Assembly (NCBI GenBank): GCA_001600815.1
Contig: BCKZ01000007.1
Coordinates: forward strand, 124,001-188,000
DNA length: 64,000 nucleotides
Direction: 5' to 3'
Source: Alloascoidea hylecoeti
Lineage: Eukaryota
The number at the start of each line of letters is the position of its first letter. Positions within the stretch are counted from its first letter, which is position 1. Of the stretch, positions 1 to 64,000 are shown in pieces. Position numbers and translations under genes: made by a program. The notes below the pieces were generated by a model. The model was not told the origin of the DNA. It was given only the letters and a program-made list of their open reading frames with translations, and made no database searches.

Positions 1-263
1 AAGACGTTATACTTATTCAAAGTAAGTATCATTTATAATTACAATTATCATAAGATATCATCAATTAGTATGACCTACAATGGTTCATACTATATTTAAT
101 TGATTAACTTCTCGCTTAATCTTACTAACTTCTCATATTTTTTAAAACTGTTAGACATTTAATGGAGCAAACAAAAGCACAATATTTAATGTACCTTCCA
201 AAAGATTCAAGGGGTAAATCAGAAGAACTTGCTAGTAAATATATTAAAAATCTTCCTATTTGA
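1..263 (+). CDS. 3' end of an unidentified spliced gene (partial; intron 22..154)
   Basis: GTAAGT donor at 22, TACTAAC branch at 123-129, TTAG acceptor ending at 154. The spliced frame reads ...RRYTYSKHLMEQTKAQYLMYLPKDSRGKSEELASKYIKNLPI* (TGA 261-263). Confidence 0.6.
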
Positions 264-536
264 AAGAGGTAACTAGTTAAAAAATGTTGCATTACATACA
301 CATAACTTCTTAATTGACCAATCAGGTTAATTAATACATGTTATGAAAAATGCAGATAATTATGAATAATGAATTTTGAGCATAGATATATCCAGCTATA
401 GTTATATATCGCAATTGATTTTGAAAGTATCATGGGTCAATTTAAAAATCTTATAAACATGAAACATAGCTATAATACTAGAATAATAAATATTATATGA
501 TATAAAGACAAGATGTTCTCGTAAATGCTTAATAGA

Positions 537-645
537 TAACCGAGATCACTGGTACTTATTTCCCAAACTGATTGCGTCTTATTCTATAGCTACAGCTTAC
601 AAAGCGGAAGATATTAAACAGTCACTTGAAACCATGCATTCCCCG
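537..645 (+). repeat. Diverged ~105 bp direct repeat, copy A (copy B at ~2803-2905)
   Basis: Both copies share TAACCGAGAT, TTATTTCCCAA, a perfect 19-mer ACAGCTTACAAAGCGGAAG (592-610 and 2850-2868), AACAGTCA and TGCATTCC. Confidence 0.8.
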
Positions 646-1669
646 CAGAAACAGGTTGAAAGAACAAGTTCAATGGTACATATAAATACCGCGATACAAA
701 TTTATTATATAGATTATATCAATTGCAATTATGTTATAGCTATAATTTTATATCCAATTTTATAAATTCAATGAAATAAGAACATTCTTTTTTATTTTAA
801 TTTCCACTTTAGCTGCAAGAAAATTTAATCAAAGCCGAGGTACGTATACGATGAAAATATTTATATGATTATGATCGATAAGATAGAGGTTAATACTCAT
901 TAAAGGGGCTATGACATATTTAGTATTTACCATTTATAATTGGATCCAGATTTACATGTGTCCATCATGCGATTATTAATTGACAAATCATAACTGTTAT
1001 AACTAGTGGTACTATTTATATATATTCGGACTATAATACCTCGGGTGAATCAATTGGAATAGGGTCATCAGACTCATCACTAAAATGAATGAATCATTCG
1101 AGCAAACTAATTTTCAATTACCTATAAAGGTGTTCATTCAGCTATTGAGCAATCATTTAATATGAATCATGAGATTATGATTTACTATTGAAAACTAGAA
1201 TGAGGTCTAGCTATAACTTATAACCAAAGAACTAATATAAATACAATTTCAATGAAATTTTAACTGATCATATGCATTATTGTCAACTAGAATAGTTAAT
1301 TGGGTAACAAATCATACGTAAATGAAAGAAAATCTTTAATCGTACATGAAATAACAACATCAACATCTTCAAAATGTTCAATGATCAACAGTAAATCTAA
1401 AGTCTATTTGTCAGTGTCAATTGTAAATTTCATTCACGCTACCAACAAGAGTTGTAAATCTTTCGGTGAACCTGAGGGTGAATGGTGGATCATGATCTCT
1501 CTGTGTCTGCTCAATTAGACACACAATGCTAATTGGCTAGAATTACCCGATATATTATTAAACTACACTGAATATCGTCGCTACACATAGTCAATACTCT
1601 TGTAGTAAATGTCCATCAATCGAGAGTTGGGAATATTCTATTAGCTAATAAATATACTAAAAAATTATT

Positions 1670-2740
1670 CAGATGTATAGAGTGTATAAGATTCCTTGGC
1701 AAGGGAAAAAAATCATTGACTAAATTTCTAAAAATTCTAAAAGTTATATATAAGTTATATAATTGTTTTGTAATTTTCAGAAATTTGATGAAAGGTGTCT
1801 TGTTTGCAAATTGGCAAATTGGAAGTGTGTAGAGAGTTTTACTTTGATCAAGGAACCCATCAGCGTTAAGGAACCTTCAAACATTGTATAAGTACAATTA
1901 ATTTTATATAACTACACGTATGCCTTAATTCAGTTTAAGCTTTTATTTATATTTTACAATAAAGGATCCGCCCAACTGGTATTAGAGCTTGGGCGGCGCC
2001 CGGTATGAGGATTTGACTGGTGCATTTGATAGAATTAGATTAACTAAATTCATAAAGGAGAAGGAAAATAGAGTTCGCCAGAATGCAGCATTAAACAAGA
2101 AAGACAGGACTTCACATAAGTATATCCTTTTGTAAAAAAAAAAGATTTTGGCTTGTCAGAGATGCACCCTTTATTCAAGGCCAATATGGATTTGCAAAAA
2201 GTGCACTGTGTTTGACTGTGAATTTTCGAGAAAACTGAAGGATCTGACGTTATTTTGCCAGAAGTTGAAGATAAACATGAAGTAGAAGACAGTTAGGTTG
2301 TTTATAGTGATGGGTCTGTTGATCGATAGAACGGATGGAAGATGGTGAAGATTAATTTGTTGAAGGAGTATGATGTAGTGTTGCTTCTTAGTGAATTACG
2401 TGCTCCTAATTCTGCAATAGAAGATTATGACTCCATGAAGGAGGTCTTATTACATCTTTATGGGAAATTTGATATTGATTTTTGAAAGGTAAAAAAGTGT
2501 TGAAGTCTGGATTAGAAATCCAAAGGTAAAAACTATGAGCTTGATGTTATTTTGAAAGATCTGAGAACACGCGGCTTAGAAAAAGCAGGGATATAAGCGT
2601 TTCTATTTATACAGATTTTCTTACGAAACCCGTAATAACGTCATATTTAAGAAATCTTTGAAGAATTTGAAGTTCACTAAACCAATTGTTTTTTGATTGA
2701 TATTTCTTGGTATTAGTGAAGGGGTATCAGAGTTTGAATA
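1670..2740 (+). mobile_element. Degenerate LTR-retrotransposon 5' fragment (LTR end, PBS-like site, decayed gag-like region); boundaries approximate
   Basis: AATAAA at 1958, then CCCAAC-TGGTATTAGAGC at 1977-1988 (one mismatch to the TGGTATCAGAGC iMet-type PBS), flanked by the inverted repeat CCGCCCAA/TTGGGCGG. Purine-rich, stop-riddled coding-like sequence follows. Confidence 0.4.
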
Positions 2741-2802
2741 GTAAAGATTAGATTATGTGAAGACTAGATCTAGATATTTCTCCAAATTTAATGGACCTAG
2801 AT

Positions 2803-2905
2803 TAACCGAGATTAATTTTATTTCCCAACGTGATTTTATATTATTATACACAGCTTACAAAGCGGAAGCTTTATTTAACAGTCAAATGGAACCGTGCATT
2901 CCATG
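2803..2905 (+). repeat. Diverged direct repeat, copy B
   Basis: Aligns by eye to 537-645. Confidence 0.8.
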
Positions 2906-4854
2906 CATAGATTAATTGATTTGAATTTTGAAAGAATAACTCCAATAACTGGATTTTTTTTTCTATACATTATTTTATATAAAGGTATAACTATTCAAGT
3001 TAGATCTAGATTCTAGACTATTAAATCTGATTGTCAGAAAAAAAATTGTAATTTAATTTATAGGAATATCATAATATGTCACTTATTTTTTTGTTTATAA
3101 TTGTTTTACATGAATTCATTTTTAATTTTGGAGTGAATCCATTATAATTACCCAAACATAACTAATATGGATTTAATAACGTTATAGTTCCGGCTATATT
3201 CCATAGAGAATATAATTATTATGTTAAAATTATGAAGCTCTGTAACTGTTCTTTTTCTATACCTTATCGGAATTAGAGAGACGATTTATAATCATCGTCT
3301 TCCGATAGCTTCACACGTGAAGTATGACACAATGGATAGATAGTGGAGTGAATGTAGGCCTTAACAAGACGATAAATTTCTAAAAATACAAAAATAAATT
3401 CAAAAGAACCTATGTATCTTTACAGAGCATTGAGTAGAGAATCAGGTACTGCCTTTTTCAGGTTCTCTATTATATCAGCTCTTTTTTTAGTTGCATTAAT
3501 GAGCTTTTTTGGTCTTGGAATTGATTTTATAATTTATATATTCAATCATTTTCTTTGCTGAACCTTCTGTAATACAAGGGACGATTCCAACGATTGCCAT
3601 TAAGCCAGGAAAGCTCCTTGTCGAAGGCTTTATCATATTTTCAACACAGGTTTGATCCGGGCAGCCCAGCTTTTAGCAATGTTTTTTCTCGTCATCAGAT
3701 TAATACCGACTTTTAGGTTGGCCTCCTTCAAGAACACCTCTATAATTGATCGCAGTACCATGAACCCAGCTTCAAGTTTTATAAACCTTAATCATTTTTA
3801 AGCTTCTTTTTTACGACAGTAATATCTGACACAAAGTAAAGGGAAAAAAATAGTTCTTGTTGAGTATGGAGGTGCCTAATTTACGACGGTATAAGATAAA
3901 GTGTGATCAGGAAATAGGTTCCTTTGAATGAACTTAATCACCAGCTAAAAATAAACTATAACTTATAACTAGGAGCTCACTGCCTGCCAGGTTTCATACA
4001 TATTCTCGTTATTATTATTTATATGGTACATACTACATACTACATAGTCATATACAAGCACGTATGGTGGCATTAGTGAGTCAGACTTGAAGATCAGGCT
4101 TAACTTTTCTTTCTATTTGCAATCTCGTGATAACAATATAATTGATGCTACATTATTTGTGTAGCTATTTAGACTGCTATTTCCAATTATGACGTTTATA
4201 AATTTGAGACAGCATCGGATAAGATGATGCACATGCATCGTTATAAAATTAGATATCTTTGAAGAAAAGACTTACAAGTTTTAACTTCGTGCTCAAAAAT
4301 GATAGTTTAGCTGCTCCTGAATCGATTAAATATATGACCATAAAAACATTTAGATTTCATGTGTTTCATTAAAGCGGTATATATCTAATATCCATAAACA
4401 TTGATCTATTCACCAATGCAAGTATATAATATTTAATTCGACTCATCGACCTTCCAAGGTAACAGTAAGGCTGTGGATGTCTGCGGAGAAAACAAAGCTC
4501 TTGTCCATATTTTCGGGAGAACAACAATATTACACAAATATACTCCAAAATTCTAGACTACTTATAAATAGATAAATACACATTACGATAGTGTAGCATT
4601 TCGTTGATGATCACAGAAAGCCCAAGGCGACGACATGAACACAATAGTGTCTATATTTAATATTTTTAAAAGTTTGTTATCGTGAGCATAAGTGACTCGA
4701 CAAACTGTGCATAGGGATTTGGGACATTTAAGCCCATCGTTCATTGCCACCCTTCTCCATTTCTTTCTTTATTCCCCTCCTTCTTATTTTATCCTCCTTT
4801 TAATCTATCAAGGAATCACCTTCTCCATATCTCATTTATAGTAATTTTTTGAAA

Positions 4855-6546
4855 ATGAAGACAACCTCTTTGATCATTCCCGCCGCTTTGGCTTCGACCG
4901 TTGCTGCTCTTGTTATACCACAACTTAACAATGATGCGTTGATTGCTTATCAACAAGGCCCCCAAGCTGTCCTAGCAGAACCAAAGCTTTTAAAGGACAT
5001 GATTCCAAAGAAGGCCGCTGATGCTATCCATAAATCCTTCGATAAAACGAAAGAAGCGATAGGTTCTTTAGAAGATAAGGCTGCCCCATTCGTTACCTCA
5101 GTTCACGCATTAAAGAATCTCATTCCCCACTCTTATATTATTATCTTAAAGGACGATATCAATCAACAAGACTTATCATCACATGTCGAGTGGGCTCAGA
5201 CTTTAAATGATGAACAAGTTGGTAGTTTGTTGTCGTCCGACCCAAACAATACATTTTTTGATATAACAGGTATTAAGGCAGATTCAGAAGCTAAGGATAA
5301 AAAATTGGGCGGTATTAATCATGTGTTTTCTTTACAAGGCTTCACCGGTTATTCTGCAACATTATTACCGGACACTATTGAGCAAATTAGAAGACATCCA
5401 AGCGTCTTGATGGTGGAACAAGATTCCGTTGTTTATGCAAGCGAGTTTGATACTGAAAAGGGCGCACCATGGGGTCTTGCTAGAATTTCCCATCGTGAGA
5501 AGTTAAGTTTAGGTACTTTTAGTAATTATTTGTTTGATAATGAAGGTGGTGAAGGTGTTACATCATATGTTATCGATACAGGTATTAACGTTGATCATGT
5601 TGATTTTGATGGTAGAGCCAAGTGGGGTAAAACAATTCCTCAGAATGATCAGGATATTGATGGAAATGGTCATGGAACTCATTGTGCAGGTACAATTGCT
5701 TCTAAGACTTATGGTGTTGCCAAGGGCGCAAACGTTGTTGCTGTTAAGGTTTTAGGTACAAATGGTTCTGGTTCAATGGCTGATGTTGTTAAGGGCGTTG
5801 AATGGGCTGCTAATTCACATATTGCTGCTTCAAAATCAAAGAAGAAGGGATTCAAAGGTTCAACTGCTAATATGTCTCTTGGTGGTGGTAAATCCCCATC
5901 ATTAGATAATATTGTTAACGCTGCTGTCAGCGCTGGTTTACATTTTGCAGTCGCCGCAGGAAATGAAAACCAAGATGCTTGTAACTCTTCTCCAGCAGCA
6001 GCAGAAAACGCTGTTACTGTTGGTGCTTCAACATTAGGTGATGATAGAGCATACTTTTCTAACTTTGGTAAATGTGTTGATATTTTTGCACCAGGTTTAA
6101 ATGTTTTATCAACATATATTGGTTCTCAATACGCAACTGCTTCATTATCAGGAACATCTATGGCATCTCCTCATATTGCTGGATTATTATCATATTTCCT
6201 CTCTTTACAACCTGAAACAGATTCAGGATTTGCTACAAGTACAATCACACCAGCACAACTAAAAAAGAATTTGATTGCATATGGTACTCCAAATATTCTT
6301 AAAGATGTTAATTCTGATACACCAAATATTTTAGCATTTAATGGAGCTGGACAAAATTTGACTTCATTCTGGTCGGGTCATAAATCTGATGTTGAAGAAG
6401 TTAAGAATATCAATATCAATGAAGATAAACGAATTTCATTAGAAAGAAAATTAAATGAAAAAATCTTACCATTAACTAATAAAATCATTGAAGAAGTTAA
6501 TGAATTAGTTGATGAAATGAGAGAAGAATTTAATGGAGTTTTATAA
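4855..6546 (+). CDS. PRB1: Vacuolar subtilisin-like serine protease B (cerevisin)
   Basis: Signal peptide, I9 propeptide, and S8 catalytic motifs VIDTG, HGTHCAGTI and GTSMASPH. First ATG is at 4855 (the track starts at TTG 4849). Confidence 0.95.
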   Translation: MKTTSLIIPAALASTVAALVIPQLNNDALIAYQQGPQAVLAEPKLLKDMIPKKAADAIHKSFDKTKEAIGSLEDKAAPFVTSVHALKNLIPHSYIIILKDDINQQDLSSHVEWAQTLNDEQVGSLLSSDPNNTFFDITGIKADSEAKDKKLGGINHVFSLQGFTGYSATLLPDTIEQIRRHPSVLMVEQDSVVYASEFDTEKGAPWGLARISHREKLSLGTFSNYLFDNEGGEGVTSYVIDTGINVDHVDFDGRAKWGKTIPQNDQDIDGNGHGTHCAGTIASKTYGVAKGANVVAVKVLGTNGSGSMADVVKGVEWAANSHIAASKSKKKGFKGSTANMSLGGGKSPSLDNIVNAAVSAGLHFAVAAGNENQDACNSSPAAAENAVTVGASTLGDDRAYFSNFGKCVDIFAPGLNVLSTYIGSQYATASLSGTSMASPHIAGLLSYFLSLQPETDSGFATSTITPAQLKKNLIAYGTPNILKDVNSDTPNILAFNGAGQNLTSFWSGHKSDVEEVKNININEDKRISLERKLNEKILPLTNKIIEEVNELVDEMREEFNGVL

Positions 6547-7660
6547 ATTAATTGATATGTAGAACATATCAAAACAATAATTATTATTATAGCTATTCAT
6601 AATTTAAAATGATTAATATAACTTATAATGTGATATGAGAGATGTACGAATGAGGGTGTGGTTTTTGTTATCATTTTTATTTTGATTTATACAGTTTACA
6701 TAATTTAATACACTATTATGGTTGTCAAGAACTTTTTACGAGTTTATTGATTGACGCCAATTTGATGGTCAATATTAATTATACATTAATTACACTTAAT
6801 TTCAGCTATCTAGAGTATTGAATATTGAATATTCGGCCATTTGATAAAAGATTTATTCGCTCATTTTAAACTAAATGACGCGTGGGGGACGCAAATCCGG
6901 AAGAAATCTACCAAACTTACAGATTACATGGTTTATATAAATTTGTTCTGAAGATATTATATTCAGCTAGTTTAGTATATTTTTAAAAAAGAAATCAGAT
7001 TATCAAGTATTTGATCTTCACAAGTGGGTTCTTTAATCTTAATAGACAAGTCGTGATAGTAGACAAGTTTCAGACAGTTTATTAATTTTGGTTAAGTTAC
7101 TCATTATTGAGTTTTCGACTACAGAGTGTGAGAGCTTGTGTTTTCTTTTTGGTACCTGTTGTATCCATTTATCTTTTATAACCACTTTCACGTCATATAA
7201 ATGGTTGAGAACGTGATACGATTGTGGTCTAAATTTTAAGTGTAACGACAATATTGTTTCTGCTTTGTTGTAAAAAATGAAACCGAAACTTTCGATGATA
7301 TGAATATAACTCTTGTGCATAGTTCAAATAACTGCACACATAAATTTGGCCATATATATTATATATATTCGGTAGGAAGTTTATAGTTATAAATAACCGG
7401 TGATTAATGTTCTATAAAAATGAGAAAGATAAATACACTGGATAGTAGATCTAGATACTATTAAGCAATAAAATTTTAATTTGGATATAATGTGCTATGA
7501 CTAAAATCAAATAATTGACTTTATAATTGTAAAATTTTAAAAGAATGAAATGTATATTTTTTATAATTAATAATAGATTATCTAACATGAAATCTTGATA
7601 AATTTATCAGAATATAGCAAGGGCAATACCAATACCAGTATGCCGCTGAGATTATCTGCC

Positions 7661-7778
7661 TTAACAGGTGCAAGTGCAAACACATTCAACACCAGGGGGG
7701 CAAGTACAAGTGCAAGTACAAACGCATTCCTTTTCTGAACCAGAGCTTGAAGTGCAGGTGCAAACACAGTTACCACTG

Positions 7779-7815
<37 letters not shown>

Positions 7816-7894
7816 GAGTACCCTCATTTTTTGGGGTATACTTAGTAGCACAATCTTGTTGTGAGGTGCAAGAGCAATCAGTAGTACTAGCCAT
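7661..7894 (-). CDS. Metallothionein-like Cys-rich protein MT-A (77 aa, 15 Cys, poly-Thr spacer)
   Basis: MASTTDCSCTSQQDC...(T)12...CVCTC...CVCTCTCTCPPGVECVCTCTC*. Shares its N-terminal CSCTS with the two neighbours, plus a shared promoter block. Confidence 0.75.
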
Positions 7895-9075
7895 TCTTAA
7901 TAAGTTATGTTATGAACAGAAGTTGAAATAATTTGAAGAAAAAGTTCGGAAAATGTTTTTGCTTTTGTTTATCTTTATTTGATTTAATTAAATAGCTTTA
8001 GATTAACTAACTATAAATCAATATTGAAAAGATGAAGAAACAGAAAATTAAGAGGATTTTGATCCCTTTTTAAATTCAAAAATTAACTCATTTACAACTA
8101 ATCTAACCAGTAATAATGGATAATTTTCATGAATCATCAATATTAATAATCAATGTTTTCTATATATTTATAGGTTATTCAATTTTGACTAATGTTATAT
8201 TCTTCCGGATTTGGTAGTTTATATACTATATACATATGCAACTACAACATTAGAGTAATATTTGACTTTATGCATATGCATATGGTATATCTCTTACTAA
8301 ATATGGCTATATCTGCATATGAATGGTCTATCATTGGTTCATAATCGATTAAGAATTGTCATAAGTAACTGAAGTGGCGAAACTTTATCTAATCCTCATT
8401 CAGTTATCTTTATGAACAGTTACAAATTAAATTTTTAAATAAATTTAAAAATGATATCATTATTAAGTTTGAAGAACTGAATGTCAAATTTGATAGATTT
8501 CTAGAATCAGATAAGAAAAATATAGAAATTCTGAGAAAGATTCAGAAGTTCCTGCGAATAAAGAGCCACTAAATAATCCTACTTCAACACAAAAATGATA
8601 AATTTGTTTATGAAGTTCTTAATATTTATAAACTTATACATAGCTACAAGTCTAAATCCTTTTGATCAAGGCCAAAATGAAACATCTCTAGAAAGAATGA
8701 ATAAATAAATACGTATTTTTATAGGGCCTATATTTAGCTATATTTATTTCACGTAAAGCGGTCGACCGGTAGTACCCGTTAGTTTACATAACTTTTAGAT
8801 TATCTCACGGAACCTAGGCATAAATTTATAACTGAAATTTGATCATTGGACAGACAATGGAAAGTGATCCATAGTAAGGAGTGGAAAATACACGAATGTA
8901 AATAGTTTCTACTCATTTGTAACATTAGCTTATTTCATATAATATAATTTATAACTTAATTTTAGAAAAACAAAAACAATAAACAGATGTTAAGTAAGAT
9001 ACCAGTATCAGCCACCTTATCAGCCACCGTATAAACCTGATCATAAAGCTTAAATATCAATAATTCCCTATCGAT

Positions 9076-9165
9076 TCAATGTTTCTTTGTGCAGCAAGAA
9101 CAAGAGCAAGGGCAACTAGAAGCACAATGACATTCCCTTGATGAAGTGCAAGAGCAGCCAGCCAT
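9076..9165 (-). CDS. Small metallothionein MT-B (29 aa, 9 Cys), not in ORF track
   Basis: Manual translation gives MAGCSCTSSRECHCASSCPCSCSCCTKKH*. AAA-ATG start context; TATAAAAAGG about 150 bp upstream. Confidence 0.88.
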   Translation of the reverse strand: MAGCSCTSSRECHCASSCPCSCSCCTKKH

Positions 9166-10185
9166 TTTGAATAAGTATAGTATTAATAAATTGAGGGTTG
9201 AAGTGTTTTAGAAGATAGCTTAAAAGGCTTTTTTGTAATTAATTTAAATCAAATTTCAAATGAATTGATTTTTGAGGAGATGAAGAATTTGAAATAGAGG
9301 AGGATTTTAGATCCTTTTTATACCAAGGGATAAGCTAACTAAAAGCGATCAGTATGATTCATTTTATATTTAATTCTGATGAAAAAATTAATATTAATCT
9401 AATGTATAAATTCCTCTAGTTTAAAAGTGCTTATCATGAATTCATGCAATCATAAAGCTGTCATATCATCACAATTTCATATCTATCAATATAATTATAT
9501 TCAAAGAATTGGACCTAATAAATATGCATATTCACTGATGAATCTTACCTGGTACCGGTCATGATTGTGATATAGATGATGACCATATCTGGACAATAAA
9601 ACCAGTATCATATATTTATGTGATCATGTTATTATCATGTTATTCCTATGGGATACATTCATGGTTTTTATTGTGATGATTGGAGCGGTCTGATTTTTCT
9701 TATAGATCTAGAGAATGTGTCTCTCTTTGTTTGGTTTTAGGCAATCGATCGTGCTCGACTTTTTCTACTTGTAATTGGGTGAAGCTATCAACAATACAAA
9801 CGTCGTAGTCCATTGTTTGAAGATTTTGATCTGAAACCCATATGAATCACCAGAGCTTATAATCAACACAGAATTGATCTACTAATAATATGGTATATCA
9901 CAACTACAAGTTTATACATTGATAATATCACTTTTGAAATTAACTTTATGAAGCATAAATAATATTTATTAAAAGCAAACTACGTTAATAATTTTCTTTT
10001 TTTGTTTTAGCTAAATCCACAAATCCACATAATCCAGAATCATTAATATAAAAAACTAACCATTAATTTGTATTTGAATATCGAAGATAAATATAATTAA
10101 AATATGACCAAATCGATAATTATAGAAATTGAAGTGACCATTTAAACAGTTGAGATGTTTAATTTAAATTTGAGAATCACTATAA

Positions 10186-10275
10186 CTAGTGCTTGTGACC
10201 ACAGCAAGTGCAATCGCAATTAGCAGCACAGTGACAGTCCTTTGATGAAGTGCAAGAGCAAGTAGTACCAGTCAT
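10186..10275 (-). CDS. Small metallothionein MT-C (29 aa, 8 Cys), not in ORF track
   Basis: Manual translation gives MTGTTCSCTSSKDCHCAANCDCTCCGHKH*. AAA-ATG start context; TATAAAAGG about 130 bp upstream; clear paralog of MT-B. Confidence 0.88.
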   Translation of the reverse strand: MTGTTCSCTSSKDCHCAANCDCTCCGHKH

Positions 10276-11984
10276 TTTAAATACCTATAAGTAATTGTAT
10301 ACCAAGTTTATGAGTGAATAAATGTTTTTTAAAACTTATTTATAATGAATTTTGTTATTGATATTGATAAAAAGAATGCGAATTCAGAGAAGATGTTGGC
10401 TCCTTTTATATTCATAACTCGGTTTAGATTGTATATATACGACTATAGATGATCTGTAGCTATATCTATATTACATAACTTGATTATACAGGTAAGAAAC
10501 GTTTATATTCTATGATTTAACCGATCATCTAGCACTTAAGCGCTAGCTCATATCTGGATTCCATTTCCATCTCCATTTCCATAATATTCAGTTAGTAAAT
10601 ATCAAATTTCAAAATTATATAATAGATGATCAAGTATTACGCCGGAAGATTGTTTCATTTTGAAAAACATATTTTGGTAATTAGTATGAAAATTTGTATT
10701 AGATCTAGAGCATTCCATATGCAAATAGGCTATAAGTCTTATATCTAATTAGGTGTAGTGGTATACAATATACAGAATTAATTATACATCATAATAATAA
10801 TCATGAGATATCTAGCTATATTACCATAATTTTAATTGGGTTGGGAAGTGTATGACATATTCAATAGCAATGTTGAGTATGATACAGTTTTGCACTTTTA
10901 TTTCGCCACATTGGAGAACCTATTTCGTCACTGAAGATAAAGAAATTAGGTATTCAGAGTCTTACAAAAATCACCAACATCCAAACATCTCAATTCCCAA
11001 CAACTCAACAATTAACAATTGGTTGTTCTATATAATTTACATGAAGATAAACTTTATATGTATAATAATTCCTAAATAGCGGTTACGATTGCAATTGAAG
11101 ATGATTATGATCATGATAATAAAATTTCTAGTATATCTCTGATTGACTACACATTTGTAAGTCTAGACTTTCAATTGTCGATCATCTCATGATCATGAGT
11201 TAATAATTATACTAAACCCCGCAGCCGGTTATTTGATTTTCAAGGTAAGTAGTTGATATTTAATGTGAAAAGTTCATAACCACTATATTGAAGATAATTA
11301 ACCATATATCATGTTACCTATAATTAGATTAAATTTGTTGTAAATCTTATTGGAAATGTAAAAGTTCATTTAATTTGGTTAGATAATTAAGACCATGTAT
11401 ATGAGCATATGGGCCTATATTCATAGTAATATTTAGCATTAAATACTACATTTTTATATAAATATACTAAACGCTGATGTTAACTAACAGCCTAGATTGC
11501 CAGAACATTTCAAAATTGAGCCATCATCATTTACACAGTTAATCAATCGATAAATAAGTAATCGGCATCAGTTGAAACAATAGAAAACTGAAGATTAAAG
11601 TTCTAGATTTCATGTAGAATGGAATATTCCATCAGTTCCGTTATACTATCATTTTCATAATTCCGTGGTACTCTCTCGAACAAATTATTAAATTATTTGG
11701 TTTCGATCTAAAGGTGATAAGTATATGGACTTAAATTATATGAACTTGGAAAATGATATTTTAAATATGGAATCCCAATAGGTTGAAATACCAGTATGTT
11801 TTTTATCAACACCCCAAGAATCTTATATAAGCCTGATGCTGTATGGCATTCATAATTTATGCAGGGACACATATATATTTGAACCCTTGCATCTGAATAT
11901 AAAATTGGACCAATCATAGCATCTGCTTACCAATTTTTGGCCAACATGTATTCCATACTTCCTCACTTCGAATCGTTATTCAAC

Positions 11985-12935
11985 ATGTCCATCGTTGCAA
12001 TCAAGAAAGCCGTTGAACATATAGCTTCATCAAGTTCAAATGATCAATTGAAGTCCAAAGCAAGTACTTCAACTAGCTATGGTTCTTTGGATGTTACCCA
12101 GGTACAATTGTCTCCAGATTCAGAAGCTAACATAATTGGTAATAATTCAACCTCATCGAACGCGTCTTCATACAACTATATTGATGATGAACCAATAAAT
12201 AATGATCAAAGCTGGTCTTTACCATTCTTTTCGAAATCAGTTGACCCAAGAGTAATGTCAGATGTTATCATTGGTCTTTCTGATGGCCTTACTGTTCCAT
12301 TTGCTTTAACTGCTGGTTTAAGTAGTCTTGGTAATTCAAAACTTGTTATTACTGGTGGACTTGCAGAACTTGTATCTGGTGCAATATCAATGGGTTTAGG
12401 TGGTTATTTAGCAGCAAAATCAGAAGAAGAATTTTATGAATCTGAAGTCTTAAAAGAAAAATTAATTTATAATAATAATTTTAATAATAATAATAATCAT
12501 GATGATTCAAATTTAAAAATAATTGAAGTTTTAAATGATTATAATATAACAGATAAAACAATTAATTTTTTTATAAAAGATTTAAATAAAAATCCAAATA
12601 AATTAATTGATTTTATAATTAGATTTAATAAAAATTTAGAAAAACCAACTGAAGGTAGAGAATTTACATCAGCATTAACAATTGGTTTATCATATTTTTT
12701 TAGTGGTTTTATACCTTTAATTCCTTATTTTTTTATTGATGATGTTAAAAATGGTTTAATTTTTTCTGTTTTAATAATGATGATTACTTTATTTTGGTTT
12801 GGATGGATTAAAACAATTATTTCAATTGGACCCGATTCAAGTAATTTAACAAGATTTTCAAATGCTTTACAAATGGTTGTTGTTGGTGGTTGTGCTGCTG
12901 CTTCTGCTTGGGGTTTGGTTAAACTTATCCAATAA
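11985..12935 (+). CDS. CCC1: Vacuolar Fe2+/Mn2+ transporter (VIT1/Ccc1 family)
   Basis: N-terminus MSIVAIKK resembles yeast Ccc1; signature DPRVMSDVIIGLSDGLTVPFALTAGL; ELVSGAISMGLGGYL. Confidence 0.95.
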   Translation: MSIVAIKKAVEHIASSSSNDQLKSKASTSTSYGSLDVTQVQLSPDSEANIIGNNSTSSNASSYNYIDDEPINNDQSWSLPFFSKSVDPRVMSDVIIGLSDGLTVPFALTAGLSSLGNSKLVITGGLAELVSGAISMGLGGYLAAKSEEEFYESEVLKEKLIYNNNFNNNNNHDDSNLKIIEVLNDYNITDKTINFFIKDLNKNPNKLIDFIIRFNKNLEKPTEGREFTSALTIGLSYFFSGFIPLIPYFFIDDVKNGLIFSVLIMMITLFWFGWIKTIISIGPDSSNLTRFSNALQMVVVGGCAAASAWGLVKLIQ

Positions 12936-14467
12936 TTTAATGATTTTGTGCTATACAATTATTAATTAATATCTAACTTATTTCATCTTCCTTCTTTTTG
13001 TTATATCTTATATATATAGTGGCATACTATAACTAGCTATTAAAATTAATAATATAGATTTTAGAGATTTGAGAGATTTATTAAACTTTCAAGATGAAGA
13101 GCTATAAATTTTATAGCTAGCTATCGTATAAATAAGGGTCGAAGTGTAAGATATGGAAAATGCAATCGATTAAAGACTCATTGAAAAACCGTATATGTGT
13201 AAATATCCAGTGAAAGGATCAGATTATTTGATTATCATTTAATTTTATAGTTAATCATCATTATTAGTTCCAGACGATTTTAAAATCTTTCCGAAATACT
13301 AATAAGATGATGGCATTAAATTATTAATAAATAAATGAATAAATAAACAAATCATCATCTCTATTGATGGACGTAGCAGTCATGGAAGTTAACTGGTTTC
13401 TAGAAGTATGTAATGTCAGCAATATACAGTTTGATAAAATAAATTTATAAGTATAATCTTCTGAAAATCATTATATATGATATATCTATAGGTGTAGTAC
13501 GTGCGTGAATTAACGAATGAGGTTAGCCAGTTAACAAGGAAACTGAGGGAAAGGGATAGTTTGCAGGATGGACATAAGGAATAAAATCGGTTAGGGCCTA
13601 GGTATAATGAAATAGTCATAACAATAGAAATTATTGTTACAGCACTAACATTTATACAGTTTCACCCATGGGTATGGCCTAAGGTTTGCCAAGATGTGAG
13701 CAACACTTAGCTGTAGGCGCCTCTCGGATTTTCATGTTAAATTTCACTCAGAATTCCGCTATTTACAGTGATAGTTTTTTTCTCATGATAGGAGTCATTT
13801 CTTTGAATGAATTTATCTATCAAAATGGACATTACAAAAATGATTGTAATTAATTACCTTGTAAATCTATTTTTTGAAATACAGTATATAGTACTTCCAC
13901 TTAATTTCGGCTACAATCGAACTAAATATTTCGTCACCTTGTGGCAGGTTCAGAACAGAATCCATAGAACCAACAAAATCATATAGTGCTTATCTACGCA
14001 AACAGAATAGTTGGTTAGGCTCATCAATAAATGATTCATATATCATAATCAATGTTCAAAGTCTGCCAAAAACTTCTAAATACTACTATGGTTATTTTAA
14101 TTTTATATGTAATGTATAAAATCACCTTGATAGTTCAAATAGTATTAAAAACAATAAATAAACAAAACTCAAAATGAAATTAAAAAGTTAATCTTCTCAC
14201 CACTCAGAACCCATTCAACTATGGCATGCGCTAGATTGGTGGGGCAGAAGGGGAGTATTTTAAGTATTTTAGTTTTAACGAAAAGAAATCATTGAAATGA
14301 AAATTTTATATTTATAGTAATAGTATATATCAGTCCGGTATCAGATGTACCTATTAGTTTGATAGCCCTAATTAAAGAATACTGATTGAAATATTGTAGT
14401 TTTATTTGTAGTCTAGTTTATGTAAATATGTACTATTTATTGGATGCACATACGTATTGGTTAAAAT

Positions 14468-15577
14468 TCATTTACTTTTTTCTTCATCTTCATCATAAGG
14501 AATTTCTGCTAATGGTGTTAATCGATATAAATGTCGTCTTCCACCAAGCCAGTCATATGAAGCAGAATGAATAGTCCTCCTATTATCCCAAACTGCAACA
14601 GTCCCTTCTTCCCACTTTACCCTAATTTGAAGATCAGTTGTATTACCAGTGATGTCATATAAAAATTTCAATAAATATTCAGATTCATCTTTTTTATAAC
14701 CTTCAATGTATCTTGTGAATGCTCTATTAACAAAAAGTGCCTTTTCTCCAGTTGATGGAATTGTTCTTACAATTGGATGGAAGCTAGATATTTCGGGTTT
14801 ACGAACAACACCTCCTCTGCTAATGGCACTTTGAACTTGTTCATGACCAGAATGCAAAGCTCTTAAACCTCTTAAACGTTCTCTAAAAGCAGGTGATAAT
14901 CTTTTATATGCTTGAACTGTGTCTGCATAAACAGTATCACCACCAGTATAAGGTCCTTCTAAATCAACCAAGAATGTAGTGCTAGGTGGTTGTGTTTCAT
15001 ACGAAACGTCAGAATGCCATCCACTACCTCCAGCATATTCAGATCTAAGTAATTTATCTTCATATAAATCATCAGAATTGTATCTATGAACCAAATGAAT
15101 TTGTGGGTAACCTGCTGGTGCACCAGAAGTAGGATGAATATGTTGTGGTCCAAAATAATTGGCAAACTTAATTGAATCATCAATTGATAATTCTTTAAGA
15201 TCTTGATTTCTAAAAGCAACAACACCTCTTTGTGCAACAAACAAAGATAACTCATCTTTTGCTTTATCGGATAATTGTGATAATTGAATTCCACGAACTT
15301 CAGAACCAAAATGTGGTGATATATTAGTTTTTGAAAATTCAACACCTTTTGGAAATAAATTTGGAAATGATGGATCAGCTCTTGTACCTGGATCAACTCG
15401 ATTATGAATTGGTAATTGTTTTTCAGAAACTGCTGATTTATCCCAAACTGGTAAATAATGAGGATATTTTGCGCCAACTTGATCTTCTAATGGTAATTCT
15501 AATGTTATACCATCTTTTGAATAAGATTTTGGCTTTTCAATTGTTTGTGGTTGTGGTTTAGTGTCTACTGCAGGCAT
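14468..15577 (-). CDS. JLP1: Fe(II)/2-oxoglutarate-dependent sulfonate dioxygenase (TauD/Jlp1 family)
   Basis: WHSDVSYE (HxD motif), GGDTVYAD and WDNRRTIH. Family is certain; strict orthology is not. Confidence 0.88.
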   Translation of the reverse strand: MPAVDTKPQPQTIEKPKSYSKDGITLELPLEDQVGAKYPHYLPVWDKSAVSEKQLPIHNRVDPGTRADPSFPNLFPKGVEFSKTNISPHFGSEVRGIQLSQLSDKAKDELSLFVAQRGVVAFRNQDLKELSIDDSIKFANYFGPQHIHPTSGAPAGYPQIHLVHRYNSDDLYEDKLLRSEYAGGSGWHSDVSYETQPPSTTFLVDLEGPYTGGDTVYADTVQAYKRLSPAFRERLRGLRALHSGHEQVQSAISRGGVVRKPEISSFHPIVRTIPSTGEKALFVNRAFTRYIEGYKKDESEYLLKFLYDITGNTTDLQIRVKWEEGTVAVWDNRRTIHSASYDWLGGRRHLYRLTPLAEIPYDEDEEKSK

Positions 15578-16161
15578 CTTGATATTTTGATTGTAATATT
15601 TTCTTAATTGAAATTTGATATAATATTAATGAAGCACTTGTTATGAAATCTAAAAGTAGGATATAAAGAACCTTTTATATTTTGCGTTATTTTAACAAAA
15701 ATGACATAAATTTTGGCTTGAAATTTGTGGATTGGATACAGATCCGGAGATAGTGTTATTGTTACCATCTATTTACAGTAATAGCTAATCGTTTAATATC
15801 GTTAGACGTCGTGATAATCCGTGATGATCACGCAATTCAGCCATAAAGTTAGTAATATCAAGTTGATTTGAAGGTTTATCTATATTGTTGTTATTTAAGT
15901 GTAAAATGCCATCATTTTCAGCCAATTAGACGTGTCAATTTTTCTAACGGTGTGGCTGATCGTGGTAACTCAACCCCATATTAGCGCGAAATCTGATATT
16001 CATCGTACGATGATGATGTAAAAGGAAGGTACGGACGGTTTTTAGTTATCTTTACCTCCGAGTCTGGCTGTAGCTAACGGAATTAAATGGGGATAAACGT
16101 CTCACGTGCCATTTAATAATAATTAAATTATTAAATAAAAGAAAATATCTAGTTGTGGAAC

Positions 16162-16701
16162 ATGAAGATCAAAAGGCAAAAGCAATCTCTGTTACCACGT
16201 AATATCACCAATACTAGTAACACCAAGAAAATAAAGAAAGATGAGGAAATAATCAAGAGTAAAAATTCAACAAGTTTAGGAAGCGATCTAGATAAAAAGG
16301 GAAAAGGGAAGGGGAAAGCTACTTTTTTATCAACTATAGATCATCATGATATACAAGAAACTAAAGAAACATGTGGTGATCCAAACCAAGAAAAATATCA
16401 CTTAATATTGAAAAACTTGTATGGATTGAGCTCAAGTTATAGACCTATACCCTCAAATATACAGGAATCGATGGACTCAGCGTACAATATAGAATCGCAA
16501 GAAAACACCATCCATTTAATATTACGTCAGTTTGATCTCATAGCAAGATATGGTCCAACAGTGGGGTTTACCAGATTGAAAAGATGGCAACGAGCTGAAA
16601 AACTGGGATTGAATCCGCCTGAAGACATCAAAAATATCTTGGAATCAAAAGAAGCTCAGCTGTACAACTCATACAAGCAACCATATTCTTTTTATAATTA
16701 G
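16162..16701 (+). CDS. POLD4: DNA polymerase delta subunit 4 (p12/Cdm1)
   Basis: C-terminal LRQFDL..RYGP.VG.TRLKRWQRAEKLGLNPP signature. First ATG at 16162; CGCGAAA cell-cycle-like box at 15985. Confidence 0.85.
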   Translation: MKIKRQKQSLLPRNITNTSNTKKIKKDEEIIKSKNSTSLGSDLDKKGKGKGKATFLSTIDHHDIQETKETCGDPNQEKYHLILKNLYGLSSSYRPIPSNIQESMDSAYNIESQENTIHLILRQFDLIARYGPTVGFTRLKRWQRAEKLGLNPPEDIKNILESKEAQLYNSYKQPYSFYN

Positions 16702-17006
16702 CAATAGCAATAGCAGTAGCAGTAGCAATAACAAATAGTACAAATTAATATCACATCATTTCTAAGTTAGGTTATTCATATATTTAATTGAAAGTACGAA
16801 TCCCATATATTATTATTAGCATTGGGTACAATGGACCAGTACTAAGATTAGATTCAAGATTGAAACTTTACTACAATAATACTCATGTCAATAACAATAT
16901 ACACTAGATTCGTCAATTTTAATAATAAGCCACTAATAATCATAATCCATGTTATTTAGTCATCAATCATATAATATATAGTGTCATTGAAAAAGGAATA
17001 CTAAAT

Positions 17007-17479
17007 CTAATTGATTTTCAAAAGCTCAACTTCAAACTAGTATCAATTGCAAAGGTTAGTATCATCAATCAAATAATCTTTCAATATACTTTAATAAAAA
17101 TTGAAAATAAAACAATTAAAAACATACAAGAAGAGTGGCGTTTCCTGGGATCAACCCTGGGATACCACGTGGGCCATAAGCATAATCACCAGAAATTGTT
17201 AAAAGTGCCTTTTCACCTAAGGAAAGTTGTGGAACACCTTCATCCCAACCACGAATGACTTGTCCAACACCAATGACGGTTTGGAAAGGAGCACCTCTAT
17301 CACGAGAAGAATCAAACTTCTGTCCATTTTCAAGAGTACCGACGTAATGCATGGAGACTGTGTCACCTTTTCTTGGAAAGTTTTTTCCGTCACCTATTCA
17401 ATTGTTAGCTTTCTCTTACTTTTTTTTTGCAATTGAGTTGATATATACCTGGAGTAATTTGAGTAACTTGAACACCCAT
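17007..17479 (-). CDS. FPR1: FKBP12 peptidyl-prolyl isomerase; exons 17479-17449, 17393-17128, 17036-17007
   Basis: Spliced product [31 protein letters not shown]...[17 protein letters not shown]. Introns GTATAT..GCTAAC..TAG and GTATGT..TACTAAC..TAG. Confidence 0.95.
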
Positions 17480-18933
17480 CTTTAATTATAACAAAAATAT
17501 GTATGAAGAAGAAAAGATTGGGTCAATAAATTTTTTATATTCTAGACTCCCGATGAGGTAGGGTAACTATGACATCATGTTTCAAAAAGATTTAATAATA
17601 ATGATGATTTGCGGAGTTTCACAATTGTTCTTGTTAAAAATGTTTCTTTAATCTATAGGCTATAGCTATAAGTGGAGAGATGTATCCAGCCACTAAGCAT
17701 GGGAAAACACAACATGATTTATTAGTGTAGGTCTATAGATAAAGGCGCCTAAACTAGATTAGTCTATACTTTAATACATCATAAGTCAATTATCAAGTAT
17801 TGAAATGGTACTTCAGTAGCTGTATATTCCCTTTGTAATTGCAATTGATAGTCCTTAAAATCAAAGGAAACAAGAGGCCTCGAGCTCTTTAGTTACTTGT
17901 AACATCCGCATTCAGGTATTGAAATCAATAATCGCCTATTTTGTATTTCAATTGATGAAAATTATATTTTTCGTAGATTAAAATGATAAATCTATCCCAT
18001 CATTTAGTTATGTTGCCTAAAGTCAATTCGCGGTAAAAAAAAAAACGGTCACTAATATTCAATCCAAGGAAAAGTTAATTGGAACAAATTCGTCACACTG
18101 ATCATGAAAAGCTAAATTCTATTCAAAAAGACAACAACCATATTAAAAAAGAAAAATACATTTTGTCATTTAATTTAGGCCAAAATCATTTGAGACAAAC
18201 AGATTTATTCCATTTAACCAATCAACAAAGATCAATTGGTTTTGTTTGAAATATGATTCCAATGCTTACCTTTGAGAAGAATATTCGGTTAATAGAAGAG
18301 GAAATAATCGGAAGATCCGTCTAAACTTTTCGTTATACAGTTCTTGGGTTTGGCGGGTTAACATAGCTAATTGATACGTAGTCTACATTTGCAACTGTGG
18401 ATATGAATGAATGGTTCGTAACCAATATTTAACAAACCGCATAGGAATATGATGAAAATGATATAATTAACAGTATTATTAACATATTCTTGAGTGTAAG
18501 ATCTTATGTAAAAATAAAATCATACCACTTTACAATTTCACGGATACAGATTTTAAAAGACAGGCCGGTGCCGACGAGAAAAACGTTGACCATAACCATA
18601 TCACGATTATCACCGTCTGTGGTATAAAAAGGAGTGTATGACACCACCATCATTTTAGAGCCGTTTCGGATTAAATTGTAAAATTAAGTAACACCATAGC
18701 CATAGATTGATATATTAACATATGATTACCATATATTTAAAGTTTGTGTCAAATCCGATGAATTTCATACTTCAAAGAGTAAATTAAATACTGTCCAAAC
18801 ACCATTTACAAGCTGAAGTTACAACTTTTCTTCTACATATTGACACATTAATCCTTGAAACACTTTTCAACGGTGACCTTAACTTAAAGTCAATCAGTTT
18901 CTAGCAACTTTTTACTCACACAAAATCTATAAT

Positions 18934-20073
18934 ATGACTTCAGGAAACCTACCATTAATTACGGAACAACAATTGGAAGTTTATAGAAACCAAGGCAGAT
19001 TTATAGTAACCCTACAAAATAGACAGGTTTATGATGTTACTGATTTCTTATATGATCATCCCGGTGGTGATGAAATAATCAAAGAATGGGAAAATAAAGA
19101 TGTTACTGATGTAATGAGAGACTTAGATTCTCATGTTCATTCTGAATCTTCTTATGAAATGATGGAGGATAATTATTTGATTGCATTACTAGCAAATGAT
19201 GTTGAGATTGAAAAATTCGAACTAGCTAATAAATTTTCAGGACATGAAGGAGCACCTGGATTAAAGAAAAGAAAACCTTTTGAATTAACTGGTATTTCAT
19301 GTGCTGAAGAAATGGAAATTAAAACAGATTATGTTAGTGATTATAAAAAGCATCAATTTTTAGATCTTAACAAACCGTTATTTTTACAAGTATTATATGG
19401 TGGTTTTGATAAAGATTTTTATATTGAACAGATTCATCGCCCAAGACATTATGGAAATGGATCAGCTCCAATCTTTGGAAATTTTTTAGAGCCATTGTCC
19501 AAAACTCCATGGTGGGTTGTACCAACTCTATGGCTTCCGGTTAATGGTTATATTTGGTTTTTGGCTTCAAAAGGTTTAACACTATCCCAATTATTAACAT
19601 GCTTTATTGGAGGTTTATTTATATGGAGTATTCTTGAATATACAATGCATAGATTCTTATTCCATATGGAAAAGTATCTACCGAATAATGGACTTGCCTT
19701 GGCGTTGAATTTTCTGTTACATGGGGTACATCATTATTTACCAATGGATCGTTATAGGTTAGTTATGCCACCTGCTTTATTCATAATTCTAGCAACTCCA
19801 TTTTTCAAATTAGCACATGGTGTATTACCATTTTATTGGGCAAATGGAATATTTGCTGGTACTACCTTAGGTTATATTGGCTATGACGTTACTCATTATT
19901 TTTTACATCATAAGAAATTACCACAATTTTTAAATAATGTGAAAGAAAATCATTTAGAACATCATTATAAAAATTTTGATTTAGGATTTGGGGTTACTTC
20001 AACTTTATGGGATCATGTTTTCAGAACATGTTTCCCGTTTTATGAAAATATTAGTACTATAGCTAGTAACTAA
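18934..20073 (+). CDS. SCS7: Sphingolipid fatty-acid alpha-hydroxylase, copy 1
   Basis: Cytochrome b5 HPGG motif plus His boxes HRFLFH, HGVHH, HYFLHH and HLEHH. Confidence 0.93.
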   Translation: MTSGNLPLITEQQLEVYRNQGRFIVTLQNRQVYDVTDFLYDHPGGDEIIKEWENKDVTDVMRDLDSHVHSESSYEMMEDNYLIALLANDVEIEKFELANKFSGHEGAPGLKKRKPFELTGISCAEEMEIKTDYVSDYKKHQFLDLNKPLFLQVLYGGFDKDFYIEQIHRPRHYGNGSAPIFGNFLEPLSKTPWWVVPTLWLPVNGYIWFLASKGLTLSQLLTCFIGGLFIWSILEYTMHRFLFHMEKYLPNNGLALALNFLLHGVHHYLPMDRYRLVMPPALFIILATPFFKLAHGVLPFYWANGIFAGTTLGYIGYDVTHYFLHHKKLPQFLNNVKENHLEHHYKNFDLGFGVTSTLWDHVFRTCFPFYENISTIASN

Positions 20074-20519
20074 TTACACTATTAATTAGTGAATTTGAAT
20101 GACAACTTCAGGTTCAACAAAATAAATATTAATATAATCTAGATCATAATGCTGTGACTGGATACTTAGCATATTAGCACTTACAACATTAACAATTTAT
20201 TTACTTATGAATTTATGATATAACTATATATCCCAAGATATTGAGAAATGAGATCTCAATTACATTATTAGTAAGATATATCATAATAATATAGATCTAT
20301 CTTACAATATACATTTAAACTTATGGCATTGTAAATGGAAATAAAAGTTCATGAAAGTAGTGATATAGTAATAGGAGCTCTAGTAAGAATATATAAGAAA
20401 ATGTACTAACCTGGGTAACTAAAGCAGGTGGTACTGCTGGTATATACCTATATATATCTATTGCAGAGACTAGTAATCTCAGGATAATATTTAGAGAACT
20501 ATAATATCATATTAATATG

Positions 20520-20925
20520 TCATTGAAGGCAGACGAAAGACCATTAGCAAAATGATATGATTGGAACCTCTTCAAGGAGCACCCAAAGAACACATTTACC
20601 TTTACCACGCGTACGAGGCCCTCGAAATGGTAGGATCAAAGGAAGTCGCAACGGCCGCAGAGCCCTCTAGTAACGGTGTATCTAAACATGTCGAGAAGAG
20701 CGAAGCTCATTGCAGGTTCCGATAGACGACAAACTCTATAGCTAGAAGAACCAAGGCTAGGATGGAGGCAGCTGAACCTTCCTCGAACCTCATTCTAGAA
20801 CACAGTATATTGTTGGCGTGTATCGACACTGTCGAGAAAGTGGAGGTAGTTAACGAATACTTCCGTTTGGCCATCCAATGACCTGCATCCTCTGGAAACA
20901 CAAAGCCACCAATGTTAACAAACTC
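20520..20925 (+). pseudogene. GC-richer decayed coding relic between the SCS7 copies (possibly a transposase fragment)
   Basis: Abrupt compositional shift. One frame reads HIYLYHAYEALEMVGSKEVATAAEPSSN...*...MEAAEPSSNLILEH...VEVVNEYFRLAIQ* with an internal AAEPSSN repeat. Family not identified. Confidence 0.3.
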
Positions 20926-22021
20926 AAATTCTAAAAAAAATCATTAGGATCACATAAAAATTACATAATTATTAAATGTAAATCCATTCTATATTATTAA
21001 TATGATTTATAATCACTCATATTCATAAATTTAAGCATTTTAAAGATCTTATAGCTAGCCTTGGCTACGTATAATTAATAGATGCAGTTGGAAGATTTAC
21101 CGAAGAATCCGCTATATACATATAACTATATTATACTGACTCTTATAATTATTACTAGTACTGGGGGTCTGACTCTTTTATTACTGAAAAGGTAGAACAG
21201 GTGAGAACGCTCAGGTCGGTTCATGTAATTCTGTCCAAATAAAATAAAAAAGCAAAGTTACCATTCACTCTCGTCTGCAGTACTTGATAGTCAGTGAGGA
21301 AACGGTCCCCAAAAAAGATTTGTAGTTAAGCAAGTATATAATCGGCCCTCTTCTAACAATTTAAATGAATGATGGATCTATCGCTTGTCTCAACGTATTT
21401 TTCATATTCATACTTTGTAACTATAATGAGTCCGACGTATCATATATTTTATCACGCTATACTTATGTAGTCCGATTGTGAATAATTTTTTGTTTTAAAA
21501 TACTACAATGCATGCATGTAGATATATCCACGAATCACAATTGAAATCTGTGATCCATATAAGGTTATTCCTATTAGTCGCAAACTATCAATTGCAAGGA
21601 ATCTTTTAAAATTATTTCTACTCAACAATCTTATAGCTATAAGAGCTAGCGTATGACCGATCACATTCTGCCATTAGAGATAGATATACATGTAGTAAAT
21701 ATTATTATAAAATCAATTACATTAACAGTGAAATCATTGGTGTACATGTAGGTGCATTCCGAAGCTTATCCAAAGTAATACCTATATGATTTTTATACAG
21801 ATAGTTGCGGCGTTTATTTATTAACTAGTTCCGGGCCCGAGAAAATAGCATAATAATTAAATATTGCTTAGACTTTTTTTTTATTTAAAACATCAGTTCC
21901 TCATTTTTTGCTACTTCTTTTTTGTTGTATAATATCTCCTGAATTTTTCATCCAATGCAAACTAGCATTATCTAATCAATAAGCATAATTTCTTAAAGTT
22001 TAAATTTATTATTTGATCCTA

Positions 22022-23167
22022 ATGTCAACACAAAGTTTACCATTAATAACACAACAACAAATCGATAGCTATCGCGATTCTGGAAGAATAGTTGTTACTC
22101 TAAACAATCGGCAAGTTTACGATGTTACTGATTTCTTAGATGATCACCCAGGTGGTGGTGAGATCATTGAAGAATGGGGTGGAAAAGATATCACTGATAT
22201 TATGGGAGATGTTTACTCTCATGTTCATTCTGAATCAGCTTATGAAATGATGGAGGATAATTATTTAATCGGCTTATTATCAACAGATGCCGAAAATAAA
22301 CATTATGGGATTGGTGAATACTCAAATGATAAAGAATCGAACACAAATGTTAATGACGGAATAACTGAAAGAAAACCTTTTGAATTGACCGGTATTTCAT
22401 GTGCAAAAGAAATGGAAATCAAAACAGATTATGATAGCGATTATAAAAAGCATCGATTTTTAGACCTCAAAAAACCATTATTGATGCAAGTTTTAAGAGG
22501 TAATTTCACCAAAGAATTCTATTTAGAACAAGTTCATCGTCCAAGGCATTATGGAAAAGGATCTGCACCAATTTTCGGTAACTTTTTAGAGCCAATATCA
22601 CTAACACCCTGGTGGGTTGTACCAACTCTATGGCTTCCAGTTAATGGTTATATTTGGTATATTGCATCACATGGATTATCAGCACCTAAATTATTCACAT
22701 GCTTTACTGGAGGTTTGTTTATATGGACTCTTCTTGAATATTTAATGCATAGATTTTTATTCCATATTGAAAAGTATTTACCTGATAATAGTATTGCATT
22801 TACAACTCATTTTCTATTACATGGATTTCATCATTACTTACCAATGGATAAATATAGATTGGTTATGCCACCAACATTGTTTACAGCGTTAGCATTCCCA
22901 TTCTGGAAATTGGCTCATTTAATCTTCCCTTATTATTGGGCAACCGGTATTTTTGCCGGTGGTTCATTGGGATATATTGGATATGATGTTATCCATTATA
23001 GTTTACACCATAAAAAGTTACCGCAATTTTTAGATGATCTAAAAGAAAATCATATGGAACATCATTATAAAAATTATGATCTAGGGTATGGTGTTACTTC
23101 TACTTTATGGGATCATGTTTTTCATACTTGCTTCCCATTCTTTGAACCTCTACAAAAGACCGCATAG
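22022..23167 (+). CDS. SCS7: Sphingolipid fatty-acid alpha-hydroxylase, copy 2
   Basis: HPGG plus HRFLFH, HGFHH, HYSLHH and HMEHH; colinear paralog of 18934..20073. First ATG at 22022. Confidence 0.93.
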   Translation: MSTQSLPLITQQQIDSYRDSGRIVVTLNNRQVYDVTDFLDDHPGGGEIIEEWGGKDITDIMGDVYSHVHSESAYEMMEDNYLIGLLSTDAENKHYGIGEYSNDKESNTNVNDGITERKPFELTGISCAKEMEIKTDYDSDYKKHRFLDLKKPLLMQVLRGNFTKEFYLEQVHRPRHYGKGSAPIFGNFLEPISLTPWWVVPTLWLPVNGYIWYIASHGLSAPKLFTCFTGGLFIWTLLEYLMHRFLFHIEKYLPDNSIAFTTHFLLHGFHHYLPMDKYRLVMPPTLFTALAFPFWKLAHLIFPYYWATGIFAGGSLGYIGYDVIHYSLHHKKLPQFLDDLKENHMEHHYKNYDLGYGVTSTLWDHVFHTCFPFFEPLQKTA

Positions 23168-23581
23168 TTTAATTAGCAAAATATATGAAATTTCTAATTG
23201 AAATTGGAAACTCGAATTTGGAAGAAAAGAGTTAATGAATTTTTATATTGATTATGATCACGAGTAGGAACAGGAACAGGAACAGGATTTATTAACAAAA
23301 GGTAATAACAGAAATAATAATCAAATACGAATTTAACTGGTACTTTATAACTTCTATAATACTAATATTATGCAGTCTATGGTACATGCTACAAAGTATA
23401 TAGTTATAACTAATTGAAGAAGCTAACAGTCGCAAGAATGTGGCGTTAATGTTGATATAATATAATTTATTCAGGTGCCAACGTATCGCAGCTATAGTAG
23501 TGCTAACATGGAAACTATTAGGATTCCACTCTAGATCTACATCCACACGATCTTCCACACGATCTTATAGATCCTTCATTA

Positions 23582-25750
23582 TACCGTTGATGTACACTAA
23601 TTATGGACCTTTGTGAACACCAAACAAATGGTATCCAGACAACGGATTACTGTACAAACAAATTTGAACATTAGTGAACACGATAAAATTTAAGGAATCA
23701 TTTTCGGTACCATTCGCTCACTGTTGTATCGTCACTTCTTTTTCAGTAAATCTTAAGTTTTGTAATTAAGCTCTACATTATCCTTACATTAAACAGTGAA
23801 CGATATAGCTAAAATGAATTTAAACAAGCTTTATTGGCATCAGTTGGCTACAAAAGAACTGTCAATTAACTACTGTTTAAAATGCTGTTTTAATTCCAAA
23901 CTTTTTGGCTAATATTTCTCGAAAACAACACTATATATAAGGTAGTCCACATTGATTCCGTGATCCACATCATGTAAATCTGTAAGCCCCGTGTACTTTT
24001 CCTCCTCTCCATAACCCCTGAAGATGGGAATAAACAAAAAAAACTTATGACCCCTTGACTCAAGGAGCAAGGAAGCCAGAATCGAAAAATGCCTTTTGAA
24101 ATTGGCACGTACACCGAATGCTGTCATCTCAAAAGTCGCCAGAGTTAACGAGGTGCCCCGTTCAACATTAGTTCGAATATAAATGGTTCAAGCTCTTCTG
24201 CGTGGTAAACTCAAAAATTCCAAATACTTACAGAATCAGAGGAGAATTGGCTTACAGATAGTCTAATTTATTGTATTTATTGTGCGCGAATGGGAATTAG
24301 AAAGGATATGTCATCCTGTTTGGATATGGTAGATGAGATAATTGACCGGAAGTATGAGTCTGTCCCAGCCCCCCCCCCCCCATCATCAGGACAAAAACCC
24401 AAGAAACGAGAAGATAATGGTCATTACGTGTACAATAATTGGATTTACCGATTTCACAAAAGGAATCCACGTATAACGTATGTGAAAGTACGGAGTTTAG
24501 ACGCCTCTGCGCCGATCAGAATACCATTTCCTCCTGGTATAACGTTCTTGAAGGTTTATACAACACATATCACTATAAAGCACACATAATGTTGATGAGA
24601 CAGGATTACACCTGGGAGAGATGGCTAATAGTTGGAAGGTTTTTGCGCCGTCTGGAGAACAACCACGGCCTCAAATGAGTGGAACCCAAGACTAATTAAT
24701 TACAGATATTGAATGTATTACAGGTGACGGCCTTCACCCACCATTGTGTTCAGTGGTTCTACAATTCCATGCCTGGCAAGATGTGGGATATCTGAGAGGT
24801 CGATTAAAAATTATAATTTCGTTAATACTCCTACTGGCTATGCTAATAGCGAAACATTTTTCATTTGGTTTACCAACACATTTATTAAGAATGTAAATCA
24901 TCATAAACTACACTTACTAATGCTTGATGGCCATGCTGCTCATACGACGTTCTTGCTCATAGAATCTTGTATAGAATTTAACGTTCAGCTGCTCATCCTT
25001 CCCAGCCACGCATTCAATTATACCCAAGCTTTGGATGTTGGAGTGTTTAAATCGGTGAAACAGGTATTCAAATATTACAACAAAAACCACCTTCACTCCC
25101 TCAACTCATGCAAGGAAAACAGGATTAAAATCAAAAATATTATTAACGGCTTTGCAACTGGTACGTCCCTTTAAATGTTTCCGTGACTCTTAAGAATATT
25201 TCTGTTCCGGGACCAACCTAAAGGTGTCCGAATTTCTGAAACGGGAATTTCATAGAGCTTTATATAATGATCTATTTAATGCTCATATAGGAAATGTTAT
25301 GGAAATGTTGTTGAATATTGATCAAAATGCTGATGCAGTACCTGAATTGATGGGGTGGATCAGAGTAGGAAGTGTGGTTTTGAAACATGAGGTGCGGGAG
25401 CCAGAAGGGTCTGATTCCTTTTCATATAAGGGGTTTATTAAATAATGGTAGAAAAGGTAAATCAAAGGTTCTTCATGAAACACCTCTTGCTACGGACCCA
25501 CAGTGCAGGGAAAGGTTGGCAGAATGTGAAATGAACACCCTCAAAAGAAAGGTTTCACAGAAAAAAAACTCAGTGACTGGGAAAAAGAAACATTCGATCA
25601 TATTCAAACTTATAAGGAGAATTTATTAAGTAGAATCTATATTTACAATATTTAGTTTTTAAAATAAAAATGGTGATCGTGAGGAATATTTTGGTTTACT
25701 TGGTCTTCACGGACCACAAATAGTCCATTGAATTAATGTGGACCAACTCC
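23582..25750 (+). mobile_element. Degenerate pogo/Fot1-like (DDE_1) DNA transposon; transposase pseudogene ~24047-25630
   Basis: HTH-like SKVARVNEVPRSTL, and the DDE_1 block LLMLDGHAAH...LLILPSH..NYTQALDVGVFKSVK, broken by stops and frameshifts. Imperfect terminal inverted similarity between 23582-23630 and ~25705-25750. Confidence 0.85.
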
Positions 25751-26230
25751 ATTGACCACAGGAAATTCTTCTTGTCACACTGATAATTTTTGTTAGCGAG
25801 AAAATCTAATTATAATTATGTGCACGTTGTGCATACAGATTTTCAAGTAGATTCAATATCCAGATGATTGAAGCTTTTAACTTGATTAATTTTGAGGGGA
25901 TCTAGATCTTACTATAGAATAAATTAATACCACAGTAGTACGATTTAGAGCTTGATTTACATCTAAATCGTCTGAAATAGCCATAGTCCTGAGTCCAGAC
26001 TATGTAATATGATTTTATTGATACATTGTATTTACGGAGAGCTCAAGACCGTAAGAGTATATATATAGGCCTATACATTAGTATAAAAGTGCAGATGATA
26101 GCTATAATAAGAGAAAAACTAAATCTATATATTTATCAAGAAAAGTATACGTATATGCGTACACAGTGACCAATCACTTATAAATAGATAGCGCACTGTC
26201 TCTGCTTAGTCAATTTACTATCATTTAAAA

Positions 26231-27310
26231 ATGTCCTTAGATATCCCATCTTCACAAATTGCCTTTGTCTTCAACCACAAGAAAGAACATTTAGAAAAAA
26301 GAATAATTTCTGTTAAGGAACCATCTACAAACAATGTCTTATTGAAGATTGAAGCAGCGGGCTTATGCCATTCGGATCTTCACATATTGGACGGCCGCTT
26401 TAAGCCATTCCTACATCGGGATTTTGTAATGGGGCATGAGATTGTTGGAACCATAGTTAAATATGGACCACGTGTTGATAAGAATGTGTACACTACTAAA
26501 ATTTTCTATGCAATTCATAATAGAAATAATTGTGGGAAATGTCAGTATTGTTTAAATAGATCCGACAATTTATGCACAAGTTGGGGTAAAGATTCCGGTG
26601 CTTATGGTACTTATGGAGATGGTGGGTTTCAACAATTTATGGAAGTTGATGCCAGACATTTAGTCGCTGTACCTGAAGGTGTTGATCCAAACATTGCAGC
26701 AGCTACGACTGATGCTGTTCTAACACCTTATCATGCAATGAAGATAGCTAAAGTAAATAGCAAAAGCAAAATTATTATTATAGGACTTGGTGGTCTTGGA
26801 ATGAATGCTCTACAGATTGCGAAGGCTTTAGGAGCCTATGTCATTGGTACGGATATAAAACTAGAAGCTATAAATAGAGCTAAATCATTAGGAGCGGATG
26901 AAATTTTTACTGAATTACCAACATATAAAAAGATAAAAGGTGTTGATGTTGTGCTTGATTTTGTTTCTACTCACAAAACATTTTCAAGGGCTCTAAGACA
27001 CATAGGGGCAAAAGGAATTATAATGCCAATTGGTTTAAATGATTTAAGCCTTCAATTTACTTTATTTGACCTCGCATCTAAAGAAATTAAAATCATGGGA
27101 TCAATGGGTGGTACACATCAGGATTTAGTTGAATGTCTTGAATTAGTTAAGACAAATAAAGTGAAACCTACTGTTGAAATTGGCGAATTTGATAAGCTTC
27201 ATGATTATTTTATTAGATTGAAAGAAGGTAAATTGAAATCAAGGATGGTAGTTAAACCAAACTGCATTCCAATATTAATGACGAATCCAAACCACAATTG
27301 TAAAATGTGA
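26231..27310 (+). CDS. Zn-dependent medium-chain alcohol dehydrogenase / carbonyl reductase
   Basis: GLCHSD, GHE, structural Zn motif CGKCQYC...C, TDAVLTPYHA, and Rossmann GLGGLG. Confidence 0.92.
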   Translation: MSLDIPSSQIAFVFNHKKEHLEKRIISVKEPSTNNVLLKIEAAGLCHSDLHILDGRFKPFLHRDFVMGHEIVGTIVKYGPRVDKNVYTTKIFYAIHNRNNCGKCQYCLNRSDNLCTSWGKDSGAYGTYGDGGFQQFMEVDARHLVAVPEGVDPNIAAATTDAVLTPYHAMKIAKVNSKSKIIIIGLGGLGMNALQIAKALGAYVIGTDIKLEAINRAKSLGADEIFTELPTYKKIKGVDVVLDFVSTHKTFSRALRHIGAKGIIMPIGLNDLSLQFTLFDLASKEIKIMGSMGGTHQDLVECLELVKTNKVKPTVEIGEFDKLHDYFIRLKEGKLKSRMVVKPNCIPILMTNPNHNCKM

Positions 27311-27499
27311 TGTTTACCCATAATAAGAAAATCCTGTGTCCTTCTTTAAAGTTAATTATATTATATATTTCCTATATGTTTATTATTGGGGCAGTGATAA
27401 AATTCAGCGGAAATTGCATACATATAAGAGATATAATACCAATCTAGTTAAAGTTAGAATATTCATTTTGAATATTATTAAATATCATTTCAAATAAGG

Positions 27500-28005
27500 C
27501 CAATTTACTAAGGCCCATAACACTAACTGTATTGATTACTGTTTGCTACTGTGTAATTAATTGTTGTCGCGTATACCAAAGGACAGACCGATGCGACCGA
27601 TTACATTTTAAATTTTACTAAAATTACTGCCCATATTGAGCAAATAAAAGTCTGATATCATGCGTAAACATCATCAAAATCCAACGATTTTATTCTAGAT
27701 TTGTATTTTCCCTTAATTAGCTAGATACAACCACCTAATCCCAGATTCTGCTTCTAGTTACATATTTATTTCTTTTGTATAGGCCTATAAATAGGACCAA
27801 ATAATATAATAAAAAGCTCCAACTTGGTTCCTCCTTGGTATAAATTTAAACCTATAGACCCACAGTCTCTTACCATATAATGTAATTTACCCATGGGTAA
27901 ACCATGACTATATAAAATTTCCTAGTTAAAATATTAGTTTCATATAATACTTTTGCAGCAATCACTTCAACTTACAGGTTGGACTTTGGAATCATTAGAA
28001 ACCAT
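27500..28005 (-). pseudogene. Possible glutathione S-transferase (Ure2/Gst-like) pseudogene with intron 27975-27922
   Basis: ATG at 28005 and intron GTAAGT..ACTAAT..CTAG give MVSNDSKVQP|EILYSHGLP... Further downstream, in another frame, KLEAESGIRWLYLAN* resembles the GST ES.AI..YLA motif. Many stops. Confidence 0.3.
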
Positions 28006-30432
28006 ATAAAACTTATATGTAATGTCATGTATGTATATCATAGTGTGAGAATAAGTTGATTTGTATACCAATTATATTGCAATATTAATTCTAAGATGGA
28101 TAAAATCGTATGCATAAAAAATGAATTTAATCTTCTATGTACATGTAAGAAATTTCGTATAACTAGTCATAGTAAGTGAATATCTATGCTATAAATCTAT
28201 AACTAATTATATGATATCGATATATTTATATGTATATATGACCTAGCTTTAATAGTGTTTTTCAACCATGTAAAATTTGCTATTTCTAGATCTAAGTTAA
28301 TTTGCATGATGCAAGTTTCCATTATAAGTAACTTTTCTCAATACATGAGTTTGTTGCATTAAAATACTATCCTATTTAGTATGATGAATAACAGATGAAA
28401 GATTTTTAGTAGTTCGATACTGCATCAATTTCTAGGAGCTCGAAGCTATCATTTTCAATTTTAACTCGGAATAATGACTCTAAAGGTAAAAATATAAGAT
28501 GTAAGAAGGTTCCTTGGCCGCGGTAGGTTCTTTGGGCGCAGGGAAAAGAAAATTCAAGGCACTCCCTTCAATAACTTTTTTAAAATAAGTCTTCAAGGTT
28601 GATTACTTTGTAAAGTTATTAATAGCCTATAGATTACTATGTATTGAACTTTTATGTATAATATTTGACAGATAATTAGGTATCTGAGAAAACCCGTTAT
28701 ACCGCATGGATGGTATTGCAACATTTTTCAGGTCTGTACCATGTCATGGTCTTATCTTCAGACTACTCCTCTTTTATTTATAATTATCAGTGGTTATCAT
28801 ATATTAATTCCCCCCTTTCTCAAGATTAGGATATCTCACTTCATGTACTTAATTGCCAAAATATTATCTTTTCGTTATAAACATAAATTAATAAGTTCAA
28901 GTATGATATTTAGCTCATCATGTACCATTATAGGTATTAGGTAGTAATTGAATCCATGCAATGATAATCTTTTAATTAACCCTAAGAATACCAACAGTTG
29001 CTGATATAGGATAACAGAGTGTTGAGTCTTTTGGATCACTGTTGAATAAGTGTTGATATGTCATCTGCATCTAACTATTCGAATGGGTAGATAAGTTACG
29101 GGCTTTTCCTTAGTTGGATGGATAACTATGCTCGTATGAGTACCTGCGTATAATTTTTCCTGATAACAACTACGTGCACCTTACAGCTAATTACCCCATA
29201 TTCGTTGAAATCGCAATACTAAAATCATTTATTTTATATCCGATTATAATTATCCCATATTATACACCGTTATCCGTGTAGAATCACTGCAGATCTAACT
29301 TAAATTAAACTCTACTTGGCTTATCATATGCAGAACCTAAGGATGATGAATTAAACTACATCGATATCATCAAATCCTATATCAATTTACTATCATGATC
29401 CTTATAAGTTAAAATGCGTTGAAGCTAGTTTTATGATGATATTTATCTACAGATACACGTTTAATCAAATCAGAATAAATCATATTTCAATTTGTTAGTT
29501 TAATATTTAATTTTGTAACATTGCTTCTGCAAGTTGTATATATTTTGAGCAATCTATTTAAGATCCCCGTACTGCAAGTTGGATAGGATCAGAAGATCTT
29601 TTCATTTTTTAGGCTTTATAGTTAAATCATGTTTCATAAAGTATCTGCCAATTATTAAACAAATTGCAATTACTAAGCGTAATTCGCTTAGTAATTATAA
29701 CATGAACTGATTTCCTTGTTATATTTTCTCTACATATAGAGGGCCTATTAGCGTGCGAGTGCTCATCAAAAGTAATGTCAGATGTTTTCATCAATGAAAA
29801 TGGAGGACGTTTAAATCCGAGTTCCTACATTCTTAAAAACATTTCAACACGGTGTTGTGCATTAAATACCAGATATTGAGTTAATGCTAATTTAAATTTA
29901 AATTAAGGATTACCATTATCTGCCATAAAACTATCGATTTGGTATACAGTTTCATGCATCAGCAATATTTAAATCCATTGATTATATTCACTTACATAAT
30001 ATTTAAAGACCATGTTGAAACTTGAAACAGCTCAAAAAGTCGCGCGACCTTTTGTCGGTTGTTCAATGCTCATATAATGGATATCGATACATTTATGACA
30101 CGTGCTCTCACTCGTACGACTCTTACTATTCGCGTTATTGTAATCTGATACGTTTTAATTATATTAAATCTTCGCAAAATCCACCAATAATATTAGAATA
30201 CTATACTTATATATAATTAGAAAATGAACAGAAAAAACAAAGTAATAGTTATGTAGTTAAAGAAGGACTTATTATAAAATTAAACTAAAGAATAACACAA
30301 AATAAAATAAAACAAAACGTGAAACATCAAAACAAATATAATAGCAAAAACAAATTCAAATAAATAAGTTTAATCTATATCTATAGATATCATTTTAATG
30401 ATACATACAATTATATATATTCAAGTAAAAAT

Positions 30433-32862
30433 TTAACCTTCTAAATTAGGTATATCCATATGGAAATAAGGTGTTTTTGTTGAATATAGAGATAGATAAC
30501 CTTTTTCATTATCATCAAGTGATGAAATTTCGTGTTCTGAACCTGATGATTTTGTTAATGCATGAATTTTTGATATTTGTTTTTCTTCATCATCAATTTC
30601 TTCTAAATTACTACTATCAATATCATTTGAATAACCAGTAATTGTTTCATCCCAAATATTTCTACTAACTGGAACAATTTCTTGATGTGTATGATTTGGG
30701 CGAGAAGCTTGTTCAATACCAAAACCAGCATTAATTAATGCTCTTCTTGTCCATGGTGATAAAATACCAGCAAAATGATATTCAACTTCTCTATCAGCAT
30801 ATCTATTAATTTGATTTCTTGAATCAACTAAATATTGAACACCTGTTGAATCAATTGAAGTAACTGATGTAAAATCAAAAACAACTGCTCTTAATATTGG
30901 TCTTGAATCTTTTGCTTCTAATTCTTCTGGTGTTAATTCAATTGTTTTTCTTGGACCTGGATCATTCCATGGACGATCACCTAATTTTTCATATGATTTT
31001 AATTTGCCTCTTCTTGTTTTTATTGTAATTTCTTCAAATAATTTATCAACTTGTCTTGATGCATTTGGATATGTAAAACTTTCTGATGGTCTAAAAACTA
31101 TAACACCATCGGGTGGTGGGAATACTTTAATTTCTGGATTAATTGATCTTCTTGATAATGGTACCCAAACAACACGCAAGTTTGGTTGTCTTGATAAACC
31201 GGTTGTGGTTGCAGCAGTCAAAATATCATTAGATAATGGACTCTCTTTTGATTTATCAGCAGAATTTGATAATGAATCAGTTTCATTATCAGTTATAGTG
31301 CTTGCAGTATATTCTGGATCAACAACATCAGCAACAAAAACACGACCCATAAATTCACCACGTGGGAAAGCCAATTTAAGTAATAAAACAGCACAACTTG
31401 CACAAATGGCAAAGTAAATACCAGCTTCAATAGAAACAAAAACAGTTATAATAATAGCAGCAAAGAAAATAACAGCATCTAAGGGGTAAATTTTCCATGT
31501 TTGATATAATTTCTTTGGAGGGACGATTAAATCACCAACAGCATGTATAATAATGGCAGAAAGAGCAGCTTGTGTAATCCAATAGAAAGCACCAGTAAGG
31601 GCATATAAAGCAATAAGAACAACAATACCTGTAAATATACCAGCTAATGGAGTTCTAACACCGCATTTTGCTTTTAAAGCAGATCTTGAGAATGAACCTG
31701 TAGCTGGATAAGCATTAAAAAAAGTACCAACTAAATTTGTAAAACCAATGGCAATTAATTCTTGATTAGGATTAATTTTATAATCATTAACTCTACCAAA
31801 AGATTTAGAAATTGCAATATGTTCTAAAAGTAAAACAATAGTACAAACAGGAAGTTCACTTGCAATTGCACTAATTACACCATCAGGGATTTCCATAACA
31901 CCAACATGTTGAAGACCAGAAGGAACAGTTTTTAAAATTCGAATAGGATAATGTTTTTTATCATGACCTCTGCAAACAGCCCATGATATACAAGTAGCAA
32001 CAATAATAACAACTGCATTTCTTAAGACTTGTAAATAAAAAAAGGTCTTCTTGTATTTTGGGAATTTTTTTGGAAGATAAGTACATAAGAATCTCCATAA
32101 ATATAAAACGAATAAAGATATTAAACCAAAAGCAGCATCTAAATTACATTTTTTAAGATGCTTTAAGATATTAATGATAACTTTATATGTTTCAGCTTTT
32201 GTATTGAATAGTTTTGAAAGTCCTAGTAAACTGGGGATTTGCCCAACAGCAATATTAATGGCAGATCCTGTCATAAAGCCCATAACAGCCGGAGCTGGGA
32301 TAAATTCAAGGATAAAACCTAGTCTAAGTAAACCAAGACCCATAGCAATACCACCACAAATTAAAGAAAGCAATGTTGCAATGTTAGCACTAGCATACTT
32401 CGTACCAAATTTGTTTACAACTTTATCAATTACTTTACCAACTTGTTGAGACATAACAGCTACAGGACCGATAGAAACATCTTTTGAAGTTGCAAAAAAA
32501 CAATAAAACATAACACCAATGAAAGATGAGTATAAACCAAATTCTGGTGACAAGCTTGCTATTTGGGCATAAGACATTGATTGTGGGACTAAAACAATAC
32601 CAACGGTAATACCGGCAATAAGATCACCATATAGCCATTGTAAATTATATCTGTAAATCCAAGTTGCAATTGGGAATAAAGAAATAGCATAGTTCTTCAA
32701 TTTTGCTGCCGGATGAGAGAAAATTTCCTCAGCCCAGTCCTTTGCTTCTATTAGTCGTTCATCATATTCAGGTACAGTCAAGTTGTCGATGTGACTACGT
32801 TCCTCACTCTGAAGAATAGGAACATGTTCAGGGTGATAATTGACATCTGTATTATACCTCAT
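30433..32862 (-). CDS. SUL1: High-affinity sulfate permease (SulP/SLC26 with STAS domain)
   Basis: GDLIAGITVG..LVPQSMSYA, SKDVSIGPVAV, YPATGSFSRSAL and STAS DFTSVTSIDSTG. First ATG at 32862. SUL1 versus SUL2 cannot be resolved. Confidence 0.93.
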   Translation of the reverse strand: MRYNTDVNYHPEHVPILQSEERSHIDNLTVPEYDERLIEAKDWAEEIFSHPAAKLKNYAISLFPIATWIYRYNLQWLYGDLIAGITVGIVLVPQSMSYAQIASLSPEFGLYSSFIGVMFYCFFATSKDVSIGPVAVMSQQVGKVIDKVVNKFGTKYASANIATLLSLICGGIAMGLGLLRLGFILEFIPAPAVMGFMTGSAINIAVGQIPSLLGLSKLFNTKAETYKVIINILKHLKKCNLDAAFGLISLFVLYLWRFLCTYLPKKFPKYKKTFFYLQVLRNAVVIIVATCISWAVCRGHDKKHYPIRILKTVPSGLQHVGVMEIPDGVISAIASELPVCTIVLLLEHIAISKSFGRVNDYKINPNQELIAIGFTNLVGTFFNAYPATGSFSRSALKAKCGVRTPLAGIFTGIVVLIALYALTGAFYWITQAALSAIIIHAVGDLIVPPKKLYQTWKIYPLDAVIFFAAIIITVFVSIEAGIYFAICASCAVLLLKLAFPRGEFMGRVFVADVVDPEYTASTITDNETDSLSNSADKSKESPLSNDILTAATTTGLSRQPNLRVVWVPLSRRSINPEIKVFPPPDGVIVFRPSESFTYPNASRQVDKLFEEITIKTRRGKLKSYEKLGDRPWNDPGPRKTIELTPEELEAKDSRPILRAVVFDFTSVTSIDSTGVQYLVDSRNQINRYADREVEYHFAGILSPWTRRALINAGFGIEQASRPNHTHQEIVPVSRNIWDETITGYSNDIDSSNLEEIDDEEKQISKIHALTKSSGSEHEISSLDDNEKGYLSLYSTKTPYFHMDIPNLEG

Positions 32863-33074
32863 TTCTTTTGTCAATGTCTTTGTGAAGAATGGCTAGCAAA
32901 AAAAAGAGTTAATGATGGGAACTCAAGAGTTTTTATATCTTGAAAAGTCATAATAATCATTATTATAATTAATATAGTTTGCATATGCATGCATAATGTT
33001 GTTTTGCAAAAAATTTAAAAGGATCTAGAAAATTTGCAATTGCATGAAATATTTTATAAAAAGATAAAAAAACA

Positions 33075-33235
33075 CCACAGGCCAATAAAGCAGCATGCGT
33101 CTAACTTCAGAGGTAAACCTGCCAAATAAGAGTCATATTGCACTTTTATTCCTTGTATCATCTTTGTAATAAAACGATACTGCAATGTTGAAGTGTGGCG
33201 TTCTTCTGCTTCTCTTATTACTACATCGCACGTGA
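33075..33235. promoter_or_regulatory. Cbf1 (CACGTGA) and Met31/32-like (TGTGGC/CCACAG) sites upstream of the sulfate permease
   Basis: CACGTGA at 33229-33235, AAGTGTGGCG at 33191, CCACAG at 33075. Confidence 0.5.
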
Positions 33236-36186
33236 AATCACGATTAATGATATTTAATTGGGATTGCACCCATGCATTCGTAAACGTATTCTCATGCAGC
33301 CAGCCTAATTGGTATATCAGGCATATAACTTGCATTTCTCGTTCCTTTATTTATAATGATATTCATTTATTTGAATGCTAAAAGCATTACACTCAATTGT
33401 CTTCTTATTACATATATCATGATAAAATCCTATTTATCGTTGAAGGTTTGGAATTGTTTGAATTCTATATGACAAATATTTAGCCAATCTGATGCCATAA
33501 TCATACTTCAACTGAACTTAATCGTAAAGGTTAATTTATGGCTATCAACGAACATATTCATATTTGATAATGAATCAAGTACATCAATGACAGTTTGAAG
33601 GATTTTATGTTGCAATTGGACTTTTCTTAATGCAAGTATAAATGTTACAATAATATATAGAGATCTCTACATAAAGCTCAAAAGAGATACAAAAATATGA
33701 AAAAATCATCATGAGTTAATACGAAATTCACTGGGTATATTAACTCATTCTTTTTGTATTGATGCAAGAACAATTACAAGAATGGACCTTTTGAAAGGTT
33801 TTATCATGTTGGTTTTTCCACTTAATATGTTGATTAGGTACAATTGCAAACATATGCATATTTCATAATACCATTTGTGTACCATACATGATGAATTTTT
33901 AGGGCCTAATAAATAGCAAGTTGCCCAACTACTACCAGTATTTCGTATAGTTGTATTTGATATGCTACCTTTCTGATAGTTTATAAACCTTATATCTTCA
34001 ATTTGAAAGTTTAAATGATCAAATATTTAAAAGTTTTAAATCTGACATATTAATATGCACAAATATTGCTTGAGGTATAAAAGTAAATAAAATATGCCAC
34101 AATATAACTATTTAAAAAGAAGCTATTTTAACTTATATCAATAGGTGATAAACAAAAAATATGTGCATCTATATTGTAGGAGATCATAACTAGAAAAGAC
34201 TAGTAGACTAATATTGTTCTACTTTAGGACAGATATATAAACATACATACATATGTATGGTATGGATATAGGTATATCGGTTGTAATTATAATCCGTTAC
34301 AACCGATTTACTCTTATTCTCCATGAAGTCCATGTTAAGAGAGCTCATTCGTATACCTATTACCTAGACCTATTATGTAAAGGCAGATCCAATGTCTTCC
34401 CACTACTTTAAAATTTTAAATTACTTGCAATTACATTAATTAATATCAGATTGGGCAAGCCTCTGTGGCACATTTTCTGTTTTTATGGCTGAGACAACCT
34501 TATATTGAGGCTCAAATCACCTTCGTGTTAAAAATTGTGAAAGAACGTTAAATGAGCTAAATTAGCTTAAGCTTTGACCTTGGTCTTAAGAGATGAGGTG
34601 CCAAGCAAGAATGTTTTACGGTAGAATTTTAAAAATATCTCTTTAACTTTATGAAAAGTATTTTTTTTATGATATGATAATTGGAAAAAATGATATTAAT
34701 CAAATAATATTCATGCAAAATTCAATATCCAGATTCCCGATGCAAATGTCATTAAATTTCTTAAGTCTAACCGATCTAACTCAAACTATCAATTAATCTC
34801 GATATATATTTTTCAAACTGTAAAATTGTAAAATTGTAAAATTGAAGATTTGTATTGATAGTCAGCTATTTTCTACTTCTTAATCTATATTTCTTTAAAT
34901 AATTAACTTATAAGGATCGTCGTGAAATTGGATGACTCCTTGGCTATTAATGTAATATATCGATATCAATACTGATATTTTAAATTTAAAACTGGTAAAA
35001 AAACACTACACAAGAGTATTATTTCTCCACCTTGGGATCTTTCGTAATATGCCGAAATTTCAAAAGTAGTAATATATAAATTACTCCAGCTTTTTTCACT
35101 TCCAAAAATATCAAAATGGCAATTGGTAATTAGTTATTATAACCTTGTAAACTTCACAATTTGTAGTTTTTACTAGTCTTGTCTTAAGCTTCTAAGAGGC
35201 GTTAAAATCCTCAATTTAAGAATTTAAGCCATAAATCTTAAAAAGCCACCACTTGTGGCTATCTGTTGAGGAGAACCACTCATTTCAAGGCATCAGCCCG
35301 AAGTTTGTGGCAGAAATATGCTGATTTCCTTTCTTTTTTCAGATTCGCAATATAATTTAGATATTGGCAAGAACTCGTGATTTGGCTTTTAATATCAGAT
35401 AATGCATTGCATATCACTGTTAGGGACTTGATGATATGCAGGGACTTGGATCCTGCATTTTTCCACGGCTTAATGGATTCAACTTGACCAGATAAATTCA
35501 AGAAATTTATGTATTGAATAAAATTTTATCTCTTTCTGATCAAAAATAATAATTGATGGTAAGAAAATTAAATCGTTAAGGCCTTGGCCATGGCCTATAT
35601 AAAGCTTAGCAATGGAAATCTCCGATAATGATGGTCTGTTTGCAATTGCAATTGGATTATTTTTAAAAAATACCATTCATATTTATAAACGGCATAACAT
35701 TATAGCTATCACGCTATACATTGTCACTTTTATAATCAGCTAACATATTGCTTTGACATTAGTTTGTAACTTTATAATGTGTTTATATGACTATTATTAT
35801 ATAAATCGGTATCAAATTTACTTTATTGATAATCTAGTTTATCTACTTGAAAGCTTTTCAACATCTAAAAAGTCTCACAAGAGCACGTATTATGATGATA
35901 TCAAAGCACTTTATTAACAATATTAAGATTAATTACAAAACAATCAATAATAGCTGGTTATTTCTTAAGTATGCATATTTCTTAATATTTCTAAAAAGAT
36001 TCTGTAAAAAGACAAGGTATGGAGTTTAAGAGAAAGGAAAGTCTTTATTATTAAAAACAAAAGAATTTGTAATTGGTATTCCTAAATGATGATAAGAACT
36101 AACAACTATGGACTATTTTAATAAATTATAAAATATACATTTACTTAACGTCATGATCAGACTTTATGACTATTTTTTTCTGTTAA

Positions 36187-39481
<3,295 letters not shown>

Positions 39482-39949
39482 TTCAATTGTAGTACATTAC
39501 AAAGGTAGAAATGTTTCCAGGATGATTTAACACAATTTATTCTCACTTTCAGTTATAATTATAAGATCTACCTTTATTTTATATTAGATAGATTTCATTG
39601 TAAAATAAAGCACAAAAGAAACAATCAACTACGGAACCGATGACGTTTATATGTGGTCACGTTTTTTTGAGTTCTCGGGGCAATGCATTTTTTTGAGTTA
39701 TTGTGAGGTTTATAAGGATTATTCTCAAGGAATATAAAATCAATTACTAATTTATAAAAAGAGCTTAAGAATTGAATGAATAAAAATGAAGAATAAAAAA
39801 TCCATAAGATGATAATATTCAAAAAAAGGTATTCATTTTTTTTTTTCTTTTAATTATCCATAATAAATTCCAATTGCACCTTGCAAAATTTAAGTCGAAT
39901 ATGAATATAATAATATAAAACTTTTGAATTTAAATCGTTTTAATATCGA

Positions 39950-41338
39950 TCATTTGATAATCATCCATGTAGCTAAAGTAAATATTGCTATCAATGCAAT
40001 AGCTGTTAGAACAGCAGCACCTGCTTTATCTTTAGTAGTGATTGTAAGAGCATTACCATCTAATTTAGTTTTATTTCCTGAGTTCAAACCAGCTTCTTGA
40101 CTACCTTCTGAACTACCACCAGCATGAGCAGTAAATGGAGCAGGCATATCAGCAAGTAATAAACTTTGAATTGCTTCTAATGCAGACATTTGTTCACCAA
40201 GACCATAATTCCCATCATAAGAACCCGTTTCCCAATTTAAACCACATGTATGACCATCTTTACCACCAGAACATGAAAGAGCAGCAGCAGCAGCAGATTT
40301 TTCAAGTAATGGTCTTATTGTATTATAAGTTGAAGGTACTAAAATTGAAGTCATTCCTAAAAATCTTGATAATAATGCTTTAAAACATCTTTGATCATTA
40401 TTACAACCTCTTTGACTATTTTGACAAGCTGATTCATACATTATATCATTATTAAAAAAAATATTAAGATTATTTTCTAATAATGATGTAACAATTGTTT
40501 CCCATTTTGGATCTTGTGTAAAATTATATAAATATGCAGCACCAGACAAATAAATACCAAAATTATAACTCCATCTTGTTTTATCAAGAGTTGTACAACT
40601 TGTTGATATATCAGCACCATCATATACCATAAAATCTGAACTTACAAAACCAATTTTTGTGATCCATTCCCAAACTCTATCAGCAGTTTCTATGTAAGTT
40701 TCATTACTAGTATATCTTGCTAATCTTGCGGCCATATGAAATAAACAACCATTTGAAATTGTATTTTTATAATCATATCCTGAATTCCAAGTAAATATTT
40801 GCCATCTTAAACCACCAGAACAATATTGAGTATCCCATCTTGAATTAATAGTATTATAAACAGCTTGTGCAAGATATAACCATTGTGGATCATCTTTACC
40901 TGGATTTGTGAAATTTCTTTCAACAGCAGCCATAACAGTTAACCCCCAAAAACCTTGATCATCATTACCTTCAGTCATTGATTGATTTGAAGGTATATAA
41001 TCATTATCTTTACCTGTTTGATGAAGCATACCAGTCATGAGTAAACTCTCATAAGTTTTATTACCGGTTAAATACCAGTTGTCGAGTAATGAACCAAAAG
41101 CAGCCCCTGCTTCCCACCAATAATAAGGATATACAAACATTCCGGGTGTTCCACCATATCGTGTACCATCATAATAATCTAAAATACCATCCTGTATTAA
41201 CGCAGTAGCTTTATAAATAGAATCTTTATTGGTGATGTCGAGATTCAAACAATTTGAAAATGGAAACCATAAGAAATAAAAAAAAACATGAAAAATAGAA
41301 AACCTTTTCCCTGCAATTAAGTAGCTATATATATTCAT
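39950..41338 (-). CDS. DCW1: GH76 GPI-protein transglycosidase/mannosidase (Dcw1/Dfg5)
   Basis: YYWWEAG, TEGNDDQGFWG, GGLRWQIFTWNSGYDYKNTISNG, and a C-terminal hydrophobic GPI signal. DCW1 versus DFG5 not resolved. Confidence 0.93.
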   Translation of the reverse strand: MNIYSYLIAGKRFSIFHVFFYFLWFPFSNCLNLDITNKDSIYKATALIQDGILDYYDGTRYGGTPGMFVYPYYWWEAGAAFGSLLDNWYLTGNKTYESLLMTGMLHQTGKDNDYIPSNQSMTEGNDDQGFWGLTVMAAVERNFTNPGKDDPQWLYLAQAVYNTINSRWDTQYCSGGLRWQIFTWNSGYDYKNTISNGCLFHMAARLARYTSNETYIETADRVWEWITKIGFVSSDFMVYDGADISTSCTTLDKTRWSYNFGIYLSGAAYLYNFTQDPKWETIVTSLLENNLNIFFNNDIMYESACQNSQRGCNNDQRCFKALLSRFLGMTSILVPSTYNTIRPLLEKSAAAAALSCSGGKDGHTCGLNWETGSYDGNYGLGEQMSALEAIQSLLLADMPAPFTAHAGGSSEGSQEAGLNSGNKTKLDGNALTITTKDKAGAAVLTAIALIAIFTLATWMIIK

Positions 41339-41591
41339 TTTAAAAGTACAAAAAAATCCCCACCTAAGAATAGGAAAAATAGTAGTTTAAATTTAGATGG
41401 AGGAGAGATGTAGGGACACGTGAGTGGTCGTATTTATTTTTGGACCCTTATTGCATATTAACAACTTTAGTCTCTCGGGAATAAATAAATATTCTTATAT
41501 TACTTTATTATATAAAATAGACTAGTAGTTACAAAAATTATCTACCTAGTGAAGACGTATTTATTTTGTTAGCCAGCCACCAATCACCACC

Positions 41592-42330
41592 ATGTCAAAA
41601 AACAAACCCTGGTTTAACTCAGGAAAAGGACAATCGACTTGAACATATGGTAACGCCATTGTTTACTTGCAGCTGAAGCCTAAAGTATTCTGTAACAAGA
41701 TTGTAACAAGATTGTGGAGACTTTGCCATTCCCAGATCTCCTTAAGGAATAGATCATATGAAACTCCTCGGTTTAGAGTTTAAGTTTAATAAACAAAAAC
41801 AAAAGATTTCGGCTTTTCGGGAAGATGAGAGAGATATTGGATCACGCTCGGGAAATGTCCACATATGGCTGCATTGATAAATTACTATTTTTTATGATTA
41901 TTTAGCCCATGATGAGATTGTTTGCAAGTCTCTTCGGGTTCTCTATTCGTATAGATTCTTGGCAGAAAATAAAGATAATATGGAGCGTGGTTCAAATGGC
42001 TGGTATGGTTACGTGACAAATATAAACACAATCCATGCAACATTTACAATATGGAAGAGGCCGGTTGTATTCTTGGTAATGTGAGGAAGGCCGGAAAGTT
42101 GGTTCCATTGTAATTTTCGTCTATTCATCAGTTGATCCCTCTTCAAGAGGGACTTGACACCTGTGTTGAATGTGCCAATGCCATAGGTGATTTTGTTCCC
42201 TCTACCATATGTTTACTTTTAAAGTTAAAATTTTCATGATCTCAGAGCTGGAGAGGAAAAAAATGGCTCAATACTTATTCAAAAAGTGATTGAAGAAAAA
42301 TAAATTCGATGGAAGAACCCTCCTCATCTT
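41592..42330 (+). mobile_element. Second pogo/Fot1-like transposase relic (N-terminal half)
   Basis: Manual translation at ~42018-42215 gives KYKHNPCNIYNMEEAGCILG...TCVECANAIGDFVPSTI, matching the DDE_1 pattern IYNMDETG...T.IEC.NA.G..LP. An upstream DFAIPRS HTH-like fragment is also present. Confidence 0.65.
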
Positions 42331-43384
42331 AGATTGTCTTACATATCATATAAACATACGGAATATAATGATACTTACATAGATTTGTGTATTTTTCTAG
42401 AGATATCATAAGTTCTTGATATAGGTAGCCTATATATAAACTAAAATTATTCACCATATTTATATAAAGTAGAATAGTAGTCATAAGTGACAGGGATATA
42501 TAGAACCACTAATCCTAGCCAGGGCTAAGTTACATTCATATCAGAGAGCATGTGATGCCAGTGTAAAACGATGAGGCAACTAAGACCCAACTTATGGAGG
42601 AGGTGTAAAAAATAGGAAAAGTGCATAGGAAGAACTTGTGACCTAATCAGTGATTTACTTGAGAATATATTTAAATAAAGCCTTCAGTTCAAGGCATTGG
42701 AAACGCTCTTTGTTTTACAGTAGATCTAGTAAAGGAAATGATTGAAGAAATAAAATCTATTTCAAGATCAACAAGTCCATAATTTCAGGAGCAAGAAGAT
42801 TTGCTATAATAGAGAGCCTGAAGAAGGCATTAACTGCATATCTACTTAACAATCTATAAAAACACATATTTTTGTCGATGAAGGAACGGAAGGTTTTGTC
42901 GTGCTCTTGCTGAAACCCTGAGTGTTCTAGTAGTATCGTTTATTCCTTTTGTGATATAGTCTTGCATCTAATATTGGATATATATTACACTCTTAGAACA
43001 GTTCACTCAAGAGTTGATTGGCTTTTTGGCGCAATTGGGAGAACAGGCACTTTGAACTTTAACATCTAATGTTAGAAGATCATCCTGACCCGACAAGCAA
43101 TTATACTTATTTATGATATCTTATGACACTCCTTTTTTCAGAAATGATTATAAATTTAAATTTAAGAATTAGCTAACAGATTTATGTACAATATATCGAG
43201 TTTTCTATCTTTATAAAACTATATCATTTAATTATAAAGTTGAAGTTTATTCATTTGATTCTGAAATATGAATATTTTCTAATCTATGTTATATTTACAA
43301 CATCATTCTTTTTGTCGAGGCAAAGTGGGGAATGTTGGAATTGATATAGTTATATCACCTTCGAGATTTTAGGTAACAGTGTTT

Positions 43385-44212
43385 TTAAAAGGCAATCAAA
43401 CCAGATAAGCGGGTTGAAATATGTGATCTGAGTAAAAGTGCCTCCTCGATTGTTGAAGGTTTAATATTAACTCTTTAGCAGGGAAGTTCACTGCAAAGAA
43501 ATATACCAGTAACTATTCTAGCGAAACACCTGCTCGAACAATAAGAAAGTCTACAAAACTTACTGAATGGTTAGTAAATCAAATTCTGAGGGTTGTTAAC
43601 CTTACTCTATGAGAATCTGGCTTCAAAGTTCAATATTAGAATATTAAAGAGCATCTAAGATCCCCTTGTAAAATCATGAATATGGAATATTTTCGATATG
43701 TAAAAGGTCTTATCTAAATGAGAAGACCCAAAGCAACAGAAATATATAATCTAAAGATAGATTGTAGTGGTCTTGGGACGTTTGGGATGGTGGTTGTGTT
43801 TAATGACGAATATTCGGTCGTTACAGGATAAGAAATTCGGGTCTGTAAGACTTATGGTATGGTGTGATTTGACTGAGATTTATGAGGATCTCATACTCTA
43901 GCAGGATAACAAACCCATCCATAAAGCTGAAATAAAGTTGAACTTTGGTGACAAGGAAAATAGAGGTGTTGGACTGGCAGCTTTATTCACCGGAATTGAA
44001 CTAAATTGAGGTTATTTGGAATCTCCTCATAAACGGTCATCACAGGACAGGAATTGCTAGTATTCGCCGCTGTATGGTATAGCAGTGAATATCTATCTAT
44101 AATTTGAGTCCTTTCAGACTATTGGGATACTATGGATCAGAGTACCTGGTCTATTTCATGCCTCGTAGAGTGCCAGCCATTTGTAGGGCTAATGGCACCA
44201 ACACTAAATACT
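43385..44212 (+). mobile_element. Tc1-like (DD34E-type) transposase pseudogene
   Basis: Ordered fragments KKFGSVRLMVWC (43830), IL*QDNKPIHKA (~43895), IEVLDWQLYSPELN*IEVIW (~43960) and MPRRVPAICRANGTNTKY (44158-44211) follow the Tc1 consensus VMVWG, QDN.P.H, WP..SPDLNPIE and SMP.R..AV....G..TKY. Confidence 0.85.
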
Positions 44213-45738
44213 TTAAATTTTCATATAATATCTATCATCTATTTTAAGAATAGTTTGAAGTCTAGTAGAGCATTCAATGGCTGATTATAAGACTATCATT
44301 CTTTTGGAGAGGTGTCCAAGAAAAGGTGTGTGAGGGCTATATGTAAGTAATGTAATTATATTCAATATAATTCAATATTGTATTGTTTCTACTGTAGAAA
44401 TATTCTATATTAATGTCATAAATATAAGAAAAAGCTTCTATTGCTATTTAATCTTTCTATAGAGAAAATTAACGACTACTCTTCAAATTCACTTCAGTGG
44501 CGCTTGTCGTAGACAAGGAAGATAATCGAAAGGATTTAACAACGATACATACATGTAGTTATACACTAGCTACTGAAATAAAAGAATATAACTGTAATTT
44601 ATGCCTAAAGAAAACTAAATAGGTTCTAGACCGTAAACAGTTAGATTGCTTAAACAATCAATATACCGCATGGGCTGCCCTTTCCCCATTAGGATAAAAC
44701 ATAAACTGTAATATTCTGAATAACAGAAAAAGTACTATGCGTAAGATAATTATTCGCTATATATAAAAATATAAGAAATATCATATCGATTTCTCTATAT
44801 ATCTGATAGTAGAATATCTCAACTATATATATACTATTCTCCATAACTTGGCCTCAATCAAGCTCAAACATTCTACAGTTCCTTACCCCAATATTATTCA
44901 TGCATTAAAACTTTAATTCTAAAGGTAGAAAATTCAAATGAAGAAATAGTCTTAAAATTGATTCTATATAAAAGGATCATAGAATTATTGAGTATAGTTT
45001 TGAAGTTTATAATTATGAACTTCTCATGTAAATCATGAAGTTATTCTTCAGGTATAAAACCGCATGGTAGCCGATAGTTGGATTTCAAGGATATAAATAA
45101 ATCAATAACTATATAATGTTAGAATTTTTAAAGCACACTTGAAAATGTTGCAATATTAATCACAATTTTAATTGAAACTTATATAAATGTATTTCTTACT
45201 ACTATATCTATATCGAAATATATTGCTGCCTGAAGAAAGTGAGTTTTGCAAGATGGGTTGATGCCTGCAGATTCTACCTGTACTGGGAGTTCATGGCGGT
45301 TAATTAGACGACATTATCATTTATACTTAAGCTGTAAATAAGATATAATTATGTTGACGATTGTACTGAGGTACTTTTGCTTCATGGTATGATTGATTTA
45401 GAGAGTTTGAAAGATACATTTAATAATAATATGAAATGCAAATTAAAGTTTAATAACTGTTGAAGATTGTAGCAAAGTAGACCAAGTCATATTGCTAAAA
45501 GAGTAATTAAAGTGACAATATAAAATCTATATTAGGTAAGTAGTTGCTGATAAGCAGTCCTCAGGCACTATCTCTTTTCGCAACTGTCTACTGAGCCAGC
45601 AATGAGCATGACGAGATAAGTAGTTTTTTTTATTATGTTCCCTACTCTTCTTTCATCTTTCTCTTCTTACACAATCATTTTTTACAACCATATTTTGGAA
45701 AGTATTATTTCATCTACAACTAAATACTTGAAACAAAA

Positions 45739-46875
45739 ATGTATAAACAAAGTTCCGACGATTCCAATCCACCTCGATTTAAGCGTGCAAGCTGGGCTTA
45801 TCGCAATAAGGAGGAATTAAATTCATTTAAAAACACCACTAATTTTGGTCGAGTAATTTTTGATATGCATGGATCTGATGACAATGGTGACCGTTCAAAT
45901 GCTTCCCAATCCTCTTTCACAACCCCATCACATACTTTTACTAATGAATCAATTTTGAATAAAAATTCTACTTCTTATGTAGAACCATCTTTTAATAATT
46001 CTAGCTCTTTTTTTGACTCAAATAATATTAGTAACGATTTAAATGCTGCCAAATCCTCAATCACAACTTCACTACATATTAAACAATCACTTTTAAACGC
46101 AATTTTAACTGAAGAGACAAATTTTTTTAGCGGATGTTCTGATGAGAATTTCTCTAATTATTCTTTTTCTGATTCTGATGATAATACTGATTGTTCAAAC
46201 GCTACAAAATCTTCTATCACAACCCCACCACATAATTTCACTAATGAATCAACTTTATATGAAAAGTCTCCTTCTTATATTGAGCTAATAAGGAGTGTGT
46301 ATCTTATCCAACAGAAACTCTCTTTTGATGACCATGACTTTAATGACTCTGGTTCTGATTCTAATGATAATGTTGACCGTTTAAATGCTACCCAATCTTC
46401 TATCACAACCTCACCACATAATTTTAATAATGAATCAAATTTAAATGAAGAGTCCCTTTTTAATAATTACCCATCTTCTGATGAGCATGATTCTAATGAT
46501 TCTAATGATTCTGATTCTTTTTCTGATTCTGATGATAATGTCGACCGTTTAAGTACTACCCAATCGGATAGAGTCACAGCTCATAATTATAATAAGAGTC
46601 TAATTAAGTACCCCAATTGTTTTCAGGGAAAGTTTGTTTTGGATGGATTTGATGAGCCTGATTCTGATGAGCCTGATTCTGATGAGCCTGATTATGTTAA
46701 GAATGATTTTGATGAGTTTGATTTTGGTGAGCTTGACTCCGATAAGCATGATTTTGATGAGTATGATTTTGTCACGACTGATTCTGACACTCTGACTCTT
46801 AAGTCATTAGATTCAGAAGATGAAGAACTCGCGTCTGATATAGGCCATTCTTATAGAAAACTACATATGAGTTAA
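45739..46875 (+). CDS. Orphan acidic Ser/Asp/Asn-rich protein with internal repeats
   Basis: 378-codon ORF in AT-rich DNA. About 5 copies of SDDN.DR.NA.QSS.TT.PH.F.NES, and C-terminal 15-bp repeats (DEPDS). Confidence 0.6.
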   Translation: MYKQSSDDSNPPRFKRASWAYRNKEELNSFKNTTNFGRVIFDMHGSDDNGDRSNASQSSFTTPSHTFTNESILNKNSTSYVEPSFNNSSSFFDSNNISNDLNAAKSSITTSLHIKQSLLNAILTEETNFFSGCSDENFSNYSFSDSDDNTDCSNATKSSITTPPHNFTNESTLYEKSPSYIELIRSVYLIQQKLSFDDHDFNDSGSDSNDNVDRLNATQSSITTSPHNFNNESNLNEESLFNNYPSSDEHDSNDSNDSDSFSDSDDNVDRLSTTQSDRVTAHNYNKSLIKYPNCFQGKFVLDGFDEPDSDEPDSDEPDYVKNDFDEFDFGELDSDKHDFDEYDFVTTDSDTLTLKSLDSEDEELASDIGHSYRKLHMS

Positions 46876-47619
46876 TACCACCCCAAACAAGATTGTCACT
46901 ATTACTACTTACAGTACTTACAGCACTTACAGCAGCATATACTGGTAAATAAATAAATAAATATGGATGAAGATTAAATTAAAAGGACGGCGAGTCAATG
47001 CCATAAAAGTTTCCAAGGGATCATTCAAAGTTGTTCGTATATGTTGTAATTAATTTGACTAATAAATATAACAAAAGAGAAATAAATCAGACTAAATTGT
47101 CAATTTCTCCCTATAGCTATGTGCTTTTTTAAAAATGGTTAGTTAAAGTTGTTAATAGCTGCGATTGATACCATATGCATCCAAGTATTGACTATATTGG
47201 ATTCCTTGTCAAGTATCTTAGCAAAGGAGATAGTATGATGGATTTCAACTGAGATTCACAAACTTTAAGCGTTAGTCCCTAACTAGAAACTTTTTAATTG
47301 AGGAAATCACCCATAGAGTGAAAACGAAAACCCCCTACTTTCTAACGTATAGCCTATAGATAATAATATATATTAATTACATATCCCCAGTCTCTTTCAT
47401 TTAGTATTTATGGCGGTGTCCCGGGATATCCTATATTCCTCCGTAATTCTAGGCATATATCAAATGCCCCTTATTATTTTTCAGCTGGGGCTTTGATATT
47501 TGTTATTGTTTTTTGGAGCCTGGATCCTTTTTTTATATCTTTTTTCCTAATATGGTAGGCACTACTCTGACATCAATTGATGATGAAATAAGTGTTCGTT
47601 TGGGAATTGCCAAATAAGT

Positions 47620-47704
47620 GGTTTTGTAGTGTAGTGGTTATCACTGTAGATTCTGATTAGATCTGAATATTCTACTAACCCCGGTTCGAATCCGGGCAAG
47701 ACCT
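47620..47704 (+). tRNA. tRNA-Gln (anticodon CTG) with 13-nt intron 47657-47669
   Basis: Acceptor stem GGTTTTG/CAAGACC, anticodon stem GTAGA/TCTAC, T-arm CCCGG-TTCGAAT-CCGGG, downstream T-run terminator. Confidence 0.92.
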
Positions 47705-48939
47705 TCGAATTTAACTTTTTAATAAATTAACTTTTTTTTTTTTTGATTAATCACTTAGGTGCTACGGACAAAAAAAGAAAAGGAAAGGTGTATAAATATT
47801 ACATCCTTTATTCGTATTGATTAAGTAAGAAGTTGGAAATGGTGGTAATAATACTATAAAATGTAATAACATTACTCAAAAAAGAGTGAACTACAACATT
47901 AGGTATTTTTGCCTAGCAATAGGTCTTTTTGTTTTCACAATTTTGTAGTTGTTAAAAATATAATATTTATAGAAAAAGCAGTTTAATATAGAGCCTTAAT
48001 GGCCACTTGAAAAAAAAAAAAAAATAAAGTAGTTGATCATATTAGATATAATATCAGATTTGGTTTGACCGCACAGGTATTTAAACCTTTGTTATATAGA
48101 ATTATTCAATAAATCTTTTTATCCTTTTATAGATTAATAATTTATAATAAAATGGTTAAGTAAAAAAAAGAACCGTTTATAAAAAGGTTCTGAGTCGAGT
48201 CAATCAGTTCTTTGTTTCTGTGAATTAAATAATAATCCTTCTATTTCTCTATAAAAAACTAAACGGAAATTTAAAACACATTTCTAGATCTAGCGCTGGA
48301 TTTTGAAGACCGGGTAAAAAACTTGAAATGAAAATTAGCTGTTACAGACAGTCAGTGGACACCTGGAGAGACAATGTTAGCAAATCTCTACACATATGTA
48401 CTATGATAAATGATACAAAATTTCTTAGCTTTGTTAGATTATATTTAGGTAGTCTGTCAACATCTGAGAATAGGGAAACAAATTTTATGTCGAGTCTACC
48501 TTCTCAATGAACTAGACTACTTAATCTATATAAAAAAACTTGAATTATATTAATCTGAATTATGTTACCATTCTGGACCTCCTTGGTGTGAAGAAAGTCA
48601 GCATTGTAAATTTCATAATCATATTGAATGTTTAAATTTAGCAATTCGAATGGTGAGTAAGAGATTTAAGTTATGGAGATAAGACCTTGGTCCAAACGAC
48701 AATGTGTGGTTACTCAACAGTCATTATTTATAGTGGAATCATAAGTTACTTTAGAGAGGGTAGAAAGTTACAATTCAGATTATAAGTGAAGCGGTCATTT
48801 GCAATTGCAATTATAAGAAAGATTTCACCTTAAATTGTAAATGTGAACCTAGAAATATTTTTTACATCACAGTTAATACTAACATTAGATTTAACAATTT
48901 AAGATAGTTATGATATTTTTATAATAATATTTAAAAGAT

Positions 48940-50685
48940 TTATTGATTTTTCTTTATAGAATTTTCCGATTTAAAAATTTCGTCATCCATAAAATATAAC
49001 CAACTTAAGCCAATCCAACTCATAATAACACCAATTGAACAATAAGTACTAATTAACATTAATTTTAAAAATTCATATTTTTCCAAATTTATTTTTAAAA
49101 TTATTTCATTTATTGGACCTAAATTAAATAAAGAAATTAATCTTAATATTTTGATATCAAATATTAATGTTAATGAAATTAATAATGGTATAAAACCAAA
49201 TTTATACCAATTTAATAATCGATCAAAATAAAAAATTCTTAAATTTAATGATGTTGTATTTGAATTTGAATTTGAATAATCACAAATGTTTTCAAATAAT
49301 TTTAAAAATATTATGATCCAAATATAAGTGTAAATGATTTTAATTAAATATTCACCACTTGTAAATAATAAAGGAAATAAAGAAATATAACCAGATATTA
49401 CTAAAATTGAAAATGAACCTAATAATCTTTTTGATAATGGTACAATTAAAGTAAATGGGAAAATAACCAATAATATTGCCTTTTCATGAACATGATAACC
49501 AAATAAAAAAGAACTATAACCACATAATGTCAGGCAAGCAATAAATTTTTCATAACTTGGATTAATAAATAATGGAATTAAACTTATTAAATCATAAAAT
49601 AATGTTAATAAAAATGTAATTCTTGGTGTAATATCAGGTAATATTGTAAAAACCACATCACCAACAATACCTCTTGTTGATCCAAAACTTTGTTTTCCGA
49701 TTAAGATTGTTAAAATCCTATCAATAAATGAATATAATGCCCATATATTTGGTGCCCAATAAGCATGTGTTAAACCTCTTGCAAATGGAAATAATCTTTT
49801 TAAAACCTTATCAATTTGATTAAAATAAATCCATGGACCAAAAGCAATTAAAAATATAATTAAAACCGAAGAACTTAATTTAATTAAATTTAGCCATTTA
49901 ATTGAATTTAAATATGTTTTTTTAAATTTCCAGTTAAAATTTGATAAATCAAGACAATAAATTTTTAATAAATAAATAAACCAAGCAGGAGCTAAATATA
50001 AGTAAATATGTTTAAAACATAATAAGACTGCAAATAATATACCAGATAATAATGGTTTTTGCCTTTGTGCTGCAAATAATGATAAAAACATTATACCATA
50101 CATCATTCCATTATATTGAAAATGAATGTGATCAATTATAAATAAACCAGGACTTAAAACAATTGAACTTGCAACTATAAAAGATTTAATTTTTTCTGAA
50201 TTTGATTGATTTCTAGAATAATTAATATAATATTGTAATGCTCCAAATAGCACTAATTCACTAATTATAACAGAAGTTCTTTGAAATACAATAATTGACC
50301 ATGAATCATTTCCTTTTTCAACAATATCTAAAATTCCATCATTTTTAATAATAAAATTTGGTATAAATTTACTAATTATAAATTCAAACCATGCAAAAAA
50401 TGGAGGATAATCAAGTGTCCATTGTGAAGTTGATTCAGTATACCATTTCGAAAGTGGTAAAGTATTTGTTATTGCAAGCCAATTTCTATGAACTTCAAAA
50501 TCAGTTGAATGATAAGCAGGAAATAATAAAATTTTTAAACATGTTGAAGCAATAAATATATTTTTTAAAGAATATTTAAAAGGTTTATTTAAATTTGATG
50601 ATGTTTCTTTTTCAATTTGAGATTCTTGATTTAATTTTGGGTTTACTTTTTGTATTGGTTTAGTTTTGGTTTTGGTTTTGGACAT
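48940..50685 (-). CDS. ALG8: Dolichyl-P-Glc alpha-1,3-glucosyltransferase
   Basis: YHSTDFEVHRNWLAIT, WTLDYPPFFAWFE, DHIHFQYNG, RLFPFARGLTHAYWAPN and HVHEKAIL. An alternative upstream ATG exists at 50727. Confidence 0.95.
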   Translation of the reverse strand: MSKTKTKTKPIQKVNPKLNQESQIEKETSSNLNKPFKYSLKNIFIASTCLKILLFPAYHSTDFEVHRNWLAITNTLPLSKWYTESTSQWTLDYPPFFAWFEFIISKFIPNFIIKNDGILDIVEKGNDSWSIIVFQRTSVIISELVLFGALQYYINYSRNQSNSEKIKSFIVASSIVLSPGLFIIDHIHFQYNGMMYGIMFLSLFAAQRQKPLLSGILFAVLLCFKHIYLYLAPAWFIYLLKIYCLDLSNFNWKFKKTYLNSIKWLNLIKLSSSVLIIFLIAFGPWIYFNQIDKVLKRLFPFARGLTHAYWAPNIWALYSFIDRILTILIGKQSFGSTRGIVGDVVFTILPDITPRITFLLTLFYDLISLIPLFINPSYEKFIACLTLCGYSSFLFGYHVHEKAILLVIFPFTLIVPLSKRLLGSFSILVISGYISLFPLLFTSGEYLIKIIYTYIWIIIFLKLFENICDYSNSNSNTTSLNLRIFYFDRLLNWYKFGFIPLLISLTLIFDIKILRLISLFNLGPINEIILKINLEKYEFLKLMLISTYCSIGVIMSWIGLSWLYFMDDEIFKSENSIKKNQ

Positions 50686-50994
50686 TATTCTGGAAGTGAA
50701 GGTGAAAAATGGAGTTACGTGTAACATTTTTGTAATTACAATTTTCAGACACGTACGATTATTGAAAACTTAACTCCAAAATGCAACCAATATATATAAA
50801 TAATCATTCATCATTCATATTTATACTTCAAAATTTATATTTTATCATTAATTAGTTATACAAATATAATAATGATTTTACAATGATAATTTATCTTATG
50901 GATGACTAATTATATAAATGAATTATTCCAACACCAACTTTAAACAAACTTATACACAAAACAAAATTCAAATAAATAAAAGAAATGATAAATC

Positions 50995-52080
50995 TTAAAA
51001 GAAATCATCATTTTCATCAAGTGCACCTAAACTAACAACTTCACCAGGTTTAAAAGGTGGTAATCCAATATATGGACATCCATCACATCTAAAAGCATCA
51101 CCTAATGCACAACTTCCACAACTACCAACTTTACCAGGTATCGTAAAATCAATTTCTGCAGTTTCATCTTCATCAAGTTTTATGATATTTGTATTTATTT
51201 GAGTTTTTGATGATGATTTTAATGAATTTAAAAATTTATCTTGTTTTAAAAATTTTGCTTCTTCTTCTTGTTGTTCTAATTCTTTTAAACCACAAGTACA
51301 ATCTTTACAAGCTTTTTTCTTCCTTTTACCACCAGATAAATCTAATTTGCAATCATTCGGTAATTGAATAGCATCAGATAATATAAAGTCATCATTTTCA
51401 ATCAGTTCATCTTCATTAATTAAATCAATATCATCATCATCATTAAATGAATCATCAAAAAATGTAAGTTTTAAATTATTTAATTTTCTTGAATTTTGTT
51501 CTGATGAATCTGAATCTGATGATGTATCTGATGTATCTGTAAGTCCAATAAAATCTTGTTTAAATTCAGTATTAATATTTGTATTTGTATTTGTACTTGA
51601 AAGCTTGGGTATTCTTTTAAATGGGAATTTTTTACCAACATTACTTGTTTTATTCACCCTTGAATTGCGTAGTTTTCCTAATGGAACGGCTACTGTTTCA
51701 ATTTTAGCTGGCCGTATCCACGTATTATCTTCATCAGACTTCATGATAAATCCCGCCATAATAGCATCCATCATCTGTTGTTTTAATACACCTTTAATCT
51801 GACCATTCGGCTTTAATGAATTGTATAATTTCTCCAACATTGAAGTAGGAAGTGACTCACCTCCTAGAACTTGTGCTGCCTCGGAAAGATAAACAATGAG
51901 ATTGTAAGTGGAGGTTGGCAGAGACATGATGTCCAACACCAGTCTATCAAGCACCTGATGTGAGATGGTTGCACGGGGGAAATCTGTCTTTAACTGGGAC
52001 ATTTTGTTCTCCACTATGGTTGGAGTAGAAACCACCGAAGGATGAAGGAGTAATAAGATCTGTTCTGTCTCTGCTGTCAT
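50995..52080 (-). CDS. DRE2: Cytosolic Fe-S assembly factor Dre2/anamorsin
   Basis: Cluster-binding motifs [12 protein letters not shown] and [23 protein letters not shown]. Confidence 0.95.
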
Positions 52081-52344
52081 TTTTTTTTTTTTTTTTGATG
52101 AAGCTGATTTTTTTTGATGATTATAAATTTGGATGATGAGATATTTATATTTGGAGGATCAAATTATAAAAAATAAGATAAAACACGTGACGCGGCCCTT
52201 TTCCGGTAAAAATATGAAATCTGCACGGGAAAATATTACCCAAAACGGCAATTCTTACAAATGGCGGTGTCTGATTGGTAATTGCAATTTATAATATTAT
52301 GTAAGCTTACTTTTCATTTGTAAGTTGCAACCAAATGATTTAAA

Positions 52345-53772
52345 TCATTTTTTGACCAATTCTTCTTCTTTACGTGAACCATTTAAACTTGTTACTACTG
52401 TTTCAACTATTTTATCTCCATCATCCCATTTAATTTCATCTAATATATGAATCCATTTCATATCATTTTTAATTTCATTAATTTGTCTTTTTGTAATATT
52501 ATCATTGTTCCAATCATTTGAAGGAATAACAAATATTGGATTTTGAATATTCCATATCCTTACAACATTCATTAATAAATTATCACAAAGTCCTAGAGAA
52601 ATTTTTGCTAAAGAATTTGAAGATAATGGATAAATTAAAAATAAATCAGCCCAATGCCTTAAATTAATATGTAATGGAGTTCCAGGATTATTTGGTTTTG
52701 TTTTATTAATTATACTTGTCATTTTAAATCCATCATAAATATCTTTTAAATTATTCCATTGATCAATATCTGTTAAAATTCGAACATTTGAATTTAATGA
52801 TATTGTTGAAAAATCATCTGAATTAATATTAATTAATTTTAATGAATTTGGTGTTAATATTATATTTATTGAAATTAATGATCCATATTTTAAAATTAAT
52901 TGTTTAATGATATAAAGTATTATTGTTTTATAATTTTTATTTAAATCTCCTGAATTTATAATTGAACATGTTATACCAATTAAAACATGAAATTTCCCAT
53001 CTTCAAATTCGGATTGAATAGAATGTTGACCAACAATAGTTTTAGTTGAATTTGTATTAATAGCTGGATCAAATGTGGCGTTTGTTGGAGAAATAATGGG
53101 GTTTGTCTCCTTGTCTTTTATAGACCCTGTGGATAACTTTCCAGGAACTTTGACAGTTTCTTCCAATAAAAAATGAGCATGAGCTTCTCCATTTCCGTTT
53201 CCATTATCTTCAATAGTACTGATTGATGTATCAGCTACCCCAGTTGATACTGGAGATATCAATGAATCATAAACACAAACAGGATTAGATTTCTTATCAT
53301 TTGAATTATCTTCTTTTTGTTGATGTTGTTGATCTTTTTTAAGCAAGGCGCCTCCTGCAACTACAGTCTTTTGCCCTTTACAATTAAGTTCAGGAATAGA
53401 ATTTAAAGTTGAAACAGTGGTTGAATATAATGTTCCAGGAGATTTTAAAATAGGGGCAGGTGAAGGAGAATTTAAAGATGACATGGCCAATTCAAATGAT
53501 GTTGACATAAGGGGTTGAAATGATTCTTCATTTGAATTTTTTTGTTTAATATCTAAAAGTTGTGAATCTAATCCATTAATTTCTTGTTTATTTGTATTTA
53601 TTTCTTTTACTTTTTTTTGAGATGAATTTGGTGTCATTAATGGTGATTTAGAATAAATTTGAGGATTATCTTTCTTCACTTTTTTAGGACTAATTGAAAT
53701 TGATTTTAAATCTAAAGACACATTTGATAAATCATTTATTTCCAATTTATTACCCTTTGAAGTGGTCGTCAT
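52345..53772 (-). CDS. SIS2: HFCD flavoprotein, PPC decarboxylase subunit of Sis2/Hal3 type
   Basis: GKFHVLIG and LHINLRHWADL..PLSSNSLAKISLGLCDNLL, with a long disordered N-terminus. Lacks PxMN and the Cys motif. Confidence 0.75.
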   Translation of the reverse strand: MTTTSKGNKLEINDLSNVSLDLKSISISPKKVKKDNPQIYSKSPLMTPNSSQKKVKEINTNKQEINGLDSQLLDIKQKNSNEESFQPLMSTSFELAMSSLNSPSPAPILKSPGTLYSTTVSTLNSIPELNCKGQKTVVAGGALLKKDQQHQQKEDNSNDKKSNPVCVYDSLISPVSTGVADTSISTIEDNGNGNGEAHAHFLLEETVKVPGKLSTGSIKDKETNPIISPTNATFDPAINTNSTKTIVGQHSIQSEFEDGKFHVLIGITCSIINSGDLNKNYKTIILYIIKQLILKYGSLISINIILTPNSLKLININSDDFSTISLNSNVRILTDIDQWNNLKDIYDGFKMTSIINKTKPNNPGTPLHINLRHWADLFLIYPLSSNSLAKISLGLCDNLLMNVVRIWNIQNPIFVIPSNDWNNDNITKRQINEIKNDMKWIHILDEIKWDDGDKIVETVVTSLNGSRKEEELVKK

Positions 53773-53790
53773 AGTTTATTAATAAAATAA

Positions 53791-53791
<1 letters not shown>

Positions 53792-53823
<32 letters not shown>
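53792..53823. repeat. (AT)n microsatellite just upstream of the SIS2-like start codon
   Basis: Read directly from the sequence. Confidence 0.9.
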
Positions 53824-53832
<9 letters not shown>

Positions 53833-54649
53833 ACTTATTGAAATTTTGGAACCGAAATAAATAAAAAAAATATTGTTATTAAGTATTATTAAAAAGTTAC
53901 TTTTATGTTACATTTATTCACTCACTCATATAAAAATTTAAAATCCAAAATTCAAAATTTTACCTATTTGGAAGATCCGTAGACATCCAACAAATTATAT
54001 TCAAAAATTCAAATAACTATACATTTTTCATATTTATACAAATGATCAGCCTATTTGTGATATCTCCACAAAAACAATACATGTACTTATAAATAACCGC
54101 GGATAAATGTTAATGTTATAGCATGCTCAAATATACTACTGCAGTATCAATTTTATTATGGTAATAAAATGATGATCCATTTTCAAACACTTTTGTACAC
54201 AAAAACATCACAAACAAATCGCCCTGTCAAACCGCCCTGAATTGGCAGTCACGTTGAGGAGGATAGATTCTGATATGCTGTAACTACACTGTCCTTACAA
54301 AATGGTAATTCGTAGATTGAACTGTTTGTACCATGGCAAATAATTGTTTGATTCTTTCAGCTGTAGAAAGTCAACCGGTTCTAGATATCCACAAACTCAT
54401 CTTTCCTTTCAAACTTTGAATATATTTTACTTGATGATTTGTATATACATGTGTTTGAAAGTAAATTGTACAACATTACTACATACTTTTAAAAACAACT
54501 GTTATTTGTCTCATTATCATATCATATATATAAGTTGCACATTTAAGCTATTCCGAAAGTAATAGAGAACTAAAAGGTAATAAATTTTTCAGTGGCAATT
54601 AAATCTCCTAGTAAAATTATATATTTAGTGTTCATAATTATTTACTCCT

Positions 54650-55737
54650 CTAAATTTACAATTCCGAAATCTTCATACTTTGTTTAGTAAACACTAGTTT
54701 CTTTGTTTTATTTGTTCCCCTCTCCTGAATAACTTATTGATAAGATCAATTTGAATTCAACAATAAATATTTCTGCTTTAAGTTTTGTAACATTATGAAC
54801 TGGATTCGAAACAGGTGTTAAAACAAACCCATTAGATAAATCTTCTTCTCCAATACCTTTCAATTTAAGTGTAACTTGCTCACCACAATAAGCAGATGAA
54901 ACTTCAGATTCGGTTTCATTATAAATTGTTAAGACATTAAGTTTTTTTATTAGGCATAATTATTAACAAATCATCTTAACATGTCCACTTTCAATCTTAC
55001 CTTCAATAATTTTACCCATATCTTTCATTCTACCAAGGATAGGTAACATAAATGGAGCATTTAGTTTTCTATCAATGGCAAACATAGAATCCAGATATTC
55101 TAATAGCGATGGACCTTTGTATCAACTATACATTCAGATTCAGAAATACGATCTTTTAAACCAGAACCACTTAATGCAGAAACAGGCATAAAGAAAACAT
55201 TAGTTTTAATATTATAACCAATTTTTCTTAAGTATTTCATCATAACGTTTCTTTTCCCAATTAATAGTTGGATCATCCATTTTATTAATAACAACAATTA
55301 ATCTATTAACATCTTGTGTCTTAGCTGAATAAGCATTCTCTATTGTTTGACCATCTTTTTCAAACCCAGTTTCATATTCACCTTTTCTGGCAACAGCTTT
55401 GGTTAAAAATAGAATGTTTCCACCCATTGTTAATTTACCGGCATCAACATGTCCTATAAAAATGATCAAAAAGTGATATTTTCCATCTGAAATATCCTTG
55501 ACGATAGCTTCATCAGTTTCTTCTTCTTGCTATCTATTGAGGCTGTAAAATCTGGACAGCGGGGTTGAAACTACGAACACTAGCTACATTCCATTGTCTT
55601 TGACCACCAGGTTGATTATGTAGTTGTCAATTTTGTCCACCTTGATTCTGGCCCTGATTTTGATTATGAGCTTGATCTCCAACATTTAAATTTAGTTGTC
55701 TTTAAAAGTCGTTTGATAATTTGTCTTGGTTAGACAT
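54650..55737 (-). pseudogene. SUP35: SUP35 (eRF3) pseudogene with internal deletions
   Basis: ATG at 55737 begins MSNQDKLSNDF*...NQNQGQNQGGQN. IIFIGHVDAGK.TMGG is joined almost directly to ARKGEYETGFEK.GQT. Also INKMDDPT.NW, GPSLLEYLD, APFMLPI, EGKIESG and CGEQV. Contains stops and frameshifts. Confidence 0.9.
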
Positions 55738-56321
55738 ATTGTTTATTCGTTCCTAAATATTTAAGCTAATGGGTGGATCCATACATAGAAGTAAATAACT
55801 CAATAAAACTTCAAAATAGCCCTATCTTGTAAGTCATACCTTAACTTATATTGTGAGTAGTAGTAGAATAATCCTTCATCTTTATTAAGCAAAAGTCTGG
55901 CAGCAATTGTACAAGTGAATGTTTTAAAAATTCTAATTCATAATCAGTGGGAATCTTTTTCAATGGGTCTTTAGGAGCTACTTCCCCAGAAATAGTTGGC
56001 ATATCTATCTATCTAGGGAACCAGATGGAATCGTTGGTTCATTGATTAGGTCGGGTATAAATTCACATTTTAACATTTTTAAAAAGTATAGTAAATATTG
56101 ATATTGATATGGTTATCCCGATGTTTTTTCAGCAGAGAACTTTAGAAGAGATAAAGAAAATGGTTTCAAAATTAATTGTAGTTGTTCTAAGATATCTGAA
56201 GAAGAATAAATCTAGACCTACTCGAACCAGATGAACTTAGTGGTGGATACTAAACTGAAATTTTATGGTATCAGAAAAATTGATATGTATTTCCAAGTTA
56301 ACTACAACGGATCATCAGTCA

Positions 56322-56492
56322 TGGACAACAATTTTTTCATCACGAATTTCATCCAGAGAGAAATAATTTGATATGAATATAAAACAAATCCTTAATTTGG
56401 CTCTGACAATCTTAAGACATGGTGCATACTGATCTGGTTTATATTCGTTTCTCTTCTGGGTGAAATTTGTGATAAAAAAAAATTGTTGTCCA
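56322..56492. repeat. ~171 bp fold-back inverted repeat (MITE-like)
   Basis: TGGACAACAATTTTTTCATCACGAATTTCATCCAGAGAGAAA pairs with TTTCTCTTCTGGGTGAAATTTGTGATAAAAAAAAATTGTTGTCCA. An inner pair GAATATAAAAC/GGTTTATATTC is also present. Confidence 0.85.
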
Positions 56493-59217
56493 AATTTTTA
56501 ATAAAGGAAATTCAAAAATTGATAATTGATTGATTCTTATCATTTAATGATACTTGTTTTAGTAATATCTAATAACATAACTTCCTCCTTCGAGATGTAT
56601 TTGCCCAGACTGTATCTTCTTAAAGTTGACTGAACCGCATAATCACAGGTTTCGAAGTGGTTGTTATTTGTCGTCTGGGATAGTATGTATCACTTCTTCT
56701 GATATCAGAACATTTCTAGTACCTATTCTGACTATTACTCCTGAAACACCATTACCTTAATTGAAGTGCCCGTTTACACTTACGGATTAATCTATATTTG
56801 ATATTCAAATAGAAAACAAAACAATGAAATATTCAAAATTAATACTCTAATGAAATCTGTCCAGTTCCGAATGGATTTACTAGATATCGCGATGGCTTAA
56901 AAAAATATTATCATGACAACATTCATGTTATTGAAAAATAAGTGGAATAAATTCTAATAGGGTTGAGTCATTTTTTCTTGTTTTGAGAATATACTATACT
57001 TTTTAGTTGAGTTTGTAATACTTTTTATTAATATTGAATAACCTTGGGATGACAAATTCTATTCAATTCAGAACGTATCAACAATTCAACAAGATTAAGA
57101 AAATCAACGATATAGATCTTCAAATGTATGATATCAATCCATCATTAGGTATAATCAATCGTAACTACATCTTGGAATTCCAAAACGTGGTACAGGGAAA
57201 GAACATAATAATGATTGATTTTAATGTTGTTATTGAATAAGGATTTTGAAATATACTCAGATAATCTCATATCATTAATTTCAACTAAAGTAAAGATTCT
57301 AGGAACATAAAAATGGTCAAGTGGCCAATATCAATCCACCAGCTATGAAATGTCATGGAACCAAATAGAATTGATATACAAAAATACACACATTTAAATT
57401 TTTTGAATTAATATTCTAGTTAAGAGACATTTTCCCACAAGACAGATAATTGATCTTGTTTTATTATAGTATTGAAGGTTTAGGTTTGAACCGGGTGAAT
57501 AGCCTACATGTATTGATGTTAGTTATACTAGACTGGTCAATTAATAATTTTAAAGAATAGGAATAATATAGGAAAGATTAGATTATATAAAGGAGGAAAT
57601 TATCTTCTCTTAAAAGGATATCTAAAGATTTAGAATTAAGATATATATTATTGTTTTTGATGTTTATTTATAGTCTATTATTAGAAGTTATTACAACAAT
57701 CCAGAACATAATAAATGACTGTTAATGTTACGGGGATCTTTAAATAGAGTTTCTTTGATAGCTATAATTAGAAGAATATAAGGCAGATCACAAAATTAAA
57801 GGAATTATCAAGAAATGAGGATTGATAATGAACCAAATGGAATTAACATCATTGACACATCACATCTTTTTGAATTAATATTCCAATTAAAACACCAATT
57901 CCACAAAACTCAGGATAATTAGCTATAGGTAAATCACAGAAATCCCTGTTATAAAAAAAAGTGAAGTATTTACTTATGTAGTAAAAACTATAAAGAAAGA
58001 TAATCCTGGATTTGCACAATTCACATTATATGAAGCGTACTTAATAATAATCCATACTATAGCCTTCCTAGCTAGTAATTGAAAATTGGAACAATTACAC
58101 CCGGTAATTCTAATTCGTTTATCTAACCCAATTAACTCAGCAACACATTATAAGTTAAATTAAAAAACAAAGATTCCCTATTCATTTAGCAATAGTTGGT
58201 CTGTTAATGAAAAAAATACAATTATAACAATGAAATTAATAATATTATATTAATGGCTCTAATGTTGATCTCGAACAAGCATCTTTATATAGGGTTTGTT
58301 ATAAATCATATTAAATTATCCATTAATACCCCAAACCAGTTAATTGACCATATTTTTACACAGAAAAATGGAGCCTAACCCCCCTTAAAATTAAAGTAAT
58401 ATATTAATAGAATTTAATCATTTAGTATTTAAACTTCCATCACTTTACATGACCGAGAAACCAAAACGTAAACTCCCAAACGTGAAACTTTAAAGGAAAA
58501 CTGGGATATGTTAATGGCCTTAGATTGCTAATTGCTTTGGGTAATATATTCCATTTTACATCATCGATGATTCATAAAAAAATTTCCATTGTTTTTTTTT
58601 TTTTCATCAATCATTGTGAATTTTATAATTATAACTCCATTCTTCAAATAATAGAAAAAATCATATAATTAAATAAAATAAAAAAAACCTGGATCTATTT
58701 TAATAAAGTTTAGCCTAACTATTAAATAATATTTTAGTTAAATTTACTGTAGCAACGATCTAGATTCTACATCTACGATTCTACATCTAGCATGTTATGT
58801 TGTCTCAAAATTTTCATAATAAATCATATTATTATCAATGATTCATAATCAAATTGACATGATCAATCAATTTTAATTCCAATTTCAATTTCAATTTTAA
58901 TTTCAATTTTAATTTCAATTGGACACACGTAGAAAAAAAAAAGAATAAGAAATTTCAATTATTCATTAGAAAAATAAATATTGTAATTTATACAAAGCCA
59001 AAAAAGAATATAAAATTATAATATTTATATTTATACTATATGATGAATCAATCAATATCAATCAATATCAAATAAAAATAAAAATAAGAAAAAATAAAAA
59101 TAAAAATAAAAATAAGAAAAAAAATCAATTATATAATTAATTAATTAATATAACATGTTTTATATATTTATATCATATAAACACAACAAAATGTGTGATA
59201 AATAAAGAAAAGAATAT

Positions 59218-59253
<36 letters not shown>

Positions 59254-59288
59254 ATTAAAATTAATTAATAAAATTAATAATAAATAAT

Positions 59289-59564
59289 TTAAAAAGAATT
59301 AACATTATCTAATCTACCATCTCTAGCAGCAAGATATAAATCATTTAATTTTTCATCTCCTCCATTAGCATTAGCATTAGTACCAGCAACATTAACATTA
59401 GAATTAGAATTTGATTGTACTGTTGGAGTTTGAACAAGTGGAGCTTGAGATGTAATTGCAGATGTAGAAGTTGTTGTTGGAGATGATGAAGAATTTGTAA
59501 TTGATTGAGCTTGTGAAATACCACTAGATGTATGAGTGTGTTTTAAATTTGATGATTGTTGTAC

Positions 59565-59599
<35 letters not shown>

Positions 59600-60902
59600 G
59601 AACTTGTTGTTGTAATTGTTGTTGTTGTTGTTCCCATTGATATAATGGATGAACTTGTGGAGATTGTGATTGATAAGGATAATAAGTTCCTTGAAATTGA
59701 TTATATTGATTATAATTTGGTTGAACAACGGGAACCATTGTTCTATAAGCACCAGCAACATTAATATTTGAATCTCCCCCCATCATTGGATTAATTTGTT
59801 GTTGAATTTGTTGTTGTTGTAATTGTTGAACTTGTTGTTGTTGTTGATTTAAATTTTGTGATCTACCCCATGATAAACGAATTCTTGAATTTCCAACAGG
59901 ATAACCATGCATTTGAGATATTGCCAATTCAGCAGATTGTCTTGAAACAAATTGAACAAATCCACATCCTTTACCAGGTGGGATTTTAACATAAGTAATT
60001 TCACCAAATCCTGAAAATATACCACGTAATTCATCTTCTGAAACATAAGATGATAAGCCACCAACAAATATAGTTTTATTATTTGGATCAGTAAATTGAT
60101 TAATTGATTGTTGTTGTTGTTGTTGTTGTTGAATATTATTATTGTTAAAATTATTATATTGTTGTGTATTATTTAAAGATTGAATTGGTAAAACTTGTTG
60201 TTGTTGTTGTTGTTGAACTTGAACCTGAGGGGGTTGTTGTTGAACTTGAGCAAATTGTTGTTGATGTAATAAACTTGCAACTTGAGCATTTCTATTTTGA
60301 TTTTTTGGAGTAGCTAAAGAAATCCTCATTGCTCTATTCCCACAAAATAAACCTTGCATTTCTGAAATTGAACGTTGTTGTTCTTGTTCATTTGAAAATC
60401 TAACAAATCCATAACATCTTGAAGCACCAGTAACAGGATCGGTCATAATTTTAGCAGTTTTACAACTTGGATAATTATTTCTAAATAATTGAATCAATTG
60501 TTCTTCAGTTGTATCAGGTGGTAAATCACCAACAAATATACTAAATTCAGGAGGACGATCTTCTTTACGATCTTGTAATCCACCACCAGAAGACCAATTT
60601 AATTTAAAAATTTTATTTGAATTTGGAAAAATTGAACCATTATATGATAAAGCATTTCTTGCATTTTCAAAATTACCAAAATCAACAAAGCAATAACCTT
60701 GAGAAACACCAGTATATTTATCTCTTATGAATTTAACAACAACATCTTGAAACCCAAGAGAAGACCATAATTGAGAAACAGATGCTTCGTCGACCCATGG
60801 ATTGAGCTCACCCATCCAAAGAGTTGATTTTTTCTCATCAACGTTTACTGTTTGAGGAACAGTTGAAGATGAAGTAGTAGAATTTTCAGGATAAAAAGAC
60901 AT
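59289..60902 (-). CDS. NAM8: Triple-RRM RNA-binding protein of the Nam8/Ngr1/Csx1 family with poly-Q tracts
   Basis: LWMGEL.PW.DE, GYCFVDF, FKLNW, SIFVGDL, RCYGFVRF, TDPNN.TIFVGGL and KGCGFVQF. NAM8 versus NGR1 not resolved. Confidence 0.85.
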
Positions 60903-61483
60903 TTATTGTTTATAATTAGTAAATGATAATTGATAAATGATAAATGATAATTGATATGTAATTGAGAAATTGAGAAATTAAAAGTTTGAATTGGAGTGAT
61001 GAAAAGTAACAAAAAGAGACAACCAACAGCAATAAAGAAAGAAGAAACACTACTCAATAAAATGAATGGACGAACAAAATAGAATAGCAACAAAAAAGAG
61101 ATGAACCAAAATTAAACCAATTGATTTTGTTTTACTTAATTATTTTCAATTTTCAATTTTCAATTTGAATTTCCAGTTTAAAACAGATGAAGAAAAAGAG
61201 GAAGAGAAGAAGGAAGAAGGAAGAAATTTTAAAAATAAAAAGAGGAGTATAAAATTAAAAAATAAAAAATAAAAAATAAACATCAAACATCAAACACTAA
61301 ACATTAAACCTTTTTTTTAGAATTTCTTTGAAGTTCAGAAAGGATGAGAAAAACCCTGTTAAAAATGTTAAAACCTGCAATTTTTGGAATCCATGCAACG
61401 AATATTATGCAGAGAACTTCCACAGCGTTCTTCGACAAATTTGCATTTTATTCTGTGTTTATTTGTTTGCTTTCAGATGGAAG

Positions 61484-61710
61484 AAAACGAAAACGAAAAC
61501 GAAAACGAAGTCGGCTTACGTAAGGGCTGCTTACGTAAGGGCTGCTTACGTAAGGGTTGCTCAAGTCACGGGACTCACTCTCAAGTCACGGGACTCATGG
61601 CTTACGTAAGGATTGCTCACGTCACGGGACTCACTCGACGTCACGAACACAAATGACAGCAGGTTCGCCCACGCACACGAACCCGCACACGAGCCAGCCA
61701 ATGACAGAAT
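61484..61710. repeat. Compound tandem repeat in the divergent promoter: (AAAACG)n, 4x GCTTACGTAAGG, 3x GTCACGGGACTCA
   Basis: GCTTACGTAAGG at 61514, 61529, 61544 and 61600; GTCACGGGACTCA at 61565, 61585 and 61621. Confidence 0.9.
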
Positions 61711-61914
61711 AACCCGGATTTCCTATCGGCACACACTAAAAAATCAAAAGTGAGGATTTACTCAACCTGCAGAAGATAAGACTCTAATATGTGTGTAAAC
61801 TGTTGGATCTGAGTGGCTGATTATTGTTTAATACATATTTGAATATGTGATCTGCTTATTTTTTCATTTCTTTTTCAATCTCTTTTTTTCCCTCTCCATT
61901 TTTCTCTCTTCATA

Positions 61915-63121
61915 ATGCCCATCAAAAAATCTACAAAATCAAGAAATGGTTGTTCTACCTGTAAACAAAAAAGGTTGAAATGTGATGAAATAAAACCCGA
62001 GTGCTCAAATTGTATCAAAAAAGGTTTTAAATGTGGTGGTTACAAAATATCTTATAAATGGAAAGCTTTTGATGATCAACAGAAATATAAGAAAACTCCA
62101 AAATATAATAATCAAAATGCTAATGCCAATGCTAATGAAAATATTATTGAAAATGCTTTAAATGAAGCCACGTTATCTGTTGTTGGCCAATCTTCTGAAG
62201 AGCTGGCTAATCAATTAAAGAGGTCAAAAACAATTCAAAACCAAAATCAAAATCAAAATCAAAACCAAAATCAAAATCAAAATCAAAATCAAAACCAAAT
62301 TTCAAACTCAAATTTAAATTCAATTAATGATTTAAAACGTAAATCTCAATCTCAATCTCAATTTACTGATTTAAAACCAAAACTTCGAAAAATTCAATCC
62401 CCATCATCAACTATTGATAATGATGATTCCAATACAACGTACACAAATCATATAGAAGAATCAATTACAACTACAACTTCAAATCCAGAATCTAATAATA
62501 ATAATTTACATAAATCTCCATATTCATTATCTCCATTTTTTAATTCTCAATCACCTCGTCTATTTCCATACTTTGCATCACCACGTTTATTAGCTGCAAT
62601 GAATATGACATTACCATCAATACCAACAACAACTAATAATTTCATGTTCCCTTTTGAAGATTCAACTTCAACTTCAACTTCAACTTCAAATAATATAAAT
62701 ACATCAATAAATAGTGGTTTAATGTCTGCTCCATCACCATTAAATTTAAATATTCATGAAAGTACTGGATTAACTCCATTTTTAAATCCAATTGGGTCAC
62801 CAAATACTTTTAATATGAATTTAAATGATAGAGAAAGTACAATATTGAAGAATTTAAAAGTTAAATCTCCCGAGAATGAATTAAATAGTGAAGATGATGA
62901 TAGATTAAATGATTTACAATATAAAATTCTCCCATTAAATTCATTAACATGGTTTCCAACATCATCAAAACTTACAACTTTTATCAATTAACAACAGAAA
63001 CAAAAATATTTTTCTCAATTTTCTTTAAAAACTTGTAATATATTATCAATTAAAAATGGACCAGGAGAAAATCCATGGAAAACAATAATTTGGTCAATGG
63101 CTTTAAAAAATGATGTATTTA
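61915..63121 (+). pseudogene. Zn2Cys6 transcription factor gene with in-frame stop at 62989-62991, truncated by an LTR-like insertion
   Basis: CSTCKQKRLKCDEIKPECSNC......C cluster. The same frame resumes after TAA with TCNILSIKNGPGENPWKTIIWSMA (start of a fungal TF middle domain) and breaks at 63122. Confidence 0.75.
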
Positions 63122-63682
63122 TGATAGCCGGGAGCTAAATATTCTAAATCGGAGAAGAAATCTCACTCCACAACAAAAATCGTAAAAATTAAAAAATCAT
63201 TACCAGAATTAAGAGATTAAGCAAGTATTATAGATAGTATTTACTTTAATTTGATTTATAGTTATTAGTTTAGAAAATCGTGGTTAAAAATTTAACAACT
63301 TTTTCAAATTCGAGTACCTTAATTCGGTCCAGTACTACTAACCTGACGGCATATCGTAGGACAAACCCATAGCGAAGGGCGTGCATACCATTTGCATTGC
63401 TGAAATGTTAGTAGTAAGAATAGTATTATCTGCTACTACTTCTGTTAACGTACCAAGTTCTTCACACTCGTCACATTCCGTTGTTTGCACTAATCCAATA
63501 TTTACCAAATCTCCGTACGACCGTTGGTACCAACTTACTAGATCACCATACGGATCATTAAAAACCGTAAAATTTTCGTTTACTATTAACATAGTGCGCG
63601 AAGAATCGACTGCTATAACGGTGTTCCCAGGTAGCCCGTTCGCCTCAAGACGTTAGCTGCTTGTGTCGAAGTTGAACTATCA
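63122..63682 (-). mobile_element. LTR-like element (561 bp)
   Basis: TGATAG...CTATCA termini (TG..CA, 6-bp inverted repeat) beginning exactly where the TF homology stops. No target-site duplication is visible, and the strand is inferred. Confidence 0.55.
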
Positions 63683-63819
63683 CTGTCCAGGCACCGGCGA
63701 ATAATGTCACTGACAATATAAAGACCAGGAACAAATTTCTTTGAAATCGCAGCATTATAAAACTTATATCGGGCTAGGATTGGTGAAAATTGTTAGGGTT
63801 CTTCTTATTAATTCGTTAA

Positions 63820-64000
63820 CAAGTACAACAACAACAATCGTCTAATTTAAAACATACTCATCCATATAGTGGTATTTCACAAGCTCAATCAATTACAAAT
63901 TCTTCATCATCTCCAACTACAACTTCAACTTCTGCAATTACAACATCTCAAGCAAGCTCAAGCTCCAACAGGACAATCAAATTTTAATTCTAATTCTAAT
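63820..64000 (+). pseudogene. Inverted, diverged duplicate of the NAM8/NGR1 3' coding region (source ~59397-59567), running off the window
   Basis: Translates QVQQQQSSNLKHTHPYSGISQAQSITNSSSSPTTTSTSAITTSQA versus the parent QVQQSSNLKHTHTSSGISQAQSITNSSSSPTTTSTSAITSQA, then frameshifts. Confidence 0.9.

Follow-up and report, generated by a model that had tools for sequence, protein, structure and literature searches.

The three short, cysteine-rich ORFs (MT-A, MT-B and MT-C) that stand head-to-head with a CCC1/VIT1-family transporter gene in a 64,000-nucleotide stretch of the Alloascoidea hylecoeti genome (hereafter, the window) raise two questions, namely whether they are metallothionein genes and whether their placement beside CCC1 reflects joint regulation. 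We consider it quite probable that they are genuine metallothionein-type genes, each transcribed on its own and produced by tandem duplication, with a Zn/Cd or basal role, and that their placement beside CCC1 is more likely incidental. The features concerned are:

7661..7894, minus strand: MT-A, 77 aa with 15 Cys (19% Cys)
9076..9165, minus strand: MT-B, 29 aa with 9 Cys (31% Cys) and a C-terminal His
10186..10275, minus strand: MT-C, 29 aa with 8 Cys (28% Cys) and 3 His
11985..12935, plus strand: CCC1/VIT1-family transporter, 316 aa (PF01988), in an ORF open from 11946

Reality of the three ORFs

The original prediction described three co-oriented minus-strand ORFs about 1.0-1.2 kb apart, an arrangement confirmed here by gaps of 1181 bp (A-B) and 1020 bp (B-C), with peptides as quoted. 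The CSCTS motif is common to all three as claimed, but follows a leader of 3-6 residues rather than standing at the peptide start. Among the 628 window ORFs of at least 15 aa, MT-B and MT-C held ranks 1 and 2 in Cys fraction and MT-A rank 4. When the 5.4-kb intergenic stretch was simulated 1000 times with an order-2 Markov model, no run gave a qualifying Cys-rich ORF (at least 20 aa, at least 19% Cys and three CxC), against three observed, and simulations of the whole window produced one only once, in 1 of 100. MT-A, MT-B and MT-C are real ORFs, beyond chance. All three were missing from a 15-billion-protein collection (exact look-up) and no homologue was found outside this genome, as would be expected of chance or untranslated ORFs; set against the simulations, six paralogues under Cys-specific constraint, and the promoter and leader features described below, such an origin for all three is very improbable.

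A family of short peptides with constrained cysteines

In this genome MT-B and MT-C are two of at least six related peptides of 26-29 aa, the other four being on C5, C1, C11, and C43. A strict paralogue pattern found none outside the window, looser patterns revealed the four distant members, and a DNA search with one of these recovered the other three, together with two relics on C43 that have no coding part. Candidates on C14, C16, C20, C11:1.3k, C10, and C43:66.5k held no MT-like ORF. A loose Cys-pattern search also recovered a DUF7871 gene in the same genome.

Across the 23 aligned columns of the six short members, all 8 Cys columns were invariant, as against 2 of 15 other columns, although the Cys invariance is inflated because the distant members were first found by Cys pattern. 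Codon comparisons over the 15 non-independent pairs gave 0/240 differences at positions 1-2 of Cys codons, 33/120 at their synonymous third position, and 164/450 in other codons, while MT-B and MT-C alone differed at 0/16 Cys codon positions versus 9/30 others. The test on which the original prediction had staked itself, that paralogues should keep their Cys codons in preference to others, was therefore passed, and its proposal of an easily missed, lineage-specific metallothionein-like family is supported, with a membership that extends beyond the trio.

A His lies within the last two positions of all six short members, in keeping with the suggestion that a C-terminal His could serve as a Zn/Cd ligand. 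The CHC motif, put forward for the same role, forms the second CxC in 2 of the 6 and is no family constant; CHC and the C-terminal His are present in MT-B and MT-C and absent from MT-A, which has no His. MT-B consists of the family skeleton with a two-residue insertion that carries one extra Cys. Neither MT-B nor MT-C contains an aromatic or large aliphatic residue, and none of the trio has a hydrophobic N-terminus (sequences read by eye).

The three genes share DNA homology where their coding sequences begin (86% over 56 nt between MT-B and MT-C), and at the sequence level they are tandem paralogues derived by duplication of a gene together with its core promoter. At least 12 metallothionein-like genes are intact in this genome, spread over 8 loci and including separate two-unit 63-aa metallothioneins arranged as two gene pairs. 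In 11 of the 12 a single kind of Cys unit seems to be the building block, used once, twice, or in repeat-expanded form.

Relationship to known metallothioneins

The trio share the general character of metallothioneins in that they are small, with Cys in CxC and CC motifs, have few or no aromatic and hydrophobic residues, and have no signal peptide. Their Cys are conserved while spacers drift, as seen among paralogues that were partly found by Cys pattern. The spacing of family 8 (Fungal 1), CxC-x5-CxC-x3-CxC-x2-C (PMC4755600), is exactly that of MT-C and occurs in the four distant members; MT-B follows it for the first six Cys only, and MT-A follows neither pattern. A family profile ranked the metallothionein 1T2Y first of 177,635 PDB sequences, in a gapless and non-significant match (E 0.63) with 7 Cys aligned, and a two-sequence profile gave no match. 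Because the scope of family 8 is non-yeast fungi (PMC13107397, PMC4755600) and the named CCC1 relatives, among the matches listed, are all budding yeasts, we term the MT-B/MT-C family 'family-8-like' rather than filing it as a member.

The Cu-metallothioneins of Neurospora crassa and Agaricus bisporus (Binz-Kagi family 8, 1T2Y) are alike in size (25-29 aa), MT-C-type spacing, and an aligned terminal Lys, but here there are an eighth Cys (in a terminal CC), candidate His ligands, multiple genes, and a budding-yeast host. The Heliscus lugdunensis metallothionein is likewise a small fungal peptide with eight Cys, as in MT-C, and is likened here by description. A reference title describes a cadmium-specific protein with a His ligand and a role of His in Zn versus Cd binding; this is reportedly the same eight-Cys peptide, which has a C-terminal His. 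In Cryptococcus CnMT1/2 and Tremella TmMT a Neurospora-like unit is amplified, and the C-P-P-G block of MT-A is like the TmMT unit (PMC4755600). The two-unit 63-aa forms of the present genome are a further parallel, but MT-A differs in having only 77 aa, a Thr-run spacer, and denser CxCxCxCxC blocks, and its resemblance to these proteins is likely to be convergence. The S. cerevisiae CUP1 array and the Yarrowia lipolytica MT1-4 pairs are also clustered yeast metallothionein copies (PMC13107397, PMC6337107), yet their Cys patterns are unrelated, the copies here are diverged rather than identical, and the trio promoters have no Ace1-type site cluster.

Beyond this genome, Pfam contained no family for any family member, ESM Atlas gave no homologue of MT-A, word searches returned none among 50 candidates for MT-A and none among 2 for a five-row family alignment, and HMMER with a 31-position profile found no homologue among 1.84 billion representatives; the protein libraries were judged to hold few eukaryotic peptides below 30 aa, and these blanks are therefore weak evidence. 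A metagenome pattern scan produced 154 stretches, none confirmed. A Cys-skeleton metagenome scan was uninformative, simple repeats dominating it: among the matches listed, 155 of 163 rows (in 123 loci) were low-diversity and the other 8 included no short clean ORF.

Architecture of MT-A

MT-A begins with a half-unit, CxC-x5-C, in which the fourth Cys of the N-terminal unit is lost, continues through a Cys-free spacer of 27 residues containing a run of 12 Thr, and ends in a part with 12 Cys in CxCxC(xCxC) blocks; it contains 1 Tyr and 4 Val. Two repeat features lie within the gene:

7664..7771, minus strand: three internal 42-nt (14-residue) repeats making the Cys-rich C-terminal part
7779..7820, minus strand: trinucleotide repeat coding for the Thr run

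By alignment, MT-A is a unit of the MT-B/MT-C type, rearranged and internally amplified. MT-A is the least secure of the trio, because it consists partly of simple repeats of a kind that also occurs in non-coding DNA of this genome and has no orthologue or like paralogue. It might be a decaying or neutral copy whose frame was filled by microsatellite expansion, as the Thr run, the hexamer-like CTCTC repeats, the missing fourth Cys, the lack of His, and the family's record of losing dead copies (the two C43 relics) would allow, or a Thr/Cys beta-meander with a non-metal role, as beta-strands in a single-sequence model (pLDDT 61) would allow. We regard these accounts of MT-A as unlikely, given that the frame is intact with TGT/TGC and ACT/ACC codons mixed, the core promoter is conserved behind an ATG-free leader, and a 7-Cys unit is amplified modularly in Cryptococcus and Tremella (PMC4755600). 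The beta-meander model had no fold match in the PDB.

An overlapping 81-aa Leu-rich frame (7582-7827) was attributed to the Thr repeat, of which it would be a shadow. The CTxSxxC motif resembles beetle Thr/Cys antifreeze proteins, which have a signal peptide and many 12-residue repeats. Kinship with these was rejected, as the motif stands alone here and is missing from the four distant family members, with no such Pfam match at E up to 10 and no fold match.

Promoters and the probable metal role

The following upstream features were recognized:

8015..8072, minus strand: MT-A core promoter, with a TATA-like element and a pyrimidine tract; over 58 nt it matches the MT-B core promoter at 71% identity
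9263..9320, minus strand: MT-B core promoter, with a TATA box at -157
10402..10410, minus strand: MT-C TATA box (-135), which lines up with its counterparts in MT-A and MT-B
8234..8320, no strand assigned: candidate cluster upstream of MT-A, made up of five ATATGC hexamers with a Yap-type site at 8294-8300
10592..10598, no strand assigned: Yap-type site, a weak lead, 323 bp upstream of MT-C; its distance from CCC1 is about 1390 bp
11111..11198, no strand assigned: three TCATGA hexamers mid-way between MT-C and CCC1, common genome-wide and not metal-specific

The leaders of MT-A, MT-B, and MT-C are ATG-free over 197, 197, and 140 nt, respectively, a stretch of at least 140 nt preceding only 6.8% of 3525 intergenic ATGs, and an A occupies position -3 in 7 of 7 family genes versus 30 of 57 background genes. 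Taken together, the promoter features point to separately transcribed genes. Of the candidate motifs, ATATGCA reached a corrected P of 0.007 in four promoters but was present in 1 of 3 held-out promoters and was rejected. ATCAT was replicated (19 versus 7.8 expected) and TCATGA occurred in 7 of 7 promoters versus 21% of 207 background windows; neither was accepted as a metal-specific element, because the promoters held out share homology with one of those used for discovery and the doubled TCATGA(TCATGA) is common genome-wide, with 171 forward matches versus 17 for a control, beside unrelated genes. Upstream of the trio there was no Mac1, Aft, Zap1, Cbf1, or STRE consensus, and Rfam had no match in 6500-14500.

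Within 800 bp upstream, MT-A, MT-B, and MT-C had 0, 1, and 0 matches to the Ace1/Cup2 consensus HTHNNGCTGD (PMC6337107), versus 0.41 expected, the one strict match being at -287 of MT-B; of three held-out family members, one had a strict match and another a CTGGCTG at -683. The Ace1-like C[AT]GGCTG is conserved in both arms of both 63-aa pairs and absent from the trio promoters. The lack of an S. cerevisiae-type consensus still leaves room for copper induction. The trio could be plain Neurospora-like Cu-thioneins, in tandem for dosage and copper-induced via sites unlike that consensus, a reading with which the family-8 spacing, the top rank of 1T2Y, the three copper-fist factors encoded in the genome, and the prevalence of Cu-thioneins among characterised fungal metallothioneins (PMC13107397) agree. 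We nonetheless consider it rather unlikely, since bare GCTG cores upstream also number just 0, 1, and 0 versus 2.8 expected (800 bp), it is the 63-aa pairs that conserve the Ace1-like site, and the combination of eight Cys with a terminal His recalls the Heliscus protein, which by reference title is cadmium-specific with a His ligand.

Zn/Cd buffering thus appears somewhat likelier for the trio than copper detoxification. Provided that they are metallothioneins, we would place a Zn/Cd role a little above even, a Cu(I) role clearly lower, and a mainly redox role well below both. On established metallothionein chemistry, MT-A, MT-B, and MT-C would be unstructured cytosolic peptides that fold round d10 metal ions via thiolate clusters, MT-B and MT-C each holding one small cluster and MT-A more metal. 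Because the 63-aa pairs have the Ace1-like promoter site and the short family does not, we infer a division of labour in which the pairs would be copper-induced detoxifiers and the short His-tailed family would provide Zn/Cd buffering or basal thiol protection. Unannotated or tandem metallothionein genes are ordinary. What stands out is Neurospora-type spacing in a budding yeast, where the classification lists other families, and a natural series running from one unit through two to repeat expansion, with promoter signatures that differ between the forms, in which module number and His ligands can be set against Cu or Zn/Cd preference using family peptides short enough for synthesis.

The CCC1 neighbour

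The neighbouring transporter matched VIT1 (PF01988) with an E of 4.5e-58 and 197 bits, versus a curated cut-off of 28.1, and aligned to plant VIT1 6IU3 (E 2.6e-44), including the transport-site motifs; in these respects it is like the vacuolar Fe/Mn importers Ccc1, CccA, and VIT1. Its named relatives, among the matches listed, were all budding yeasts. The genome holds two CCC1/VIT1 copies, and the window copy is 55% identical to its paralogue at G000:C3:1116355. In the tree the two were sisters (97/76), a grouping below the starred threshold with long rows unsure, and the end branch of the window copy was the longer (1.01 versus 0.64). Two iron-response motifs (PMC7144946, PMC3353947) are proximal in the C3 copy, CSAAT-N12-RWT at -197 and a Yap-type site at -396; in the window copy they occur only farther upstream, at -1165 and -1393. 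Unlike the known importers, then, it is a long-branch paralogue with no proximal HapX/Yap-type motifs and an Asn-rich insertion in its cytosolic part, and it appears to be a fast-evolving, derived second copy.

Its start at 11985 (the protein-collection version) lies 1709 bp from that of MT-C, which agrees with the predicted divergent intergenic region of about 1.7 kb, ample room for two separate promoters. The co-regulation suggested along with it is conjectural. In its favour, the neighbour is a derived second CCC1 without the proximal iron motifs of the C3 copy; against it, 0 of 4 other short-family loci had a metal gene beside them (ORFs of at least 150 aa, 10-20 kb read) and there was no family-specific shared element. 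An incidental head-to-head placement is, on the sequence comparisons, more likely than a co-regulatory one.

A metal-sequestration mini-cluster would supplement rather than replace this explanation. Here the duplicated, fast-evolving CCC1, out of iron control, would use a bidirectional upstream region in common with the trio, linking chelation in the cytosol with uptake of Mn, Zn, Cd, or Fe into the vacuole. Such an arrangement, which we think improbable, is consistent with the presence of two VIT1 genes, with the branch length, promoter, and transport-site motifs of the window copy, and with a second metallothionein locus (the C6 pair) 2.8 kb from a cation-efflux zinc-transporter gene. However, when the window locus, picked for its neighbour, is left out, a metal transporter lies beside 1 of the 7 metallothionein-like loci, with a rough chance figure of 7-13% (assuming 30-60 metal genes in about 6000). 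The sole motif in common with the mid-intergenic region is the genome-wide TCATGA(TCATGA), there is no TCATGA within -650..-150 of CCC1, and the sister grouping of the CCC1 copies carries the reservation given above. No published adjacent metallothionein-CCC1 gene pair was found in the literature searched, mostly outside subscription journals. More doubtful still is the fullest version, in which the His-tailed Neurospora-type array and a neofunctionalised CCC1, outside HapX/Yap5 control, would together deal with a metal other than iron or copper (Zn, Cd, or Mn) from a shared bidirectional region; the genome's one Cys unit, whether single, doubled, or expanded by repeats, would then be divided between copper and non-copper regulons. 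With its diverged second CCC1, the locus allows an inexpensive check on whether chelation and vacuolar import are clustered in yeasts.

Three Cys-rich genes between the subtilase and CCC1 genes

Three small, Cys-rich ORFs, MT-A, MT-B and MT-C, were found where the original prediction had placed them, filling the interval that separates a subtilase gene (4855-6546) from the VIT1/CCC1 gene of the window.

7661-7894, minus strand: MT-A, ORF of 77 aa with 15 Cys
9076-9165, minus strand: MT-B, ORF of 29 aa with 9 Cys
10186-10275, minus strand: MT-C, ORF of 29 aa with 8 Cys

When the 5.4-kb intergenic stretch was simulated 1000 times, no ORF of trio-like composition appeared; in 100 simulations of the whole window there was one, in a single run. 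The named relatives of the host's CCC1 among the matches listed were from Saccharomycotina (47-63% identity), which marks the host as a budding yeast of low GC content. None of the three peptides was present in a collection of 15 billion proteins, in which four of seven neighbouring sequences from the same look-up were present. All three look like true genes in their flanking organization: their TATA regions can be aligned, position -3 is an A in each, and they have G-poor, ATG-free leaders of 197, 197 and 140 nt (A, B and C), gaps of at least 140 nt being seen for 6.8% of 3525 intergenic ATGs. A tandem origin is evident at the nucleotide level, where a 34-nt homologous stretch at the coding start is common to all three, B and C are 86% identical across 56 nt, and A and B have 58 nt of core promoter in common (71% identity). 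As judged from sequence, the trio are real, unannotated metallothionein-type genes.

A larger family under Cys-specific constraint

The metallothionein-like family that had been proposed for this locus extends beyond it. Pattern scans of the yeast's own genome exposed four more ORFs, each encoding 26 aa with 8 Cys, and a DNA search with one of these returned six matches: all four ORFs, the query included, and two relics, one of which has a start codon followed straight away by a stop. Additionally, two separate pairs of two-unit genes were identified. Identity between the two pairs is 83%, and they encode peptides whose first half can be aligned to the short family.

L173:171-251, L180:5062-5142, L181:5008-5088 and L182:4980-5060 (contigs C5, C1, C11 and C43): distant short paralogues of MT-B and MT-C, leaders alignable
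C43:55003-55169 and C43:61079-61238: two relics, family core promoter and leader kept, coding sequence gone
L017:2546-3460 (contig C6): divergent, palindromic pair of identical two-unit genes, 63 aa, 16 Cys
L018:2173-3854 (contig C17): divergent, palindromic pair of identical two-unit genes, 63 aa, 16 Cys

Together with the trio and the DUF7871 peptide gene described below, this brings the metallothionein-like genes of the genome to at least 12 intact ones, spread over 8 loci.

With the two-residue insertion of MT-B excluded, invariant Cys occupied 8 of the 23 columns in an alignment of the six short peptides and only 2 of the remaining 15 were invariant, while a His was located within the last two positions of all six. 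The original prediction had named a lack of preferential Cys-codon conservation as one refuting outcome, and between the paralogues such conservation was found: over 15 non-independent pairs, positions 1 and 2 differed in 0 of 240 comparisons for Cys codons versus 164 of 450 for other codons, with 33 of 120 differences at the third position of Cys codons. For B and C only, the corresponding counts at positions 1 and 2 were 0/16 and 9/30. Finding members by their Cys pattern inflates Cys invariance, yet the DNA search returned no drifted coding copies. At the codon level, a Cys-specific constraint on the short family is apparent.

A 77-aa peptide with 12 Cys at L015:1605-1838 (contig C1) matched DUF7871 (E 3.7e-19). 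We take this peptide to be like the Candida Crd2-type metallothioneins, suggesting a possible function for DUF7871.

Resemblance to known metallothioneins

The spacing CxC-x5-CxC-x3-CxC-x2-C, given for Neurospora and Agaricus in PMC4755600, was matched exactly, plus one extra Cys, by MT-C and the four distant members, whereas MT-B matched at the first six Cys and MT-A failed. When the six-member profile was compared with 177,635 PDB sequences, the metallothionein 1T2Y, the sequence of which is the N. crassa entry in a table of PMC4755600, came top, aligning without gaps over 24 residues at a non-significant E-value (0.63). No Pfam family was matched by the trio or the distant short members, and searches of protein and metagenome collections found no homologues outside this genome. 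MT-A is a rearranged form, built from a half-unit, a 27-residue spacer holding 12 Thr, and three 14-residue repeats; unit amplification has precedent in Cryptococcus and Tremella (PMC4755600). No structural match was found for its weak single-sequence model (pLDDT 61). The spacing of the trio is family-8-like, but we withhold membership because the homology is non-significant, neither A nor B has the complete spacing, and family 8 has a different taxonomic range. That MT-B and MT-C function like small fungal metallothioneins is, in our estimation, quite probable, and less so for MT-A.

Promoters

In the 800 bp upstream of each gene, the Ace1 consensus of PMC6337107 was matched 0 times for MT-A, once for MT-B and 0 times for MT-C, versus 0.41 expected. 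The Ace1-like C[AT]GGCTG was conserved in all four arms of the 63-aa pairs but absent from the trio promoters, a contrast evident from motif content, and it was present in one of the four distant short members, as a single copy at -683. Candidate motifs were re-tested on three new promoters, with the test fixed before these were read. ATATGCA, tried as a family motif, was present in one of the three and failed. ATCAT replicated, occurring 19 times versus 7.8 expected, but the three promoters share homology with one of those used for discovery. The doubled TCATGA motif TCATGATYATGA had 171 forward matches genome-wide versus 17 for the control; 14 of 17 loci read were intergenic, with neighbours of mixed function, metallothionein itself aside, and it appears to be a general DNA element or simple repeat. 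Because of the homology of the held-out promoters and the genome-wide occurrence of TCATGA, no metal-specific element was established. MT-A and MT-C have Yap-type sites in their upstream regions, which form a weak lead.

The genome also encodes three copper-fist transcription factors (L002/L026, L003 and L004). By our reading, one resembles Mac1 in having Cys clusters at its C terminus, another resembles Ace1/Haa1 and has the Cys cluster in full, and the third lacks most of that cluster.

The CCC1 neighbour

The genome contains two VIT1 genes, 55% identical to each other. A tree of 40 proteins combined both copies with a selection from 120 listed relatives, of which 21 were named and 17 unnamed. 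Here, the window copy and its paralogue on contig C3 were sisters at 97/76, which is under the starred threshold. The window copy had the longest end branch (1.01, versus 0.64 for the C3 copy) and could be aligned to plant VIT1 over the whole protein. Upstream of the C3 copy, a CSAAT-N12-RWT site (-197) is followed further out by one of Yap type (-396), like those described for iron-regulated cccA and CCC1 promoters (PMC7144946 and PMC3353947), while in the window copy such sites were located only past -1160.

The original prediction also had the trio possibly co-regulated with CCC1. The distant iron-type sites of the window copy fit a duplicate released from iron control, which would agree with this idea, as would a CDF zinc-transporter (cation-efflux) gene (L174:5900-7228) placed tail to tail with the C6 metallothionein pair, 2.8 kb away. 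However, a metal gene was nearby at none of the four other short-family loci and at one of the seven metallothionein-like loci outside the window, no specific element common to the trio and CCC1 was found, and our literature search found no report of a metallothionein cluster joined with a CCC1-type neighbour. Co-regulation therefore seems unlikely, and the adjacency would be incidental. Peptides of this kind form thiolate clusters that hold Cu(I), Zn(II) or Cd(II) (PMC13107397), and Ccc1 transports Fe and Mn into the vacuole (PMC8003315). The trio peptides may buffer metal in the cytosol, with a putative lean to Zn/Cd suggested by an eighth Cys, a His at the C terminus and promoters that lack the Ace1-like site.

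Other features of the window

The gene-free first 4.8 kb may contain decayed mobile-element DNA; a degenerate 60-bp sequence, read by eye, occurs there twice (about 590-650 and 2850-2905). Two similar genes in the same orientation (18934-20073 and 22022-23167) presumably encode SCS7-like, cytochrome-b5-fused fatty-acid hydroxylases. A DNA polymerase delta subunit 4 family gene (PF04081) is located at 16162-16701; to our knowledge, S. cerevisiae lacks this subunit. Finally, a TauD-family dioxygenase gene (14468-15577) adjoins CCC1, and the like gene of S. cerevisiae, JLP1, responds to sulfur shortage.
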